Shown piece after piece: positions 1 to 64,000 of a stretch of 64,000 bases of DNA. How positions within the stretch are numbered: the stretch's first letter is position 1; every line of letters begins with the position of its first letter. The position numbers were made by a program, and so were the translations under genes. Source of the DNA: Frankiaceae bacterium (GTDB lineage: Bacteria; Actinomycetota; Actinomycetes; Mycobacteriales; SCTD01); contig JAENVS010000011.1 of NCBI GenBank assembly GCA_016650445.1, positions 177,099 through 241,098 on the forward strand. Direction: 5' to 3'. A model generated the notes under the pieces. The model was not told the origin of the DNA. It did no database searches and worked only from the letters and a program-made list of their open reading frames with translations.

Positions 1-310
1 GCGCCTTGGTGACGATGGAACCCGGCGTGACGTCGAGCAGGTCGAAGAGCAGGAAGGAGACCTTGTCCTCCTGGCCGGCCTGGGCCGCTACCGCGAGGTT
101 GCCCGCGGCCACCCGGTCAACCGCGGTGTTCGTGACGTTCGGCGGGGCCTGCGGTGACTCGTCGGGCTTGCGAATGCCCTCGGCGTAGAAGTAGCCCGTC
201 GTCGACGGGGCGATCGTGGTGTCCGCAGCTGCTGCCGGACTCACACCGAGGAAGGGAACGGTGGCCGTGGCCAGCGCCATCGCGCCAATCAACCGCAGGA
301 CCTTGCTCAC
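1..310 (-). CDS. secreted protein, N-terminal part (runs off window start)
   Basis: Not in ORF track. GGAGG RBS at 316-320, GTG at 310, translation MSKVLRLIGAMALATATVPFLGVSPAAAADTTIAPSTTGYFYAEG... with Sec signal peptide (AAA-A cleavage site); open to position 1. Confidence 0.75.
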   Translation of the reverse strand, partial: MSKVLRLIGAMALATATVPFLGVSPAAAADTTIAPSTTGYFYAEGIRKPDESPQAPPNVTNTAVDRVAAGNLAVAAQAGQEDKVSFLLFDLLDVTPGSIVTKA

Positions 311-477
311 GACTACCTCCAGCGTCGGCCGGCGGGCGGGTGCCCGTCGCCACAACCTGCTCGTTTCGTCACGCTGCTGCATTCTCCTGCACCCGGGAGG
401 TACCCGAATGTCACGAATCCGCAACCACCGTGCACATTCTGTCTGCTGCAGGTCACGGCCGCAAACGGCGGTGCCGC

Positions 478-1449
478 TCAGGCGGGCGGGTCGGCGAGGG
501 TCCAGCCGCGGATCGGGTCGCCGGCGACCTGCGGGCTCTGCGGACCGTGCGGGCGCTGCCCCCGGGTGATCGCGTGGGCGTAGTACGACGCGTAGCGCAG
601 CGCCTCGCCGATGGTCACCCGGCCGTTCTTGTCGGCGTCGGCCCCGCCCTGGCCGGTGCCGATGTCGAACAGCAGCCCGGTCCAGATCGACTCGCCCCAC
701 GCGGGGTACTCGTAGGACTTCTGGTCGCTGCGCGAGCTGCCGGAGAACAGCACCCGGCTGCTGGGCAGGCTGCCCATGAAGCCGCCCGCCTCGCAACCGG
801 CGATGTCTACCCAGAGCTTGCCCGTCCCAGGGGACAGCAGCCGCGCCAGCTCGCTGTCGGGGATGAACCCCCGGTCGACCGGCCAGAGCTTCTCGGTGCT
901 GCCCGACTGCTTCACGTGCCCCGAGTAGTGGAAGAACGTGAACGTCCCGGGCGTGCTCTTCCCGGCCAGCCACGTCAGGCCGCTGCGGATCGCGGCGCCG
1001 GTGGCCTCGCCGTCGGTGACGACCCGGATGTTCTCTGCCGGCCAGCCGTTGCGCTGCAGGAGCGCCGCGATGAAGCGCACGTCGTTGGCGGAGCCGATCG
1101 TGTCGTGCGTGGGCGCCCGGTAGTTGGTGATGCCGGCCAGGAAGGCGAAGCGCTGCTCCGGCGGCGCTGTCTGCGCCGGCGGTTCGTCGTACTGCGGGCC
1201 CGGTGGGGGTCCGAGCGGCGGGATGACCGACGTCGTGCGCTTCAGGGCCTGCTTCGGCACCGGCGACGGTGTCTCGGAAGGGACGGTCGGGAGCGCCTCG
1301 GGAATCTCCTGGACCACGGGCGTGTCGGCCTGCGCCTCCGGGACAGGGCTGGCGCCGCCCATGCTCCACGCAGTGATGACGCCGGCCACCAGCACCAACG
1401 CGGCCGCCCAGGCGGTCGCCTCGGCCTGCCAGCGCGGTCTGCGGGTCAC
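478..1449 (-). CDS. caspase-family (peptidase C14, metacaspase-like) exported protein
   Basis: N-terminal hydrophobic helix, Pro-rich linker, then FAFLAGITNY...NDV, FFHYSGH (catalytic His) and IAGCEAG (catalytic Cys). Confidence 0.8.
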   Translation of the reverse strand: MTRRPRWQAEATAWAAALVLVAGVITAWSMGGASPVPEAQADTPVVQEIPEALPTVPSETPSPVPKQALKRTTSVIPPLGPPPGPQYDEPPAQTAPPEQRFAFLAGITNYRAPTHDTIGSANDVRFIAALLQRNGWPAENIRVVTDGEATGAAIRSGLTWLAGKSTPGTFTFFHYSGHVKQSGSTEKLWPVDRGFIPDSELARLLSPGTGKLWVDIAGCEAGGFMGSLPSSRVLFSGSSRSDQKSYEYPAWGESIWTGLLFDIGTGQGGADADKNGRVTIGEALRYASYYAHAITRGQRPHGPQSPQVAGDPIRGWTLADPPA

Positions 1450-1486
1450 GTCAGGTCCAACGCTCGGCGGTTGCGGAAAGTGACGG

Positions 1487-2650
1487 TCATACCCCCGCCA
1501 GGGCCGTCGCCAGGTCGCCGAGCAGGTCGTCGACGGTCTCGATGCCGACCGAGAGGCGCACCAGGTCGCCCGGGACCTCGAGCTGCGAGCCCGCGACCGA
1601 CGCGTGCGTCATGCGCGCGGGGTGCTCGATGAGGGACTCCACCCCGCCCAGCGACTCGCCGAGGGTGAACACCTTGGTACGCCGGCAGACCTCGAGCGCC
1701 GCCGCCTCTCCGCCCGCCAGGCGGAAGCTGACCATCCCGCCGAAGTCGCGCATCTGCTTCGCGGCGACCTCGTGGCCGGGGTGCCCCGGCAGACCGGGGT
1801 AGAGCACCGCCGCGACCTTGTCGGAGCTCTGCAGGAGCTCGACGACGCGCTGCGCGTTGGCGCAGTGCCGGTCCATCCGGACGCCGAGAGTCTTGACGCC
1901 GCGCAGGACCAGCCAGGAGTCGAACGCACCAGGCACCCCGCCCATGGCGTTCTGGTGGTAGGCCAGCTCCTCGCCGAGGGTCGCGTCGTCGGTGACCAGG
2001 GCGCCACCGACCACGTCGGAGTGACCGCCGACGTACTTCGTCGTGGAGTGCACGACGACGTCGGCGCCGAGTGTCAGCGGCTGCTGGAGGTAGGGGCTGG
2101 CGAAGGTGTTGTCCACGACCAGGCGGGCATGGGCGTCGTGCGCGACGCCGGCCAACGCCTCGATGTCGGCCACGTTCAGCAGTGGGTTGGTCGGCGTCTC
2201 GCACCAGATCAGGCTCGTCTCGGACCGCACCGCCGCGCGCACTGCGTCGAGGTCGAGCAGGCTGACGGGCGTGGCCTCGACGCCCCACTTCGCGAGGACG
2301 CCGGCGAACAGCCGGTACGTGCCGCCGTACGCGTCGTCCGGGATGACCACGTGCGCGCCGGGCTTGGTCAGCGTGCGCAGCAGGCAGTCCTCGGCGGCCA
2401 GCCCGCTGGCGAACGCGAGGCCGGTCCGCCCCGCCTCCAGGGCCGCCAGGCAGGTCTCCAGGGCCGTTCGGGTCGGGTTGCCGGAGCGGCTGTACTCGTA
2501 GCCCTTGTGCTGACCGACCTCGGACTGGGCGTAGGTGCTGGTCTGGTAGATCGGTACGACGACAGCACCGGTGGTCGGGTCGGGGTCCTGCCCCGCATGG
2601 ATCGCCAGCGTGTCGAACCCGTAGCCGCCCTCGGCCCACTCATCGCTCAT
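1487..2650 (-). CDS. metB: cystathionine gamma-synthase/lyase
   Basis: YSRSGNPT, FASGLAA, ETPTNP, DNTFASP, HSTTKY PLP-lysine motif; downstream of cbs. Confidence 0.95.
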   Translation of the reverse strand: MSDEWAEGGYGFDTLAIHAGQDPDPTTGAVVVPIYQTSTYAQSEVGQHKGYEYSRSGNPTRTALETCLAALEAGRTGLAFASGLAAEDCLLRTLTKPGAHVVIPDDAYGGTYRLFAGVLAKWGVEATPVSLLDLDAVRAAVRSETSLIWCETPTNPLLNVADIEALAGVAHDAHARLVVDNTFASPYLQQPLTLGADVVVHSTTKYVGGHSDVVGGALVTDDATLGEELAYHQNAMGGVPGAFDSWLVLRGVKTLGVRMDRHCANAQRVVELLQSSDKVAAVLYPGLPGHPGHEVAAKQMRDFGGMVSFRLAGGEAAALEVCRRTKVFTLGESLGGVESLIEHPARMTHASVAGSQLEVPGDLVRLSVGIETVDDLLGDLATALAGV

Positions 2651-2653
2651 GGC

Positions 2654-3328
2654 TCAAACGGTACGACGCTCCCGCAACCGCGCCAGCACCTCCGCCAGCG
2701 CCGGGTGGGCTTGTTCCACGTCCCACAGCGCGAGCGTGGGGTACGTCCTCCCGCCGGGCGTGATGCGGACGGCGTCCCCGAGCTCGCTGACCACTCGCAA
2801 GGACAGCGCACCGATCCGCGTGTACGCGCTGCAGACCCCGACGCGCGTGAGGTCCACCGCCAGCCAGCTGTCCCAGAGGGGCTCGCCGTCTCGGTCAACG
2901 ATGCCGACGCCACCCAGGCCGTACATGAGTCGCCGCAGCTCGTCCGACCCGACGGCGACGACCTGGGCGTGCGTGCCGCCGGCCGCCAAGCCGTGGAGCG
3001 CAAGAGCGGTACTGCCGTCGAAGGCCCAGCAGACGTGCGCGTCGTCGAAGGCTGCGGCGATGCCCTCGAGTCCGTCCGGGAGCTCGCGGGGCCCGACCAG
3101 CAGCGCATCGACGGCCGCATCCAGGTCAGCGAGGTCGGGCTCCAGCACCGCCCGGATCTGGAGACCACAGGCCGCGAGGAGCCGGTCGAGGGTAGCCACG
3201 GTCGGGGACCGGCGCCCTCCCTCGTACGCCGCCAGCGCGGATCGCGAGGTCCCAGCAGCGGCCGCGAGCTCGTCTCGAGTCCATGCCGCGCGACTGCGCG
3301 CCGTGGTCAACAGCCGGGGAACATCCAT
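2654..3328 (-). CDS. XRE-type HTH protein with C-terminal nucleotidyltransferase-like domain
   Basis: Start set at ATG 3328 (MDVPRLL...); TRDELAAAAGTSRSALAAYEGGRRSPTVATLDRLL is an HTH_3 signature; WAFDGSTALALHG resembles the G-S/G-x-A-x-x-x-H-G NTase strand-helix. Confidence 0.7.
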   Translation of the reverse strand: MDVPRLLTTARSRAAWTRDELAAAAGTSRSALAAYEGGRRSPTVATLDRLLAACGLQIRAVLEPDLADLDAAVDALLVGPRELPDGLEGIAAAFDDAHVCWAFDGSTALALHGLAAGGTHAQVVAVGSDELRRLMYGLGGVGIVDRDGEPLWDSWLAVDLTRVGVCSAYTRIGALSLRVVSELGDAVRITPGGRTYPTLALWDVEQAHPALAEVLARLRERRTV

Positions 3329-3436
3329 GACCCACCGTGCAGCCGCCGACGTCACAGCTGACCGCGGACACAGCACCTGTGGACGCCGCAGACCGCGGTG
3401 GACGGAGTTTTCGCAAACCCCTGTCGCAAGAAATCC

Positions 3437-3471
3437 GGGCCGGATCAGGCCCCTGGGGCCTGATCCGGCCC
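3437..3471. repeat. perfect 17-bp inverted repeat with 1-nt spacer
   Basis: GGGCCGGATCAGGCCCC-T-GGGGCCTGATCCGGCCC between cbs stop and HTH gene. Confidence 0.9.
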
Positions 3472-3528
3472 ACGATTCCGCGAAGTACCGGTCGCGTAGA
3501 CGGCGATCGGGCGGCAGTCGGGCGGTTT

Positions 3529-4902
3529 TCAGGCGTGGGAGAGGAAAGCGAGGACGTCCTGGCGGGTCAGGACGCCGACCGGGCGTCCGTCGGACACCAC
3601 CACCGCCGCGTCCGCGGTCTCCAGGGCGGCCATCGCTGCCTGCACCGACTCGCCCGAGCCGACGAGCGGCAAGGGCGGCGACAGGTGGTCGGCCAGCCGG
3701 TCGGCGAGCTGGGCCTTGCCGGTGAACAGCGCGTCGAGCAGGTCGCGGTCGTGCACCGCGCCGACGATCTCCGCCGTCATCACCGGTGGCTCGGCCCGCA
3801 CGACCGGCATCTGGGAGACGCCGTACTCGCGCAGGATGTCGATGGCCTCGCGGACCGTCTCCGTCGGATGCGTGTGCACGAAGGACGGCAGCGACCCGGC
3901 CGTCCCCTTTCGCGCCATGACGTCGCCGACCGTCTGACCCCCGTCGGCCTGCAGGAAGCCGTAGTCGGCCATCCACTCGTCGTTGAAGATCTTCGACAGG
4001 TAGCCCTTGCCCGAGTCGGGGAGCAGGACGACGACGACGGCGTCCGGCCCGGCCTCCTCGGCCACCTGCAACGCCGCGACGACCGCCATCCCGCACGAGC
4101 CGCCGACGAGCAGCCCCTCCTCGCGAGCGAGTCGGCGGGTCATCGCGAACGAGTCCCGGTCGTGGATCGGGATGACCCGGTCGGGGATCGTCGCGTCATA
4201 CGTCTCGGGCCAGAAGTCTTCGCCGACGCCCTCGACGAGGTAGGGCCGGCCGTCGCCGCCGGAGTAGACCGAGCCGATCGGGTCGGCGCCGATGACCTGG
4301 ACCGCGCCGCCCGACACCTCCTTGAGGTAGCGACCGACGCCGCCGATCGTGCCGCCGGTCCCCATCCCGGCGACGAAGTGCGTGATGCGCCCGTCGGTCT
4401 GCTCCCACAGCTCGGGACCGGTGGTCTCGTAGTGCGCCTGCGGGTTGGCGGGGTTGGAGTACTGGTCGGGCTTCCAGGCGCCGGGGATCTCGCGGGCCAG
4501 CCGGTCGGAGACCGAGTAGTAGGAGCGCGGGTCATCGGGGTCGACCGCGGTCGGGCACACCTCCACACGCGCGCCGTACGCCCGGAGCACGTCGATCTTG
4601 TCCTTCGCGACCTTGTCGGGGCACACGAAGACGCAGGTGTAGCCCTTCTTCTGGGCCACGAGCGCGAGCCCGACGCCGGTGTTGCCGGAGGTGGGCTCGA
4701 CGATGACGCCGCCAGGCTTGAGCGCGCCGGAGGCCTCGGCGGCCTCGACCATCGCGAGCGCGATCCGGTCCTTCACGGACCCGCCGGGGTTGAAGTACTC
4801 CACCTTCGCGAGCACCTGGGCCGTGAGCCCTTCGGTCACCCGGTTCAGGCGAACCAGCGGGGTGTTGCCCACCAGATCGATCATGTGCTCGCTGACCTGC
4901 AT
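3529..4902 (-). CDS. cbs: cystathionine beta-synthase
   Basis: NPGGSVKDR, EPTSGNTG, GMGTGGT motifs plus C-terminal CBS pair. Confidence 0.95.
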   Translation of the reverse strand: MQVSEHMIDLVGNTPLVRLNRVTEGLTAQVLAKVEYFNPGGSVKDRIALAMVEAAEASGALKPGGVIVEPTSGNTGVGLALVAQKKGYTCVFVCPDKVAKDKIDVLRAYGARVEVCPTAVDPDDPRSYYSVSDRLAREIPGAWKPDQYSNPANPQAHYETTGPELWEQTDGRITHFVAGMGTGGTIGGVGRYLKEVSGGAVQVIGADPIGSVYSGGDGRPYLVEGVGEDFWPETYDATIPDRVIPIHDRDSFAMTRRLAREEGLLVGGSCGMAVVAALQVAEEAGPDAVVVVLLPDSGKGYLSKIFNDEWMADYGFLQADGGQTVGDVMARKGTAGSLPSFVHTHPTETVREAIDILREYGVSQMPVVRAEPPVMTAEIVGAVHDRDLLDALFTGKAQLADRLADHLSPPLPLVGSGESVQAAMAALETADAAVVVSDGRPVGVLTRQDVLAFLSHA

Positions 4903-4961
4903 GAGCGCGAGCGTACGGCGGATAGGCTCGTTACCCAGGAGTAACGACGGAGGGAGGAGCC

Positions 4962-5663
4962 ATGGCCGCCGTCCAGCTCGCGCGCAACATTTGGCGCATC
5001 CCGACCGCGCCCTTCGACCTGATCAACTCGTTCCTGCTCGCGGACGACGACGGCTCGCTGACCCTCGTCGACGCCGGCGTGAAGCGGGCCGAGAAGAAGA
5101 TCCTCGGTGCGCTCGCGGGGCTCGGCAAGGCACCCCAGGACGTACGCCGGATCGTGCTCACTCACGCTCACCCCGATCACGCCGGCGGGCTCGCCGGCGC
5201 GAAGGAGGCCACCGGCGCGACCGTGCTCGCGCACGACCGCGACGCGGTCTACCTCCAGAGCGGCAAGCCCCCGCACCTCGACGCGAGCCGCCGCAGCGGC
5301 CGGATCCTGAACCGGGCCCGCGGCGGGTTCGGCAAGGTCGAGGTCGGCCAGACCTTCCAGGACGGCGAGCTGCTGCCCGTCGCCGGCGGGCTGCGCGTGG
5401 TGCACACCCCGGGCCACTCGCCCGGCCACGTCTCGCTGCTGCACGAGCCGACCGGGGTGCTCATCACCGGCGACGCCATCTTCAACGTCCGTGGGCTCCG
5501 CTACTCGCCCGCGCTGTTCTGCACCGACATCCGGCTGTCGCGGGAGACCGCCGACCGGCTCGCCGATCTCGAGTACGACGTCGCGGCCTTCACCCACGGC
5601 GAGCACGTCGCCGACGGCGCGCGCGAGGCGGTGCGGGCCTTCCTGCGCGGACGAGCCCGATGA
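4962..5663 (+). CDS. MBL-fold metallo-hydrolase
   Basis: THAHPDHAG, HTPGHSPGH, TGDA, HG motifs; GGAGG RBS. Confidence 0.9.
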   Translation: MAAVQLARNIWRIPTAPFDLINSFLLADDDGSLTLVDAGVKRAEKKILGALAGLGKAPQDVRRIVLTHAHPDHAGGLAGAKEATGATVLAHDRDAVYLQSGKPPHLDASRRSGRILNRARGGFGKVEVGQTFQDGELLPVAGGLRVVHTPGHSPGHVSLLHEPTGVLITGDAIFNVRGLRYSPALFCTDIRLSRETADRLADLEYDVAAFTHGEHVADGAREAVRAFLRGRAR

Positions 5664-5670
5664 CCGCGTC

Positions 5671-6720
5671 GTGAAGACCCTCGACCTCGCACCGCTGCGC
5701 CCCGGTCGCCGGGCCCGCTGGGTCGCCCGGCGTGCGGTGTACGGCGGCGGCGCGACTGGTCTGCTGGCGGCCCTCGGTGCGGGGCTCTTCGCGGCCGAGG
5801 CGAAGCTGGCGCGAAGGACGATCGGCGAGCCGACGGAGCACGCCCCCGACCCGGCTGGGTCGTACGGACGACCGCGACGAGGCGTGCGACCGCTGCGGCT
5901 GGCGATGCTCGGCGACTCGAGCGCGGCCGGTCTGGGCGTCGACGACGCCGCGCAGACCCCCGGTGCCCTGCTCGCCGGCATGCTGGCGCGCGACCTCGAC
6001 CGGCGGGTCGAGCTCGACCTGCAGGCTGTCACGGGTGCGCGGTCCAAGGACCTGGAGATCCAGGCCCAGCGTGTTCTGCGGCACCCGCTCGACGTCGCGG
6101 TCATCCTCATCGGCGCCAACGACGTGACGCACCGCGTGTCACCCGAGGCGGCAGCCCACGCCCTCGGGCGCGCGATCGCGATGCTCCGCGCGACGGACGT
6201 CGAGGTCGTCGTCGGCACCTGCCCCGACCTCGGCAGCGTCAAGCCGTTGATGCAGCCGCTCCGGGCCCTCGCCCGCGTCCGCAGCCGGGCCATGGCACAG
6301 GCCCAGGCCGTGGCCGCGGTCGAGCACGGCGCGCTTGCCGTCTCGCTCGGCAACCTGCTCGGCCCCGAGTTCGCGACCAACCCGGGGATGTGGGGTCCGG
6401 ACCGGTTCCACCCGTCGCCCGAGGGCTACGCCCGCGTGGTCGACGCCCTGCTGCCCAGCGTCCTCGAGGCCCTCGGCGTCGGCGGCACGACGGAGGTCGT
6501 CGGCGACAGCGTGCAGGACCTCGACGTCGCTGCAGCCGTCGCGGCCAGCACCCCGGGACTCGAGGTCGAGACCCTGGAAGGCGGCGAGGGTGCCGCGTCG
6601 GCCGGTCCCGGTCGCCTTGCCCGGTTGCGCCGGCGGGTCCCGATCGTCGGCCGCGGCGCCCCGGCCGGTCCCACCTCCCCCGAGGACCTCGCCTCCGACG
6701 AGGAAACCGACGAGCGTTAG
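5671..6720 (+). CDS. SGNH/GDSL hydrolase family protein
   Basis: LGDSSAAG, GANDV, DRFHPS; start set at GTG 5671. Confidence 0.9.
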   Translation: MKTLDLAPLRPGRRARWVARRAVYGGGATGLLAALGAGLFAAEAKLARRTIGEPTEHAPDPAGSYGRPRRGVRPLRLAMLGDSSAAGLGVDDAAQTPGALLAGMLARDLDRRVELDLQAVTGARSKDLEIQAQRVLRHPLDVAVILIGANDVTHRVSPEAAAHALGRAIAMLRATDVEVVVGTCPDLGSVKPLMQPLRALARVRSRAMAQAQAVAAVEHGALAVSLGNLLGPEFATNPGMWGPDRFHPSPEGYARVVDALLPSVLEALGVGGTTEVVGDSVQDLDVAAAVAASTPGLEVETLEGGEGAASAGPGRLARLRRRVPIVGRGAPAGPTSPEDLASDEETDER

Positions 6721-6755
6721 CGTTCGACCACACAGGACCACACCAGGAGAGCCCG

Positions 6756-7976
6756 ATGCCCGAAGCCGTGATCGTCTCGACCGCCCGCTCCCCGATCGGG
6801 CGCGCCTTCAAGGGCTCGCTCATCGGGTTCCGACCGGACGACCTGGTCGCGACGATCATCTCAGCCGCGCTGGCCAAGGTGCCCAACCTCAAGCCCGAGG
6901 ACATCGACGACCTCATGCTCGGCTGCGGCCTGCCCGGCGGCGAGCAGGGTTACAACATGGGTCGCGTCGTCGCGGTGCGGATGGGTTACGACTTCCTGCC
7001 GGGTACGACGATCACGCGCTACTGCTCGTCGTCGCTGCAGACGACCCGGATGGCGTTCCACGCGATCAAGGCCGGCGAGGGCGACGCGTACATCTCCGCC
7101 GGCGTCGAGATGGTCAGCCGCTTCATCAAGGGCAACAGCGACTCGCTGCCCGAGACCAAGAACGAGTACTTCGCCGAGGCCGAGGCGCGCACCGCGAAAC
7201 TGGCCGAGGGCGGCGCCGATTCCTGGTCCGACCCGCGTGACGGCGGCGACGTCCCCGACGTCTACATGTCGATGGGGCAGACCGCGGAGAACCTCGCGCG
7301 CATCAAGAACGTGTCCCGCCAGGAGATGGACGAGTTCGCGGCCCGCTCCCAGAACCTCGCCGAGAAGGCCATCGCCAACGGCTTCTGGGAGAAGGAGATC
7401 ACTCCTGTCACGACGCCCGAGGGCAACGAGATCAGCGCCGACGACGGTCCGCGACCGGGCGTCACCGTCGAGGGCATGGCGGGTCTCAAGCCGGTCTTCC
7501 GCCCCGACGGTCTCATCACGGCCGGCAACGCGTGCCCGCTCAACGACGGCGCCGCTGCGGTCATCGTCATGAGCGACACCAAGGCGAAGGAGCTCGGGCT
7601 CACGCCGCTGGCTCGTGTGGTGTCCACCGCGGTCACCGGTCTCTCGCCCGAGATCATGGGCTACGGGCCGAAGGAAGCGATCGAGCTCGCGCTCAAGCGC
7701 GCCGGCAAGACCGTCGGCGACATCGACCTGTTCGAGATCAACGAGGCCTTCGCGGCGCAGGTCATCCCGTCGTACAAGGACGCCGGTATCCCGATCGACA
7801 AGCTCAACGTGCACGGCGGCGCCATCGCCGTCGGCCACCCGTTCGGCATGACCGGCGCGCGCATCACCGGCACGCTCATCAACGGGCTGCAGACGCTCGA
7901 CAAGCAATTCGGCGTCGAGTCGATGTGCGTCGGCGGCGGCATGGGCATGGCCATGGTGCTGGAGCGCCTCAGCTAG
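6756..7976 (+). CDS. acetyl-CoA C-acetyltransferase (thiolase)
   Basis: MPEAVIVSTARSPIGRA, RYCSSS, NEAFAAQ, GHPFG, CVGGG; AGGAG RBS. Confidence 0.95.
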   Translation: MPEAVIVSTARSPIGRAFKGSLIGFRPDDLVATIISAALAKVPNLKPEDIDDLMLGCGLPGGEQGYNMGRVVAVRMGYDFLPGTTITRYCSSSLQTTRMAFHAIKAGEGDAYISAGVEMVSRFIKGNSDSLPETKNEYFAEAEARTAKLAEGGADSWSDPRDGGDVPDVYMSMGQTAENLARIKNVSRQEMDEFAARSQNLAEKAIANGFWEKEITPVTTPEGNEISADDGPRPGVTVEGMAGLKPVFRPDGLITAGNACPLNDGAAAVIVMSDTKAKELGLTPLARVVSTAVTGLSPEIMGYGPKEAIELALKRAGKTVGDIDLFEINEAFAAQVIPSYKDAGIPIDKLNVHGGAIAVGHPFGMTGARITGTLINGLQTLDKQFGVESMCVGGGMGMAMVLERLS

Positions 7977-8349
7977 GACAACCGAGAGGTACGCCGTCGA
8001 GCTGCGCGAGCAGCGACAACGGCACCTCCTCGCCGAGCAGGTCGCGGCGGTGCACGAGCAGGTGCGCGACGTGCTCGAGCGTCGCGCGCCCGACACGCAC
8101 GAGGTCATCGGCGGTCACCGCGAGCTGATCAGGTAGCGCGAGGTCGCTGTCGAGCCGCGGCAACACGCGGTCGGTCTCGCCGGCGGCGACGACGAACGAC
8201 TGCGCGAGGTGATGCGCGAGGTCACCGCGGGTGCCGAACGGCGTCGCCGCATCTCCGGGGCTGGCAGCCCAACGCTGCGGGGTCCAGACCCTAAGCCGGT
8301 CCGCCAGGGAACGGGCTTCGCGGGCGAGCAGCTCCGCCGCGTCGGGCAC
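7969..8349 (-). CDS. hypothetical protein
   Basis: 126-aa ORF with typical amphipathic composition filling gap between thiolase and peptidase. Confidence 0.6.
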   Translation of the reverse strand: MPDAAELLAREARSLADRLRVWTPQRWAASPGDAATPFGTRGDLAHHLAQSFVVAAGETDRVLPRLDSDLALPDQLAVTADDLVRVGRATLEHVAHLLVHRRDLLGEEVPLSLLAQLDGVPLGCPS

Positions 8350-8371
8350 GCGGGGAGGCTACCGTCGGTCC

Positions 8372-9862
8372 GTGCGGACCTGCCGGCCTTGGGTAGCAGT
8401 CGTGATCGCGGCACTCGCTGCCGGCTGCAGCACCGGCACGCCGACGACCCAGACCCCCGCCCTCGGCGTCACGACGGAGTCCGCATCCCCGTCCGACACC
8501 GGCACCACGAGCATCCCGCCGAGCCCGAGCCCGAGCCCGAGCGCGAGCCCGAGTCCGAGCGCGAGCCCGAGTCCCCGGCCAAGTCCGACGGCGACGCCGG
8601 CCGCCGCGTCGTGCCCGACCACATACGCGCTGCCCGATCCGAAGCGTCCGCGGCTGTCGGCGACCGTGTCCTTCTCCGACGGCACGGTGACGGGCACGGA
8701 GCGCATCGTCTTCACCCCCGACCTGGCGGTGTCCGAGATCGTCCTGCGGCTGTGGGCGGCGGCCCCGCGGCCGGCGCGGGCCGGCGGCGGCATCGACATC
8801 AGGTCGACGAAGATCGACGGCCGCGTCGTGACGCCGCGGCGCAGCTCGCCGACGGTGCTGCGGATCCCCGCCCGCGTCGCGGCCGGGCGAGCCGTCACGA
8901 TCGACGTGGCGTTCACCCTCCGGCTGCCCACGGGGATCAACGACCGGTTCGGCCACCGCGGCACGACGGCGTGGTTCGGCAGCGGACTGCCGCTGCTGGC
9001 CTGGGAGCGCGGCCGCGGCTGGGCGGTCGATCCGGCGACCGCGGCCTTCGCCGAAGCATCCACGAGCGAGGCCATGGAGCTGACGTCGTTGACGGTGCGC
9101 CGGGCCCGCGGGCTCAACGTGATCGCCACCGGCGTGCAGGTGTCGGAGGACGGCGTGACCGCGAGGTTCCGGGCGCGGTCCGTCCGCGACGTCGCGGTGG
9201 CGGTCGGGAAGATGCGGGTCGCGCACGTGCCCGTCGGCAACGTCGACGTCGTCGTCGGTGTCGCGCCCGGACTCGCGGACAGCCCGCTGGCAACGGCTCG
9301 GGAGCTGGCGCGCGCGATGCGCGTGCACGCCGCCCGCTTCGGGCCGTTCCCCTACGAGCGGCTCGCGGTGGCGGTGCTGCCCGACATCGGCGGCGGCATC
9401 GAGTACCCCGGCGCGGTCCTGCTCGGCAAGAACCAGATCAGGGACGCGACGGCGAGCCACGAGGTCGCCCACGAGTGGTTCTACGGACTGATCGGCGACG
9501 ACCAGGGGCGCGACCCGTGGCTGGACGAGTCGTTCGCGACGTACGCCGAGGCACTCGACCGGGGCACCGGGCCGACGTACGAGCGGATGACCATCCCGAG
9601 CGCCGGCAAGGGGCAGACCGGCCGACCCATGACGTTCTGGGAGACGCGGCAGTCCATCTACTTCAGGTCCGTCTACATCCAGGGGGGCGTCGCCCTGATC
9701 CAGGCCCGGCGCGCGGCGGGGGCCGCTGCGTTCGACAACGCGCTGCGCTGCCACATCCGCCGCAACGCGCACCGCGTCACGACGCCCGCCGACCTGCGGA
9801 CGTCACTTGCGAAGCTGCCGGCGGCGATCCGGGTGCTGACCGCCGCCGGCGCCCTCCGCTAG
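8372..9862 (+). CDS. lipoprotein M1/gluzincin-family metallopeptidase
   Basis: Lipobox LAAGC, Pro/Ser linker, GGIEYPG (GAMEN-like), HEVAHEW ... WLDE zinc motif; start set at GTG 8372. Confidence 0.85.
   Translation: MRTCRPWVAVVIAALAAGCSTGTPTTQTPALGVTTESASPSDTGTTSIPPSPSPSPSASPSPSASPSPRPSPTATPAAASCPTTYALPDPKRPRLSATVSFSDGTVTGTERIVFTPDLAVSEIVLRLWAAAPRPARAGGGIDIRSTKIDGRVVTPRRSSPTVLRIPARVAAGRAVTIDVAFTLRLPTGINDRFGHRGTTAWFGSGLPLLAWERGRGWAVDPATAAFAEASTSEAMELTSLTVRRARGLNVIATGVQVSEDGVTARFRARSVRDVAVAVGKMRVAHVPVGNVDVVVGVAPGLADSPLATARELARAMRVHAARFGPFPYERLAVAVLPDIGGGIEYPGAVLLGKNQIRDATASHEVAHEWFYGLIGDDQGRDPWLDESFATYAEALDRGTGPTYERMTIPSAGKGQTGRPMTFWETRQSIYFRSVYIQGGVALIQARRAAGAAAFDNALRCHIRRNAHRVTTPADLRTSLAKLPAAIRVLTAAGALR
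8519..8582 (+). repeat. CCGAGC hexamer tandem encoding Pro-Ser linker
   Basis: (CCGAGC)n with occasional GCGAGC/CCGAGT variants in frame. Confidence 0.8.
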
Positions 9863-9955
9863 GCGGTCACGAGGCAGAACTCGTTGCCCTCCGGGTCGGC
9901 GAAGACCCGCCACGGCACGTCGCCGCCCTGCACGCCGGACACCGGCCGGGCGCCG
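9859..9955 (-). pseudogene. VOC/glyoxalase family gene, 3' fragment only
   Basis: GARPVSGVQGGDVPWRVFADPEGNEFCLVTA* is a VOC C-terminus; upstream frame is not VOC-like and no RBS/start is visible. Confidence 0.7.
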
Positions 9956-9967
9956 CGCGGCCGGCCG

Positions 9968-10171
9968 TTGGTCGCGCTGGTCGGCGAGGCGCTGGGTGAG
10001 GCCGTCGCGCTGCAGGCGACCGGGGAGTGGTCGCGGGTGAAGGCGTGCGCGCTCGAGTCGTGCCGGTGGGTCTTCTTCGACGAGTCGCGCAACCGCTCCG
10101 GCCGCTGGTGCAGCATGCAGGTCTGCGGCAACCGCGCGAAAACGGCTGCCTACCGCGCCCGCCACCGCTGA
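9968..10171 (+). pseudogene. CGNR zinc-finger gene, 3' fragment (ABATE domain missing)
   Basis: RVKACALESCRWVFFDESRNRSGRWCSMQVCGNRAK; normal N-terminal ~120 aa absent. Confidence 0.7.
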
Positions 10172-10182
10172 GGAGCGTGTCC

Positions 10183-10593
10183 ATGGATCTCGACGAGGCC
10201 CGCGAGTTCGTGCGCGGGAACAGCAACGCCGTGCTCAGCACGCTGCGCAAGGACGGCACGCCGCAGCTGTCGCCCCTCAACGTCGCCGTCGATCGCGAAG
10301 GCCGGTTCGTCATCAGCAGCCGGGAGACGGCGTACAAGGTGAAGAACCTGCGCCGCGAACCCCGGGCGTGGCTGTGCGTGCTGAACGACGGCTTCTACGG
10401 GCGCTGGGTGTCGATCGAGGGCGAGGTCGACATCCAGTCGCTACCGGACGCGATGGAGCCGCTCGTCGACTACTACCGGACGCTGTCCGGGGAGCATCCC
10501 GACTGGGACGACTATCGCGCCGCCATGGTCCGGGACCAGCGCTGCCTCATCCGCATCGCTGCGACGCGCGCCGGCCCGGACCGCGAGGGGTGA
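10183..10593 (+). CDS. PPOX-class F420-dependent oxidoreductase
   Basis: AVLSTLRKDGTPQLSP, KVKNLRREPR, GEHPDWDDYRAAM; GAGGAG RBS. Confidence 0.9.
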   Translation: MDLDEAREFVRGNSNAVLSTLRKDGTPQLSPLNVAVDREGRFVISSRETAYKVKNLRREPRAWLCVLNDGFYGRWVSIEGEVDIQSLPDAMEPLVDYYRTLSGEHPDWDDYRAAMVRDQRCLIRIAATRAGPDREG

Positions 10594-10597
10594 ACCC

Positions 10598-11398
10598 CTA
10601 GTTGTCGCCGCGCAGGTAGCTGAGCAGCCGCAGGATCTCGATGTACAGCCAGACCAGCGTCACGACGAGGCCGAAGGCCGCGAGCCAGCCGTAGCGCTCC
10701 GGCATGCCGGCATCGGCGCCCTTCTGGATGAAGTCGAAGTCGAGCACGAGGTTCAGCGACGCGAGCCCGATCGCGAAGGCGCAGATGCCGATGCTCAGGA
10801 GGCCGCCGTCGAACAGGCCGAGGCCGCCGTCGGTGAAGAAGCCCGCCACGAGGTTGACCATGAGGAGCAGGAAGTAGCCGAGGGTCGCGCCGATCACCAT
10901 CTTGGTGAACTGCGGCGTGACGCGGATCTTGCCGCTGCGGTAGAGCGCGAGCATCACCGCGGCGACACCGAGCGTGCCGATGATGGCCTGCACGACGATC
11001 CCGTTGTACGCCGTCTCGAACAGCTTGCTGATACCGCCGAGGAAGACGCCCTCGACGGCGGCGTAACTGAGGATCACGGCCGGGTTGGTGATCTGCTTGA
11101 ACGAGATCACCAGCCCGAGGACGAGGCCGATGAGGACCGCCGGCAGCGCGAGGAACTCGAGGTTGAGGTACCAGGTCAGGCCACCGGTCGCGACCAGCGT
11201 CGCGAGCATGATCGCGGTGCGGACGGTCACGTCCTCGACGGTCATCCGGCCGGTGTCACGGGAGGTCGCGGTCGGGCCGAAGTAGCCGGCCTCGAGCGGG
11301 TCAGTCGTCTGCGGCCCTGGTCCGAACCCGACGGTCTTGTTGGCACCGGCGAACGCCGGGATGCGGGTCAGCGCTGGGTTGTTGCTGGTGGCGCGCAA
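10598..11398 (-). CDS. Bax inhibitor-1/YccA family membrane protein
   Basis: TTG start after GAAGGAG; RMTVEDV, YAAVEGVFLG, LVLDFDFI, AFGLVVTLVWLYIEILRLLSY. Confidence 0.9.
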   Translation of the reverse strand: MRATSNNPALTRIPAFAGANKTVGFGPGPQTTDPLEAGYFGPTATSRDTGRMTVEDVTVRTAIMLATLVATGGLTWYLNLEFLALPAVLIGLVLGLVISFKQITNPAVILSYAAVEGVFLGGISKLFETAYNGIVVQAIIGTLGVAAVMLALYRSGKIRVTPQFTKMVIGATLGYFLLLMVNLVAGFFTDGGLGLFDGGLLSIGICAFAIGLASLNLVLDFDFIQKGADAGMPERYGWLAAFGLVVTLVWLYIEILRLLSYLRGDN

Positions 11399-11469
11399 CG
11401 TCGCTCCTTCGTGGCAGGCCCGGCCGATCCGGTCCTCTGCAGGCCTCAACGTACGGGAAACGGCCTTTG

Positions 11470-11544
11470 TGCCCCCGGCGGGACTCGAACCCGCACTGGC
11501 ATGCGGTTTAAGCGCACGGCTTCTGCCAATTGAGCGACGGGGGC
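11470..11544 (-). tRNA. tRNA-Leu(TAA), short variable arm
   Basis: GCCCCCG acceptor stem, anticodon arm GTGCG-CTTAAAC-CGCAT, T-arm GCGGG-TTCGAGT-CCCGC, discriminator A; CCA not encoded. Confidence 0.85.
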
Positions 11545-11550
11545 GGCGGG

Positions 11551-12315
11551 TCAGGCTACGCGTGGCTGCGGCAGGATCCCCGCCAAGCGGCGGCTCGCAT
11601 GAGATCGCAGATTTTCCGAGTAGGGGGCCTCGGCCTCCCTCAACCCATGCGGCCGTCCAACGTTGCGCCCGCGGTACGTCGCCGTCTGGGCATGGCAGTT
11701 CGGGCACAGCAGACGCAGGTTTTCGATCTCATTGTTCGTCCGGTCGCCGTCGATGTGGTCAAGCTCGAGTGGGATCGGCTGCCCGTTCCACTCGCTTAGC
11801 CCACAACAATCGCAGCGGTGATCGAACACCCCCTCCCGCAACAGGCGTTGCCGAAGATAGTTCGTCTGCACCAGCGAGCCCCGACGCAGCAGATCCTGCA
11901 AGGCCGTACGAGGCGGCAAAGTGAGGCCACGGCTCCATCCGCGTGGGATGAGGTGCTGTGTTTCGATGCCGGCGGCCTCGATGGCCTCATTGAGCGCCCG
12001 GTACAAGCCCGGACGAGCCTGGTACCCCAGCGATCTAAGTATCTCCGCTTTCGTTGTCGAGCTAGCGACTGCCTTCGCCAGATCAATCTCACACGCAGCA
12101 AAGGGCGCGACGCGCAGTCGGCGAGGCAGAAAGCGCTCGGGTATCCCACCCAGGTCGGCCAGTCGCTTTCGGATGGACTCGTAGTTGCCGCCGTACGCGG
12201 CGATGCCCAAAGACTGAAGGAGCTCGCGCATGTTCTTGGCCTCGAGGGCGGCAGCCAGGAGCTCCTCGTCTGTCACCTTGCTGGGCCTTCGGTACGGGCT
12301 GGCGCTGTCTGACAT
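11551..12315 (-). CDS. HNH endonuclease with two N-terminal helical repeats
   Basis: CDCCG...LELDHIDGDRTNNEIENLRLLCPNCHAQT; repeats ELLAAALEAKNMRELLQSLG / DLAKAVASSTTKAEILRSLG; visibly more A/T-rich codons than neighbours. Confidence 0.9.
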   Translation of the reverse strand: MSDSASPYRRPSKVTDEELLAAALEAKNMRELLQSLGIAAYGGNYESIRKRLADLGGIPERFLPRRLRVAPFAACEIDLAKAVASSTTKAEILRSLGYQARPGLYRALNEAIEAAGIETQHLIPRGWSRGLTLPPRTALQDLLRRGSLVQTNYLRQRLLREGVFDHRCDCCGLSEWNGQPIPLELDHIDGDRTNNEIENLRLLCPNCHAQTATYRGRNVGRPHGLREAEAPYSENLRSHASRRLAGILPQPRVA

Positions 12316-12344
12316 GCCGCAATTCTTGCCGCGAGGTACGACAG
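12316..12344 (-). promoter_or_regulatory. RecA-NDp/PafBC-like promoter, leaderless HNH transcript
   Basis: TGTCGT-N10-AAGAAT-N6-ATG versus consensus TGTCGG-N10-TANNNT. Confidence 0.45.
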
Positions 12345-12347
12345 TTC

Positions 12348-12848
12348 TCAGAGGTAGCGCTTGCGCGGGAAGAGGGCGTGGGCGCCGGCGACGCGGTCGA
12401 GGAAGAGCAGTCCCTGCACGTGGTCCAGCTCGTGCTGGAAGGCACGCGCCTCGAAGGCGTTCGCCTCGATCCGCCGCTCCTCGCCGGTGCCGGGGACGAG
12501 ACCGACGACCGTGATCGAGGTGGCCCGGCCGACGTCGCCGGTCAGGTCAGGCACCGACAGGCAGCCCTCCCGGCGTACCTCTCGTCCCTCGCTCGAGACC
12601 AGGACCGGTGAGCACAGCACCACGAGCCCGGCGCACGACTCCACCCGGCGGGCACCGGTCACGTCGAGGACGAACAGCGAGACCGCGTGGCCGACCTGCG
12701 GCGCCGCGATCCCCACGCAGCCCGGTGAGGCGTGCATCAGCACGACCATGGCGTCGGCGAGCTCGACCACCGCCGGGTCGCACGGATCCGCGGGCGCGCA
12801 CACCGTGGACAGGACCGGGTCCGGCGCGTGCCGGACGTCGAGCTCCAC
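12348..12848 (-). CDS. def: peptide deformylase
   Basis: GCVGIAAPQVG, EGCLS, QHELDH motifs. Confidence 0.92.
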   Translation of the reverse strand: MELDVRHAPDPVLSTVCAPADPCDPAVVELADAMVVLMHASPGCVGIAAPQVGHAVSLFVLDVTGARRVESCAGLVVLCSPVLVSSEGREVRREGCLSVPDLTGDVGRATSITVVGLVPGTGEERRIEANAFEARAFQHELDHVQGLLFLDRVAGAHALFPRKRYL

Positions 12849-13346
12849 CTAGAGGACGTCCTCGTCGGCGGGCAGGACGTGCAGCGAGACGCCGAGCCGC
12901 TCGCCGAGGTCGCCGAGCTGCGGCTCGGTCGCGGCATCCACCTCGAGCGTCATCACGTAGAGGTCGCCGACCAGCCGGCAGGACAGGTCGGTGATGTTGG
13001 CTCCGGTCGAGGCGAGCTCACGCGCCACCCCGGCGACGAGGCCGGGCCGATCCGCGCCGTGCAGCGTGACCCGCCAGGGGCGGCCGCCCTCCGGCGGTGG
13101 CGCGTCGTCGTCGACCGGCCAGACCGACACGTGCAGCCCGGTCGAGGCGGCAACCGGCTCGAGTGCCTGCTCGACCTCGGCCTGCCCGGCGCTGACCGAG
13201 GCCACGAGGGTCATCGCGAAGTGGCCGCGAAGCCTGGTCATCGATGCGTCCTCGAGGTTGGCGCCAAGCCCGGCGAGCGCCTCGGCGAGCGCGGCCACCT
13301 CACCGGGCCCGTCCGGGCCGACAGCGGTCACCGCGTAGGTCGTCAT
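12849..13346 (-). CDS. tandem ACT-domain protein (GcvR-like)
   Basis: AVTAVGPDGPG and VTLHGADRPGLVA...GANITDL ACT repeats; start set at ATG 13346. Confidence 0.85.
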   Translation of the reverse strand: MTTYAVTAVGPDGPGEVAALAEALAGLGANLEDASMTRLRGHFAMTLVASVSAGQAEVEQALEPVAASTGLHVSVWPVDDDAPPPEGGRPWRVTLHGADRPGLVAGVARELASTGANITDLSCRLVGDLYVMTLEVDAATEPQLGDLGERLGVSLHVLPADEDVL

Positions 13347-13411
13347 GGCGGTCAGCGTGTCACTACCCCGCGTCCGAGGCGCTGAGTTGATCATCCGCGA
13401 GACTTCTGCCC

Positions 13412-14641
13412 GTGACATCGGGGGAAAACCGGGCGACCTACCGCGAAGCACTCGCCGTACCGGAGTTCCGCGCGATCTTCGTGTCGCAGGGGCTCAGCCT
13501 GGTCGGCGATCACGTCGCGCGCATTGCCATCGCCCTGCTCGTCTACGCCCGCACCGGCTCGGCGTTCGCGGCGTCAGCGACGTACGGCTGCTCGTTCCTG
13601 ACCTGGCTCGTCGGCGGACCGGTGCTCTCCGCGCTGGCCGACCGCCACCGCCGGCGCCACATCATGATCGTGACCGACCTCGCCCGGTTTGCGCTCGTGG
13701 CCCTCCTGCTGGTGCCCGAACCGCCGCTCTGGCTCGTGTTCGCCGTGCTGGTCGCGGTGGGCCTGCTGGCCCCGCCGTTCGAGAGCGCGCGCAGCGCCCT
13801 CCTCCCGGATATCGTCACCGGCGAGCTGTACGTCGCAGGCAACTCGCTGATCAACACGACGATCCAAGGGGCCCAGGTCGCCGGGTTCTTCATCGGCGGC
13901 CTGCTCGTCTCGCTGATCTCCGTGCGCGGCGCCCTCGCCCTCGATGCCGCGACCTTCCTCGTCTCGGCGGCCGTCCTGCGCCTGGCCATCGCGGAGCGGC
14001 CCGTGGTGGAGCGTGAGCGCACGAGCCTGATCGGGGACGTCGTCGCTGGGGTCCACTTCGTGCGCGCCGACCCGTACCTGCGGGGGCTGCTGGCCTACGG
14101 CGTGCTGGCCGCCGTCGTCGCGATCGTGCCGGAGGGCCTGGCGGTGGCCGTCGCGGGCGACGACGGCAACGGGGCTCGGACGGCCGGCATCCTGACCGCG
14201 ACGATCCCGCTGGGCTACGTCGTGGCCAGCGCAGTGATCCTTCGTTGGTCGGCCGAGCAGCGGGCTCGCCAGATGCTGCCGCTCACGCTGGTGCTCTGCC
14301 TCCCCCTGCTGCTGACCCCGCTCGTGAGCGGGACCGCCCTGACAGCCGTCCTGTGGCTCGTCGCCGGCGCGGGGACGGCCGTCCAGCTGATCGCGAGCGT
14401 CGCCTACGTGGCCGGGACCGCGCCGGAGTTCCGGGGTCGCGCCTTCGGCCTGGCGGGCACCGCCCTGATGCTGTCGCAGGGGGTGGCCCTCCTGCTGGCG
14501 GGCGCCCTCGCGGACCTGATCGGGCCCCGCAGCGTCGTCGCCGTCGCGGCCGGGCTGGGCCTGCTCGCCCTGGTGGCGATGAGAAGCACGCTTGCGGGTG
14601 CTCAAGGAAATGCCCAGGTACGTCGACGATCGACCGGATGA
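13412..14641 (+). CDS. MFS transporter (efflux/DHA3-like)
   Basis: About 12 hydrophobic segments, LADRHRRRHIMIVTDLAR motif A, EFRGRAFG; stop overlaps next ATG (ATGA). Confidence 0.92.
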   Translation: MTSGENRATYREALAVPEFRAIFVSQGLSLVGDHVARIAIALLVYARTGSAFAASATYGCSFLTWLVGGPVLSALADRHRRRHIMIVTDLARFALVALLLVPEPPLWLVFAVLVAVGLLAPPFESARSALLPDIVTGELYVAGNSLINTTIQGAQVAGFFIGGLLVSLISVRGALALDAATFLVSAAVLRLAIAERPVVERERTSLIGDVVAGVHFVRADPYLRGLLAYGVLAAVVAIVPEGLAVAVAGDDGNGARTAGILTATIPLGYVVASAVILRWSAEQRARQMLPLTLVLCLPLLLTPLVSGTALTAVLWLVAGAGTAVQLIASVAYVAGTAPEFRGRAFGLAGTALMLSQGVALLLAGALADLIGPRSVVAVAAGLGLLALVAMRSTLAGAQGNAQVRRRSTG

Positions 14642-17073
14642 CCGGGGACACGAAGGCACGCAGCGCGACGGCTCGACACGCCGCCGCGCTCGTTTTCTGC
14701 GTGTCCCTGCTCGCGCTCGGGTCCTGGGCCGCGCTGTCCAGCAGCCCCGCGCCGATCACCGCCGCGTTCTCGCTGCCGTGGTGGGTCCTGATCCCGGTGT
14801 ACGCCGTCACGCAGCACTACCCGGTCGACTTCGAGAACCGCCGCGGCACGTACAGCCTGCACCTGACCCAGCTCCCGCTGACGTTCGGGATCGTGCTGGT
14901 CGCGCCGGCGTACCACCTGCTCGCGCGCCTCGTGGGCGTCGCCCTTGACTGCGTCGTGCTGCGCCGCCAGGCGCCGCTGAAGGTCTGCTTCAACCTCGGC
15001 AGCGCGGCGATCGACGTCGGTATCGCCGCCACGGCTGTCGCGCTCATCGGCCACAGCGACCGTCCCGGGCCCTCTCTGTGGGTCGCGCTGCTCGTCAGCG
15101 TCATCGTGACCGAGGTCATCGGGGCGGTCTCGCTGGCGGGTGTCTGGCGACTGATCGGCGTCCCGCTGCAGTCACGGCAGATGTTCGAGCCGCTGGGCTT
15201 CGCCGTCATCGCCAGCGCGACCTTCACCGGCCTGGCCATCGTGGCGGTGTCGGCGATGTACACCGACCGGGCCAGCGTCGCCATCATCGCCGTCCTCGGC
15301 GGTGCCCTTGCTCTGGCCTACCGCGGGCATCGGCGTCTGTTCGCACAGCAGCGGACGACCGAGAAGCTGTACGAGTTCGTCAAGGACCTCGGTCCGGTCT
15401 CGTTCGACTCCGACCGGCTCCCCCCTCTGCTCGACGAGGTGCGGGTCCTTCTCCACGCCCGCCACCTCGACCTGGCCGTACCGAACGACAGCGACGGCTG
15501 GACGCATCACCTGTCCTCCGACGACGACACGAACACCACGGCCGGCGCGGACGCCGACGAGCTGGCTGAGGCCGTCGCCCGGGCCGGCGCCGCTCTCAAG
15601 AGCAGCCCGGGTGACTTCGACCGGATGTCGACGCCGCTCATCGGCGCGCGCAAGCTGGTGGGCATCCTGACTGTGACCGACCGGCTCGGTGACATCCGTC
15701 GCTTCGACATGGGCGACATGCGGCTGCTCGAGACGATCGCGACGGAGCTGACGACGTCGTTCGAGCGCGGCAAGCTGCTGCGCGACCTCGAGCGGTCGGC
15801 CACCACTGACTCGCTGACGGGGTTGGCGAACCTGTCCGAGGTGACCCGCCAGATCAACGCGGCCCTCGACGACGTCGACCTGCTTGTCGCCGCAGTGGCG
15901 GTCGAGTCGTTCCGCGAAGTCAACGACACCCTCGGCCACCAGGTCGGCGACAACCTCCTGCTCGACGTCACCGGCCGGCTACGACGTGCCTGCCCGGACG
16001 CGGTCATCGGTCGCATCGGCGGCGGCCGGTTCGCCGTCGCCGTCCCGGCCAAGTCGGTGGGCTACGACCCGGAGATGTTCGGTCTCGGGATCCGCGCGCA
16101 GGTCGAGGGCACCACGCATCTCGGCGGTGTCGGCACCCACATCCGCCTGTCGGTCGGCGTCGTGCGCGCCCCCGAGCACGGCGCAGAGGCCGCGACACTG
16201 CTCCGGCGTGCCGAGACGGCCATGCACAGCGCGCGCAACGCGCACGGCGGTCCCGTGGTGTGGGAGCCGGCGTACGAAGTCCAGGGCCAGCGGCGGCTCG
16301 CCGTCGTCAGCGCACTTCGCGAGGCGCTGTCGACCGGCGCCATCGGCGTCGCCTTCCAGCCGAAGGTCGACAGCCGCAACGCGGCTCCCGTCGGGGTCGA
16401 GGCACTTGCCCGCTGGACCCACCCCGCACTGGGCGCGATCGGACCGGACGAGTTCATCCCGCTCGCCGAGGCATCCGGATTGATGGGGCTGCTCACCAGC
16501 ACCGTGCTCCGCCAGGCGCTCACCGCCTGCAAGGGCTGGCAGCGCCGGAGCCCGGGCGTCGGCGTCGCCGTCAACGTCAGCGCGACCACCCTGCTCGACG
16601 CCGCGTTCGTGACGCAGGTGGCCGCGATCCTCACCGCGTCGGGAGTCGACCCGGGCCTGCTCACCCTCGAGCTGACCGAAGGCGTCGTGATGGCCGACCC
16701 CGAGCTGGCCTCGGAGCGGATGGGCGAGCTGCGCGCCCTCGGCGTGAAGATCTCCGTCGACGACTTCGGCACGGGGTACTCGTCACTGACCTACCTCAAG
16801 GGCCTGCCGGTCGACGAGGTGAAGATCGACCGCGGGTTCGTGAACGGGCTGGTGCGCGAGCCGGCGGATCGGGCCGTCGTCCGCGCTGTCGTCGACATCG
16901 CGCACACGCTGGGGATCCGCGTCGTCGCGGAGGGTGTCGAGAACGAGGCGCAGCGCCAGGTCCTGCACGACCTCGCCGTCGACGAGCTGCAGGGCTACCT
17001 CTACGCCCGGCCGATGCCGTCGATGGAGATCAACCAGTGGCTCCGCCACAGTGAGCGGTCCGTCCGCCACTAG
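14638..17073 (+). CDS. membrane-bound GAF-GGDEF(degenerate)-EAL c-di-GMP phosphodiesterase
   Basis: Multi-TM N-terminus, GAF-like region, DSLTGLAN..VNDTLGHQVGD with GGGRF in place of GGDEF, intact EALARW, ELTE, DDFGTGYSS, KID, AEGVE, QGY. Confidence 0.92.
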   Translation: MTGDTKARSATARHAAALVFCVSLLALGSWAALSSSPAPITAAFSLPWWVLIPVYAVTQHYPVDFENRRGTYSLHLTQLPLTFGIVLVAPAYHLLARLVGVALDCVVLRRQAPLKVCFNLGSAAIDVGIAATAVALIGHSDRPGPSLWVALLVSVIVTEVIGAVSLAGVWRLIGVPLQSRQMFEPLGFAVIASATFTGLAIVAVSAMYTDRASVAIIAVLGGALALAYRGHRRLFAQQRTTEKLYEFVKDLGPVSFDSDRLPPLLDEVRVLLHARHLDLAVPNDSDGWTHHLSSDDDTNTTAGADADELAEAVARAGAALKSSPGDFDRMSTPLIGARKLVGILTVTDRLGDIRRFDMGDMRLLETIATELTTSFERGKLLRDLERSATTDSLTGLANLSEVTRQINAALDDVDLLVAAVAVESFREVNDTLGHQVGDNLLLDVTGRLRRACPDAVIGRIGGGRFAVAVPAKSVGYDPEMFGLGIRAQVEGTTHLGGVGTHIRLSVGVVRAPEHGAEAATLLRRAETAMHSARNAHGGPVVWEPAYEVQGQRRLAVVSALREALSTGAIGVAFQPKVDSRNAAPVGVEALARWTHPALGAIGPDEFIPLAEASGLMGLLTSTVLRQALTACKGWQRRSPGVGVAVNVSATTLLDAAFVTQVAAILTASGVDPGLLTLELTEGVVMADPELASERMGELRALGVKISVDDFGTGYSSLTYLKGLPVDEVKIDRGFVNGLVREPADRAVVRAVVDIAHTLGIRVVAEGVENEAQRQVLHDLAVDELQGYLYARPMPSMEINQWLRHSERSVRH

Positions 17074-17098
17074 CTCGGCGAACTGCTCCGAACATAGT

Positions 17099-17146
17099 TC
17101 CAGGGGCTGGGAATGGGTGTAGCACCACCCACTCCCAGCCCCTGGA
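17099..17146 (-). terminator. 21-bp stem-loop between converging EAL gene and micro-ORF
   Basis: TCCAGGGGCTGGGAGTGGGTG-GTGCTA-CACCCATTCCCAGCCCCTGGA on minus strand; the single mismatch is a G.U pair only in the minus-strand RNA. Confidence 0.75.
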
Positions 17147-17181
17147 CAGGACTGGGTCGATCGCACGCAGCGATCGAAGTC

Positions 17182-17205
17182 TTAGTTCCAGCCAGCTGCG
17201 CGCAT
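17182..17205 (-). CDS. 7-aa micropeptide MRAAGWN (putative signalling peptide)
   Basis: GGAGG (17213-17217) 7 nt upstream of ATG CGC GCA GCT GGC TGG AAC TAA; TACTCT -10 candidate at 17260-17265; hairpins downstream. Confidence 0.6.
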   Translation of the reverse strand: MRAAGWN

Positions 17206-17422
17206 CGCATTGCCTCCGTTCGGCCTTACCGGACTGAGCCATCCGGCCTAGTGCTACGCAGAGTAGAGAGAGTTTCCAGAGTTGCGCTAGGGAATGGTGA
17301 GAAAAAATAACGGACATGTCGCCCAATTGCCGCAGTTCGAGAGACATTTTGTAGGCCAGATGGCCCTACAGGTCCGCGCCGAGGCAGCCGATGCGAGCAA
17401 TCGGCGAGATGTCCGCCTCCGG

Positions 17423-18208
17423 TCAGGCCAGGGCTGCGACCCGTTTCGCCCGGTTGATGACGTCGTCGAGCATCGCCTCGGTCAGCCGGCCGGTGAAGGT
17501 GTTCTGCTGGCTGACGTGGTAGCAGCCGATCACGGTCGGCCCGCCCTCGACGTTGACCTCCCGGCCGTGCCCGAAGGCGGGGACCCGGCGAGGCACCGCG
17601 GCACCCGTCGCCCGCAGGGCCGTCCACGTCGACGCCCAGCCGAAGCCCCCGAGAACTACGAGCGCACGAACGTACGGCCGCATCAGTGCCAGCTCACGGT
17701 GCAGCCACGGTGCACACGCATCGCGTTCCTGCGTCGTGGGCCGGTTCGCCGGCGGCGCGCACCGGACCGGGAGCGTGATGCGGGTGCCGACGAGCCGCTG
17801 ACCGTCGTACGCCGAGGTCGACGTCGGCTGCGTCGCCAGGCCCGCGCGGTGCAGCGCCGCGAACAGCCAGTCGCCACTGCGGTCACCGGTGAAGATCCGA
17901 CCCGTGCGGTTGCCGCCATGCGCCGCCGGAGCGAGTCCGACCACGACGATCCGCGCCGTGGAATCGCCCCATCCGGTGATCGGCCGACCCCAGTACTCCT
18001 GGTCTGCGAATGCGGCCCGCCTTGTCGCCGCGACCTCCTCGCGCCACGCGACCAGGCGCGGACAGGCTCGGCACACCGACGACCGCGCATCGACGTCCTG
18101 CAGCGTGTCGGCCGACCCGGCGAGGTGCTGCACGTCGGCGGCGTGCCGGGCCACCGGAGTGGCTGACGTCGCGTGGTCGGTCGGGAAACCGGAGCCCGGT
18201 GGGATCAC
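17423..18208 (-). CDS. udgB: uracil-DNA glycosylase family 5
   Basis: CRACPRL, GLAPAAHGGNRTGRIFTGDRSG, RCAPPANRP, YHVSQQNT. Confidence 0.92.
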   Translation of the reverse strand: MIPPGSGFPTDHATSATPVARHAADVQHLAGSADTLQDVDARSSVCRACPRLVAWREEVAATRRAAFADQEYWGRPITGWGDSTARIVVVGLAPAAHGGNRTGRIFTGDRSGDWLFAALHRAGLATQPTSTSAYDGQRLVGTRITLPVRCAPPANRPTTQERDACAPWLHRELALMRPYVRALVVLGGFGWASTWTALRATGAAVPRRVPAFGHGREVNVEGGPTVIGCYHVSQQNTFTGRLTEAMLDDVINRAKRVAALA

Positions 18209-18218
18209 GGCGTGGCGG

Positions 18219-18605
18219 TCATGGCGAGCTGGTGCCTTCGCGGCCGTACCGGTCCTCGAGCCGTACGACGTCGTCGAGCTCTGTCGTCGACGCCTCGAGG
18301 AAGACCGAGTCGACGAGGGCTGTCACGCGATGCCGGATGCCCGGACGCAGGTGAATCGACTCGCCGGGTGCGAGCTCGAACTGCTCGAGCCGCGACTCGT
18401 CGGCACCGACCTCGACCGAGAAGCGGCCCGACAGGCAGGAGATGGTCTCCTCCTTGCGCTCGTGATACTGAAGCGACAGGGCATGCCCCTCGTCGACGTG
18501 GATCGCCTTGCCGGCGTACTTGCCGGGGACGTGCGCGAACAGCTCCTCGTGACCCCACGGCTTGTCCGTGCGCTGAACCGGCGTGACCCAGTCGGACTTA
18601 GGCAT
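18219..18605 (-). CDS. cupin domain protein
   Basis: KPWGHE, LSLQYHERKEET, HRV, DVVRLEDRYGR. Confidence 0.85.
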   Translation of the reverse strand: MPKSDWVTPVQRTDKPWGHEELFAHVPGKYAGKAIHVDEGHALSLQYHERKEETISCLSGRFSVEVGADESRLEQFELAPGESIHLRPGIRHRVTALVDSVFLEASTTELDDVVRLEDRYGREGTSSP

Positions 18606-19512
18606 TCAGGCTCCAGGCGATTCCGTCGAGGATGTCGGCCTCGCTGACGAGGACCTCGGTCAGGGCGAGTCGGTCGACCAGGGTCCGCAGGATCAGCGCC
18701 CCGGCCCCGATCACGTCGATGCGACCGGGATGCATGACCGACAGGTCCCCGCGATCGGCCCGGGTCATGCCGAGCACCTGCGTCGTCACCTTCTCGATCT
18801 CCACCGGCGTGAGCCTCGACAGGTGGATCTGCGCGCGGTCGTACGACGACAGGCCCAGCGCGAGCGCGGCGATCGTCGTCACCGAGCCGGCGAGCCCGAC
18901 GGCCGTCCTCGCCTGCTCGACGGGCACGGCGGCCTGGATGCGTTGGATGGCCGCATCGATGTCGTCGACAGCGGCGGCGACCTCGATGTCCGTCGGCGGA
19001 TCGCTGTGCAGGTGCCGCTCGGTCAGCCGCACGCAGCCGACGTCGACGGACAACGCCGCGGTCACCGCGCGGTCACCCAGCACGACCTCGGTCGAGCCGC
19101 CACCGATGTCCATGACGAGGAAGGGCCCCTCGGAGGGGTGGAGCCCGCGGGTGGCTCCGGCGAACGAGAGCGCCGCTTCTTCGTCGCCGCTGATGACCTC
19201 CGGCTCGACACCGAGGATGTCGTGCACCATCGCCCGGAAGTCGTCCGCGTTGTCGGCGTCGCGGCTGGCACTGGTCGCCACCATGCGCGTGCGGGCGACC
19301 TGGAGCTGCCGGCTGGTCGCGGCGTAGTCATCGAGGGCGTCTCGCGTGCGTGCGATCGCCTGCGCCGCAAGGGAACCCGTGCGGTCGACGCCCTCACCGA
19401 GTCGTACGACGCGCATCTCCCGGTGCAGGTCGTGCTGCCCGCCATCGTCGATGTCGGTGACCAGCAGTCGGATCGAGTTGGTACCGCAGTCGATGGCCGC
19501 GACCCTCGTCAC
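18598..19512 (-). CDS. ppx: Ppx/GppA exopolyphosphatase
   Basis: AAIDCGTNSIRL, ATSASRDA, ISGDEEA, DIGGGSTE. Confidence 0.93.
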   Translation of the reverse strand: MTRVAAIDCGTNSIRLLVTDIDDGGQHDLHREMRVVRLGEGVDRTGSLAAQAIARTRDALDDYAATSRQLQVARTRMVATSASRDADNADDFRAMVHDILGVEPEVISGDEEAALSFAGATRGLHPSEGPFLVMDIGGGSTEVVLGDRAVTAALSVDVGCVRLTERHLHSDPPTDIEVAAAVDDIDAAIQRIQAAVPVEQARTAVGLAGSVTTIAALALGLSSYDRAQIHLSRLTPVEIEKVTTQVLGMTRADRGDLSVMHPGRIDVIGAGALILRTLVDRLALTEVLVSEADILDGIAWSLNA

Positions 19513-20000
19513 TCCGGCGCCACGCAGGGGCCGCCGGCACCCCAGTCGGGCAGCAGGTCGAGGGCCTCGTCACCGAACGGGTTGATGCCACGGCCGACCG
19601 CGAGCGCGTGGGCGACGAGCACGTGCAGGCACTTCACCCGGTCAGGCATACCCCCTTGCGCCGGCGCCTTGCCGAGCACCTCCAGCGCATCGCGGCGCGT
19701 GAGGTAGTCGGTTGCGGCTGCTTCGTAGCGCGCCTTCAGCTCCGGGTCGTCGGCGAGCCGGGCGGTCATCGTCTTCATGAGCCCCTCGGACTCGAGCCGG
19801 CCGATCGCCGAGGCCGCCCGTGGGCAGGTCAGGTAGTACAGCGTGGGGAACGGCGTGCCGTCCTCGAGCCGCGGGTTGGTCTCGACGACATCGGGGAGCC
19901 CGCAACCGCAAAGGTGCGCGATGGCCCGCATCGCGCGCGGCGGCCGGCCGAGCTGTGCCTGGACGACCGCACGGTCCCGGTCGGTGAGGGGCTCGCTCAC
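19509..20000 (-). CDS. DUF501 domain protein
   Basis: QLGRPPR, PRLEDGTPFPTLYYLTCP, GGMPDRVKCLH; conserved position between ftsB and ppx. Confidence 0.92.
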   Translation of the reverse strand: MSEPLTDRDRAVVQAQLGRPPRAMRAIAHLCGCGLPDVVETNPRLEDGTPFPTLYYLTCPRAASAIGRLESEGLMKTMTARLADDPELKARYEAAATDYLTRRDALEVLGKAPAQGGMPDRVKCLHVLVAHALAVGRGINPFGDEALDLLPDWGAGGPCVAPE

Positions 20001-20419
20001 TTGTCGGAGCGCACCTGCACCGGGCGGTCGGCGCTGCGCACGCTGCCCCAGAGCTGGGAGTACCACGGCGCCTCCGGACCGATCGGCGCGGACGCAGCAC
20101 GTCGGGCATCGGCGGGAGTGACCGGGGCTGCGCTCGGCGCGATGACGACGTAGGCCGTCTCCCCCGGGCGGACGAAGTGCAGCCGTTCCCTCGCGAGCGC
20201 CGCGATGTAGTCGGGGTCGGCGAGGCGCGCCTTCTGCTCCTCCAGCGCCGCCACCCGTGCACGGGCGGCGTCCTGCGACTGCTGCAGCTGCCTGATGTCC
20301 GCGCGCTGGCTGAGAAACTCCCGCAGCGGCAGCGCAGCGCTGACGACGAGAGCGCACAGCACGAGACCGAGCACCGCCGCTCGGGTCGTCAGCCCGGCCG
20401 GGCTGCGGCTGCCTGTCAT
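19997..20419 (-). CDS. ftsB: septum formation initiator (FtsB/DivIC)
   Basis: TM helix, coiled coil, DPDYIAALARERLHFVRPGE; downstream of eno. Confidence 0.88.
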   Translation of the reverse strand: MTGSRSPAGLTTRAAVLGLVLCALVVSAALPLREFLSQRADIRQLQQSQDAARARVAALEEQKARLADPDYIAALARERLHFVRPGETAYVVIAPSAAPVTPADARRAASAPIGPEAPWYSQLWGSVRSADRPVQVRSDK

Positions 20420-20423
20420 CGCC

Positions 20424-21779
<1,356 letters not shown>

Positions 21780-22340
21780 TTACGCAGGCTGGCCGCGGTG
21801 CAGGCGGGCGCCGACGCGGACGCGGCCGGTGCCGGCGGTCTGCAGGTAGTAGCCGCGGGCGCCGCCGTCGAGCGCGGCGAGGGTGGCTATCACCTCGGGC
21901 CCGACGTCGCCTGCGCCGCGGCCGATCACGACGCGGCTGAACTCCACGCACGGCGGCGCTACCGCGCTCGTGAAGGTCATCGGTCCGGGCTCTGCTTCCA
22001 GCACAAGCTCGCCCGACAGGTCGTCGAGGTGCTCGGTGTCGAGCAGCAACGACTCCCCGGCGATGCCGTCGACCAGGTGCGCGCCGTACCTCTCTCGCAT
22101 CGCCCGGTAACGCGACATCGTCATCAGCGAAACGCCGTTGAGCAGCTTCACGTTGCGGCTGTCGGGGTGGTCGGCGTGATGCACATCGAGGACGCCGTCG
22201 CCGACGACGCCCCGGGGCCCGATCTCGAGCTCGGCCACCTCGAGCAGGGGCTCCGGGTTGTAGACGCGCGTCGTGGCGGGGCCGGGCTTCAACCGGGAGC
22301 GCTGCACCTGAAGCCGGATGACGGTGCCGATCAGCTCCAT
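21780..22340 (-). CDS. MOSC-like beta-barrel protein
   Basis: GVVGD, GIAGESLL, PPCVEF, RGYY..G.VRVG resemble MOSC; divergent. Confidence 0.55.
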   Translation of the reverse strand: MELIGTVIRLQVQRSRLKPGPATTRVYNPEPLLEVAELEIGPRGVVGDGVLDVHHADHPDSRNVKLLNGVSLMTMSRYRAMRERYGAHLVDGIAGESLLLDTEHLDDLSGELVLEAEPGPMTFTSAVAPPCVEFSRVVIGRGAGDVGPEVIATLAALDGGARGYYLQTAGTGRVRVGARLHRGQPA

Positions 22341-23005
22341 CGCGACTGCCACTGCTCAGGGGTGAGCGTGGCGGGGTCGATCCCTTCGGCGACGAGCTCG
22401 CCTTCGAGCGCTGCGAGCCGGTCGCGATAGGCCCGCGCGACGGACCGAAGCTCCGCCTCGGGGTCCACGCCCTCGGCGCGGCACCGGACGACCAGCGCCC
22501 ACAGCTCACCGCCCACCCCCTCGTACGACGGGGTCGGCGCACCGAGGCGCTCACCACGCTTCTGCAGCTTCGCCGCAAGAGCGAGGGCGGGCTGTCCGAG
22601 GGGTACGCCGTCCGTCACCGACGCCCGGCCCTTCTCCGCCTGCTTGATCGCCTCCCACGTCCGATCGAGGTCGTCGGCAGGCGTGCCCTCGAACACGTGC
22701 GGGTGCCGGCGTACCAGCTTGTCGACGAGGTCAGCCGCGACGTCGTCGATCGACCACGGCTGGTCGTGCTCCTGCGCGAGCCGGGCGTGGAACACGACCT
22801 GCAGGAGGACGTCGCCGAGCTCCTCGCGCAGGTCGGCGTGGTCGCCGTCCTCGATCGCGGCGTAGGCCTCGTAGGCCTCTTCGAGCAGGTAGGGCTTCAG
22901 GCTCTCGTGCGTCTGCTGCGCATCCCAGGGGCAGCCGCCGGGCGACCGTAGCCGGTCCATGACGGCGACGACGTCGAGCAGCCGCGCGCCAGGCGCGTCG
23001 GTCAC
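22331..23005 (-). CDS. mazG: MazG nucleoside triphosphate pyrophosphohydrolase
   Basis: CPWDAQQTHESL, EEAYE, EELGDVLLQVVFH, RRHPHVF. Confidence 0.93.
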   Translation of the reverse strand: MTDAPGARLLDVVAVMDRLRSPGGCPWDAQQTHESLKPYLLEEAYEAYAAIEDGDHADLREELGDVLLQVVFHARLAQEHDQPWSIDDVAADLVDKLVRRHPHVFEGTPADDLDRTWEAIKQAEKGRASVTDGVPLGQPALALAAKLQKRGERLGAPTPSYEGVGGELWALVVRCRAEGVDPEAELRSVARAYRDRLAALEGELVAEGIDPATLTPEQWQSRWS

Positions 23006-24120
23006 TGCGAGGGCGGTGATGCCGGGTCGCCCGGCTGGCCACCCTGCTGCGGGTCGGTCCCGGGCTGGCCGCCCTGCTGCGGGTCGATGCCCGGCTGGGT
23101 CCCGGCCCCACCGTCGTCGCCCGGCGAGGGGGCGGGGCTGCTGACGGCGTCCTTGGCGGATGCCTCCACGACCGCGAGCTGGGTGCTGTCCCAGCGGCCG
23201 AACCGGGGGTTGACCTTGATCTTGAGCTCGGTCGCGATCTTCGCCAGCAGTTCACCCAGCCGCTGATCCCGCTGGCCCTGCAGCATGGTGCGACGAATGC
23301 GCGGCGTGGCCTGTTCCAGCGTCGTCGTTCGCCGGTCGATGACGTGCACGACGTGGTAGCCGAACTGCGTCTTGACCTCGACGTAGTCACCCGGCTTCGC
23401 GCCGAAGACTGCGTCCTCGAACTCCTTGACGAACTGCCCGCGGCCGGCGAAGCCGAGGTCGCCGCCCTTGTCCTTGTTGGACGTGTCGGTCGACGACGTG
23501 GCGGCGATCGTCGCGAACTGGGCGGGGTCCGCCTTCACCTGCGCCAGGATCGCGTCGGCCTGCGGCTTAGCCGCGACGAGGATGTGCGCCGTGTGCACCT
23601 GGTCGAACTGCGCGGCGTTCTGCTTGTACTGCGCCTGGATCTCCGCCGCGGGGATGTCGATGTCCGCGGTGACCTTGTCGCCGACCAGCTCCCTGGTTAC
23701 CTCGTCGGCGATGAACGAGCGCAGGTCCTCCTTGGCGACGCCGCCCTGGGCAGCCGTCTGGACCAGACCCTCGGGGCCGCCGTACTGCTGTTCGAACTCC
23801 GCGAACTTCGCGTCGATCTCGCCCGATGTCGCCGTGACGTCTGACCGCCTGGCGGTCTCAGCCAGCAGCTCGTGCAGGATCAGACGGCCGAGCGTCTCGC
23901 GCTGGAACTTCGCCTTGTCGGCGCCGAGCTGCTGTTGCGCCTGGGGGTCCTTGAGCCCGCGCTCCACGAACCCGGCGAGGGCGTCGGTGGTGATCCGCTT
24001 GTCGCCGACGGTGGCCGCGGCCCCCGACCGGACCGGGGCGTCGCCGCAGCCGCTGAGGACGAGCGCCATCAGCCCGGCGGCTGCCGTCGCTGTCGCGAGC
24101 CTGTGGAGGGTGCGGGTCAC
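23002..24120 (-). CDS. PrsA/SurA-type peptidylprolyl isomerase lipoprotein
   Basis: Lipobox LSGC, AHILV, GGDLGF, FEDAVF, TQFGYHV parvulin motifs; C-terminal QPGxDPQQGG repeats. Confidence 0.88.
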   Translation of the reverse strand: MTRTLHRLATATAAAGLMALVLSGCGDAPVRSGAAATVGDKRITTDALAGFVERGLKDPQAQQQLGADKAKFQRETLGRLILHELLAETARRSDVTATSGEIDAKFAEFEQQYGGPEGLVQTAAQGGVAKEDLRSFIADEVTRELVGDKVTADIDIPAAEIQAQYKQNAAQFDQVHTAHILVAAKPQADAILAQVKADPAQFATIAATSSTDTSNKDKGGDLGFAGRGQFVKEFEDAVFGAKPGDYVEVKTQFGYHVVHVIDRRTTTLEQATPRIRRTMLQGQRDQRLGELLAKIATELKIKVNPRFGRWDSTQLAVVEASAKDAVSSPAPSPGDDGGAGTQPGIDPQQGGQPGTDPQQGGQPGDPASPPSQ

Positions 24121-24181
24121 TGCGTGAGGTCCTTCCGGAACGGCGTAGCGCCAGGGGATTGGGGACAAGTTTCCCATGTCG

Positions 24182-27739
<3,558 letters not shown>

Positions 27740-27871
27740 GTCTTCGGGGGCCTTCCAGGGTCTTCCGGGGTCCCCGACGAATCGTGAGCGAAGCGAGCGA
27801 TTTGTTGGGGTGGAAGCGCAACTATCCCCGCTCGGCGAGAGACCGGGGGGGTGGGCGGAACGCAGCCCAGC

Positions 27872-28456
27872 CTAGTTGGGGGGCTCGTCGGCGTGGAAGG
27901 TGTTCTGGGCCGCCTCGAGCGTCCCCAGGAGCAGCGCCTCGACCGCGTCAGCTGCCCGGTCGTAGAGGAACGGGAGCTCCCTGCGCTCGGTCGGCGCGAA
28001 GTCCTTCAGGACGTAGTCGGCCGGGTCCTGCCGGCCCGGCGGACGACCGATGCCGAACCGGACGCGAAGGTACTCGCGCGAGCCCAGGGCCTTGCTCACC
28101 GACCGCGGTCCGTTGTGGCTCTCCGTGCCGCCGCGCTTGAGCCGGATGCGCCCGAAGGCGATGTCGAGCTCGTCGTGGACGACGATGATCCGGTCGACCG
28201 GGATCTTGTAGAAGTCACGCAGGCTGGCGACCGGCCCGCCCGACTCGTTCATGTAGCACTTGGGTTTGGCGAGGATCGTGCGTACGCCGGCCACGCGGCC
28301 CTCGATCACGTCCGCACGGCCCTTGTGGGCCTTGAACTTCCCGCCCACGCGGGCGCCGAGCTCGTCGAGGACCCCGAAGCCGGCGTTGTGCCGGTTGCCG
28401 GCGTACGTCGGACCTGGGTTGCCGAGCCCGACGACCAGCCAGACGTCGTCCGGCAC
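27872..28456 (-). CDS. pth: peptidyl-tRNA hydrolase
   Basis: VGLGNPG, RHNAGF, YMNESG, HDELD, HNG. Confidence 0.96.
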
Positions 28457-29178
28457 TACTCCTCGGTGGACGTCTCGGACTTCGGCGCGTCGTCGTCCCC
28501 GGCTGCGTCACCCTCGGACTCGCCCTCGGGCTCCTCACCGGCAGCGGCAGCCGCCTCGGCCTCGTGCGCCTCGGCGCCGGCCTGGCCGGAGCCCAGCTCC
28601 TCCTCGGCGGCGGCGAGCTCGGCCTCGAGCTGCTCCTCGGTCTGGACGCCCAGGCCCTGCACGATGACGTGGTCAGCGTCCTGCGCGAGCGTCGTACCGC
28701 TGGGGAGCGTGACCTGACCGGCGGTGATCTTCTGGCCGGGCTGCAGGCCCTGGATGCTGACCTCGACGTGGTCCGGAAGCGCCGTCGCGTCGGCCTCGAT
28801 GGTCAGCGTCATCGTCTGCTGGTCGACGAGCGTATCGGGACCGCCGGCGCCGGTCAGGTGGATCGCGACCTCGACGGTGACCTTCTCGCCCTTGCGGACG
28901 GCGACGAGGTCGACGTGCTCGAGGTGACCCTTCAGCGGGTCGCGGACGACCGACTTGGCCAGTGCGAGCTGGTCGCCGTCGGCGGTCTCGAGCGTGAGCA
29001 GGGCGTTGGCGTCGTGGCGCAGGGCCATCATCAGGTCGTGCCCGGGCAGGGAGAAGTGGCGGGGCTCGTCACCGTGGCCGTAGAGCACGGCCGGGACCTT
29101 GTGAGCCATCCGGACGCGACGGGCGTGGCCCTTGCCGAACTGCGTACGGGGCTCGGCGACGATGCGTACCTCGGCCAC
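28456..29178 (-). CDS. rplY: 50S ribosomal protein L25/Ctc
   Basis: [22 protein letters not shown]; acidic tail. Confidence 0.95.
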
Positions 29179-29275
29179 GGCGAAACTCTCCTCTTGCCTA
29201 CTGCTTGGGGTCGGGGGCCGTCCTCGTAGACCGGCGCGACCAGGAACTCTACCCGCGTTGGCGGAGAGCCCGAAA

Positions 29276-30253
29276 TCAGGCCTGGCCGTCGAACAGGCTC
29301 GTGACCGAGCCGTCCTCGAAGACCTCGCTGATCGCGCGGGCGATGAGGGGCGCGATGGACAGCACGGTGAGCTTGTCGAAGCGGCGGTCGCTGTCGATGG
29401 GCAGCGTGTTGGTGATGACGATCTCCGAGATGCGGCTGTTCTTGAGGCGGTCGACGGCGGGACCGCTCAGTACGCCGTGGGTAGCCGTGACGATGACGTC
29501 GGCGGCGCCGTTCTCGAAGAGCAGGTCGGCCGCCTTGATGATGGTCCCGCCGGTGTCGATCATGTCGTCGACGAGGATGCAGGTCTTGCCCTCGACGGCA
29601 CCGACGACCTCGCCGACCTTGACCTCGTTGGGAACGTTGGGGTCACGGCGCTTGTGGATGATCGCGAGGCCACAACCCAGGCGGTCGGTCCAGCGCTCGG
29701 CGACCCGGACCCGTCCGGCGTCCGGTGAGACGACGACGAGGTCCTGGTCGCCCCACTTCTCCTGCACGTGGTCGGCGAGCAGCGGCAGGGCGAACAAGTG
29801 GTCGACCGGTCCGTCGAAGAAGCCCTGGATCTGGGCCGTGTGCAGGTCGACGGACATCAGCCGGTCGGCGCCGGCCGTGAGGAACAGGTCGGCGATGAGA
29901 CGGGCGCTGATCGGCTCGCGCCCGCGGTGCTTCTTGTCCTGCCGGGCGTAGGGGTAGAAGGGCATGACGACGGTGATCCGCTTGGCGCTCGCGCGCTTGA
30001 GCGCGTCGACCATCAGCAGCTGCTCCATCACCCAGGTGTTGATCGGGGTGGCGTGGCTCTGCAGGACGAACGCGTCGCAGCCGCGGACGGACTCCTCGAA
30101 GCGGACGAAGATCTCGCCATTGGCGAACTCGTAGGCGCTGGTCGGCACGGGCGCGACCCCGAGCTCGACCCCCACCTCCGCGGCCAGCTCGGGGTAGGCC
30201 CGGCCGGTGAAGAGCATGAGGTTCTTGCGGGACTGGATCTCGAGACCGCTCAT
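29276..30253 (-). CDS. prs: ribose-phosphate pyrophosphokinase
   Basis: [38 protein letters not shown]. Confidence 0.97.
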
Positions 30254-31644
30254 GTGCCTTGCTTCCCCCGCTTGCGCTCGACCCAGCCCTCGATGTTGCG
30301 CTGGCGTGCCCGTCCGACCCCGAGTGCGCCCGGGGGCACGTCGTTGGTGATGGCGGATCCGGCGGCGGTGTAGCCACCGTCGCCAATAGTGACAGGTGCG
30401 ACGAGGCTGTTGTTGCTGCCCACGCGGACGTCGTCGCCGATTTTCGTCTTGTGCTTCGCGCGGCCGTCGTAGTTGACGACGATCGTGCCGGCGCCGATGT
30501 TGCTGCGCTCGCCAATCGTCGCGTCGCCGACGTAGGCCAGGTGCGGCACCTTGCTGCCGTCGCCGATCTCACTGGCCTTGACCTCGACGTAGGCGCCGAC
30601 CTTCGCGCCGCGGCCCAGCCGGGTGCCCGGACGCAGGTAGCTGTAGGGCCCGACGGTCGCCTCGGCTCCGATGACGGCACCGTCCGCCGTCGTGCGCCGG
30701 ACGGTTGCGCCCTCGCCGACCTCGGTGCTGGTCAGCGTGCTGTCGGGGCCGACGACCGCACCCCGGCGTACGACGGTGGTGCCTTTGAGCTGGGTGTTGG
30801 GCAGGACCGTCGCGTCGGGCTCGATCACGACATCGACGTCGATCCAGGTGGTTTCGGGGTCGAGGATGGCGACGCCGGCCAGCATGTGGGCCCGGTTGAC
30901 GCGGTCGCGCAGGACGCGGGCGGCCACGGCGAGCTGGATGCGGTCATTGACCCCAACGGTTTCGCCCCAGTGCTCGACCACCCGGCCACCGACGGTCAGC
31001 CCGGCGTCCTTGTGGAGGCGTACGACGTCGGGGAGGTACTCCTCGCCCTGCGCGTTGTCGGTCGACAGCTTGCCGAGCGCCTCGCGCAGCGGGCCGGCCG
31101 CGAAGGCGTAGTGGCCGGTGGCGATCTCGTCGATGCGCAGGACGGCATCGTCGGCGTCCTTGTGCTCGACGACCCGCAGTACGTCGGGACCCTCGCGGAC
31201 GACGCGGCCGTAGCCCGTCGGGTCCGGGTAGCGGGCTGTCAGCAGGGTGGTCGCGGCGCCGGCGGCCTCGTGCTGGGCGACGAGCGCGACGAGGGTGGCG
31301 GGCGTGAGGAGTGGCGCGTCGCCGGGGACGACGACGACGGTGCCCTCGACGTGGTCGAGCCCGTCCAGCGCGATGCGGACGGCGTGGCCGGTGCCGTTCT
31401 GCTCGGCCTGCACGACGGTGGTCGCCTGCGGGTCGAGCTCGGCAAGGGCGGCGGTGACCTGGTCGCGGCCGTGCCCGACGACCACGACGAGGTGCTCCGG
31501 CTGGAGCGCGCGGGCGGCCGCGACGACGTGCCCGAGCATGCTGCGGCCGCCGAGCTCGTGCAGGACCTTCGCGGTTGCGCTCTTCATCCGGGTGCCCTCG
31601 CCGGCGGCCAGGACGACGACCGCGGCCGGGCGCGCGTCGGTCAC
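30250..31644 (-). CDS. glmU: bifunctional UDP-GlcNAc pyrophosphorylase/acetyltransferase
   Basis: [24 protein letters not shown], hexapeptide repeats; GAGGAG RBS. Confidence 0.96.
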
Positions 31645-31731
31645 CACAGGCTCCTCGGGCGGGGCTGGCTGCCGGAGAACCCGGCCGTGGCACTGTACTG
31701 GCAAGTCACGTTATGCAATCAGAAAACTACG

Positions 31732-31804
31732 CTCGGCTGCCTGGACTCGAACCAGGATCGCATGGCATCAAAGGCCAGCAGGCTACCTATTGCCCCACAG
31801 CCGA
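31732..31804 (-). tRNA. tRNA-Gln(TTG)
   Basis: TCGGCTG/CAGCCGA acceptor stem, anticodon loop CTTTGAT, T-arm CCTGG-TTCGAGT-CCAGG, discriminator G; usual actinobacterial position upstream of glmU. Confidence 0.85.
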
Positions 31805-31813
31805 AGGGGTTCC

Positions 31814-32899
31814 TCAGGATGCCATGGACCCAGCTGCAGCCACTGCGCCAGCCGCGACCCCTCGCCAGGCGCCTTCAATCTCCTGATACAGCTGTCGACC
31901 TTGCAGAACGCGCACGATCAGGCATCCGACGTACGCGTCGCCGATGTTCTTCCTGGTGGTCTTCGGATTGTGTCGCTTCAGGCTTGGGCGACCGATGAAA
32001 CCAGGGTCAACGTCCGCGATGTCAGCCCAGTACCGGGTCGCGGCCTCAACATCGGCCGACTCGTGGATCGACAGATTCAGTCGAAGACGGTCCCGTCCGT
32101 ACCCACGCCGACGCAACCATTCGAGCCAGACACATATGACCGAGGGGTCACTGTTGATGAGGGTCACGGTTTCGCGTCGTTCGTAGGACTTGTCCTTGCT
32201 GCCTTCGCACCAATAGGCGGTAACGGCTACGAGCTCGAGTTCGCGATCACTCAGGACGCCAATTCGCGCGGCCGCGGCCTGCTTGACCGCGACGCGTTCC
32301 GCGTCTCGTTCCCCCAGTACCGCATCCCAGCGCTTGCGGCTCATCATGCGGACGTGCTCCTGGTTTCCACCATGCCGGGCGCGTGGCGGGACCGGGATAC
32401 CCGTGCACCACAGGCAGGCCGTCTTGATCGAGACGGAGAACTCGTCCGCGATCTCCTTCAGGAGGTAGCCGTCGACCCGCATCTGACGCGCGTTCGCGAT
32501 GCGGTCACCACGCAACTCGGCGGGTTCGAGCAGCGACAACTGCCCCCCAGCAGGCGTGGACTCGGTCCCATGAACGCCTTCGCGCTGCTCGTCCGTGGGA
32601 TGGGGCAAGTCACGCAGCCACAGGGAGAGCGAACCCTTGCTGACGCCCAACTCGTCTGCGATCTCGTCGTATGTGCGGCCGGCCTCCCGCAACGCAACCG
32701 CAGCAGCGCGGTGGTCATCCTTGGCGCGCGGCCGCCGGAGCGAGTCGGGCACCTCCGTTCCCCGCAGGAGCTCCTTGGCGAGGTCGTCGCCAATACCGAG
32801 TGCTTGCTCGATCTCTCGACGGGACCTGCCGGCGGCGCGCATCGCGCGGGCCTGCTCGCCGAGCTCGATCTTCTCTTGCGCCGTACGGTGCCTGCCCAC
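31814..32899 (-). CDS. multi-HTH protein with LAGLIDADG-like C-terminal domain (putative homing endonuclease)
   Basis: GGAGG RBS then GTG; three HTH repeats (GRSRREIEQALGI, GRTYDEIADELGVSKGSL, GYLLKEIADEFSVS) then ELVAVTAYWCEGS...INSDP. Confidence 0.65.
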   Translation of the reverse strand: MGRHRTAQEKIELGEQARAMRAAGRSRREIEQALGIGDDLAKELLRGTEVPDSLRRPRAKDDHRAAAVALREAGRTYDEIADELGVSKGSLSLWLRDLPHPTDEQREGVHGTESTPAGGQLSLLEPAELRGDRIANARQMRVDGYLLKEIADEFSVSIKTACLWCTGIPVPPRARHGGNQEHVRMMSRKRWDAVLGERDAERVAVKQAAAARIGVLSDRELELVAVTAYWCEGSKDKSYERRETVTLINSDPSVICVWLEWLRRRGYGRDRLRLNLSIHESADVEAATRYWADIADVDPGFIGRPSLKRHNPKTTRKNIGDAYVGCLIVRVLQGRQLYQEIEGAWRGVAAGAVAAAGSMAS

Positions 32900-33045
32900 G
32901 CCGAACCTCCACGTCGTACCGGTTCGACCCCTTCGCCATGCTCCTGCCGTGCCGGGGTTCACCGGGGCGTGCGAGGGAAACCTGTGGATGACCCCCTCGC
33001 CTGTGGACGACCGTTTGCCAAACGTTCGCCCAACCGGCTCTAGCC

Positions 33046-33078
33046 ACCTACGGATCCGTAGGTTACGGTTGCGTAAGC
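33046..33078. promoter_or_regulatory. tandem palindromic operator upstream of desaturase
   Basis: Perfect ACCTACGGATCCGTAGGT overlapping imperfect GGTTACGGTTGCGTAAGC. Confidence 0.65.
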
Positions 33079-33102
33079 CCGCAGACCAGCCTGGAGACAC
33101 CC

Positions 33103-34095
33103 TTGACCCCTCCCGCTCCCTCCGCCGTCCTCGACGCGCCCATGACGACCATCGACTACGTCGGTGACGACACGCGTCCACTGCAGCAGATCCCCACGAC
33201 GGAGTTCAAGGCGAGGTGGGAGCAGGTCGCTCTCTCGATCTTCATCGTCGTACCGCTCCTCGCGGTCGGCGCCGCCGGCTTCGTCCTGTGGGGCAACGGC
33301 CTGTCCTGGCACGACGTCGTCATCGCCGTCGTCTTCTACGCCATCAGCGGCCACGGCATCACGGTCGGCTACCACCGCTACTTCACGCACGGCTCGTTCA
33401 AGGCCAAGCGACCGCTGCGCATCGCGCTCGCCGTCGCCGGCAGCCTCGCGATCGAGGGCCCGGTGACCCGGTGGGTGGCCGACCACCGCAGGCACCACAT
33501 GTTCAGCGACGAAGAGGGCGACCCGCACTCGCCCTGGCGCTACGGCAACAACTTCAAGGCGCTCTGCAAGGGCCTGTACTACGCGCACGTCGGCTGGCTG
33601 TTCGACGTCGAGCAGACCGACCAGAAGCGCTTCGTGCCGGACCTGCTCGCGGACAAGGACATCGCCCGTGTCAGCAAGCTCTTCCCCTACCTCGTCGCCA
33701 CGTCGCTGATCCTCCCCGCGGTCATCGGTGGCCTCTGGTCGATGTCGTGGATGGGCGCTCTCACGGCGTACTTCTGGGCCAGCCTCGTGCGCATCTGCGT
33801 CCTGCACCACACGACCTGGTCGATCAACTCGATCTGCCACAGCGTCGGCAACCGGCCGTTCGTGACGAAGGATCGCTCCACCAACGTGTGGCCGCTGGCG
33901 ATCATCAGCATGGGCGAGTCGTGGCACAACCTTCACCACGCCGACCCCACCGCCGCCCGGCACGGCGTCGACAAGGGCCAGCTCGACTCCAGCGCCCGCG
34001 TCATCTGGGTCTTCGAGAAGCTCGGCTGGGCGTACGACGTCCGCTGGCCGAAGCAGGCGCGGCTCGACGCGCGTCGGGCCATCAGGGCGGCGTGA
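33103..34095 (+). CDS. acyl-CoA (delta-9) desaturase
   Basis: His boxes HRYFTH, HRRHH, HNLHH. Confidence 0.93.
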   Translation: MTPPAPSAVLDAPMTTIDYVGDDTRPLQQIPTTEFKARWEQVALSIFIVVPLLAVGAAGFVLWGNGLSWHDVVIAVVFYAISGHGITVGYHRYFTHGSFKAKRPLRIALAVAGSLAIEGPVTRWVADHRRHHMFSDEEGDPHSPWRYGNNFKALCKGLYYAHVGWLFDVEQTDQKRFVPDLLADKDIARVSKLFPYLVATSLILPAVIGGLWSMSWMGALTAYFWASLVRICVLHHTTWSINSICHSVGNRPFVTKDRSTNVWPLAIISMGESWHNLHHADPTAARHGVDKGQLDSSARVIWVFEKLGWAYDVRWPKQARLDARRAIRAA

Positions 34096-34754
34096 CCGCA
34101 ACACCCCAGGATCGAGGGGTGAACGAGGACGTACGGCGACCTGCCAAGGTCCGCATGACCGGCAAGGAGCGGCGCGAGCAGCTGCTCGATGTCGGTCGCT
34201 CCCTGTTCGCCGAGCGCGGCTTCGACGGCACCTCCGTCGAGGAGGTCGCCGCCCGCGCCGGGGTCAGCAAACCCGTGGTGTACGAGCACTTCGGCGGCAA
34301 GGAGGGCTTGTACGCCGTCGTCGTCGACCGTGAGGTCGGCCGCCTGCTCGACACCTTCACCAACGCGCTCACCGGCGACAACCCGCACCTGCTGCTGCAG
34401 CAGGCGACCCTCGCGATGCTGACCTACGTCGAGGACCAGGCCGACGGCTTCCGCATCCTCGTCCGCGAGTCGCCCGTCGGGCTGGAGAAGGGCGGCGGTT
34501 TCGCCACGATCATCAGCGACATCGCCAGCCAGGTGGAGCACATCCTGGCCCGGCAGTTCAAGGCACGCGGGTTCGAGACGAAGCTCGCGCCGCTCTACTC
34601 GCAGGCGCTGGTCGGCATGGTCGCCCTCACCGGGCAGTGGTGGCTCGACCAGCGCAAGCCGAAACGCGACGAGGTCGCCGCGCACCTGGTCAACCTGGCC
34701 TGGAACGGCCTCTCGCGCCTCGAGCAGAAGCCGCGGCTGGCGAAGCCCGACTGA
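34092..34754 (+). CDS. TetR/AcrR transcriptional regulator
   Basis: RMTGKERREQLL...TSVEEVAARAGVSKPVVYEHFGGKEGLY; start uncertain (34092 or 34119). Confidence 0.93.
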   Translation: MTATPQDRGVNEDVRRPAKVRMTGKERREQLLDVGRSLFAERGFDGTSVEEVAARAGVSKPVVYEHFGGKEGLYAVVVDREVGRLLDTFTNALTGDNPHLLLQQATLAMLTYVEDQADGFRILVRESPVGLEKGGGFATIISDIASQVEHILARQFKARGFETKLAPLYSQALVGMVALTGQWWLDQRKPKRDEVAAHLVNLAWNGLSRLEQKPRLAKPD

Positions 34755-34757
34755 TGG

Positions 34758-35186
34758 TCAGGCACGCACCGCGCGCTGCCTGTCACCGACGAGCGCCCCG
34801 GCGACGAGCAGGATCCCGGATGCGAGGTGCAGGAAGTGGTCCGCGCCGTTGAGGCCGATGATGTCGGCTGCGGTGTCGTTGATCACCGGTCCGAACGCCG
34901 CGAGCGCGATGTAGACGGCACCGATCGTGAGGTTCGTCGCGCGGGCGAGCGCGTGCGTCCGTGATGCCGCGATCAACGCCACGCCGATCAGCAGGTGCAC
35001 GATGTTGTGCAGTCCGTTGACGTCGAAGCCGAGCAGACTGGCGCCGTCCTGGCCGGCGAAGTCGACGTCGGTGCTCACGAAGAACCCGAGCACGCCGACG
35101 AGCGCGTAGACAGCGCCGAAGGCCAGTGCGAGCGTCTGGTTCAGGGTGCGTTCGCCGGTGCCGGCGGCGCTGTTGGCGAATGACAT
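34758..35186 (-). CDS. DUF4383 family membrane protein
   Basis: GAVYALVGVLGF, FDVNGLHNIVHLLIG, NGADHFLH; GGAGG RBS. Confidence 0.85.
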   Translation of the reverse strand: MSFANSAAGTGERTLNQTLALAFGAVYALVGVLGFFVSTDVDFAGQDGASLLGFDVNGLHNIVHLLIGVALIAASRTHALARATNLTIGAVYIALAAFGPVINDTAADIIGLNGADHFLHLASGILLVAGALVGDRQRAVRA

Positions 35187-35343
35187 GTGTTCCTCCAGGG
35201 GCAGGGGCGGACGCGGTCGTCCTTCAGCCTGGGTTCGCACGAGGACCGCAGACGGTTCATCTGGGAGCCGTGAGGTTTGCCAGGAATGCAACAGAACGGC
35301 AGGCTCCCGGCGTCCTCCTGAGTAGGAGACGAAAGGACGCTCG

Positions 35344-35880
35344 GTGCCCGCAACCCATGACGAGGACTTCGCGTCGTTCGTCAGCATGCGCAGTGGCCCG
35401 TTGCTGCGCCTTGCCGTCGGGCTGGCCGGATCACGGCCAGCCGGGGAGGACCTGCTCCAGTCGGCGCTCACCCGGGCATACCTGTCTTGGTCGAAGGTCC
35501 GCGGCGCCGCCGACGTCGACGCCTATGTACGTCGGATCGTGGTCAACAGCCACGTCTCGGTCCTGCGCCGCCGGCGGGTCCGGGAGGAGCTGCAGTCAGA
35601 CGTTGCAGACGTTGTCGGCACCGCTCCGTCGTACGGGATCGACGACCGCGACGCTTTGTGGACGGCACTCGCGCGGCTCGGCCGGCGCCAGCGGGCCATC
35701 GTCCTGCTCAGGTACTACGAGGACATGGCCGACGAGCAGATCGCCGAGCTCCTCGGCTGCCGTCCGGCCACCGTGCGAAGCCAGGCGATGCGAGCCCTGG
35801 CCACCCTGAAAGACCTCCCCGAGCTCGCCGAGCACAAGCCGCGGCCGGCCGCAGCCAACGTCACGTGGGAGATCCCATGA
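35344..35880 (+). CDS. ECF sigma factor (SigE/sigma-24 family)
   Basis: EDLLQSAL, RQRAIVLLRYYEDM, IAELLGC..TVRSQ. Confidence 0.92.
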   Translation: MPATHDEDFASFVSMRSGPLLRLAVGLAGSRPAGEDLLQSALTRAYLSWSKVRGAADVDAYVRRIVVNSHVSVLRRRRVREELQSDVADVVGTAPSYGIDDRDALWTALARLGRRQRAIVLLRYYEDMADEQIAELLGCRPATVRSQAMRALATLKDLPELAEHKPRPAAANVTWEIP

Positions 35881-36737
35881 CCGATGTCGAGACCGTCCTG
35901 CGCAGCCGTTTGCACGAGCAGCTTGACGACATCCACCCGTCCACGCTGACATCCGCACGCGCGCTGAGCTCCGGACACCGGGCGCGCAGGCGACGCAGCA
36001 TCGTGCTCGCCGGATCCGCCGCTCTCGCGCTCTTCGCAGGCGGAGCTGGCGCCATGACCGCGTTGCAGTCGCAGCCGACACACGAGTCCGTCATCCCTGC
36101 CTCCGGCCTCCCGACCCGGACGGTTGCCTACGCCGAGCAGCTCCGAGCCGGCGACTTCGCGAGCATCCGCGCGGACATGACGCCCGCGACCCGGGCAGCC
36201 CTGTCGGAAAGCGCGCTGCGGTCGGTTTGGCACCAGGCCCTTGCGACGTACGGCGACCCGACCGGGGTCGGCAGCCCGGTCGTCGACGCGGGCACGGTCA
36301 CGACAGTGCGTGTCCCGCTCCAGTTCAGCCGGGGCACCGTTGACCTGCGCGTGGCGTACGACGACCGCGGCGACGTCGTCGGGGTCACCCTCCTGACGTC
36401 GGGAGTGGAACAGCTGCCGGACGCGTCACAAGCGCTCCAGGAGACGGCCAGACAGGTGGTTGCCGACCTCGCGGATGGTCGCTTCGGCAGGGTGCACGCC
36501 CGCTTCGACGCCCGCATGTCCGCCGGTTTGCCCGCGGCCGCTCTCGGTCGCGCCTGGCAGCAGGTTGCCGTCGACCTGCACGGCGGCTTCGTGTCGACGG
36601 GCGGGCTGTCCTCGACCCGGATCGCCGGGAACACCGTCATCGACATCTACTGCACGATGCAGCGGGGTGACCTCAACGTCCGCGTCTCCTTCAACGACGT
36701 CGGTCGCATCAGCGGTTTGTACCTGCTGGACACCTAG
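35877..36737 (+). CDS. putative anti-sigma factor with TM helix and two DUF3887-like domains
   Basis: ATGA overlap with sigma; RARRRR+TM; two repeats (GDFASIRADM..WHQ..YG / GRFGRVHARF..WQQ..HG). Confidence 0.7.
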   Translation: MTDVETVLRSRLHEQLDDIHPSTLTSARALSSGHRARRRRSIVLAGSAALALFAGGAGAMTALQSQPTHESVIPASGLPTRTVAYAEQLRAGDFASIRADMTPATRAALSESALRSVWHQALATYGDPTGVGSPVVDAGTVTTVRVPLQFSRGTVDLRVAYDDRGDVVGVTLLTSGVEQLPDASQALQETARQVVADLADGRFGRVHARFDARMSAGLPAAALGRAWQQVAVDLHGGFVSTGGLSSTRIAGNTVIDIYCTMQRGDLNVRVSFNDVGRISGLYLLDT

Positions 36738-38498
36738 CTAGCCCGCCGCATCAGACAGCTCGAGCCAGGTGTCCTCGAGCTCGGTCTTGCGCGCTTCGAT
36801 CTCGCGCAGCCTGCTGTCGAGGGTGGCGACCTTGTCGTAGTCGGCGGCGTGGGCGGCGATGTCAGCGAGCACCTGATCGTGCTCCTTGTCCAGGCGAGCC
36901 ATCTCGCGCTCGACCCGCGTGAGCTCCTTCTTCGCGGCACGGGTGTCACCGCCGCCCTTCGACTTCGGCGCCGCGGCCGGCGTCTGCTTGAACCGCTTGG
37001 CGAGGTACTCGTCGACGCCACCCGGCAACGCGGCGACCGACCCGTCGCCCATCAAGGACGCCGTGACCGTCGTGACCCGCTCGAGGAAGTAGCGGTCGTG
37101 ACTGACGACGATCAGCGTCCCCGGCCAGCCGTCCAGCAGGTCCTCGAGTGCGGTGAGCGTGTCGATGTCGAGGTCGTTGGTGGGCTCGTCGAGCAGGATC
37201 ACGTTGGGCTCGCCCATGAGCAGCCGCAGGATCTGCAGCCGCCGTCGCTCGCCACCGGACAGGTCGCCGACGCGGGTCCACTGCGCGTTGCCGGTGAAGC
37301 CGAACCGGTCGGCGAGCGTGGAGGCCCCGATCGTCTTGCCGCCACCGAGGTCGACAACCTTCGCGATCTGCTCCACCGCTTCGAGCACACGAAGCGACGG
37401 GTCCAGCTCGGCGACCTCCTGCGAGAGGTACGCCGGCTTCACGGTCTGCCCGACGACGATCCGGCCGCGGTCGGGCTGCTGCTGCCCGACGAGCAGCTTC
37501 AGCAGCGTCGACTTGCCCGCGCCGTTGACGCCGACGATGCCGATCCGATCACCTGGCCCCGGGTGCCAGTCGACGTTGTCGAGCAGCACCTTCTTGCCGA
37601 ACGCGAGCGTGACGCCGTGCAGCTCGTACACGGTCTTGCCGAGCCGCGCGGCCGAGAACCGCTGCAGGGCGATGTCGTCCCGCGCCGGCGGCTCGTCGGC
37701 GATGAGCGCGTTCGCGGCATCGATCCGAAACTGCGGCTTGCTCGTGCGAGCGGGCGGTCCGCGCCGGAGCCAGGCGAGCTCCTTCTTCACCAGCTGCAGG
37801 CGCTTCTGCTCGGCGGTCGACGCCATCCGGTCCCGCTCGGCCCGTGCGAGCACGTACGCCGAGTAGCCGCCCTCGTAGGCGTCGACGACGCCGTCGTGCA
37901 CCTCCCACGTCGTGTTGTTGACCTCGTCGAGGAACCACCGGTCGTGGGTCACCACGAGGTGCGCCTGCGACGACGACCGCTGCTTGAGGTGGGCGGCCAG
38001 CCAGGCGACGCCCTCGACATCGAGGTGGTTGGTCGGCTCGTCCAGGACGAGCAGATCCCACTCCTGGGTGAGCAGCGCGGCCAGTGCGACGCGCCGCCGC
38101 TCGCCGCCCGACAGCGTCCCGACGCTGCTGTCGAGCCCGATGTCGTGCAGTCCGAGCCCGTCGAGCACCTCACGCACCCGCGCGTCACCGGCCCAGGTGT
38201 GCTCTGCCGTCTCACCCAGGATCGCCTGGTGCGCGGTGAGACGCACGTCGACGCGGACGTCCTGGGTCAGTACGCCGACGCGCAACCCCGTCGTGTGGGT
38301 GACCCGTCCCGAGTGCGGTTCCTCGGCCTTCACCAAGGTCTTGAGCAGCGTCGTCTTGCCGCCGCCGTTGCGACCGACGACGCCGACGCGGTCGCCCTCC
38401 GAGATGCCGAGCGAGACGGCGTCGAGCAGCAGGCGGGTGCCGTGCGCGACGGTGACGTTCTCAAGGTTGACGAGGTTGCGTGCGCTGGGCCCGGCCAT
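36738..38498 (-). CDS. ABC-F family ATPase (Uup-like)
   Basis: Two NBDs (GRNGGGKT, GVNGAGKS, LSGGERRR twice, LDEPTN), no TM, coiled-coil tail. Confidence 0.93.
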   Translation of the reverse strand: MAGPSARNLVNLENVTVAHGTRLLLDAVSLGISEGDRVGVVGRNGGGKTTLLKTLVKAEEPHSGRVTHTTGLRVGVLTQDVRVDVRLTAHQAILGETAEHTWAGDARVREVLDGLGLHDIGLDSSVGTLSGGERRRVALAALLTQEWDLLVLDEPTNHLDVEGVAWLAAHLKQRSSSQAHLVVTHDRWFLDEVNNTTWEVHDGVVDAYEGGYSAYVLARAERDRMASTAEQKRLQLVKKELAWLRRGPPARTSKPQFRIDAANALIADEPPARDDIALQRFSAARLGKTVYELHGVTLAFGKKVLLDNVDWHPGPGDRIGIVGVNGAGKSTLLKLLVGQQQPDRGRIVVGQTVKPAYLSQEVAELDPSLRVLEAVEQIAKVVDLGGGKTIGASTLADRFGFTGNAQWTRVGDLSGGERRRLQILRLLMGEPNVILLDEPTNDLDIDTLTALEDLLDGWPGTLIVVSHDRYFLERVTTVTASLMGDGSVAALPGGVDEYLAKRFKQTPAAAPKSKGGGDTRAAKKELTRVEREMARLDKEHDQVLADIAAHAADYDKVATLDSRLREIEARKTELEDTWLELSDAAG

Positions 38499-39418
38499 CA
38501 GGCGAGCTCGACGACGCGCGCGCCGTGTGCCGGGCCGTCCGCTCGACGCACGGCCCGGCAGACCCGCTGGCCGGCGAGTGCGGCCGCGAGCCCGACAGCG
38601 TGCTCCTCGTTGCGGGCGAGGAAGGCCACCGTGGGCCCCGACCCCGACACGATCCCGCCGAGTGCGCCGAGGTCCTTGCCGGTGTCGAGCAGCGCCCGCA
38701 GCGACGGACGCAGAGCGACAGCGGCTGCCTGCAGGTCGTTGCCCAGCACGTGCCCGAGCGCGGCGGCATCCCCACGGCGCAGCGCGGACAGCACCGCCGA
38801 CGCGTCGCTGACGACACCCACCGGGCCGCTGTCGCGCTGCCGGTCAAGCTCGGCGTAGACCTCGGACGTCGCCAGCCCGCCGTCGGCGAGCGCGAGGACC
38901 CACGAGTACGCGCCGTGCCCGAGGACCGGGGTGAGCTGCTCTCCGCGGCCGGTGCCCAGCGCGGTCCCGCCGTGCAGGGAGAACGGCACGTCGCTGCCGA
39001 GTCGCGTCGCCAGCGCCAGCAGGTCGTCGCGACCGAGCCCGGTCCCCCAGAGCGCGTCGCAGGCGACCAGGGCGGCGGCTGCGTCCGCAGATCCACCGGC
39101 ACAGCCGCCGGCGACGGGGATGCTCTTGCGGATCGTCAGCGCGACAACCGGCTCGTGGCCGGTCTCCATGCCGAGCAGCGCCGCGGCCCGCATGGCGAGG
39201 TTGTCCCGATCGGTGGGCACCTGGTCAGCACCCTCGCCCGAGACGGTGACCGTGAGCGCGTCGGCGCGCACGGCGTCGACCTCGTCGTACAGGCCGACGG
39301 CATGAAAGACCGTCGTCAGGTCGTGGAAGCCGTCCGGCCGCCGGCGCCCGACAGAAAGGTGCAGGTTGAGCTTCGCGGGTGCCCGGACCGTCACGCGTTC
39401 GATGTGCTGGCGCCGCAC
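38498..39418 (-). CDS. ispE: 4-diphosphocytidyl-2-C-methyl-D-erythritol kinase
   Basis: APAKLNLHL, IPVAGGCAGGSADAAA, GSDVPF, SGSGPT. Confidence 0.95.
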   Translation of the reverse strand: MRRQHIERVTVRAPAKLNLHLSVGRRRPDGFHDLTTVFHAVGLYDEVDAVRADALTVTVSGEGADQVPTDRDNLAMRAAALLGMETGHEPVVALTIRKSIPVAGGCAGGSADAAAALVACDALWGTGLGRDDLLALATRLGSDVPFSLHGGTALGTGRGEQLTPVLGHGAYSWVLALADGGLATSEVYAELDRQRDSGPVGVVSDASAVLSALRRGDAAALGHVLGNDLQAAAVALRPSLRALLDTGKDLGALGGIVSGSGPTVAFLARNEEHAVGLAAALAGQRVCRAVRRADGPAHGARVVELA

Positions 39419-39457
39419 GGGTGTGGAGCTCCTCGGTCAGATGGCTGGCACTGGATG

Positions 39458-40291
39458 TTACGTGGCCGCGAGTCGAGCGAACTCCTCGACGCCAAGGACC
39501 TCGCCTCGCACCGACGGGTCGATGCCCGCGGCACGCAGCCGGCGCTCGGCTTCGTCGGCTGATCCGGCCCATCCGGCCAGCGCCGCCCGCAGTGTCTTGC
39601 GCCGCTGCGCGAACGCTGCATCCACCAGCGCGAACACGGCCGCCCGGTCGCCCGCCGGCGCCGGCCGCCGCGTGAACGCGACAAGCCCCGAGTCGACGTG
39701 CGGCGCCGGCCAGAAGACGTTGCGCCCGACAGCGCCGGCGCGACGTACGTCGGCGTACCAGGCTGCCTTGACCGACGGCACGCCGTAGGTCTTCGACCCC
39801 GGCGGTGCGACGAGCCGGTCGGCGACCTCGGCCTGCACCATCACCAGCCCGGTCCGCAGCGACGGCAGCCGCTCCAGCAGCCGCAGCAGCACCGGCACGG
39901 CGACGTTGTACGGCAGGTTCGCGACGAAGGCTGTCGGCGCCGGCCCCGGCAGCTCGATCAGCCGCAGCGCGTCCTCGTTCACGACCTCGAGCCGATCTGC
40001 GTAAGCCGGCAGCCGGTGGGCGACCGTCAGCGGCAGCTCGGTCGCAAGGACGCGGTCGATCTCGACGGCGACGACGTGCGACACCACCGGCAGCAGCCCG
40101 AGCGTCAGCGACCCCAGGCCCGGCCCGACCTCGACCACGACGTCATCGGCGCCGACGCCGGCGGTGCGGACCAGGCGCCGGACCGTGTTGGGGTCGATGA
40201 CGAAGTTCTGGCCGAGTGACTTCGTCGGCCGCAGGCCGAGCCGGCTGGCGAGCTCCCGGACGTCGGGAGCGGTCAAGAGGGCGTCCGGCAC
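39458..40291 (-). CDS. rsmA: 16S rRNA dimethyladenosine transferase
   Basis: [27 protein letters not shown]. Confidence 0.96.
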
Positions 40292-41416
40292 CTACAAGTA
40301 CTTACCGCACACCGGCCACGGGGAACGGCCGGAGCGGGAGTACAGGATCTTGGCGCGGTAGGTCTGCTCACTCGGCGACGCGTCGATCGGGTCACCCGTG
40401 CCGCCTACACCGCGCCACGTGCTCATCGAGAACTGGTAGAGCCCGCGGTAGGCGCCGCTGCTCGAGACGGCACGCGGGTTGCCACCCGACTCGCACCGTG
40501 CCAGCGCGGCCCAGTTGAGGCCGTCGGCGCTGCCGGTCGAGCGCCGCACCGCGGGGCGCGGCTTCGTGCCGACGACGAGCACGCGCGTCACGGGGTCGGC
40601 CGTCTTGACCTCGCTGCCGAGGTGCTTCGCGGCGAGCTTGCCGTTGACGAAGCGGAGGGTGTAGGTACGGAGCAGTACGCCGGGGCGGCCGGCGACCAGC
40701 ACCTTGGTGTCGCCCTTGAACATCGTCGCGTCGGTGCGACGGTCGGTGCGATACGGGATCGGGAAGCTCTCCGTCACTGTGCGCCCGACGACGCGGGTCA
40801 CGCGGATGACCATCCGGTCGGTGAGGACTGCGCTGCGCGGAGCGGAGAGCTGGTCGGTCGGGTTGAGCCGGACGGCGGCCTGGATCAGCGCGTCGCGGAC
40901 CGTGCGGCCGGTCGTCGTCAGCGTGGTGACGTGGCCGTCGACGAGGATCGCGACCGCCTTGGGCGTCAGCACCTCCAGCGAGAAGCCGCCGAGCGGGATG
41001 CCGCGCGAGCGCGACGCCGACAGGACGGCGCCGTCTGCACGCAGGCCGATCTGGTCGAGCGCCTCCTCGACGGACGCCGCGGTCACCCACACGACCCGCC
41101 GGTGCCCGTCGACGACCAGCGCCAGCTGGCGGCCGCGGCGCAGCGCGATGCGGTCGCCGTCCTCGATGTTGGTGGAGGCCGACGGAGCGAGCAGGTCATG
41201 GGCACCCGCCGCCAGGCCGGCCGCGGTGAGGGCGTCACGAACCGTGCCGCCGTGCGTCGTCACCAGCCGGGTCTGACCGTCGACCGAGAGGGCGACCGTC
41301 TTCTCGGTGAGGGCGAAGCCCGCGGTGCCGCCGACCAGAGCCAGCAGGACAGCGCTCTGCAGCACACGTGCCAGCGGGCGGGGCAGCAGGGCCTTCATCG
41401 AGAAGGTGACGCTCAC
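40292..41416 (-). CDS. rpfB: resuscitation-promoting factor B (DUF348 x3, G5, lytic transglycosylase)
   Basis: WAALARCESGGN, GLYQF..TW, WPVCG; between tatD and rsmA. Confidence 0.92.
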   Translation of the reverse strand: MSVTFSMKALLPRPLARVLQSAVLLALVGGTAGFALTEKTVALSVDGQTRLVTTHGGTVRDALTAAGLAAGAHDLLAPSASTNIEDGDRIALRRGRQLALVVDGHRRVVWVTAASVEEALDQIGLRADGAVLSASRSRGIPLGGFSLEVLTPKAVAILVDGHVTTLTTTGRTVRDALIQAAVRLNPTDQLSAPRSAVLTDRMVIRVTRVVGRTVTESFPIPYRTDRRTDATMFKGDTKVLVAGRPGVLLRTYTLRFVNGKLAAKHLGSEVKTADPVTRVLVVGTKPRPAVRRSTGSADGLNWAALARCESGGNPRAVSSSGAYRGLYQFSMSTWRGVGGTGDPIDASPSEQTYRAKILYSRSGRSPWPVCGKYL

Positions 41417-41602
41417 GGTTCTCCGGTGCGCGGGGGGGGCGATGTCACGGCACGGTAACGGGCTGGTTGCCCCACCGCCAAGGGAGGTCTGGCCCGAACG
41501 GGCTACCGATCGTGGTCCGCACTACCTAAAGCCGCAGGTCAGCGGCCACGTGCCGACGGCCCTGTGACCCGTGCCACTCTGTGACTGCTGTGACGGATGT
41601 GG

Positions 41603-42424
41603 TTACAGGGCGAACGCCCGGCGCCCGTTGTCGGCGACGGCGGCGCAGAGCTCGTCGAGGTCGGCAGCCCGCACCTCGGCCAGCGCGCGCATGGTCAACG
41701 GGATCAGGTACGACGCGTTCGGCCGGCCGCGGTACGGCATCGGTGTGAGGAACGGCGCATCCGTCTCGACCAGGAGCAGCTCGGCCGGCGCGACCGACGC
41801 CGCCTCGCGAAGGTCGCCTGCGTTCTTGAACGTGACGTTGCCGGCGAAGCTCATCCAGTAGCCGCGGTCGGCGCAGACCCGCGCCATCGCCACATCACCG
41901 GAGAAGCAGTGGAAGACGACGCGCCCCGGCGCGCCCTCCTCATCGAGGACGCGCAGCACGTCGTCGTGGGCGTCGCGATCGTGGATGACCAGAGCCGTGT
42001 CCGTCGCCTTCGCGATCGCGATGTGCGCCCGGAAGGACTCCTCCTGCGGACGGCGCCCGTCCTCCGCCGTGCGGAAGTGGTCGAGCCCGGTCTCACCGAC
42101 CGCCTTCACCTGCGGCAGTGCGGCGAGCCGTTCGATCTCGGCGAGCGCGTCCGGTGTCGCGGCGCCACGGCCTGCTTCGTTCGGGTGCAGCGCAACCGCA
42201 GCCCAGAGCGACGAATGCTCAGCGGCGATCCGCGCGGACAGCTGTGACGACGCGACGTCGATGCCGATCTGCACGACGGTGTCGACGCCGACCGCCCGTG
42301 CGGCGTCGAGCTGCGCCCTGACATCACCGCCGACGATGTCGAGGTGGCAGTGGCTGTCGAGCACCGGCACCGCAAGCGCCTCCGGAGCCGGCGGCGCCTC
42401 GCCCTCCCGCTCGCCTCTAGCCAC
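41603..42424 (-). CDS. tatD: TatD family hydrolase
   Basis: DSHCHL, LHPNE, GETGLD, HDRDA, HCFSG, ETDAPF. Confidence 0.94.
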
Positions 42425-44216
42425 TGGTCTCGAGACGGGCGAGCTCCTCGTCCACGACCGACGGGTCGAGCTTGGCGAACAGCGGGACAGCCGGACCGAT
42501 CTCGATGCCGGGCGAGATCGGTCGCGGCTCCCACACCGCCTCCGTGTCGTAGTCGCCCATGAGGACGGGGTACGACGGACCACCGTCGAGGTCGTCGACC
42601 TCACGCAGCTCGGGTTGCCCGGCCCACGCCGCCCTGCCGCCGAGCATGGCGTACACCTTGTCCGACGAGTCGGGCAGGAACGGCGTCAGCAGCGTCTTGC
42701 AGTCGTCGACCAGCTGGAGCGCGACATGCAGCACCTGGTCGCGTCGGGCCGGATCGTCCTTGAGCTTCCACGGCGCCTGGTCCGAGAGGTACTTGTTCGC
42801 CTCGGCGACCACCTTCATGACCTCGGCAAGCGCCGCCCGCTGCTGCGACCGCTCCATCAGCGCACCGATCGGCGCGAACGCGTCACGGCTCGCCTGCAGC
42901 ACGCGGTTGTCGTCTCCGGTGAGCTCGCCCGCCTCGGGGATGCGGCCGACGTTCTTGTGCACCATCGACACCGTGCGGTTGACGAGGTTGCCCCAGCCGG
43001 CGACGAGCTCGGTGTTGTTGCGGGTGACGAACTGCTCCCACGTGAAGTCGGTGTCACTCGACTCGGGTCCGGCTGCGGCCAGGCAGTAGCGCAGCGCGTC
43101 GGCGCCGTACCGCTCGAGCACGTCGCGCACGTAGATGACAACGGAGCGACTGGAGGAGAACTTCCTGCCCTCCATGGTGAGGAACTCGCTCGACACCACC
43201 TCGCTCGGGAGTGCCAGCTTGCCCATCGAGCCGGCAGTCCCGGCGGGCTGGCCCTCGCCGTTGTAGCCGAGCAGGATCGCCGGCCAGATGACCGAGTGGA
43301 AGACGACGTTGTCCTTGCCCATGAAGTAGTAGCCACGGGCTGGCTCATCACCGGGCGAGCTCTGCCACCACGCCCGCCACGCGTCGGGGTCACCCGTGCG
43401 TCGGGCCCACTCGACGGACGCGGACAGGTAGCCGATGACCGCGTCGAACCACACGTAGATCCGCTTGTCGTCGCGGTCCGACCAGCCGGGCAGCGGGATC
43501 GGCACGCCCCAGTCGAGGTCGCGGGTGATGGCGCGCGGCTTGAGGTCCTCGAGCAGGTTGTAGGAGAACTTCAGGACGTTGGGGCGCCACTCCGTCCGTG
43601 ACTGCAGCCAGGAGCCGAGCGCCTCCGCGAAGGCGGGCAGCTCGAGGAAGAACTGCACCGACTCCTCGAACTTCGGCGCCTTGCCGTCGATCTTCGAGCG
43701 CGGGTTGATCAGGTCCTGCGGGTCGAGCTGGTTGCCGCAGTTGTCGCACTGGTCGCCGCGCGCGCCGTCGTATCCGCAGATCGGGCAGGTGCCTTCTACG
43801 TACCGGTCCGGCAACCCGCGGCCCGTCGTCGGATCGATGGCGGACAGCTGCGACCGCTCGACGACGTAGTGGTTGTCGAAGAGGCCCTTGAACAGCTCCT
43901 GCGTCACTGCGTAGTGGTTGCGGGTCGTCGTACGCGTGAACAGGTCGTAGGACAACCCGAGCCCCTGCAGGTCCTCGGCGATGACGCGGTTGTAGCGGTC
44001 GGCGAGCTCGCGCGCCGTCACACCTTCCTTGTCGGCCTGCACCTGGATGGGCGTGCCGTGCTCATCGGTGCCGCTGACCATGAGGACCTTGTTGCCCGCC
44101 ATGCGCTGGTAGCGGCTGAACACGTCGGACGGCACGCCGAAGCCGGCGACGTGGCCGATGTGGCGCGGGCCGTTGGCGTAGGGCCAGGCGACCGCGGTCA
44201 GGACGTGACGGGACAT
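42417..44216 (-). CDS. metG: methionyl-tRNA synthetase
   Basis: [17 protein letters not shown], zinc knuckle, KFSSS. Confidence 0.97.
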
Positions 44217-44225
44217 GCTCTGAGC

Positions 44226-45083
44226 CTAGTGACGCGGCGCATCCCGTTTAGCTGTTGCCTTCGCCTGGACGACGGCGTCGTACACCTCTCTCTTCGGTAC
44301 GCCGGTCTCCTGGGCGACCGCCGCGACCGCGTCCTTGCGGCTCAGACCGGCCTCCTCGCGCACGTGCACCTGCCGGACCAGCTCGTCCGCGGTCAGCTCG
44401 ACGGCCGCCTCCGGGGCACCGGCGACGACGATGGTGATCTCGCCGCGCACGCCGTCGGCCGCCCACGCCGCGAGGTCGGCGAGGCTGCCGCGGCGGATCT
44501 CCTCGTGCGTCTTCGTCAGCTCCCGGCAGACGACGGCGGCCCGATCGGCACCCAGGACGGCGGACATGTCGGCGAGTGCCTCGGCCAACCGGTGCGGCGC
44601 CTCGAAGAACACGGCAGTACGCCGCTCGGCGGCCAGTGCGCCCAGGCGCGCCCTCCGCTCGCCACCCTTGCGCGGCAGGAAGCCTTCGAAGCAGAACCGA
44701 TCGCTGGGCAGTCCGCTCACCGCGAGCGCGGTGGTGACCGCCGACGGCCCTGGCACGCAGGTGACGGGGAGGTCCTCGGCAGCCGCAGCGGCCACGAGCC
44801 GGTAGCCAGGGTCGGAGACGGTCGGCATCCCGGCGTCGGTGACGAGCAGCACCCGCTGGCCGGCGCGGAGGGCATCGAGCAGCTCGGGCGTGCGACGCAG
44901 CTCGTTGCCCTCGAAGTACGACAGCACCCGGCCGGTCAAGGTGATGTCGAGGTCCTTGCACAGCCGGTGCAGCCGCCTGGTGTCCTCAGCGGCGACGACC
45001 TCGGCAGTCGCGAGCTCCTCGCGCAGCCGCGCGCTCGCGTCGGCGGCGCGGCCGATGGGCGCACCGGCCAGGACGAGAGGCAT
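44226..45083 (-). CDS. rsmI: 16S rRNA C1402 2'-O-methyltransferase
   Basis: [37 protein letters not shown]. Confidence 0.95.
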
Positions 45084-45110
45084 GTCCCCGATCCTCGCAG
45101 CCACCGTCCC

Positions 45111-45178
45111 CGCATTGAGGGTCGGGATCGGACCCGCTTGCAACGTTGCAAGCGGGTCTTGACCCGACCCTCAACGCG
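45111..45178. repeat. long nested palindrome (REP-like)
   Basis: Perfect 28-bp GACCCGCTTGCAACGTTGCAAGCGGGTC (45131-45158) flanked by TTGAGGGTCGGG / CCCGACCCTCAA. Confidence 0.85.
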
Positions 45179-45213
45179 AGGCGCTGCCGGCCCGACCTCA
45201 TAGGGTGCACGAC

Positions 45214-46755
45214 ATGACGACGACGCTGGACGCCGCCGCTGACACCGACGTCCCGGAGCCGGAGACCAGCTGGCGGGACCGGATGCGGCCGCTCGTCGGA
45301 GGCGGCGGCTGGATCCCGGCGCTCGCGATCACGCTCGTGGCCGGCCTGCTGCGGTTCATCCGGCTGGACATCCCGCGCGGCAAGATCTTCGACGAGATCT
45401 ACTACTCCTGCGACGCGCAGAACCTGCTCCGCTTCGGCGTGGAGCAGGGCAGCAAGCCCAACTCCAACTGCGTCCCGAGTGGCGAGCCGGGGTTCATCGT
45501 GCACCCGCCGCTGGGCAAGTGGCTGATCGGGATCGGGGAGAAGACCTTCGGCCTGAACGAGTTCGGCTGGCGGTTCAGCGCTGCCGTAGCCGGGACGCTG
45601 AGCGTGCTGGTCCTGATCCGCCTCGCCCGAAGGATGACGGGCTCGACCCTGCTGGGATGCATGGCGGGCGTCTTGCTCACCCTCGATGGGCTGCACTTCG
45701 TGCAGAGCCGCGTCGCGATGCTCGACATCTTCCTGATGCTGTTCATCCTCAGCGCGGTCACCTGCGCGGTGATCGACCGCGACCAGATCCGCGGTCGCCT
45801 CGCCGCGATGGACGACGAGGTTCTCGAGGGCTGGGGACCCGCCCTCGGACGGCGACCCTGGCTGATCGCGGCGGGCGCATGCATGGGCGGAGCCGTCGCG
45901 ACGAAGTGGAGCGGGCTGTACTACCTGGCGCTTCTCGTCGTGCTCGTCTACCTCTGGGAGGTTGGCGCCCGGCGGACCGCGGGCATCGACGCGCCGTGGC
46001 GCGCCACGGTCCGTCGCTCGCTGATCCCGCTGCTGGGCTGGCTCATCGTGCTTCCCGCGGCGCTGTACGTGCTCTCGTGGTTCGGCTGGTTCCACGCCTC
46101 GAACGGCTGGGACCGACACTGGGCGACGGCGGAGAACGCGACGTACGGCTTCCTGCCCGACTCGCTGCGGTCGTGGTGGCACTACCACTCGGAGATGTAC
46201 GGCTTCCACAGCAACCTCGAGAGCAAGCACCCCTACCAGTCGCACCCGCTCGGCTGGCTGGCGCTCGCCCGCCCGGTGTCGTACTACTACCCGGCCGGCG
46301 TCGGTCCCGGCGACTACGGCTGCGAGGTGCAGTCGTGCTCTCGCGAGGTGTTGGCAATCGGTACGCCGGCGATCTGGTGGGGATCTGTCCTGATGCTGTT
46401 CGGCTCCATGTGGCTCTGGATCTCACGGCGTGACTGGCGGGGTCTTGCGGTGGTGCTGCTCGTGGCCGTCTCGATCCTGCCGTGGATCCCGAGTGACCTG
46501 AGCCGCCGGACGATGTTCCTGTTCTACGCGCTGCCCGCCGTGCCCTTCATGTGCCTCGGGCTCGCGCTCATGGCGGGGTGGGCCCTCGGGCCGGCGACGG
46601 CCGGCGCACGACGTCGGGCCACGGCCGCGACGGCCATCGGGGTGTACGTGTCCGTGGTCGTCCTGAACTTCGTCTACCTGTACCCGGTCCTGGCCGCGCA
46701 GACCTTGACGTACGCCGACTGGCACAAGCGGATGTGGTTCTCGAGCTGGATCTGA
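45214..46755 (+). CDS. pmt: protein O-mannosyltransferase (PMT/GT39)
   Basis: IFDEIYY, VHPPLGKWLI, SRVAMLDIF, KWSG, HPYQSHP; divergent from rsmI as in other actinobacteria. Confidence 0.92.
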   Translation: MTTTLDAAADTDVPEPETSWRDRMRPLVGGGGWIPALAITLVAGLLRFIRLDIPRGKIFDEIYYSCDAQNLLRFGVEQGSKPNSNCVPSGEPGFIVHPPLGKWLIGIGEKTFGLNEFGWRFSAAVAGTLSVLVLIRLARRMTGSTLLGCMAGVLLTLDGLHFVQSRVAMLDIFLMLFILSAVTCAVIDRDQIRGRLAAMDDEVLEGWGPALGRRPWLIAAGACMGGAVATKWSGLYYLALLVVLVYLWEVGARRTAGIDAPWRATVRRSLIPLLGWLIVLPAALYVLSWFGWFHASNGWDRHWATAENATYGFLPDSLRSWWHYHSEMYGFHSNLESKHPYQSHPLGWLALARPVSYYYPAGVGPGDYGCEVQSCSREVLAIGTPAIWWGSVLMLFGSMWLWISRRDWRGLAVVLLVAVSILPWIPSDLSRRTMFLFYALPAVPFMCLGLALMAGWALGPATAGARRRATAATAIGVYVSVVVLNFVYLYPVLAAQTLTYADWHKRMWFSSWI

Positions 46756-46761
46756 TCGCGG

Positions 46762-48288
46762 CTACTGGCGGTACGACAGGGTGGTCATCATGCCGCGTTC
46801 GGCGTGGTAGATGTTGTGGCAGTGGGTCATCCACTGCCCCGGGTTGGTCGCGTCGAGCACGACGGCGACGCTGCTCATCGGCAGCACGATGACGGTGTCC
46901 TTGCGGGCGCCGTCGGCGACCTCGAACGTGTGCCCGTGCACGTGCATCGGGTGGAACATCATCGAGTGGTTGGTGAACCGCAGCCGGACGCGCTCACCCC
47001 GCTCGACCGGCAGCGGCTTGCTGTCGTCGAACGTCGTGCCGTTGATCGTCCACCGGTACGGCTGCATGGTGCCGCCGAGCACCAGGTCGTGGGTCCGGTC
47101 GACTCGCCTGGCTGGTAACCGCACGTCGGGCGCGGCGCGCAGCCGCGTACCGAGCAGTGCTGAGCCGCTCAGCTCGGCAGGGCGCGTCGACGGCGACGGC
47201 ACGCTGCCGGAGCCGGTCCGGACGACAGCACGCGCGATGCCGGTCTTGCCTTCGGGTGCAGCGACAAGGACGAACACACCCTCGCCCAGCGTCACCTCGA
47301 CGTCGTAGCGCTCCCCCATCCCGACGACGAGGGCGCTCGTCGTAGCGGGGACGACAGAGAACCCGTCGGAGTGGGTGACGGTGAGCTGGTGGCCGGCGAG
47401 CGCGACGCGGAACGCAGTGTCGGAGCCGGCGTTGACGATGCGCAGCCGGATCCGCTGCCCCGGCTTGGCGGTGAAGGTTTGCGGCGCGGCCGGGACCCGG
47501 CCGTTGATCAGGTAATGCGGGTAGGTGACGTCCCCGGCGCCGCCGAGCAACGGCGAGGTCATCGCCTCCCCCATCCCGCCCATGCCGCCGCTCATCCCGC
47601 TCATGTCGTGACCCATGTGCCCGGACCCGGAGCCCGCATCGCCGCCGGCACCCACCAGCGCGGTCAGGACGTCGTCGGGGCTGCGGCCGGTGCCGTCGAT
47701 CCAGTCGTCGAGGACGACGACCCACTCGTCGTCGTACCGGCCCGGCTCGTGCGGGTCGTCGACGACGAGCACGCCGTAAAGGCCGCGGTCGAGCTGCACG
47801 CCGGAGTGCGGATGGAAGAAGTAGGTGCCCGGGTCGGGGACGGTGAACTCGTACCGGAAGGTGGCGCCGCGCCCGATCGGGTCCTGCGTGACGCCGGGCA
47901 CGCCGTCCATGTCGTTGCGCAACGCGACGCCGTGAAAGTGCACGCTCGTGGTCGCCGGCAGTCGGTTGCTCACGTCGACGCGCAGCAGGTCGCCGGCGCG
48001 GGCGCGCAGCAGCGGTCCGGGCACCGTGTCGCCGTACGCCCACGTGTCGACCATGACGCCACCGAGGTCGACCGTCGCCGGCTGCGCGATCAGTCGCGCC
48101 GTGACGGTCCTGGCGCCGGCGGTACGGCGGGCCTCCTCGGCACGATCGACGGCCGCGGACGTCGCAGCGACCGGCTTCGCGCCGCGGCTGCAGCCGCCGA
48201 GCGCGGCCGCACCGGCGACACCGGCGACACCGGCGGCGGCGAGCAGCTGGCGGCGGGTGAGCTCAGCCACGGGACCCAACCTCCTCAT
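46762..48288 (-). CDS. Tat-exported multicopper oxidase
   Basis: LTRRQLL Tat motif, [29 protein letters not shown]; Met-rich insert. Confidence 0.93.
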
Positions 48289-50585
48289 CGTGCGTGCAGC
48301 GCGGTGAAGCGACGGAGCCGCAGCGCGTTCGTCACGACGAACACGCTGGACAGGGCCATCGCCGCGCCGGCGATCAGGGGGTTCAGCAGCCCGGCGGCGG
48401 CGAGCGGCAGCGCAGCGACGTTGTAGAAGAACGCCCAGAACAGGCCCGTCTTGATCGTGGTCAGGGTGCGGCGGGACAGCCTGATCGCGTCGGCGGCGGC
48501 GCGCAGGTCACCGGTGACCAGGGTCAGGTCGCTCGCCTCGATCGCGACGTCGGTGCCGGTGCCGATCGCCAGGCCCAGGTCGGCCTGCGCGAGCGCGGCC
48601 GCGTCGTTCACCCCGTCGCCGGTCATGGCGACGACGTGCCCTTCGGCCTGCAGGCGCTTGATGACCTCGACCTTGTCGGCGGGCAGCACCTCGGCGATCA
48701 CGTCCTCGATCCCGACCGCGGAGGCGACAGCCTGGGCGGTGCGGGTGTTGTCGCCGGTGAGCAGCACCGGGCGCAGCCCGAGGCTCTTGAGAGCGGCGAT
48801 CGCCTCGGCGCTGGTCGCCTTCGGGGTGTCGGCGACGACGAGGACGCCACGCGCGATGCCGTCCCAGACGACGAACACCGGTGTCTGCCCGGCCCGCTCG
48901 GCGCGGCTGCGGGCCGCGTCCAGCTCGGCCGGGACCGTCACGGCGTGCTGCGTGAGGAGCGTGTCGCGGCCAACGAGCGCAGCGTGCCCGTCGACGGTCC
49001 CGGTGACGCCGAGCCCGGCGGTGCTGGCGAACTGCTCGACAGCAGGCAGCGGGCCAGCGGCGGCGGCCGCGGCGGCGATGGCTGCCGCGATCGGGTGCTC
49101 CGAGGCATGCTCGAGGCCGCCCGCGATGCGCAAGACCTGCCCGGCGTCCTCGCCCCGCCCGGGCACGACGTCGAGCAGAGCCATCTTGCCGGTGGTCACG
49201 GTGCCGGTCTTGTCCAGCACGATCGTGTCGACGCGACGCGTCGATTCCAGGATCTGCGGGCCCTTGATGAGGATGCCCAGCTGGGCGCCGCGGCCAGTGC
49301 CGACCAGCAGCGCGGTCGGCGTGGCCAGCCCGAGTGCGCACGGGCAGGCGATGATGAGCACCGCGACGGCGGCGGTGACGGCCTTCGCCGCGCCCGCGCC
49401 CTGCAACAGCCAGAAGCTGAGCGTCGCGACGGCCAGCACGATCACGATCGGGACGAACACCGCCGAGATGCGGTCGGCGAGGCGCTGCACCGGCGCCTTG
49501 CCGGACTGCGCGGCAGTGACCAGCCGCGCGATCTGCGCCAGGGCGGTGTCGGCGCCGACCTTCGTCGCGCGGACCAGCAGCCGCCCGCCGGCGTTGACGG
49601 TCGCGCCGGCGACCTCATCGCCGGGGCCGACCTCGACCGGGACGGACTCGCCGGTAAGCATGCTCGCGTCGATCGCGGAGGTGCCCTCGACGACGACCCC
49701 GTCGGTCGCGACCTTCTCCCCGGGCCGGACGACGAACTCGTCACCGACGGTCAGCTGCTCGACGCCGACGCGGACCTCGGCGCCGGCACGCAGCACCGCC
49801 ACGTCCTTGGCGCCGAGCACGAGCAGCGCCCGCAGCGCCGCGCCGGAGCGGCGCTTGGCGCGCTCTTCGAAGAACCGGCCGAGCAGGATGAGCGTCGTGA
49901 CGCCGGACGCGACCTCGAGGTAGATGGCGGGGTCCTCGCTGTCACCGGACGGGACCAGCTCGAAGTCCATCCCCATGCCGGGTTCCCCGGCGCCGCCGAA
50001 GAACAGCGCCCACAGCGACCAGCCGAACGCCGCGAGCACCCCGATGGAGATGAGCGTGTCCATCGTCGCGGCCCGGTGGCGGGCGCCCCGCGCTGCGGCG
50101 CGGTGGAACGGCCACGCACCCCACACCACGACCGGCGCAGCGAGCGTGAGCGACGCCCACTGCCAGAACCGGAACTGGGCTGCCGGCACCATCGCCACCA
50201 GCACGACCGGCACGGTCAGCGCCGCGCACACCAGCACCCGCTGCCGCAGGCCGACGCCGTCTCCAGGGTGCTCGGGCTCGCTCCCACCAGCCTGCCCGTG
50301 GTGCTCGCCACCGCTCTCAGCGTGGCGGTCGCTGCGCGCTGCGGGCAGCTGCGGCAGCGTCGCGGTGTACCCGGTGGCCTGCACGGTCGCGACGAGCGCG
50401 TCCGGAGTCACGGTCGCCGGGTCGTAGGAGACGGTCGCGGTCTCGGTGGCGAAGTTCACCGTCGCGGTGACGCCGTCGAGCCGGTTGAGCTTCTTCTCGA
50501 TCCGCGCGGCGCAGGACGCGCACGTCATCCCTGCCACCGCGAGATCCAGCTGCGCGGGCGTCGCGTCTCTTCTGGTGGTGCTCAT
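48285..50585 (-). CDS. copA: copper-translocating P1B-type ATPase
   Basis: GMTCASC, TGES, CPC, DKTGT, SEHPI, GDGVND, YN..MALSS. Confidence 0.95.
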
Positions 50586-50591
50586 CGCGAG

Positions 50592-50795
50592 CTAGCTGAC
50601 GACGGTGTAGCCGGCGTCGTCGACGGCCGCGGCCACGGCCGCGTCGTCGATCTCTGCACCGGTGACGGCGACGGTCTTGCTGGCCAGGTCGACGGTCACG
50701 TCGGTGACGCCGGCGAGCTTGGTGACCTCACCCGTGATCGCCTCGACGCAATGGCCGCAACTGATCTCCGGGACCGAGTACGTGCGGATGGTCAT
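50592..50795 (-). CDS. copZ: copper chaperone (HMA domain)
   Basis: ISCGHC; 67 aa; start ATG 50795. Confidence 0.92.
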   Translation of the reverse strand: MTIRTYSVPEISCGHCVEAITGEVTKLAGVTDVTVDLASKTVAVTGAEIDDAAVAAAVDDAGYTVVS

Positions 50796-50811
50796 GGGAA
50801 GTCCTTCCTGG

Positions 50812-51108
50812 TCATGAGCGGACGAGGCGGCGGACGGCTGCCGCGGCTTCGGTGATCTTCGCGTCGGCGGTCGGGCCGCCGATGACGATCGCGTCGTGGA
50901 CGCAGTGGTGCAGGTGCCCTTCAAGCAGGTTCAGCGCCACTGCTTGCAGTGCCTTCGTCGCGGCAGAGATCTGGGTGAGGACATCGATGCAGTACGTGTC
51001 GTCCTCGACCATCCGCTGCAGCCCGCGAACCTGCCCTTCGATGCGGCGCAGCCGGGTGCGCAGCGCGTCCTTGTCAGCTGCGTACCCGGGGCTTCGGCGT
51101 TCGCTCAT
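50812..51108 (-). CDS. csoR: copper-sensing repressor
   Basis: RLRRIEGQVRGLQRMV, YCIDVLTQ, HLHHCV. Confidence 0.94.
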   Translation of the reverse strand: MSERRSPGYAADKDALRTRLRRIEGQVRGLQRMVEDDTYCIDVLTQISAATKALQAVALNLLEGHLHHCVHDAIVIGGPTADAKITEAAAAVRRLVRS

Positions 51109-51140
51109 CGTTTGCGCTCCTCTCCGTCATGCCGAACGCT

Positions 51141-51157
51141 ATACCCCCTCCCGGTAT
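51141..51157. promoter_or_regulatory. CsoR operator
   Basis: ATACC-CCCTCCC-GGTAT pseudo-palindrome with C/G tract upstream of csoR. Confidence 0.75.
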
Positions 51158-51252
51158 GCCAGTAGGGCCATTGGTCCCTACTCACGACCAGCGGACAGCT
51201 GCTCAGCGACGGCCAGCTCGACCCGAGCCGGGACGACCAGCCACAGCCCAAC

Positions 51253-51300
51253 GTGAAAGATGTCCCGAGACACCTGTGAACGGTGTCCCGAGACATCGCG
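51253..51300. mobile_element. IS481-family terminal repeat remnant
   Basis: Two direct copies GTGAA..TGTCCCGAGACA (GTGAAAGATGTCCCGAGACAC / GTGAACGGTGTCCCGAGACAT) abutting tRNA-Ala 3' end; no transposase nearby. Confidence 0.55.
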
Positions 51301-51302
51301 CG

Positions 51303-51378
<76 letters not shown>

Positions 51379-51407
51379 GAGAATGTCTCAGGATTTCGGT
51401 GCCGAGG

Positions 51408-52187
51408 CTACCAGTCGCCCGATGCCCGCCGGCCGTCGAGAATGTCGTCGAGCTCGTCGTCCTCGTCGAGGATCCCCAGCCCGACGTCGTCCGCCTCGGC
51501 TGCGGCCGACCACTCCCCGGGCCGCGTGAGGTCGACGACGCGAGTGGCTCGCGGCGGCGCGACCGGTGCGTTGACGTAGGTCGGGACCGGGAACGCCACC
51601 GGATCCCAGGTGCCGGCCTCGGCCGTCACGGCGACAGGCTGCGGGTCCTCGTAGCGCGCCGCCGGACCAGGAAGGGACGCGGTGAGCGGAGCCGGCCGGG
51701 ACGGCATGCGCTGCGGAACCCCGGGGACCCGGTGCGAGCTCTGGTCGGCCTCCAGCCACACCGACCCGTCGTGGCGCATCGCGTCGCGGTAGACGCGCTC
51801 CTGCTTGCGCAGCGCCAGGCGACGCAGGTGAACGACGAAGACCGCCGTCAACGACGCGAACACGACGAAGAGCGGGTAACCCCATGCCGAACCGAGCAAG
51901 CCGAAGAACATGTTGACGGCCGACAGCCCCGCGAGGGTCAGCAGGACCCGGCGGCGGCGCACGGCGACCGGAACACCCGGGGTGGGCTCGACCGGCGGCG
52001 CCGGCAGCACGAAGCTGCGGGGCGATCCCCGGCCGGTCTGCTCCCGGCGCGAGAGCACCCGCATCGCCTCGTTGAAGCGGTCGACCGACGACAGCGAGCT
52101 CGACGCGTCGTGGGACCGCAGCGCCATGGGGACGAGCACGGCGAGCCAGGCCCCCACGATCAGGAGGAGAAACAGCCCGCTGCCCAC
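51408..52187 (-). CDS. glpR: GlpR/SepX-like divisome membrane protein
   Basis: N-terminal TM with AWLAVLVP, RRRR+TM pair, WDPVAFPVPTYV; conserved position between rimJ and tRNA-Ala. Confidence 0.75.
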   Translation of the reverse strand: MGSGLFLLLIVGAWLAVLVPMALRSHDASSSLSSVDRFNEAMRVLSRREQTGRGSPRSFVLPAPPVEPTPGVPVAVRRRRVLLTLAGLSAVNMFFGLLGSAWGYPLFVVFASLTAVFVVHLRRLALRKQERVYRDAMRHDGSVWLEADQSSHRVPGVPQRMPSRPAPLTASLPGPAARYEDPQPVAVTAEAGTWDPVAFPVPTYVNAPVAPPRATRVVDLTRPGEWSAAAEADDVGLGILDEDDELDDILDGRRASGDW

Positions 52188-52262
52188 GGGACCCGACGGT
52201 AGTGACGCGGACGCGGACCGTGGCGGACGTGCGCCGGTGTGTCGCGCCATTCATGAGAACGG

Positions 52263-52886
52263 TCAGGGCGGCGCTGGGCGCACCGCGTGCCACCGGCGCA
52301 GCATCCCGTCCGGGACGTCCTCCCTGGTCACCGCGAAGGACAGGTGGTCGCGCCACGCACCGTCGATGAACAGGTAGCGCAGGTGCATCGCCTCCTCGCG
52401 GAAGCCCAGCTTCTCCACGACGCGACGCGACGCGACGTTCTCGGGTCGGATGTTGGCCTCGATGCGATGCAGGCCGACGGCGCCGAAGCAGTGGTCGACG
52501 AGCATCGCGAGCGCGGTCGGGAGCACACCACGTCCTGCCACGGCAGCGTCGACCCAGTAGCCGACCGAGGCGCTGTCGAAGGCGCCCCGGATGACGTTGC
52601 TGGCGGTCACCTGTCCGGCGAGGCGGCCGTCGTAGGTGACGGCAAGAGGCAGCGTGCGACCTGCCCTCGACTCCTTGCGGACGTTGCGCAGCATCGCGGT
52701 GAACACCACCGGGCTGTGCCGGTCGGCCCACGTCGCCGTCGGCTGCGACTCCGGGCGGCCCTCCCACGGGCTGAGCCACCGCTCGTTGCGGATGCGCACC
52801 TCGCTCCAGGTCGCGGCGTCGCGCACGCGCAGCGGCCGCAGCCCGACCCGGCCGTCCTCGAGCATGACCGGCCAGCCGCGGGCCAT
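52263..52886 (-). CDS. rimJ: RimJ/RimL family GNAT acetyltransferase
   Basis: WLSPWE, VGYWVD, LHRIEANIRPEN..S, IDGAWRDH. Confidence 0.88.
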   Translation of the reverse strand: MARGWPVMLEDGRVGLRPLRVRDAATWSEVRIRNERWLSPWEGRPESQPTATWADRHSPVVFTAMLRNVRKESRAGRTLPLAVTYDGRLAGQVTASNVIRGAFDSASVGYWVDAAVAGRGVLPTALAMLVDHCFGAVGLHRIEANIRPENVASRRVVEKLGFREEAMHLRYLFIDGAWRDHLSFAVTREDVPDGMLRRWHAVRPAPP

Positions 52887-53386
52887 CAGTGGTCGCCACC
52901 TCGCAGCTGCGCGACGAGGTGGCCCACGACCGGTGCCAGCACAGTCACCCCGTCGCGAACCCCGCCGGTCGACCCCGGCAGTGTGACGACGAAGGCACTG
53001 CCCACTGTCCCGGCGACAGCGCGCGACAGGATCGTCGTCGGGACCTCGTCACGGCGGTGCTGCCGCAGCGCTTCGACGATCCCCGGCGCGTCCCGCTCCA
53101 GCAGCGGCCGCACCGCCTCGGGCGTGACGTCACGAGGCGCGAACCCAGTGCCCCCGGTCGTCACGACCACGTCGTTGCCGTCCGCGACCGCCGCGCGGAC
53201 TGCTTGCTGGACGGCGTCGACCTCGTCCGGCACGACGACGACCGCGCCCACAGCGAACCCGAGGTCGCTCAGCAGCGACGCCAGCAGAGGTCCCGAGGTG
53301 TCGTGCCGCAGACCGCCGTGCGAGCGGTCCGAGACGGTGATGACCGCCGCGCGAGCACCGGTCGGCAAGCCCTCTACCGCTGCCAT
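52886..53386 (-). CDS. MogA/MoaB molybdenum cofactor biosynthesis protein
   Basis: TVSDR, DTSGP, TTGGTGFAPRDVTPEA, LPGS. Confidence 0.93.
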   Translation of the reverse strand: MAAVEGLPTGARAAVITVSDRSHGGLRHDTSGPLLASLLSDLGFAVGAVVVVPDEVDAVQQAVRAAVADGNDVVVTTGGTGFAPRDVTPEAVRPLLERDAPGIVEALRQHRRDEVPTTILSRAVAGTVGSAFVVTLPGSTGGVRDGVTVLAPVVGHLVAQLRGGDH

Positions 53387-53838
53387 TGGCCCGTCTTCCC
53401 GCCCGTCTTCGACTCGACCTGCACGTCACGAATCACCGATCGCGGGTCGACGGACTTCGTCATGTCGACCACGGTCAGGCACGCGACGATGACAGCCGTC
53501 AGTGCCTCCATCTCCACGCCTGTCCGGTCCGCCGTGCGCACCGTCGCGGTGACGGCCACACCCGCGTCGTCGACGGCGAGGTCGACGGTGACGCCGTGCA
53601 CGGCGATCGGGTGGCACAGCGGAACGAGGTCGGGGGTCCGCTTCGCGGCCATGATGCCGGCGATCCGCGCGACCGCGAGGACGTCGCCCTTCGGCACCCC
53701 TTCACCGCGCAGCAGCCGGACGGTCTCGGCCGAGAGGTCGACCCGGCCGGTGGCCGTCGCCGTACGGAGCGAGACCTCCTTGGCGGCGACGTCGACCATC
53801 CGCGCGGCGCCGCTGTCGTCGACGTGGCTGAAGCTCAT
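53374..53838 (-). CDS. moaC: cyclic pyranopterin monophosphate synthase
   Basis: ARMVDV, KGDV, PLCHP, TGVEMEAL. Confidence 0.96.
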   Translation of the reverse strand: MSFSHVDDSGAARMVDVAAKEVSLRTATATGRVDLSAETVRLLRGEGVPKGDVLAVARIAGIMAAKRTPDLVPLCHPIAVHGVTVDLAVDDAGVAVTATVRTADRTGVEMEALTAVIVACLTVVDMTKSVDPRSVIRDVQVESKTGGKTGQWQR

Positions 53839-55046
53839 CGTCCGCGCCGCTCCAGGACCAGCACTTCCACGGGCGACCCGACCTCGACCCGCGTCACGTC
53901 CTCGGGCACCACGGCGAGCGCGTTGGCGCGCGACATCCCGGCCAGCAGGTGCGATCCCGGACCCGACACCGGCCGGATCCGGTAGGCGCCGTCGCGCACT
54001 TCGAGCGCGACCCGCAGGAAGGACCGCTTGCCCGGCGGCGAGTCGAGTGCCACGTCTGTCACGGCCTGCACGCGCGGCCGCTCGATCGGCACGGCGCCCA
54101 GCATCGTGCGCAGCGCCGGCCGCACGAACATCTCGAACGACACGAGCGCGCTGACCGGGTTACCCGGCAACCCGAACACCGGTGTGCGGTCAGGGCCGAT
54201 CGTGCCGAAGCCCTGCGGCATCCCCGGCTGCATGGCGACCTTGTCGAACGACACCGTCCCTAGACGCGACAGCACCTCCTTCACGACGTCGTAGGCACCG
54301 ACGGACACCCCGCCACTCGTCACGAGCACATCGGCACGGACGAGCTGGTCCTCCAGGGTGTCGGCCAGCTTCCTGGGGTCGTCCGGGACGATGCCGACGC
54401 GGTAGGCGATCGCACCAGCCTCGACGGCGGCGGCGGTCAACGCCGGGCTGTTGCTGTCCTGGATCTGGCCGGGACCGAGCGGCTCGCCGGGCTCGACCAG
54501 CTCGCTGCCGGTGGAGACCACGACGACACGGGGCTGGGGACGCACGACCAGCCGCGCCCGGCCGACGGCTGCGGCCAAGCCGATCTGCGCGGCACCGAGG
54601 TGCACGCCAGTGGCAAGCACGACGGTGCCGGCCGTCACGTCTTCGCCCGCCCGTCTGACGTAAGCACCGACATCCGGTCGACGGTCGATGCGCACCTGCG
54701 CGACGCCGCCGTCCGTCCACTCGAGGGGGACCACCGCGTCGGCGCCGGCGGGCATCATCGCCCCGGTCATGATGCGGACGCACAAGCCGGGCTGAACCCG
54801 CAGGGGCGAGGCAGGGCCGGCAGCGATGTCTCCGACGACCGGCAGCACAACGGGAACGGTGCCCAGGTCGGCGACCCGCACGGCGTAGCCGTCCATCGCG
54901 CTGTTGTCGAAGCCCGGCAGCGGCGCCGAGGCGACGACGTCCTCCGCGAGGACGCACCCGTGAGCGTCCATCAGACCGAGCTCCAGCGGCGGCAGGGCGT
55001 GCACCACCGACAGCACTGACGCGAGATGCTGCGCGACCGTCTTCAT
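53835..55046 (-). CDS. moeA: molybdopterin molybdotransferase (gephyrin-like Glp)
   Basis: SAMDGYA, IMTGA, TGSEL, SGGVSVG, LPGNPVS. Confidence 0.95.
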   Translation of the reverse strand: MKTVAQHLASVLSVVHALPPLELGLMDAHGCVLAEDVVASAPLPGFDNSAMDGYAVRVADLGTVPVVLPVVGDIAAGPASPLRVQPGLCVRIMTGAMMPAGADAVVPLEWTDGGVAQVRIDRRPDVGAYVRRAGEDVTAGTVVLATGVHLGAAQIGLAAAVGRARLVVRPQPRVVVVSTGSELVEPGEPLGPGQIQDSNSPALTAAAVEAGAIAYRVGIVPDDPRKLADTLEDQLVRADVLVTSGGVSVGAYDVVKEVLSRLGTVSFDKVAMQPGMPQGFGTIGPDRTPVFGLPGNPVSALVSFEMFVRPALRTMLGAVPIERPRVQAVTDVALDSPPGKRSFLRVALEVRDGAYRIRPVSGPGSHLLAGMSRANALAVVPEDVTRVEVGSPVEVLVLERRGR

Positions 55047-55915
55047 GGCCGGCCGGGGAGCCACTCGCGCAGCCACTCCAGCAGCGGCGGCCCGAGGTCG
55101 TCGCGGTCGGCGGCCAGTTGGACGACCGCCTTGAGGTAGTCGAGCCGGTCGCCCGTGTCGTAGCGGCGGCCGCGGAAGACCACGCCGTGCACCGGCTCCA
55201 TCGAGATGAGCTCCTGCAGCGCGTCGGTCAGCTGGATCTCGCCGCCCCGCCCCGGCGGAGTAGCGCGCAGCACGGCGAAGACCGTCGGCGACAGGACGTA
55301 GCGACCGATGACCGCGAGGTTGCTCGGCGCCTCATCGACGGCGGGCTTCTCGATGAGGCCGGTGATGCGTACGACGTCGCCGGTCGCGTCCTCGACAGCG
55401 GCACAGCCGTACAGCGACACCGACTCCCGAGGCACCTCCATCAGGGCGACGACGCTGCCGCCCTCACGTTCCTGCACCGCGATCATCGTCTCGAGCAGCG
55501 GGTCGCGCGCGTCGATCAGGTCGTCGCCGAGCAGCACCGCGAACGGCTCGTCACCGACGTGCTGTGCGGCAGCGAGGACGGCGTGGCCCAGCCCCCGTGG
55601 ATCGCCCTGCCGCACGTAGTGGACAGTCGCGATCGCACTGGCCTGCTGCACGAGCGCGAGCTTGTCCTTGTCACCCTTCGCAGCCAGCGTCTCCTCGAGC
55701 TCGACCATCCGATCGAAGTGGTCCTCGAGTGGCTTCTTGTTGCGTCCGGTGACCAACAGCACGTCGTCGAGGCCGGCGCGGGCGGCCTCTTCCACGACGT
55801 ACTGGATCGCGGGCTTGTCGACGACCGGAAGCATCTCCTTCGGCGTCGCCTTGGTGGCCGGCAGGAAGCGCGTGCCGAGCCCGGCGGCCGGGATCACCGC
55901 CTTGGTCACTGCCAT
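55043..55915 (-). CDS. galU: UTP-glucose-1-phosphate uridylyltransferase
   Basis: KAVIPAAGLGTRFLPATKATPKEML, GLGHAV, EKP, GEIQLTDA. Confidence 0.96.
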   Translation of the reverse strand: MAVTKAVIPAAGLGTRFLPATKATPKEMLPVVDKPAIQYVVEEAARAGLDDVLLVTGRNKKPLEDHFDRMVELEETLAAKGDKDKLALVQQASAIATVHYVRQGDPRGLGHAVLAAAQHVGDEPFAVLLGDDLIDARDPLLETMIAVQEREGGSVVALMEVPRESVSLYGCAAVEDATGDVVRITGLIEKPAVDEAPSNLAVIGRYVLSPTVFAVLRATPPGRGGEIQLTDALQELISMEPVHGVVFRGRRYDTGDRLDYLKAVVQLAADRDDLGPPLLEWLREWLPGRP

Positions 55916-55925
55916 GTGTCCGACC

Positions 55926-57899
55926 CTAGTGCGGGGCGGTCTCCGCGGGCGCGGCAGTCGCGAGCCGCCAGGTGTCCCGACCGGCGTCCTTGGCCTCGTA
56001 GAGCGCCTCGTCGGCGCGGCGCAGCAGTGTGGACGAGCTCCCCCCGTGGGCCGGGAACACGGCCGCGCCGATGGAGACCGTGACCTCGATACCGTGCTGA
56101 CCGGGCTCGCCGAAGGGCCGGCGGCGGACAGCGTCGCAGATGCGCTCTGCGGCCTGCGCGGCACCGGGCTCGTCGGTCTCGGGCAGGATCACGACGACTT
56201 CCTCCCCGCCGTACCGGGCAACGGTGTCGACGTCACGCACTTGACTGCGCACCCGGGCGGCGAGCTCGACGAGGACCGCATCCCCGCGCTGGTGTCCGTA
56301 GGTGTCGTTGACGGCCTTGAACAGGTCGAGGTCGAGCATGAGCAGTGCGAGTGGTCGGCCGAAACGAGCCGAGCGCTCGATCTCCTTGCCGATCGTCATC
56401 GTGAAGTACCGGTAGTTCCACAGGCCGGTGAGCCCGTCGGTGATGGACAGCCGCCGCGCCTCGTCGTGCAGCAGCACGTTGTCGATCGCGACGGTTGCCT
56501 GACTGGCGAACGTGCGGATCGTCGCGAGGTCGCGCTGGTCGAACGTCTCCGCATCGAGTCGGTCGAACAGGTCGAGGACACCGATGACGGTTCCGGAGCT
56601 CTTGAGCGGCACGGCGATCACCGAGCCCCTTGCCGGCTCGCCAGGTGCAGGACGTAGCTGCCCCGCGCCATCTCCGAGTCGTCCCATCGCGATCTCACCG
56701 GTCTGAGCGACCCTGCCGGTCACGCCCTGCCCCGCAGGAAGTCGAAGGTCGGCGGGGACGCCGCGCTCCTCCACCCCGCGGGCCACCTCGAGCACGAGCT
56801 CGCTACGAGCCGCCCCGAACATGAGGACCATGCCGGCCTGCGCCCGCGTCGACGCCATCGCCGTCTCCAGGACCACGGTGAGGATGCGGGCGAGGTCGTG
56901 CGTGCTCGACAGCGTGTCGCCCAGGCGGGAGAGCCCGGCCTGCAGCTCGTCGCGACTGGCCTCCAGCGCCCGGACGTAGGTGCGCAGGTCCTCGGTCATG
57001 TCGTTGAACGTCTCGGCGAGCCGGCCCACTTCGTCGCGGGATCGCACCTCGATCGCCGTGTCCAGGTCTCCGGACGCGATCCGCGCGGCCGCCTCGCCGA
57101 GCGCCTCGAGCGGACGGGTGGTGGCCCGCGCGAGCAGCCAGGCGATCCCGGCGGCGAGCAGCACCGCACCCAGCAGGACCGCGACGGTCAGCGCCAACAG
57201 GCCCGGGCCCCGGGCCTGAGGCAGCGCGACGACCACGGTGTACGGCTGCCCTTCCCGTGCGGGTGACAGCACCGCGACCTGGGCGCTCGCGCGGCTCACC
57301 TGCTCCGGCGACTCGACCAGCCCGGGCACCAGGTCGGCGGGCAGCCGCCCGCTGCTGGCGACGACCCGGCTGCCGACGAGCAGAGCCACCTGACCCGTCC
57401 CGACCGCGGCCTGCAGCCGCCGAGCGAGCGCGGTGTCGACGCGATACGACGCCAGAGCACGGCCAGCATCCGCACCCGATGCCGCGTTGAGCTGAACCGC
57501 CGCGGTAAGGAACGGCTCGGTCCCCGGGACCCCGGTGACGCAGTCGCCTGCGGCGGCGGTGGTCGGTGCCGTCCCGGCTGCGGCAACGGTTGCTCCGGAC
57601 GGCGAGCTCACCCGCACACCGTCGGCGAGCCCGCGCTGAACCAGGTCGGCGACGGCCCGGGCACCCGCCGGACCGGGAGCCCCGGACCACGCACGGCCGG
57701 CAGCCTCCGCGGTCGCCCGGGCCCGGTCGCAGTACCCCGCCAGGACGGTCGCGACGAGGCGGGCGCTGGCCGTCGCGGTCTCGCCCTGCCGGGTGGCGTT
57801 GGCGCGAGGGAAGGCTCGCGTCACGAGCAGCCCGCCGACCAGCAGCGGCACGAGGACGACGACGACGAAGGCAGCGGTCAGGCGAGTACGCAGCGTCAC
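55926..57899 (-). CDS. membrane diguanylate cyclase (HAMP-GAF-GGDEF)
   Basis: Two TM helices, HAMP (DEVGRLAETFNDM), GAF, DLDLFKAVNDTYGH, RDVD I-site, RYGGEEV. Confidence 0.92.
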   Translation of the reverse strand: MTLRTRLTAAFVVVVLVPLLVGGLLVTRAFPRANATRQGETATASARLVATVLAGYCDRARATAEAAGRAWSGAPGPAGARAVADLVQRGLADGVRVSSPSGATVAAAGTAPTTAAAGDCVTGVPGTEPFLTAAVQLNAASGADAGRALASYRVDTALARRLQAAVGTGQVALLVGSRVVASSGRLPADLVPGLVESPEQVSRASAQVAVLSPAREGQPYTVVVALPQARGPGLLALTVAVLLGAVLLAAGIAWLLARATTRPLEALGEAAARIASGDLDTAIEVRSRDEVGRLAETFNDMTEDLRTYVRALEASRDELQAGLSRLGDTLSSTHDLARILTVVLETAMASTRAQAGMVLMFGAARSELVLEVARGVEERGVPADLRLPAGQGVTGRVAQTGEIAMGRLGDGAGQLRPAPGEPARGSVIAVPLKSSGTVIGVLDLFDRLDAETFDQRDLATIRTFASQATVAIDNVLLHDEARRLSITDGLTGLWNYRYFTMTIGKEIERSARFGRPLALLMLDLDLFKAVNDTYGHQRGDAVLVELAARVRSQVRDVDTVARYGGEEVVVILPETDEPGAAQAAERICDAVRRRPFGEPGQHGIEVTVSIGAAVFPAHGGSSSTLLRRADEALYEAKDAGRDTWRLATAAPAETAPH

Positions 57900-57948
57900 G
57901 CCGTCCCGTCCCTCCGAATCGTCATGCCCGTCCTGGAATGCTCGCACG

Positions 57949-58446
57949 ATGCAGCCGAAGGAGTCTCTCCGCTCAGCCGCGCTGTCGCGTCGCGCTGCCA
58001 TGTCGGCGGCCGAGCGTGAGCAAGCCGGCATCGCCCTCGTGGCGGCGCTGCGCGACCTCGTCCAGCACGCAGAACGCGTCGCGGCCTACGTCCCGTTCGG
58101 CTCGGAGCCACCGATCACCGCCATCCTCGGCGAGCGCGAGGACATCCTGATCCCGGTGCTCCTGCCCGACAACGACCTCGAGTGGAGCACGGGTGACGTG
58201 TTGCACGGACCGGACGCGATCGCGGGATGCGACGTCGTACTCGTCCCGGCTCTCGCAGTCGACCGGCACGGCAACCGACTCGGGCGCGGCGGCGGGTCGT
58301 ACGACCGCGCGTTGCGACGCGCGACCGGGGTGACGATCGCGGTGCTGTACGACGGTGAGTGGGTGGAGCAGCTGCCGGCTGAGGCGCACGACACGCGCGT
58401 GGGCGCCGTCGTCATGCCGTCGACCGGGCTGGTCCGGCTCGGCTAG
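57949..58446 (+). CDS. 5-formyltetrahydrofolate cyclo-ligase
   Basis: KESLRS, VPALAVD..GNRLGRGGGSYDRAL, EAHD. Confidence 0.92.
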   Translation: MQPKESLRSAALSRRAAMSAAEREQAGIALVAALRDLVQHAERVAAYVPFGSEPPITAILGEREDILIPVLLPDNDLEWSTGDVLHGPDAIAGCDVVLVPALAVDRHGNRLGRGGGSYDRALRRATGVTIAVLYDGEWVEQLPAEAHDTRVGAVVMPSTGLVRLG

Positions 58447-61400
58447 GACGCGGGGTACTCGGCCACCACCAGTGCCAGGTCGTCACCGAGGCTGCCTCCG
58501 ACGATCACGCGAAGCTCACCGAGGATGCGGCTGAGCACTCCGGCGATCGGACCGCCGTCGCCGAGTGGGCCGATGACGTCGTCGAGCGGGACGAAGGCAC
58601 CCGCCGGGTCGCGCGCCTCGAGGATGCCGTCCGTGTAGAGGAGCAGCCGGGCCCCCGGCTGCAGCTGGACCGTGACCGGCTGGGGGTCCGCGCCGAGCCC
58701 GAGCGGCAGGCTGTCCGCCGCACCCACCGGACGGATCACGACGCCATCCGCGAGCATGGCCGGCGGGTGCCCGCAGGTGACGATCGAGCAGAGCCCGTCG
58801 GGAGTGATCTCGGCCATCACGGCGGTGACGAAGTCCTCGTCGCCGAGGTAGGGCCGGAGCCGGTCGTCGACGCGTCGCGCGAGCATCCCGAGATCTGCGC
58901 AGTCGACCGCCGCGGAGCGGAAGTGGCCGAGGACAACGGTCGCCATCCGGACCGCCTCCAAGCCCTTCCCACGGACGTCTCCGATCAGGATGCGGACGGC
59001 GCCCTCGCGCTCGACCGCCTCGTACAGGTCTCCGCCGACGAGGGCGTCGCGCGCTGCGCTCACGTAGGCAGCAGCCAGGGACACCGGTCCGAGCCGCTCG
59101 GGCATCGGGGCGAGGATCGCGTGCTGGGCCGCCTCGGCGACGCGGGTGATCGCCGCCAGCTGCCCGCTCTGGTGGCTGTACGCCTGGGCGTTCTCCACCG
59201 CGACCGCGGCGCGGGCGGCGAGGTCCTCGGCGAACGACAAGTCGGCCGCGTCGTAGACGCGGCCGCTCTCCGCACCGATCAGCGTCAACGCACCGAAGGT
59301 CCCGGCCCGGCCGGTCAACGGCACGACGAGGCCGCTGCGGATGTGCAAGGACCGGAGGAGCTGCAGGTGCTCGTCGTCGACAGCAGAGCTCGCGAGCCGC
59401 TCGTCGCTGACGGTGGTGTACAGCTCGCTGACCCCTGCACGGATGACATGCGGTACGCCGGCCGATGCGTCAGGGTCGGCCGGGTAGTGCTCACGGAGGC
59501 GTTGCGCGAAGGCGATCCTCTCAGGGTCCGAGTGCATGACCGCGACGGCCTTCACCTCACCGTCCTCGAGGATGTCGACGGAGGCCCAGTCGGCCAGTCC
59601 CGGCACGACCAGCCGGGCGAGCGTCGACAGGGTCTCGCGAACGTCCAGCGTGCGCCCGAGCTCGGCAGAGGCGTGTGCCAGGAAGGCGAGCCGGTCCGTC
59701 GCGATGCGGCTCTTCTCGAGTGCCCGGGCGCGGTCGACGGCCTGTGCGCAGGTGTCGGCGAGGGCCGACAGGAACCGCAGGCCGGTCTGGTCGAACTCGT
59801 GCGGGCGCGGGAAGCTCAGCGAGAAGACGCCGAGGCGCCGCGCACCGAGCGACACCGGGACGCAGACCAGGCTGCGGTCCGCAGAGGTCTGCCCGGCCAG
59901 CAACGGGAAGCGACGCTCCATCTCCTCCAAGCTCGCAACGATGACCGGTGCGTTGGTCCGCACCGCCTCGCTGGCGGGCAGCTGCGCCGCAACCGGGAAG
60001 GTGTGCCATCGCTCGGCCGCCACCGCGCCGAGCCCGTGCGACCCGACGACCTCCAACGTGTCGTCGTCGACGAGGAGGCAGAACGACGTCAGCTCCGCTC
60101 CGACGGCGTCGCCGGCGTGGCTGATGACGATGTCGGAGATCTCACGCGCGTCCGCGGCACCGCTGAGGGCAGCCGTCACCTGCTGGAGGCGGGCCAGCCG
60201 CTGGGCGATGTCCTCCGCCTGGGCCCGGGCCTGCCGCTCCCCCTCGTAGAGCATGGTCCGCTCGAGCGCCTGCGCCGTCTGCGCGGCGAGGGCCGCGATG
60301 AAGGCCCGCTCGTCTGCGTCGAACAGCTGCGCGGTGTCGAAGCTGAACCGCAGCGCGCCGAGAACCCGGCCGGTGCCGCTGAGGGGCACGGCGCAGACCG
60401 CCATCGTCTGCGGCTCGAGCTCTGCCAGGCCGGGGAAGTGCTCGTCGCGTGCCTGCCGCGACTCGACCCACACGGCTTCACCGGTGCGGATGGCCCGCGC
60501 CGCCGGCAGGTCGGCGTCCGACGGCTCACTCCGGAGCAGCGTCACGAGGCCGATCGGGTAGCCGATCGCGCCGGGCACGGACAGGCTGCCGTCCGGCTGC
60601 GCCAGCAGCAGCCCGCCGCCTGCAGCACCGAGGACCGCCAAGCCGGCCGAAAGGACGACCTCGGCGACGTCCTCCTCGGTGGCGGCGCTCGCGAGCCGTG
60701 CGGTCACCGCCTGCAGCCGGGCAGCGCGGGCGCTGGCTCGCTGGGCCGCGGCCACCGTGCCGAGCTCGTCGAGGAGGCGCTGCTCGAAGGTGGGCGGCCG
60801 TTCGGCCGATCCACCCGAGGCCGCACGGCGAACCTGGTCGACCAGCGCGCCGACGTACCACTGGCGGAACACGCGGTGCTGCGGCGGCGTCTCCAGCGTC
60901 AGCAGTCGGGCGTCGCGAGCGTAGGCGTCCGCCACGTCGAGCGCGGCGAGGTAGTTCTCCCCCGCTTCGACGGCCGACAGCGACAGCGTGACCGTGAGGT
61001 CGGTGCGCTCGTCGCCGCGGTTCGCCGCGGCGATCGCCTGTCGCTTGACGGCGTAGCGGGCGGCAGCGAAGCGGTGCACGACCGTGTCGATCATCCGGGC
61101 GAGGTCCTCAGGGACTGTCGCGGTGTGACCCGAGGCCTCCCCCGCCGACGCCAGCGCGAACTCGCGCACGAGGTTGTCGACGTGCGCCTTCGCAGAGATC
61201 AGCAGTTCGGTCGGGACGTCTCCGAGCGCGACCGTGTAGGTCGGCTCGTGGTCGGCGTCGTCCGCCCACGCGGCGAGCACGCTGTCGACGTCGAGGTCGT
61301 CCTGGCTGTCCAGCTCCGCTCTCGGCGCGAGCTCGCACCAGACGGACTTGCCATCGGGCAGCTGGTCCACGCCCCAGCGCGCCGAGATCGCCTCGACGAG

Positions 61401-61730
61401 CGCGATCCCGCGACCGGTCATGGTGTCCATCGTGGCGAACGGCCGCACCGGGCTCAGCCGGCTGCCGTCGTGCGCCTCCACCCGGACGCCGCCGGGTATC
61501 GGGGCGACTGCCAGCTCCAGGGGCGGTACGCCGTGCAGCACGGCATTGCTGACCAGCTCCGACACCGCGAGTGCCGCGTCGTCGGCGAGGTCCGGCAGCT
61601 GCCACGACCGGATGAGTTCGACGGCGAACCGCCGGGCCATCGAGACCGCGGCGACGTCGTCGGCCAGCGGCATCGCGCGCCGCTGCGGGACGGCCGGATC
61701 AGCTGCGCTGCCCGCGTCCTGCACCGTCAT
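58443..61730 (-). CDS. RsbW-like kinase - GAF x3 - SpoIIE/PP2C phosphatase hybrid
   Basis: SELVSNAVLHG, GRGIALV, GKSVWCE at N-terminus; three GAF-like repeats; VGGDLYE, IGDVRGKG, YTDGILEAR, DDLA. Confidence 0.9.
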   Translation of the reverse strand: MTVQDAGSAADPAVPQRRAMPLADDVAAVSMARRFAVELIRSWQLPDLADDAALAVSELVSNAVLHGVPPLELAVAPIPGGVRVEAHDGSRLSPVRPFATMDTMTGRGIALVEAISARWGVDQLPDGKSVWCELAPRAELDSQDDLDVDSVLAAWADDADHEPTYTVALGDVPTELLISAKAHVDNLVREFALASAGEASGHTATVPEDLARMIDTVVHRFAAARYAVKRQAIAAANRGDERTDLTVTLSLSAVEAGENYLAALDVADAYARDARLLTLETPPQHRVFRQWYVGALVDQVRRAASGGSAERPPTFEQRLLDELGTVAAAQRASARAARLQAVTARLASAATEEDVAEVVLSAGLAVLGAAGGGLLLAQPDGSLSVPGAIGYPIGLVTLLRSEPSDADLPAARAIRTGEAVWVESRQARDEHFPGLAELEPQTMAVCAVPLSGTGRVLGALRFSFDTAQLFDADERAFIAALAAQTAQALERTMLYEGERQARAQAEDIAQRLARLQQVTAALSGAADAREISDIVISHAGDAVGAELTSFCLLVDDDTLEVVGSHGLGAVAAERWHTFPVAAQLPASEAVRTNAPVIVASLEEMERRFPLLAGQTSADRSLVCVPVSLGARRLGVFSLSFPRPHEFDQTGLRFLSALADTCAQAVDRARALEKSRIATDRLAFLAHASAELGRTLDVRETLSTLARLVVPGLADWASVDILEDGEVKAVAVMHSDPERIAFAQRLREHYPADPDASAGVPHVIRAGVSELYTTVSDERLASSAVDDEHLQLLRSLHIRSGLVVPLTGRAGTFGALTLIGAESGRVYDAADLSFAEDLAARAAVAVENAQAYSHQSGQLAAITRVAEAAQHAILAPMPERLGPVSLAAAYVSAARDALVGGDLYEAVEREGAVRILIGDVRGKGLEAVRMATVVLGHFRSAAVDCADLGMLARRVDDRLRPYLGDEDFVTAVMAEITPDGLCSIVTCGHPPAMLADGVVIRPVGAADSLPLGLGADPQPVTVQLQPGARLLLYTDGILEARDPAGAFVPLDDVIGPLGDGGPIAGVLSRILGELRVIVGGSLGDDLALVVAEYPAS

Positions 61731-61799
61731 CACCCCCACGCCGCCGCCAGCGGGTCTTCAGTGTGCACGCCGAACGACTGCGGGCAGCGCCGACTCGCG

Positions 61800-61943
61800 T
61801 CAGTAGTAGCGGCGGCGGGTCCCGCCCACGGGAACGAAGTTCAGGACGAGCCCGACGACGAGCAGGACCAGGCCGATCACGAACAGGATGTTGATGCTCG
61901 CCAGCAGACCGATGAGAAGCAGGATGATTCCGAGCACGACCAT
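61800..61943 (-). CDS. small membrane protein (DUF6131-like)
   Basis: GAAGGAG RBS; MVVLGIILLLIG...VGGTRRRYY. Confidence 0.8.
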   Translation of the reverse strand: MVVLGIILLLIGLLASINILFVIGLVLLVVGLVLNFVPVGGTRRRYY

Positions 61944-62165
61944 GGTGGTGTCTCCTTCGCACCGCCCCGGCGGCGGATCGGGATGATCTTTCCCCCTGAC
62001 ACGCTCGCCGAACCTCGTCGGGCCCGAGGTCACCCGTTCGACGTACACGTGTTTGACCGAGGGGACGGCGGGACCGGCACTGCGCGACCGCTGTCGTGCG
62101 ACCGAAGCGTCTGATCTGGACAAACAGCCCTCGTGCTGGACGCCGGCAGGCGCCGTACCGCACAA

Positions 62166-62192
62166 TTGGCACTCAGCCCGTGTGAGTGCCAG
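62166..62192 (+). promoter_or_regulatory. CIRCE element (HrcA operator)
   Basis: TTGGCACTC-N9-GAGTGCCAG matches TTAGCACTC-N9-GAGTGCTAA. Confidence 0.85.
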
Positions 62193-62203
62193 GAGGACGG
62201 CTC

Positions 62204-62539
62204 GTGCCGACGTATCAGTACGCATGCACCGCCTGCGGCGAGCAGCTCGAGGCGGTGCAGTCGTTCACGGACGCGGCGCTGACCGAGTGCCCCGCGTGCG
62301 GCGGCGCGCTGCGCAAGGTCTTCTCCGCGGTCGGCGTGGTCTTCAAGGGCTCCGGCTTCTACAAGACCGACAGCCGCAAGCGCACGACCGACGACGGCGG
62401 CGGCGGCGAGAAGAAGACCGACGCCGGGAAGAAGGAGACCTCCGCGGGCACGGACAGCGCGCCGAAGTCGGAGAGCAAGAGCAGCGACAGCAAGGCAACG
62501 CCGAGCACGTCCAGCACCCCGGCGGCCAAGTCCGCCTGA
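62204..62539 (+). CDS. FmdB family zinc-ribbon protein (Rv0991c/Ruc-like)
   Basis: MPTYQYACTACG...CPACGG...FKGSGFYKTDSR with low-complexity tail; GGAGG RBS. Confidence 0.92.
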   Translation: MPTYQYACTACGEQLEAVQSFTDAALTECPACGGALRKVFSAVGVVFKGSGFYKTDSRKRTTDDGGGGEKKTDAGKKETSAGTDSAPKSESKSSDSKATPSTSSTPAAKSA

Positions 62540-62634
62540 CGGCTGTGGACGGCCGGGCCCGCTGTGGGCGCCGGCTGCCTCCCGCTCGGCCGGCGCCCTA
62601 GTCTCGGCGCCGTCGATCGCAGGGGGTGCAGCGC

Positions 62635-63435
62635 ATGACGGACGCCGACATCGGCGTGATCGGCGGCTCCGGTCTCTACGCACTGCTCGACGACGCGACC
62701 GAGCTGACGGTGGACACGCCCTACGGACCGCCGAGCGACCCGCTCGTCGTCGGTGACCTCGCCGGCCGGCGCGTCGCGTTCGTCCCACGGCACGGGCGCG
62801 ACCACCGGTTTCCCCCGCACCGCATCCCGTACCGCGCCAACCTGTGGGCGCTGCGCAGCCTCGGTGTCAGCCAGGTGCTGGCGCCGTGCGCCGTCGGCAG
62901 CCTGAGCGCGGTCTGCCCAGCGGGCACCCTGGTCGTCCCGGACCAGCTCGTCGACCGCACCTCCGGTCGATCACAGACCTTCCACGACGAGGGCGCGGTG
63001 CACGTCTCGTTCGCCGACCCCTACTGCCCGACCGGGCGCGCCGTCGCGGTGGCGGTCGCGGCAGCCGCGGGCTGGGTGGTGGTCGACGGCGGCACCATCG
63101 TCGTCGTCGAGGGACCGCGCTTCTCCACGCGAGCGGAGTCGCAGTGGTTCGCGGCCCAAGGCTGGAGCGTTGTCAACATGACTGCCCACCCGGAGGCGGC
63201 GCTCGCGCGCGAGCTCGCGCTCTGCTACACGACGATCGCCCTCGTCACCGATCTCGACGCGGGTGTCGCAGAAGCCGCCGCGGTGACGCAGGAGGAGGTC
63301 TTCAGGGTGTTCGCGAGCAACACCGCGCGGCTTCGCGAGCTCCTGCACGACATCGTCGGCGCGCTGCCGACCGCGCCCGAGTGCTCCTGCCGACAGTCGC
63401 TCGACGGCACCGACGTCCGGCTCCAGCTGCCATGA
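62635..63435 (+). CDS. mtnP: S-methyl-5'-thioadenosine phosphorylase
   Basis: IGVIGGSG, TPYG, PRHG, YRAN, EGPRFSTRAES, VTDLD. Confidence 0.93.
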   Translation: MTDADIGVIGGSGLYALLDDATELTVDTPYGPPSDPLVVGDLAGRRVAFVPRHGRDHRFPPHRIPYRANLWALRSLGVSQVLAPCAVGSLSAVCPAGTLVVPDQLVDRTSGRSQTFHDEGAVHVSFADPYCPTGRAVAVAVAAAAGWVVVDGGTIVVVEGPRFSTRAESQWFAAQGWSVVNMTAHPEAALARELALCYTTIALVTDLDAGVAEAAAVTQEEVFRVFASNTARLRELLHDIVGALPTAPECSCRQSLDGTDVRLQLP

Positions 63436-64000
63436 CACCGATCACTGCCCAGGACGTGCGCCGCGCGGTCAGCCGGCATCGCGCGCTGCTCGCCGCGGGT
63501 TTCGCGGCGGGCGCGGTCGCGTCGGCGCTGGGAGTCCTCGCGCCCGAACGCCAAGCCGGGGTCGCCGTGCTGACCGCGGCACGCGACCTCGCGGCCGGCA
63601 CAGCGCTGTCATCGGCAGACCTGCGTGCCGTCGAGATGCCGCAGGCGCTCGTGCCTGCGGGCGCTCTGCTCGCGGCCACGGCCACCGCGGGCCGGGTCCT
63701 TGCCGCACCGGTGCGTCGTGGGGAGGCTCTGACCGACGTCCGGCTCGCCGGAGCCGGTCTGCTCGCCCCGGGCACCGTCGGGCTGCTCGCCGTGCCGATC
63801 CGCATCGCCGACGCCGCCAGCGCGGCGCTCGTCACCGCCGGCGACCGCGTCGACGTGCTGGCCGCCGCGTCGTCCGGCGGACCGCCTGCGGCGCGGGTCG
63901 TCGCTGCCGACGCGGAGGTGCTCGCGGTCCCGACCGCCGTAGCCGACTCCGGTGACGGCGCCTTGATCGTCGTGGCCACCACCCCGACCGTCGCAGCCAC
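63432..64000 (+). CDS. SAF-domain/RcpC-like protein (partial, runs off window)
   Basis: Not in ORF track; ATGA overlap; MTPITAQDVRRAVSRHRALLAAG...VLTAARDLAAG...GRVLAAPVRRGEALTDVRL...GDRVDVL. Confidence 0.85.
   Translation, partial: MTPITAQDVRRAVSRHRALLAAGFAAGAVASALGVLAPERQAGVAVLTAARDLAAGTALSSADLRAVEMPQALVPAGALLAATATAGRVLAAPVRRGEALTDVRLAGAGLLAPGTVGLLAVPIRIADAASAALVTAGDRVDVLAAASSGGPPAARVVAADAEVLAVPTAVADSGDGALIVVATTPTVAA

What the first reader, a model, noticed from the sequence alone, without database searches (positions are those of the whole stretch)
13412..17265. Candidate peptide-signal to c-di-GMP system: micropeptide + MFS exporter + membrane GAF-GGDEF-EAL receptor
Seen: MFS (13412-14641) is translationally coupled (ATGA) to a multi-TM GAF-GGDEF-EAL protein, and the micro-ORF converges on them through a shared terminator; the block sits between tRNA-Leu/def and the core udgB-ppx-eno genes. 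Established: EAL domains hydrolyse c-di-GMP, which controls development in actinomycetes. Inference: the peptide is exported by the MFS and sensed by the TM sensor domain, modulating phosphodiesterase activity - a quorum-sensing-like three-gene circuit wired to c-di-GMP rather than to a histidine kinase or RRNPP regulator. I do not know of a characterised system with this layout.
Basis: partly seen in the sequence, partly recalled or inferred. Interest (0 to 1): 0.9.

Follow-up and report, generated by a model that had tools for sequence, protein, structure and literature searches.

The report
Tiny peptide genes beside c-di-GMP sensors
A real 7-codon gene (peptide MRAAGWN) sits beside an export pump and a membrane c-di-GMP-degrading enzyme, and this trio, often with the tiny gene repeated up to ten times, recurs across many actinomycetes, so it may be an undescribed peptide signalling system.

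Summary
On the minus strand, 17205..17182 encodes MRAAGWN. It has a GGAGG ribosome site, a conserved -10 box (17265..17260), an upstream terminator that closes the udg operon, and its own 20-bp hairpin terminator (17100-17145).

A matching ORF (M-R-G-x-x-W-x-stop) is in 17 of 17 orthologous spacers, in 0 of 17 on the opposite strand, and in a mean of 0.06 of 17 after shuffling.

Outside the family, the same 6-8-codon ORFs form tandem arrays of 2-10 copies, each with its own ribosome site. Substitutions between copies fall mainly on third codon positions (94/123/489), with pN/pS about 0.25-0.34.

The arrays lie next to proteins that share the window enzyme's multi-TM sensor domain. That domain is fused to GGDEF-EAL or to an active GGEEF domain. 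Relatives of the window's MFS are also often adjacent. In 42 array loci found by pattern alone, a sensor lies nearby in 30 and the MFS in 20.

One relative lacks all three parts. In another, the MFS-EAL pair has moved and the micro-ORFs moved with it.

Export of the peptide and its sensing by the enzyme remain inference. Nine literature searches found no report of this system.

The parts
13412..14641 (+). MFS transporter, 12-TM efflux type (DHA3/EntS/Mef-like), candidate peptide exporter
   Evidence: Pfam MFS_1 E 4.9e-28. NCBIfam TIGR00900 'H+ antiporter' E 2.1e-44, EntS E 2e-19 and Mef(B) E 1.6e-16, all below their curated cut-offs. Orthologue directly upstream of the EAL gene in 16 of 16 relatives with that flank held. 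Homologues of 39-57% identity lie beside micro-ORF arrays in 20 of 42 pattern-found loci. The exact start codon (GTG 13412) is not verified.
14638..17073 (+). Membrane c-di-GMP phosphodiesterase: multi-TM sensor, GAF-like linker, degenerate GGDEF, EAL; start overlaps the MFS stop (ATGA)
   Evidence: Orthologues of 54-85% identity across the family. The GGGRF motif is readable in 18 of 20 family loci; the regex gave no match in L016 and L017. The EAL signature GVEALAR is present in 20 of 20.
14638..15357 (+). Multi-TM sensor domain (residues ~1-240), no Pfam family; the element shared by all partner proteins of the micro-ORFs
   Evidence: Hydropathy segments between residues 9 and 230. hhalign of the GGDEF-EAL-type N-termini (A2) against TM-GGEEF proteins (A3): probability 96.2%, E 2.5e-9, 219 columns. 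No Pfam hit.
15370..15777 (+). GAF-like linker (residues ~245-380), weakly supported
   Evidence: Profile A2 against PDB sequences: GAF domains, best 3k2n E 8e-4. ESM Atlas nearest named clusters are GAF families, 0.89 and 0.87. Pfam finds none.
15799..16245 (+). Degenerate GGDEF domain (motif GGGRF; no RxxD just upstream)
   Evidence: Pfam GGDEF E 9e-21, residues 388-536; motif read.
16312..17013 (+). EAL domain with intact signature motifs
   Evidence: Pfam EAL E 2.3e-71, residues 559-792. EAL, DDFGTG, K-I-D, EGVE and QGY all present.
17100..17145 (-). 20-bp hairpin terminator of the micro-gene, possibly acting in both directions; sequence conserved across genera, unique in this genome
   Evidence: More stable in micro-ORF sense in 9 of 9 distinct versions. 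T-run follows on the minus strand in relatives.
17158..17176 (-). Small hairpin just after the micro-ORF stop
   Evidence: An equivalent hairpin is present in most close relatives.
17182..17205 (-). Micro-gene: ATG plus 6 codons plus TAA, peptide MRAAGWN
   Evidence: An orthologous ORF is in 17 of 17 spacers. Stops vary among TAA, TAG and TGA; length varies by whole codons (6-8 aa); ATG/GTG and TGG are kept.
17213..17217 (-). Shine-Dalgarno GGAGG, 7 nt before the ATG
   Evidence: A purine-rich SD lies at the same place in all 17 spacers.
17229..17246 (-). 5'-UTR hairpin (CCGGA...TCCGG)
   Evidence: Alignment; fold.
17260..17265 (-). -10 box TACTCT (TANNNT) of the micro-gene promoter
   Evidence: A TANNNT hexamer stands in one alignment block in most of the 15 aligned spacers: 13 by my reading, not counted by script. 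The consensus sigma-70 scan found no promoter, because there is no -35 match.
17301..17325 (-). Terminator-like hairpin plus T-run that closes the udg-ppx operon upstream of the micro-gene
   Evidence: stem 17325..17311 followed by TTATTTTTTC. The CGGACAT block is conserved.

Best explanation
This is a three-part module: MFS exporter, membrane sensor phosphodiesterase, and, converging on them, a separately transcribed micro-gene. It belongs to a widespread actinomycete family of micro-genes.

Shown:
- The micro-gene has its own -10 box, ribosome site and terminator.
- Its reading frame, not merely its DNA, is conserved.
- In other lineages it is amplified into tandem arrays of independently translatable 7-codon ORFs that are under purifying selection on the peptide.
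- These ORFs are found beside proteins that carry one particular multi-TM sensor domain fused to c-di-GMP enzymes, and often beside one particular efflux-type MFS family.
- The three parts are lost and relocated together.

Inferred:
- The ribosome makes the 6-8-residue peptide (consensus M-R-G-x-x-W-G/T/N) directly, with no leader and no dedicated tailoring enzyme.
- The MFS exports it.
- The peptide binds the multi-TM sensor domain.
- In this organism, where the GGDEF domain is dead and the EAL domain intact, binding changes c-di-GMP hydrolysis.
- In organisms where the sensor is fused to an active GGEEF domain, binding changes c-di-GMP synthesis.

Several genomes carry serial cassettes, each pairing a different peptide with its own sensor gene. 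This suggests cognate pairs.
For: **1. The micro-ORF is real**
- It is in 17 of 17 orthologous spacers in sense, 0 of 17 in antisense, and a mean of 0.06 of 17 in shuffles. There are only 14 pattern hits in the 3.4-Mb genome, and only this one has a spacer context.
- Stop codons interchange, and length changes by whole codons.

**2. It is coding**
- Across 56 arrays (215 ORFs), between-copy differences fall 94/123/489 on codon positions 1/2/3.
- pN/pS is 0.25 over codons 2-7, and 0.34 for codons 4, 5 and 7, which the search pattern did not fix.
- 14 arrays encode one identical peptide from two or more DNA versions.
- Of 224 SD-preceded 4-10-codon ORFs within array spans, 219 have W as the last or second-to-last residue.

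**3. Linkage inside the family**
- The MFS lies upstream in 16 of 16 relatives with that flank held.
- Micro-ORFs are present in all 18 loci with a downstream flank.
- G018 (97% complete) has no EAL orthologue, no model hit, nothing at its udg locus, and a best MFS match of only 30% identity.
- In G014 the MFS-EAL pair lies on another contig, with 3x MSVSSWG converging on it. Its udg locus has none.

**4. Linkage outside the family**
- In 20 loci from other families, the micro-ORF or array lies directly upstream of a homologous TM-GAF-like-GGDEF-EAL gene in 16.
- The other four: array then MFS then GGDEF-EAL in 1; array then MFS in 1; MFS converging on the micro-ORF, which diverges from a TM-GGDEF gene, in 2.
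- A scan of all 185,579 species genomes for two tandem ORFs returned 43 stretches; my own estimate of chance matches is about 0.01. Every one that bears a taxon name is Actinomycetota; L082's title names no taxon.
- Of the 42 stretches with SD-preceded arrays, a sensor or GGDEF gene lies within 1.5 kb in 30, the MFS in 20, both in 15, and neither in 7. Five of those 7 arrays lie within about 320 nt of the end of the held stretch.

**5. One shared sensor domain**
- hhalign probability 96.2%, E 2.5e-9.

**6. Cassette-specific peptides within one locus**
- L072, L074, L091, L100, L106 and L111 each carry different peptides in different cassettes.

**7. The MFS is of efflux type**
- It resembles DHA3, EntS and Mef transporters.
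- The microcin C heptapeptide is exported by an MFS-type pump, so there is precedent (passages of PMC4010828).

**8. No recurring tailoring enzyme**
- The other recurrent neighbours are pheS, pheT, argC, dxs and eno.
Against: - No expression, peptide or binding data exist.
- 22 of 42 array loci show no MFS within 1.5 kb. Export by this MFS is therefore not universal, or another pump serves.
- In 16 of 20 loci from other families, the micro-ORFs lie immediately upstream of, and co-directional with, the sensor gene. That is also the layout of a regulatory leader.
- In two of those loci (L060, L066) a hairpin covers the sensor gene's ribosome site just after the micro-ORF.
- An invariant Trp next to the stop codon recalls stalling peptides.
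- The genome has four other full-length paralogues of the sensor enzyme with no micro-ORF beside them.
- Kin are not independent, so the family counts overstate the number of independent observations.
Confidence: 0.45

Rival explanations
1. The peptide is made but acts inside the cell or within the membrane. It would be a stoichiometric regulator of the sensor enzyme, or of the MFS, rather than an exported cell-cell signal. The MFS would then carry something else, or be the regulated target.
For: The MFS is missing within 1.5 kb in 22 of 42 array loci, while a sensor or GGDEF gene is present in 30 of 42. The peptide has no secretion signal. Tandem amplification (up to 10 copies) fits a need for dosage. 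The TM domain has short loops.
Against: The same efflux-type MFS family recurs in 20 of 42 independent array loci and in all family loci. That is hard to explain without a transport link. Cassette-specific peptides fit either reading.
Confidence: 0.2
2. The micro-ORFs are cis-acting regulatory leaders. A ribosome pausing at the Trp codon, or failing to terminate after W-x-stop, would control transcription or translation of the neighbouring gene. In this window it would control read-through of the hairpin into antisense transcription of the EAL-MFS operon.
For: The micro-ORFs are co-directional and directly upstream of the sensor gene in 16 of 20 loci of other families. A hairpin sequesters the sensor gene's SD just after the micro-ORF in L060 and L066. 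W is invariant beside the stop. In this family, a segment just before the terminator (17149-17159) repeats part of the terminator's 3' arm and changes with it in L006 and L007, so an antiterminator is conceivable. In G014 the array and the EAL gene abut with no hairpin between them.
Against: In this window and family the micro-gene has its own -10 box and a strong terminator, and no gene lies downstream. In the commonest arrangement elsewhere, the array diverges from the sensor gene and converges on the MFS. Purifying selection acts on the variable residues 4, 5 and 7 as well (pN/pS 0.34), and peptides are cassette-specific, which the invariant ribosome would not require. I know of no attenuator with 7-10 tandem leaders (recalled, not searched).
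Confidence: 0.15
3. The micro-ORFs are minimal precursors of a modified natural product, in the style of microcin C or the biarylitides. The MFS would serve as export or immunity pump, and tailoring would be done by enzymes encoded elsewhere.
For: Seven-codon mccA (MRTGNAN) with MccC, an MFS-type exporter, and 18-bp bycA (MRYYH) are the known precedents for genes this small. Both begin M-R (passages read). The window peptide ends in Asn as MccA does. One array reads MRTGNWA. One partner MFS hits 'ryptide export MFS transporter' weakly, E 4e-4.
Against: The only ThiF/MccB-like genes in this genome lie on contig C18, not C11. No P450, radical-SAM or other tailoring family recurs beside the arrays; the recurrent neighbours are housekeeping genes. 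The last residue is Asn in only 2 of 72 distinct 7-aa peptides. This reading does not explain the constant partner, a c-di-GMP sensor enzyme.
Confidence: 0.1
4. The region is a non-coding RNA. For example, repeats rich in GGAGG could act as a protein sponge, or the region could be only a terminator, and the tiny ORF would be incidental.
For: The 171-nt transcript folds far better than shuffles do (z = -6.5). The hairpin, including its loop, is strikingly conserved across genera. The repeats carry GGAGG motifs.
Against: Substitutions show three-base periodicity (94/123/489). Stop codons interchange, indels come in whole codons, and ATG and TGG are invariant. In lineages where the hairpin is replaced by unrelated ones, the ORF is still kept. 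No Rfam family matches.
Confidence: 0.04

Closest known systems
Microcin C operon (mccA heptapeptide gene, MccB adenylyltransferase, MccC MFS exporter)
   Same: A seven-codon, SD-preceded gene translated directly into a heptapeptide that begins M-R, with an MFS-type exporter encoded alongside (passages of PMC4010828). The window peptide also ends in Asn.
   Different: No MccB/ThiF-like gene on this contig or recurring beside the arrays. Terminal Asn in only 2 of 72 distinct peptides. Tandem arrays. An invariant Trp. The constant partner is a membrane c-di-GMP enzyme.
Biarylitide (bycA/bytA pentapeptide plus P450) minimal RiPP clusters of actinobacteria
   Same: A tiny actinobacterial gene (18 bp, MRYYH) found only by six-frame search and validated by an SD site (passages of the preprint 10.1101/2020.07.21.214643). 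It shows that genes this small are expressed in this phylum.
   Different: No P450 partner. W instead of the Y/H crosslink residues. 6-8 codons. Arrays of up to 10 copies. Linked to signalling enzymes, not to a tailoring enzyme.
Peptide quorum sensing of Firmicutes (Agr, Com, RRNPP/Phr-type systems) (recalled knowledge)
   Same: The proposed logic is the same: a ribosomal peptide, a dedicated exporter, a cognate receptor, and lineage-specific peptide variants.
   Different: No precursor or leader to process. An MFS rather than an ABC or AgrB-type exporter. The candidate receptor is a diguanylate cyclase or phosphodiesterase, not a histidine kinase or a cytoplasmic TPR regulator. The organisms are Actinomycetota, where I know of no peptide autoinducer (recalled; searches found none).
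Leader-peptide sensors (TnaC; Erm/Cat/Mef leader ORFs) (recalled knowledge)
   Same: Very short SD-preceded ORFs in which a specific residue near the stop matters. In some lineages the micro-ORFs lie just upstream of the partner gene. The partner MFS resembles Mef pumps.
   Different: Here the micro-gene has its own promoter and terminator and converges on its partners. There are multi-copy arrays, selection on the variable residues, and cassette-specific sequences.
Membrane GGDEF-EAL phosphodiesterases of actinomycetes such as Streptomyces RmdB (recalled knowledge)
   Same: The same domain order: TM region, GGDEF, EAL. The same expected output, c-di-GMP hydrolysis.
   Different: The N-terminal multi-TM plus GAF-like sensor here matches no Pfam family. 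It is defined by its neighbourhood with micro-ORFs. Homology to RmdB was not tested.

Membership tests
EAL-domain c-di-GMP phosphodiesterase | EAL domain with catalytic signature motifs (EAL, N, E-x-x-E, DDFGTG, K-x-D, EGVE, QG; the roles of these motifs are recalled) | tested here: met
   Pfam EAL E 2.3e-71. The motifs are read in the translation. GVEALAR is present in 20 of 20 family loci. Enzyme activity itself was not tested.
Diguanylate cyclase (active GGDEF) | GG[D/E]EF active-site motif | tested here: not met
   The motif is GGGRF here and in 18 of 20 family loci; the regex gave no match in the other two. The domain fold is present (Pfam GGDEF E 9e-21).
GAF domain | Significant match to a GAF profile or fold | tested here: inconclusive
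   No Pfam GAF at E<=0.01. Family profile against PDB: GAF domains, best E 8e-4, covering only the C-terminal part. ESM Atlas gives lead-level matches.
Major facilitator superfamily, DHA3/EntS/Mef-like efflux branch | MFS fold; membership of TIGR00900 above its curated cut-off | tested here: inconclusive
   MFS_1 is above its cut-off (98.5 bits against 33.4). TIGR00900 scores 152 bits against a cut-off of 319.6, and EntS 69.9 against 324. It is MFS for certain; the efflux subfamily is likeness only.
Microcin C-like cluster | Seven-codon precursor gene | tested here: met
   ATG plus 6 codons plus stop at 17205..17182.
Microcin C-like cluster | C-terminal Asn on the precursor | tested here: not met
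   Met in this window (MRAAGWN) and its closest relatives. Across the family the last residue is G 26, T 14, A 8, D 7, E 4, N 2 among 72 distinct heptapeptides.
Microcin C-like cluster | Adjacent MccB (ThiF-like) adenylyltransferase | tested here: not met
   PF00899 matches in the genome lie only on contig C18. None occurs among the recurrent neighbours of the arrays.
Biarylitide minimal RiPP | Adjacent cytochrome P450; MxYx[Y/H] core | tested here: not met
   Neighbour families identified by Pfam include no P450. The peptide has W and lacks the Y/H pattern. Not every ORF in every locus was scanned.
Leader-peptide attenuator | uORF upstream of, and co-transcribed with, the regulated gene | tested here: not met
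   In the window the ORF converges on EAL, is followed by a terminator, and has no downstream gene. The feature is met in 16 of 20 loci of other families.
Peptide quorum-sensing system | Peptide is secreted and accumulates; the receptor responds to it | not testable with these tools
   Only gene linkage could be tested.
Known RNA family (Rfam) | Match at gathering score | tested here: not met
   Only the tRNA matches in 11000-19000. Nothing matches on six array loci.

The most novel reading that the evidence does not exclude
Actinomycetes have a peptide signalling system of their own. Genes of 21-27 bp, among the smallest known and often amplified into arrays of up to ten independently translated copies, would encode unprocessed heptapeptide signals. 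A dedicated MFS would export them. A previously unnamed multi-TM sensor domain, wired directly to c-di-GMP synthesis or breakdown, would read them. Several orthogonal peptide-receptor cassettes could coexist in one genome.
Probability: 0.4. Interest if true: 0.95.

Novelty: categorically new. Interest (0 to 1): 0.88.

Why it matters
Actinomycetota are known for small-molecule signals such as gamma-butyrolactones. I know of no ribosomal peptide autoinducer in them (recalled), and nine full-text searches found none tied to c-di-GMP.

If the reading is right, this locus gives three things.
- A new class of peptide signal, made by direct translation of a 7-codon gene with no processing.
- A ligand class for a widespread, unnamed membrane sensor domain of c-di-GMP enzymes, most of whose inputs are unknown.
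- A natural set of peptide-receptor pairs that differ between lineages and between cassettes. These are easy to test with synthetic heptapeptides.

Even if the signalling reading is wrong, the finding has value. Tandem arrays of up to ten independently translated 7-codon genes under purifying selection are invisible to gene callers. They are an unusual genetic object, found in Cryptosporangium, Actinoplanes, Jiangella, Pseudonocardia, Streptosporangiaceae, Frankiaceae and many uncultured lineages.

Tried and rejected
**ORFs and elements rejected**
- The 46-aa (17070..17210) and 105-aa (17030..17347) ORFs are rejected as genes. They have no Pfam family. Their tblastn 'hits' in relatives cover the same DNA, the hairpin, in two frames. 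They also run through the terminator.
- A repeat (REP-like) element is rejected. The hairpin motifs occur once in the genome.

**Searches that gave nothing**
- Rfam: nothing but the tRNA and sub-threshold miRNA noise on the hairpin, and nothing on six array loci.
- RNA evidence: no RNA holder was listed for window 13400-18300.
- Literature, nine full-text searches: none of the listed titles and abstracts describes micro-ORF arrays beside GGDEF or EAL genes. Only listings and abstracts were seen, except for passages of two papers.

- Complex prediction was not tried, because a 7-residue chain is below its stated minimum of 30 residues.
I then scanned the same collection with a DNA pattern instead.

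**Not settled or not attempted**
- The antiterminator idea (17149-17159 pairing with the terminator's 5' arm) rests on reading three covarying versions by eye. I did not test it with pair counts.
- Peptide-receptor covariation was considered but not run. With related genomes, a correlation would not separate co-evolution from shared descent.
- The L071 hit (Streptomyces sulphureus) has no SD-preceded array by my rule. I dropped it from the 42-locus counts.

**Caveats on the counts**
- One search gave a cruder pN/pS of 0.23. One search is the refined count.
- The strict class-level census finds 13 of 401 genomes, with 0 of 401 for the reversed-pattern control. It misses this window's own ORF, which has a different third residue and stop codon, so it undercounts.
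- Unpublished genomes: G010 (locus L016) adds one locus to the '16 of 16' MFS count and to the 18 micro-ORF loci. G203 is one of the 13 of 401. G030 enters only the tally.

Full report
**What is in the window**

The region 11.4-21.7 kb reads as follows.
- tRNA-Leu(taa), 11469-11544(-)
- an HNH-domain ORF, 11551-12315(-)
- peptide deformylase, 12348-12848(-)
- a two-ACT-domain protein, 12849-13451(-)
- an MFS transporter, 13412-14641(+)
- an 811-aa membrane GGDEF-EAL protein, 14638-17073(+)
- then, on the minus strand: a UDG-superfamily glycosylase (17423-18208), a cupin, Ppx/GppA (18598-19512), a DivIC-like protein and enolase (20424-21719)

The MFS stop and the next gene's start overlap as ATGA. 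The 811-aa protein has about 6-7 hydrophobic segments in its first 230 residues, followed by a linker that is only weakly GAF-like. Pfam finds no GAF there; a family profile hits solved GAF domains with a best E of 8e-4; and the ESM Atlas gives GAF leads. Next comes a GGDEF domain whose motif reads GGGRF, and then an EAL domain with all signature motifs. The roles of those motifs are recalled knowledge. On that basis the protein should degrade c-di-GMP, not make it.

**The micro-ORF**

The 349-nt spacer between the convergent EAL and UDG genes has about 60% G+C in a genome of about 70%. I aligned it with the same spacer from 16 relatives of the family. This showed a tiny reading frame on the minus strand. 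In the window it is 17205..17182, ATG-CGC-GCA-GCT-GGC-TGG-AAC-TAA, encoding MRAAGWN, and GGAGG lies seven bases upstream.

Every one of the 17 spacers has such an ORF in this orientation: an SD, a start codon, 3-6 codons, TGG, one codon, then a stop. None has one on the other strand. Shuffled spacers give a mean of 0.06 of 17. The whole 3.4-Mb genome has 14 pattern matches. The other 13 appear to lie inside G+C-rich coding-like sequence, judging from their flanks; I did not map them to genes.

The start codon, the Trp codon and the stop are kept while the stop switches among TAA, TAG and TGA. Length varies by whole codons: MSAGWN has 6 residues, and MLRTAKWA and MKRIHGWP have 8. The 46-aa and 105-aa ORFs that a mechanical ORF list shows here are not genes (see Tried and rejected).

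**A transcription unit of its own**

Upstream on the minus strand, a terminator-like hairpin with a T-run (17325..17301) closes the udg operon. A TANNNT -10 hexamer stands in one alignment block in most of the 15 aligned spacers: 13 by my reading, not counted by script. In the window it is TACTCT at 17265..17260. The simple sigma-70 scan finds no promoter, because there is no -35 match.

A small 5'-UTR hairpin, the SD, the ORF, a second small hairpin and a 20-bp hairpin (17100-17145) follow. The large hairpin is more stable as minus-strand RNA in all 9 distinct versions (-45.9 vs -41.5 kcal/mol). It is followed by more T on that strand and occurs once in the genome. The predicted 171-nt RNA folds much better than shuffles do (z = -6.5). 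No Rfam family matches it.

**Linkage within the family**

Orthologues of the EAL protein (54-85% identity over the full length) occur across the family.
- The MFS lies directly upstream in 16 of 16 relatives whose upstream flank is held.
- Micro-ORFs lie downstream in all 18 loci with a downstream flank. Several of these carry 2-5 tandem copies.

Two genomes are the informative exceptions.
- G018 (97% complete) has no EAL orthologue, no hit to the micro-ORF model and nothing at its udg-ppx locus. Its best MFS match is only 30% identical, whereas orthologues are 47% or more.
- In G014 the udg locus is empty, and an MFS-EAL pair lies on another contig with three tandem MSVSSWG ORFs converging on the EAL gene.

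So the micro-ORF goes with MFS-EAL, not with udg.

**The family beyond this lineage**

A sequence model of the 5'-UTR plus ORF (R1, from alignment A1) found matches at E<=0.01 in 58 of 151 genomes of the order, including 11 of 12 from the same family. The better hits outside the family were tandem arrays: 7x MRGATWG, 10x MRGTHW[KAEN], 6x MSTGWG, 6x M[RQ]x[TIV][ED]W[ED], and singles such as MRGNEWG. Each copy has its own GGAGG.

I looked at 18-kb contexts of 20 such loci.
- In 16, the ORF or array sits directly upstream of, and co-directional with, an 800-850-aa protein built like the window's: multi-TM, GAF-like, GGDEF, EAL.
- One has array, then MFS, then a GGDEF-EAL protein.
- One has array, then MFS.
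- Two have an MFS converging on the micro-ORF, which in turn diverges from a 450-aa TM-GGDEF gene.
- The MFS genes are homologues of the window's (39-42% identity).

**An independent test across all species genomes**

I scanned one genome from each of 185,579 species for two 7-codon ORFs of the form M-R-G-x-x-W-x-TGA lying 30-60 nt apart. By my own estimate from base frequencies, about 0.01 matches are expected by chance. The scan returned 43 stretches. Every one that bears a taxon name is Actinomycetota; L082's title names no taxon. The named ones are Cryptosporangium, Actinoplanes, Micromonosporaceae, Jiangella, Streptosporangiaceae, Pseudonocardia, Frankiaceae or 'Frankiales', 'Mycobacteriales' MAGs, one Streptomyces and one Arcanobacterium.

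Nothing about the neighbours entered that search. Of the 42 stretches with SD-preceded arrays:
- a homologous sensor or GGDEF gene lies within 1.5 kb in 30;
- a homologue of the window's MFS lies within 1.5 kb in 20;
- both are present in 15;
- neither is present in 7, and in 5 of those the array lies within about 320 nt of the end of the held stretch.

The commonest order is MFS converging on the array, with the array diverging from a TM-GGEEF protein. Six loci carry two or three such cassettes in series, with a different peptide in each. Examples are MRGDQWT and MRTSSWT, MRGESWG and MRTTSWG, and VRNHNW and MRGHSWG.

The other recurrent neighbours are housekeeping genes: pheS, pheT, argC, dxs and eno. 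In five loci, a large BTAD/NB-ARC/TPR regulator diverges from the micro-ORFs.

A stricter single-copy pattern matched 13 of 401 evenly drawn genomes of the class. Its reversed control matched 0 of 401. It misses this window's own variant, so it undercounts.

**One sensor domain**

The N-terminal TM region of the GGDEF-EAL type (alignment A2) and that of the TM-GGEEF type (A3) are homologous: hhalign probability 96.2%, E 2.5e-9 over 219 columns. No Pfam or NCBIfam family covers it. This domain, not the catalytic output, is what the micro-ORFs keep company with. The TM-GGEEF proteins keep GGEEF and an RxxD site. The window's family has GGGRF and an intact EAL domain.

**Coding, and selected as a peptide**

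Among 56 non-identical arrays (215 seven-codon ORFs):
- differences between copies fall 94, 123 and 489 on codon positions 1, 2 and 3;
- pN/pS is 0.25 for codons 2-7, and 0.34 for codons 4, 5 and 7, which the search patterns left free;
- 14 arrays encode one identical peptide from two or more DNA versions, 19 are identical in DNA, and 23 hold more than one peptide.

Without requiring Trp, 219 of 224 SD-preceded 4-10-codon ORFs inside array spans have W last or second to last. Among 72 distinct heptapeptides, position 2 is R in 63 and position 3 is G in 57. Positions 4 and 5 are variable and mostly polar. Position 7 is G 26, T 14, A 8, D 7. Positions 1-3 and 6 were partly fixed by the search patterns.

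**How it most likely works**

Shown: this is a real, independently transcribed micro-gene family whose peptide sequence is under selection. It is physically tied, in at least three different gene orders, to one membrane sensor domain of c-di-GMP enzymes and to one efflux-type MFS family.

Inferred: the peptide is the product that matters. The MFS exports it, and the sensor domain binds it. In this organism that changes c-di-GMP hydrolysis.

The changing orientation (convergent here, divergent or co-directional elsewhere), the separate promoter and terminator here, and the cassette-specific peptides all argue for a trans-acting product. The efflux-like MFS and the microcin C precedent, a directly translated heptapeptide exported by an MFS-type pump, make export plausible.

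I put the full chain at 0.45. Taken separately, I put 'real translated gene' at about 0.9 and 'functionally linked to the sensor enzyme' at about 0.85.

**Rivals**

- A peptide that acts inside the cell or membrane (0.2) fits the many loci that have no MFS.
- A cis-acting leader (0.15) fits the co-directional layout in Cryptosporangium-type and Micromonosporaceae-type loci, the SD-sequestering hairpin in L060 and L066, the invariant Trp beside the stop, and a possible antiterminator segment here. It does not fit the convergent or divergent layouts, the window's terminator, or selection on the variable residues.
- A minimal RiPP or microcin-like precursor (0.1) lacks any recurring tailoring enzyme. 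The ThiF-like genes of this genome lie on another contig.
- A purely non-coding RNA (0.04) is contradicted by the codon-periodic substitution pattern.

**Comparison with what is known**

The nearest precedents for genes this small are mccA (7 codons, MRTGNAN) and bycA/bytA (5 codons, MRYYH). Membership of either system fails on its defining enzyme, MccB or the P450.

The proposed logic is that of Gram-positive peptide quorum sensing, but no part is homologous. There is no precursor processing, the exporter is an MFS, and the candidate receptor is a c-di-GMP enzyme.

Nine full-text searches found no description of such arrays or of peptide input to actinobacterial c-di-GMP enzymes. Supplementary files could not be read.

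**Verdict**

The mechanism is unproven but directly testable with synthetic heptapeptides. I rate it as lying outside every described kind of system, although its proposed logic resembles peptide quorum sensing. Interest 0.88.

**Limits**

- There is no expression or peptide evidence.
- Related genomes are not independent samples.
- My ORF calls in other loci are crude. They use G+C at third positions and the first start codon, so gene starts are approximate.
- Three unpublished genomes (G010, G030, G203) contribute single rows to the counts, as stated in Tried and rejected.

Noticed in passing
L051, L056, L059, L062, L065 (for example L062:9387-12434): A large SARP-like regulator (BTAD, NB-ARC, TPR; 800-1040 aa) is transcribed divergently from the micro-ORF or array in 5 of 20 loci of other families. 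TPR regulators are the peptide receptors of RRNPP systems (recalled), so this could be a second peptide-responsive partner or the activator of the arrays.
   Followed up: partly
window 17100-17145 and 17149-17159: The terminator hairpin is conserved in sequence, loop included, across genera whose neighbouring proteins are only about 55-60% identical. A segment just upstream repeats part of its 3' arm and changes with it in L006 and L007, so an antiterminator is possible. Pair counts were not run.
   Followed up: partly
L060:9070-9135 and L066:9063-9135: In two Micromonosporaceae-type loci, a 13-bp hairpin just after the micro-ORF covers the ribosome site of the downstream GGDEF-EAL gene. This hints at translational control in that lineage.
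   Followed up: no
L072:4503-5828, L100:4017-5327, L106:1418-2755: Multi-cassette loci end with a third TM-GGEEF paralogue that has no array of its own and lacks the N-terminal W-x-W-x-L-P motif of the others. It looks like an 'orphan' sensor.
   Followed up: no
L074:7264-7427: One array encodes MRTGNWA and MRTGSWA. The first five residues equal those of the microcin C precursor as printed in PMC4010828. No MccB-like gene was seen nearby.
   Followed up: partly
window 11469-12315: A tRNA-Leu with anticodon UAA, which reads the rare TTA codon of high-G+C actinomycetes, lies directly next to a 254-aa ORF with an HNH endonuclease motif. The 369-aa ORF 10598-11707 (Bax-inhibitor-like, Pfam match residues 143-366) overlaps the tRNA as listed, so its true start must lie further downstream.
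   Followed up: no
G000 contigs C37:31545-33944, C7:3016-5388, C29:13650-16025, C35:114290-116521: The genome has four more full-length paralogues (30-37% identity) of the TM-GAF-like-GGDEF-EAL protein. None has a micro-ORF of this type beside it, by the pattern scan.
   Followed up: partly
L083:7171-7255 and L071:6411-6495: The Arcanobacterium hippocoleae hit (2x MRGAYWL) has no sensor or MFS in the held stretch. The Streptomyces sulphureus hit has no SD-preceded array. Both may be chance matches or degenerate remnants.
   Followed up: no
window 12849-13451 and 13412-14641: As listed, the divergent ACT-domain gene and the MFS gene overlap by 40 nt at their 5' ends. One or both start codons are probably further in.
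   Followed up: no

What the first reader, a model, noticed from the sequence alone, without database searches (positions are those of the whole stretch)
17099..17265. Hidden 7-codon micro-ORF MRAAGWN with its own RBS, promoter and terminator
Seen: on the minus strand GAACGGAGG-CAATGCG-ATG CGC GCA GCT GGC TGG AAC TAA, i.e. a perfect GGAGG at 7-nt spacing. Upstream are a TACTCT -10 candidate (17260-17265) in an unusually A/T-rich stretch and a small 5' hairpin (CCGGA/TCCGG). Downstream are an 8-bp hairpin (17157-17177) and a 21-bp stem (17099-17146) whose only mismatch is a G.U pair in this orientation. This is a complete transcription unit for a peptide far below any ORF-caller threshold. Inference: a Trp-containing short peptide signal (mature form possibly AAGWN/AGWN), analogous in logic to Trp-containing Gram-positive pheromones.
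Basis: partly seen in the sequence, partly recalled or inferred. Interest (0 to 1): 0.88.

Follow-up and report, generated by a model that had tools for sequence, protein, structure and literature searches.

The report
Conserved seven-codon gene beside c-di-GMP enzyme
The tiny seven-codon reading frame is a real, strongly conserved gene, one of a large unannotated family of Trp-containing micro-peptide genes that always sit next to a membrane-bound enzyme of the bacterial second messenger c-di-GMP.

Summary
On the minus strand, GGAGG, then 7 nt, then ATG..TAA (17205-17182, MRAAGWN) lies in a 349-bp gap between convergent genes, with a -10 box, a 5' hairpin, a second hairpin and a 21-bp terminator.

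The frame is not chance. 25 of 26 related loci keep SD + ATG + 4-6 codons + TGG + one codon + stop, and length changes come in whole codons.

In more distant genomes the RNA hairpins diverge but the micro-ORF persists, often as tandem arrays of 2-10 copies, each with its own SD. In one genus, 32 copies encode MRGATWG; codons 3-5 use all four synonymous codons and never change the amino acid.

I then anchored on the neighbouring protein, a multi-pass-membrane GGDEF-EAL enzyme. Micro-ORFs lie next to it in 39/39, 10/11 and 11/11 genomes of three further families, and in 18/20 loci from other orders. Ten paralogue upstream regions have none.

Orientation varies: upstream, convergent or divergent. 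The enzyme gene appears to have its own promoter.

Best reading: a trans-acting peptide partner of this enzyme, possibly a signal. This function is inferred. No RNA data were available, and I found no prior description.

The parts
17281..17290 (-). Conserved box CTAGCGCAAC, 15 nt upstream of the -10 hexamer (the -35 region, or a regulator site)
   Evidence: Conserved columns in the alignments of 11 and 26 related loci. Function is inferred.
17260..17265 (-). -10 promoter hexamer TACTCT (TAnnnT type)
   Evidence: T, A and the final T are invariant in 26 of 26 aligned loci (T47, A48, T52). The generic sigma-70 scan found nothing. Promoter activity has not been tested.
17229..17246 (-). 5' hairpin CCGGA-N8-TCCGG at the predicted start of the transcript
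   Evidence: Folded in the MFE structure of the window and of most of the 26 relatives. RNAalifold keeps only a short 4-pair helix nearby.
17213..17217 (-). Shine-Dalgarno GGAGG, 7 nt before the ATG
   Evidence: GGAGG, GGGGG or GAGGG lies at the same place in all 26 related loci.
17182..17205 (-). Micro-ORF ATG CGC GCA GCT GGC TGG AAC TAA = MRAAGWN (7 codons plus stop)
   Evidence: The frame is kept in 25 of 26 family loci, with whole-codon length changes and all three stop codons. The same kind of ORF is found class-wide. There is a synonymous-only codon pattern.
17157..17177 (-). Hairpin 2 (8 bp), 4 nt after the stop codon
   Evidence: One search reports it as a terminator-like site on the + strand. 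A hairpin of different sequence lies at the same place in the relatives. I did not count covariation formally.
17149..17156 (-). Spacer CCCAGTCC, which can pair with GGGGCTGGG (17142-17134), the base of the terminator's 5' arm. Possible anti-terminator helix.
   Evidence: 97.6% of 207 cells are paired, 2 of 8 pairs show changes on both sides, and slid controls give 15-62% paired. Few independent events, so this is suggestive only.
17099..17146 (-). 21-bp terminator hairpin. It is followed by a T-run on this strand in most relatives, though the window's own tail is only ...AACTATGTTCG.
   Evidence: 84-94% identical across genera. 5 stem pairs show compensatory changes. T-runs are visible in the alignments.
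14638..17073 (+). Partner gene: multi-pass-membrane, GAF-like, GGDEF-EAL protein of about 812 aa, convergent with the micro-ORF. The GGDEF motif reads GGGRF; the EAL motif is intact.
   Evidence: Pfam GGDEF + EAL. TM-like segments. 31% identity over 756 aa to the micro-ORF-linked protein of another family. The start at 14638 is inferred from the ATGA overlap. Motifs were read by eye.
13412..14641 (+). MFS transporter gene. Its stop overlaps the partner gene's start (ATGA). Candidate exporter.
   Evidence: Pfam MFS_1. Overlap read. MFS-EAL adjacency holds in all family loci long enough to show it. The exporter role is inferred.
17301..17325 (-). Terminator-like hairpin plus T-run behind the upstream UDG-family gene (17423-18208). 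It separates that gene from the micro-ORF unit.

Best explanation
The 7-codon frame is a real, translated gene. It is the window's copy of a large unannotated family of 6-9-codon genes. The usual form is M-R-G-x-x-W-x. Trp is always the penultimate residue, with exactly one more codon before the stop. The family is spread through this actinobacterial class and is genetically tied to one kind of protein: a multi-pass-membrane, GAF-like, GGDEF-EAL enzyme of c-di-GMP turnover.

In the window it is made from its own small mRNA of about 150 nt, in this order: -10 box, 5' hairpin, strong SD, ORF, hairpin 2, a possible anti-terminator helix, and a very stable terminator. This layout resembles the short, abundant mccA message of microcin C. 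Seven codons is also the length reported to allow repeated re-translation there.

The selected product is the peptide. Most likely it acts in trans as a partner or ligand of the adjacent enzyme, so that peptide level sets c-di-GMP turnover. The MFS transporter coupled to the enzyme gene is a candidate exporter, which would make the peptide an extracellular signal.

Shown: the ORF, its conservation, the coding-type selection, the gene linkage and the variable orientation.
Inferred: translation, trans action, binding and export.
For: (1) Frame conservation in the window's family. 25 of 26 loci have SD + ATG + 4-6 codons + TGG + 1 codon + stop. Lengths are 6, 7 or 8 codons, and TAA, TAG and TGA are all used. 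All 18 further loci found with the RNA model have the ORF too.

(2) The ORF outlives the RNA. In distant genera the terminator sequence differs but the ORF stays. It is multiplied 2-5 times with one SD per copy. In other families there are up to 10 copies.

(3) Coding-type selection. In 32 copies of MRGATWG from 5 genomes, codon 3 uses GGC, GGT, GGG and GGA, codon 4 uses all four GCN, and codon 5 uses all four ACN, with no amino-acid change. Their spacers have diverged.

(4) Linkage, using the partner's N-terminal 370 aa as the anchor.
- Family f17: 39 of 39 genomes have a micro-ORF about 100-135 nt upstream.
- f14: 10 of 11.
- f11: 11 of 11 fetched.
- f7: 4 of 5.
- f8: 1 of 3.
- Other orders: 15 of 20 co-directional, plus 3 divergent.
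- Controls: 0 of 10 upstream regions of paralogues; 1-2 background hits in 512,744 strand-bases; families without the partner gene have 0/46 and 0/47 strict-pattern hits.

(5) Evidence for trans action.
- Adjacency is kept while orientation changes: convergent in the window's family, divergent in one genus, upstream elsewhere.
- In 34 f17 loci a second conserved TAnnnT lies between the micro-ORF and the partner's start, so the partner seems to have its own promoter.
- Peptide sequences are lineage-specific yet fixed within lineages.
- No other neighbour is conserved across families.

(6) MFS link. The MFS stop overlaps the partner's start in the window. A second locus in one genome has three micro-ORFs directly upstream of an MFS gene.

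(7) The mccA analogy rests on PMC4231749 (abstract) and PMC6495379 (abstract and discussion).
Against: - There is no expression, ribosome or peptide evidence. No RNA run holds the locus.
- In most lineages the micro-ORFs lie upstream of the partner gene on the same strand, which is also the layout of a cis-acting uORF.
- The rule 'exactly one codon between Trp and stop' looks like a constraint on translation termination rather than on a free ligand.
- No exporter or processing enzyme is conserved with the pair outside the window's family.
- A 7-residue unmodified cytoplasmic peptide would be expected to be short-lived.
- The promoter assignments rest only on conserved TAnnnT hexamers. The generic promoter scan found none.
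- One family locus (L035) has a 1-nt insertion that breaks the frame.
- The anti-terminator helix rests on very few independent substitutions.
- Binding could not be modelled, because the peptide is below the 30-residue limit of the complex tool.
Confidence: 0.5

Rival explanations
1. A cis-acting regulatory upstream ORF. Translation of the micro-ORF(s) is what matters, through ribosome pausing at the single Trp codon or a nascent-peptide effect on release at the stop one codon later. It sets transcription termination, read-through or mRNA stability of the adjacent GGDEF-EAL gene. In the window's family, read-through of the terminator would give an RNA antisense to the 3' end of the convergent gene.
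For: - Upstream, co-directional placement holds in most lineages.
- No accessory genes are conserved.
- Trp is invariant at a fixed distance from the stop.
- There is a possible terminator/anti-terminator alternative in the window's family.
- The mccA precedent shows that a ribosome on a 7-codon ORF can control a terminator (PMC4231749, abstract).
- Nascent-peptide regulators are also under amino-acid selection, so the result does not exclude this reading.
Against: - The window's whole family keeps the ORF in a convergent, self-terminated unit, and one genus keeps it divergent.
- A conserved -10-like hexamer lies between the micro-ORF and the partner gene in 34 loci.
- Arrays of up to 10 copies, each with its own SD, suggest dosage of a product.
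- The peptides differ between lineages although the ribosome they would act on is conserved.
- A single Trp codon and a c-di-GMP enzyme do not fit amino-acid attenuation logic.
Confidence: 0.27
2. A minimal precursor of a modified peptide natural product or cofactor, in the manner of microcin C or the biarylitides. The MFS pump would export it.
For: - The ORF has 7 codons with a strong SD and a following terminator, and an MFS gene is adjacent in the window.
- This matches the general layout reported for mccA.
- The window's peptide happens to end in Asn.
Against: - No modifying enzyme is linked. The neighbours tested are UDG, GGDEF-EAL, MFS, PIG-L, GT87, MoeA, Ppx/GppA and YkuD, plus ORFs with no Pfam hit.
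- The last residue varies freely; 12 of 125 distinct peptides end in N.
- The only conserved partner is a signalling enzyme.
Confidence: 0.05
3. No gene at all. The hairpins are just the shared terminators of two convergent genes (or a non-coding sRNA), and the SD-ATG-stop arrangement is chance.
For: - The big hairpin lies 25 nt after the GGDEF-EAL stop and is nearly palindromic, so it could terminate both strands.
- No RNA data exist.
Against: - The ORF is conserved where the hairpins are not.
- There is a synonymous-only codon pattern.
- Length changes are whole codons.
- Background is 1-2 hits per 512,744 strand-bases.
- The T-runs follow the hairpin on the micro-ORF strand.
Confidence: 0.03

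Closest known systems
mccA, the heptapeptide precursor gene of microcin C
   Same: - A 7-codon ORF with its own SD.
- It is carried on a short transcript that ends at an intrinsic terminator whose function is modulated by upstream sequence and by the ribosome.
- 7 codons is the conserved length and favours reiterative translation.
- An MFS-type pump gene is in the neighbourhood (the MccC identity is recalled, not from a call).

Sources: PMC4231749 (abstract), PMC6495379 (abstract and discussion).
   Different: - There is no adenylating enzyme nearby.
- The C-terminal residue is free, whereas the McC chemistry depends on the C-terminal residue.
- The invariant residue here is a penultimate Trp.
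- The partner is a c-di-GMP enzyme.
- Tandem multi-copy arrays occur.
- There is no sequence relationship.
Biarylitide precursor genes (five-codon, 18-bp genes next to a cytochrome P450)
   Same: These are gene-encoded peptides far below gene-caller thresholds in Actinobacteria, found only through their conserved neighbour. Sources: abstracts of PMC13417212 and PMC12951456, as seen in the listing.
   Different: No P450 lies among the neighbours tested. The aromatic residue pattern is different. The partner is a signalling enzyme, not a tailoring enzyme.
Short peptide pheromone genes beside their receptors in Firmicutes (Rgg/SHP, ComR/ComS-XIP, Rap/Phr). Recalled; none of these papers was read here.
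   Same: A small unannotated peptide gene is kept adjacent to its receptor gene in varying orientation. The peptides are lineage-specific, and some are Trp-containing.
   Different: - Those precursors are about 17-40 aa, are processed, and are re-imported to cytoplasmic TPR-type regulators.
- Here the ORF is only 6-9 codons with no leader.
- The partner is a membrane GGDEF-EAL enzyme.
- Neither secretion nor sensing has been shown.
Leader or arrest peptides (trp-type attenuators, TnaC, short drug-sensing leaders). Recalled.
   Same: A short translated ORF with a critical Trp near its end, followed by hairpins that include a possible terminator/anti-terminator pair.
   Different: - There is a single Trp codon.
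- There is no biosynthetic or resistance gene downstream.
- The window's unit is self-contained and convergent with its partner.
- Multi-copy arrays occur.

Membership tests
Microcin C-type precursor (MccA) | ORF of about 7 codons with a strong SD, on a short terminated transcript | tested here: met
   The family description is from PMC4231749 (abstract) and PMC6495379.
Microcin C-type precursor (MccA) | Invariant C-terminal residue needed for nucleotide attachment (Asn; recalled) | tested here: not met
   The last residue varies: G 46, N 12, P 9, T 7, L 7 and others among 125 distinct peptides. It varies even within one array, as N, K, A and E.
Microcin C-type precursor (MccA) | Adjacent MccB-type adenylating enzyme | tested here: not met
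   Pfam on the neighbours in the window and in 6 other loci shows none. I did not search the whole genome for one.
Biarylitide precursor | Five-codon ORF immediately upstream of a cytochrome P450 | tested here: not met
   ORF lengths are 6-10 codons. No P450 is among the neighbours tested.
RRNPP / Rgg-type pheromone-receptor pair | Cytoplasmic TPR-type receptor gene adjacent, and a longer processed precursor | tested here: not met
   The partner is a membrane GGDEF-EAL protein. The ORF has no room for a leader. One exceptional locus (L145) does lie beside an NB-ARC/TPR protein.
Amino-acid attenuator leader peptide | Run of regulatory codons, and a terminator/anti-terminator upstream of a biosynthetic operon | tested here: inconclusive
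   There is a single Trp codon. An alternative helix is possible. No co-directional gene lies downstream in the window.
Any Rfam RNA family | Match at the family's gathering score | tested here: not met
   For the window, the best match is Scr6106 at 27.7 bits against a threshold of 52.5. For 12 related loci the only hit is a tRNA.
Micro-ORF family defined here (SD + M-[R/S/K]-x(2-5)-W-x-stop beside the membrane GGDEF-EAL gene) | Penultimate Trp, SD, 6-9 codons, adjacency to the partner gene | tested here: met
   Window ORF. Adjacency. The family is described.

The most novel reading that the evidence does not exclude
This would be the smallest known class of bacterial signalling genes. An unprocessed, directly encoded hepta-peptide is made in bulk from a dedicated mini-mRNA or from tandem arrays. 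It is exported (by the coupled MFS pump where one is present) and sensed by the membrane/GAF-like module of the adjacent GGDEF-EAL enzyme. That would couple peptide cell-cell or autocrine signalling directly to c-di-GMP across many orders of Actinobacteria, with lineage-specific peptide 'dialects'.
Probability: 0.3. Interest if true: 0.92.

Novelty: new variant of a known kind. Interest (0 to 1): 0.84.

Why it matters
Genes of 6-9 codons are invisible to annotation, and only a handful are known to encode functional products.

Here one such family turns out to be conserved across a bacterial class. It is under clear amino-acid selection, is often amplified in tandem, and is faithfully linked to one kind of c-di-GMP enzyme whose input signal is unknown. 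That gives a concrete, testable candidate for what controls these enzymes: a peptide ligand or a translational sensor. In Actinobacteria, c-di-GMP is reported to govern development (a recalled point; only one abstract was seen, in the listing).

The approach also shows that conserved-neighbour searches can recover micro-genes systematically.

If the peptide is secreted, it would be a new and unusually simple form of peptide signalling. If it acts in cis, it would be a new Trp-dependent regulatory uORF class with multi-copy arrays.

Tried and rejected
- Rfam at permissive thresholds on the window and at gathering thresholds on 12 related loci: no family.
- tRNA/tmRNA scan: none.
- Generic sigma-70 promoter scans: none. 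Promoters are therefore inferred only from conserved TAnnnT hexamers. The terminator scan of two array loci found nothing.
- Public runs: no RNA holder is listed, so expression could not be examined. The listed holders are DNA contigs labelled permafrost, soil or rhizosphere metagenome.
- Laying four of those runs showed only that contigs of three runs of one study carry the identical stretch. One of the three may be the source.
- Own genome: no second copy of the RNA. One extra relaxed-pattern match lies inside a coding ORF and was rejected as chance.
- Pattern hits rejected as chance or unrelated:
  - L037, L038, L041, L048 and L049 from the hairpin scan (no full hairpin, other phyla or genera).
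  - L116 and L131, and the G234 and G386 hits far from the partner gene.
  - L146 and L119 (inside an ORF).
- Sensor-domain identity of the partner protein:
  - Pfam and NCBIfam give nothing for the membrane part and only sub-threshold GAF.
  - The Atlas gave leads below 0.9.
  - A profile search of PDB sequences gave nothing significant.
  - Structure prediction was not accepted, so no fold search was made.
- Tree of partner proteins: only the quick tree finished. Three rows (G278 paralogue, G170, G449) were built from wrongly chosen ORFs and sit on very long branches. I use the tree only to say that the window's protein groups with micro-ORF-linked proteins of another family (aLRT 95).
- Complex prediction was not attempted, because the peptide is shorter than the 30 residues the tool needs.
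- Literature: searches for a prior description found none. PMC11109978 (passages read) lists other uORF motifs but not this one.

Full report
**1. What is there**

Window 17074-17422 is a 349-bp gap between two convergent genes. One is a GGDEF-EAL protein gene on the + strand, ending at 17073. The other is a UDG-superfamily gene on the - strand, ending at 17423.

On the minus strand the gap holds these features in order:
- a terminator-like hairpin with a T-run behind the UDG gene (17325-17301);
- a conserved box CTAGCGCAAC (17290-17281);
- TACTCT (17265-17260);
- a CCGGA/TCCGG hairpin (17246-17229);
- GGAGG (17217-17213);
- seven bases later, ATG CGC GCA GCT GGC TGG AAC TAA (17205-17182);
- an 8-bp hairpin (17177-17157);
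- a 21-bp hairpin (17146-17099).

The stretch folds much better than shuffled controls (z = -5.6). No Rfam family, tRNA or tmRNA matches.

**2. Conservation in the window's family**

BLAST of the gap against 61 related genomes matched 17. The 48-nt hairpin was 84-94% identical across several genera. A scan of the genome collection with a pattern taken from the hairpin alone gave 28 loci:
- 22 are uncultured genomes labelled Frankiales, Mycobacteriales or Actinomycetota and carry the full hairpin;
- 1 is cut at the contig end;
- 5 are chance matches.

With four more loci, this gives 26 distinct loci. All loci with enough flank to judge have the same gene order: UDG, the element, then convergent GGDEF-EAL and MFS.

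25 of the 26 have an SD, an ATG, 4-6 further codons, TGG, one codon and a stop. Examples are MRAAGWN, MRNISWN, MSAGWN, MKRIHGWP, MRGVIWG and MRKVTWP. The length differences are whole codons, all three stop codons occur, and close relatives differ by synonymous changes. One locus (L035) has an extra base that breaks the frame.

The -10 T, A and T are invariant. The terminator stem has five pairs with compensatory changes. Most relatives have a T-run after it on the micro-ORF strand.

The spacer CCCAGYYC just before the terminator can pair with GGGGCUGGG at the base of the terminator's 5' arm. 97.6% of cells are paired and two pairs change on both sides, against 15-62% paired when the partner is slid. 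This is a possible anti-terminator, but it rests on few independent events.

**3. The ORF outlives the RNA**

A covariance model of the element found it in 42 of 78 genomes of the family. In the 18 additional or weaker loci I inspected, every one has the micro-ORF. This holds even where the terminator sequence differs. Several loci carry tandem copies, each with its own SD:
- MRGNSWN, 3 copies;
- MRSIRWT, 2 copies;
- MRGLIWG, 5 copies at a 69-nt period between the UDG and GGDEF-EAL genes.

One locus has a fused double-length ORF.

A strict pattern (SD, ATG CGN GGN, two codons, TGG, one codon, stop) was then searched in 401 genomes of the order. It matched 58 genomes, often in arrays of 4-10 copies. 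The reversed control pattern gave only scattered single or double hits, in about 21 genomes by my count from the table.

**4. Link to one protein**

In other families the gene just downstream of the micro-ORF(s) is an 820-860-aa GGDEF-EAL protein. It has 5-7 TM-like segments in its first ~230 residues, followed by a sub-threshold GAF-like stretch.

The proteins of two other families are 42% identical over their full length. The window's protein is 31% identical to one of them over 756 residues. The window gene probably starts at 14638, where its ATG overlaps the MFS stop (ATGA).

To avoid circularity, I searched the same 401 genomes with the N-terminal 370 residues of that protein. I then asked what lies upstream of each hit.

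| Group | Micro-ORF next to the partner gene |
|---|---|
| Family f17 | 39 of 39 genomes: 18 by the strict pattern at 70-130 nt, 21 by variant peptides such as MRSTEWN, MKSHEWL, MSAHEWL |
| Family f14 | 10 of 11 genomes |
| Family f11 | 11 of 11 fetched (3 not fetched): 1-9 copies of 6- or 9-residue peptides such as MRLDGNNWG or MSTGWG |
| Family f7 | 4 of 5 regions |
| Family f8 | 1 of 3 regions |
| Other orders of the class | 15 of 20 regions co-directional; 3 more, all from one genus, on the opposite strand |
| Control: paralogue upstream regions | 0 of 10 |

The same finder gives one or two stray hits in 512,744 strand-bases. Families without the protein have no strict-pattern hits (f12 0/46, f5 0/47).

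Altogether I collected 232 distinct copies and 125 distinct peptides, including a few chance ones. Seven codons is the modal length (151 of 232).

**5. The ORF is selected as a coding sequence**

In five genomes of one genus, 32 copies encode MRGATWG. Codons 3, 4 and 5 each use all four synonymous codons with no amino-acid change. The spacers between copies have diverged.

Across lineages the invariant features are the start, Trp at the penultimate position, and a stop exactly one codon later. Position 2 is usually Arg (83 of 125 peptides) and position 3 is often Gly (53 of 125). The middle and last residues are specific to each lineage.

**6. How it most likely works**

The linkage and the coding selection are shown. 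What follows is inference.

Three observations favour a product that acts in trans:
- Adjacency survives changes of orientation. The ORF is convergent in the window's whole family, divergent in one genus, and upstream elsewhere.
- In 34 f17 loci a second conserved TAnnnT lies about 35 nt after the micro-ORF stop and about 34 nt before the partner's start codon. The partner therefore seems to have its own promoter.
- Copy number is amplified up to ten-fold, and the peptides are lineage-specific although the ribosome is not.

In the window, the unit looks built to produce much peptide from a small stable message. It has a 5' hairpin, a strong SD, a 7-codon ORF and a very stable terminator. This is the design described for mccA, where ribosome loading controls the terminator and stabilises the RNA, and where 7 codons favour repeated translation (PMC4231749, abstract; PMC6495379, abstract and discussion).

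I therefore read the peptide as a partner or ligand of the membrane GGDEF-EAL enzyme. In the window the GGDEF motif is degenerate (GGGRF) and the EAL motif is intact, so that enzyme is probably a phosphodiesterase (read by eye). The translationally coupled MFS pump is a possible exporter.

**7. Rivals**

The main rival is a cis-acting uORF. It is favoured by the common upstream placement, by the lack of conserved accessory genes, and above all by the fixed 'Trp, one codon, stop' geometry, which suggests an effect at translation termination.

A RiPP-type precursor is unlikely. No tailoring enzyme is linked, and the C-terminal residue is free.

A chance ORF on a shared terminator is excluded by the comparative data.

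**8. Limits**

- I have no transcript, ribosome or peptide data.
- Promoters are inferred from conservation only.
- The quick tree is flawed in three rows.
- No structure or complex could be modelled.
- The tallies include four genomes flagged as unpublished, which I did not read.
- Supplementary files of papers were closed.
- My four literature searches and Rfam found no earlier description, but subscription literature is not covered.

Noticed in passing
L144 (G358) 6397-6911, minus strand; also L120 and L122: A related micro-ORF type with two Trp (MRGWDWT, MRSWDWL, MRNWDWY, MRSWDWY, MHTWEWV; elsewhere MRGWDWF and MRGWEWG). In L144 there are five tandem copies upstream of an M24 aminopeptidase-P gene. 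These genomes had no hit to the GGDEF-EAL partner.
   Followed up: partly
L145 (G106) 5893-6035, plus strand: A second locus in one genome has three micro-ORFs (MRGTDWE, MRITEWD, MHGTDWD). They lie directly upstream of an MFS_1/MFS_3 transporter gene and divergent from an NB-ARC/TPR protein gene. This may be another kind of partner.
   Followed up: partly
window 14638-14641: The MFS stop codon and the GGDEF-EAL start codon overlap as ATGA. The 942-aa ORF called from TTG 14245 is therefore probably over-extended, and the true protein is about 812 aa.
   Followed up: yes
window about 16000-16030 (partner protein residues about 460-466 of P0001): The GGDEF signature of the window's protein reads GGGRF, while the proteins of two other families read GGDEF. 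The EAL signature is intact in all three. The window's enzyme is probably a phosphodiesterase only (read by eye).
   Followed up: no
L035 = L009 (about 69 nt upstream of the hairpin): One family member has a single extra base inside the micro-ORF. Its close relative L044 reads MRGNTWG. This is either an assembly error or a decayed copy.
   Followed up: no
L093 (G066), ORF starting at about 128 of the printed stretch: A 15-residue ORF, MKTTGGWGFTTGGWG, looks like two micro-ORF units fused in frame.
   Followed up: no
A3 columns about 50-80 (f17 loci, about 110-140 nt upstream of the micro-ORF): A conserved AT-rich box with an inverted repeat (consensus TTGGCTAATGTTGCGCATACCGACATTTAT) overlaps the -35 region of the micro-ORF promoter. 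It is probably an operator for an unknown regulator. The window's family has different conserved boxes (ATGTCCG, CTAGCGC, and CCTGTAGGGCC just after the UDG stop).
   Followed up: no
L205, L207, L212, L214, L218 (family f49): In this family an in-frame ATG three codons upstream gives M-P-x-M-R-x-x-x-W-x in five loci. The ORF may be 10 codons long there, so the Met-Arg need not be N-terminal.
   Followed up: no
G000:C35:114110-114931 and L187: The window's genome has a second membrane GGDEF-EAL gene (868-aa open frame). It is more similar to the query's N-terminal domain than the window's gene is, but it has no micro-ORF upstream. The same holds for four other genomes of the family.
   Followed up: partly
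L103 13725-13799: A tRNA gene lies at the far end of the over-extended GGDEF-EAL ORF in G036.
   Followed up: no
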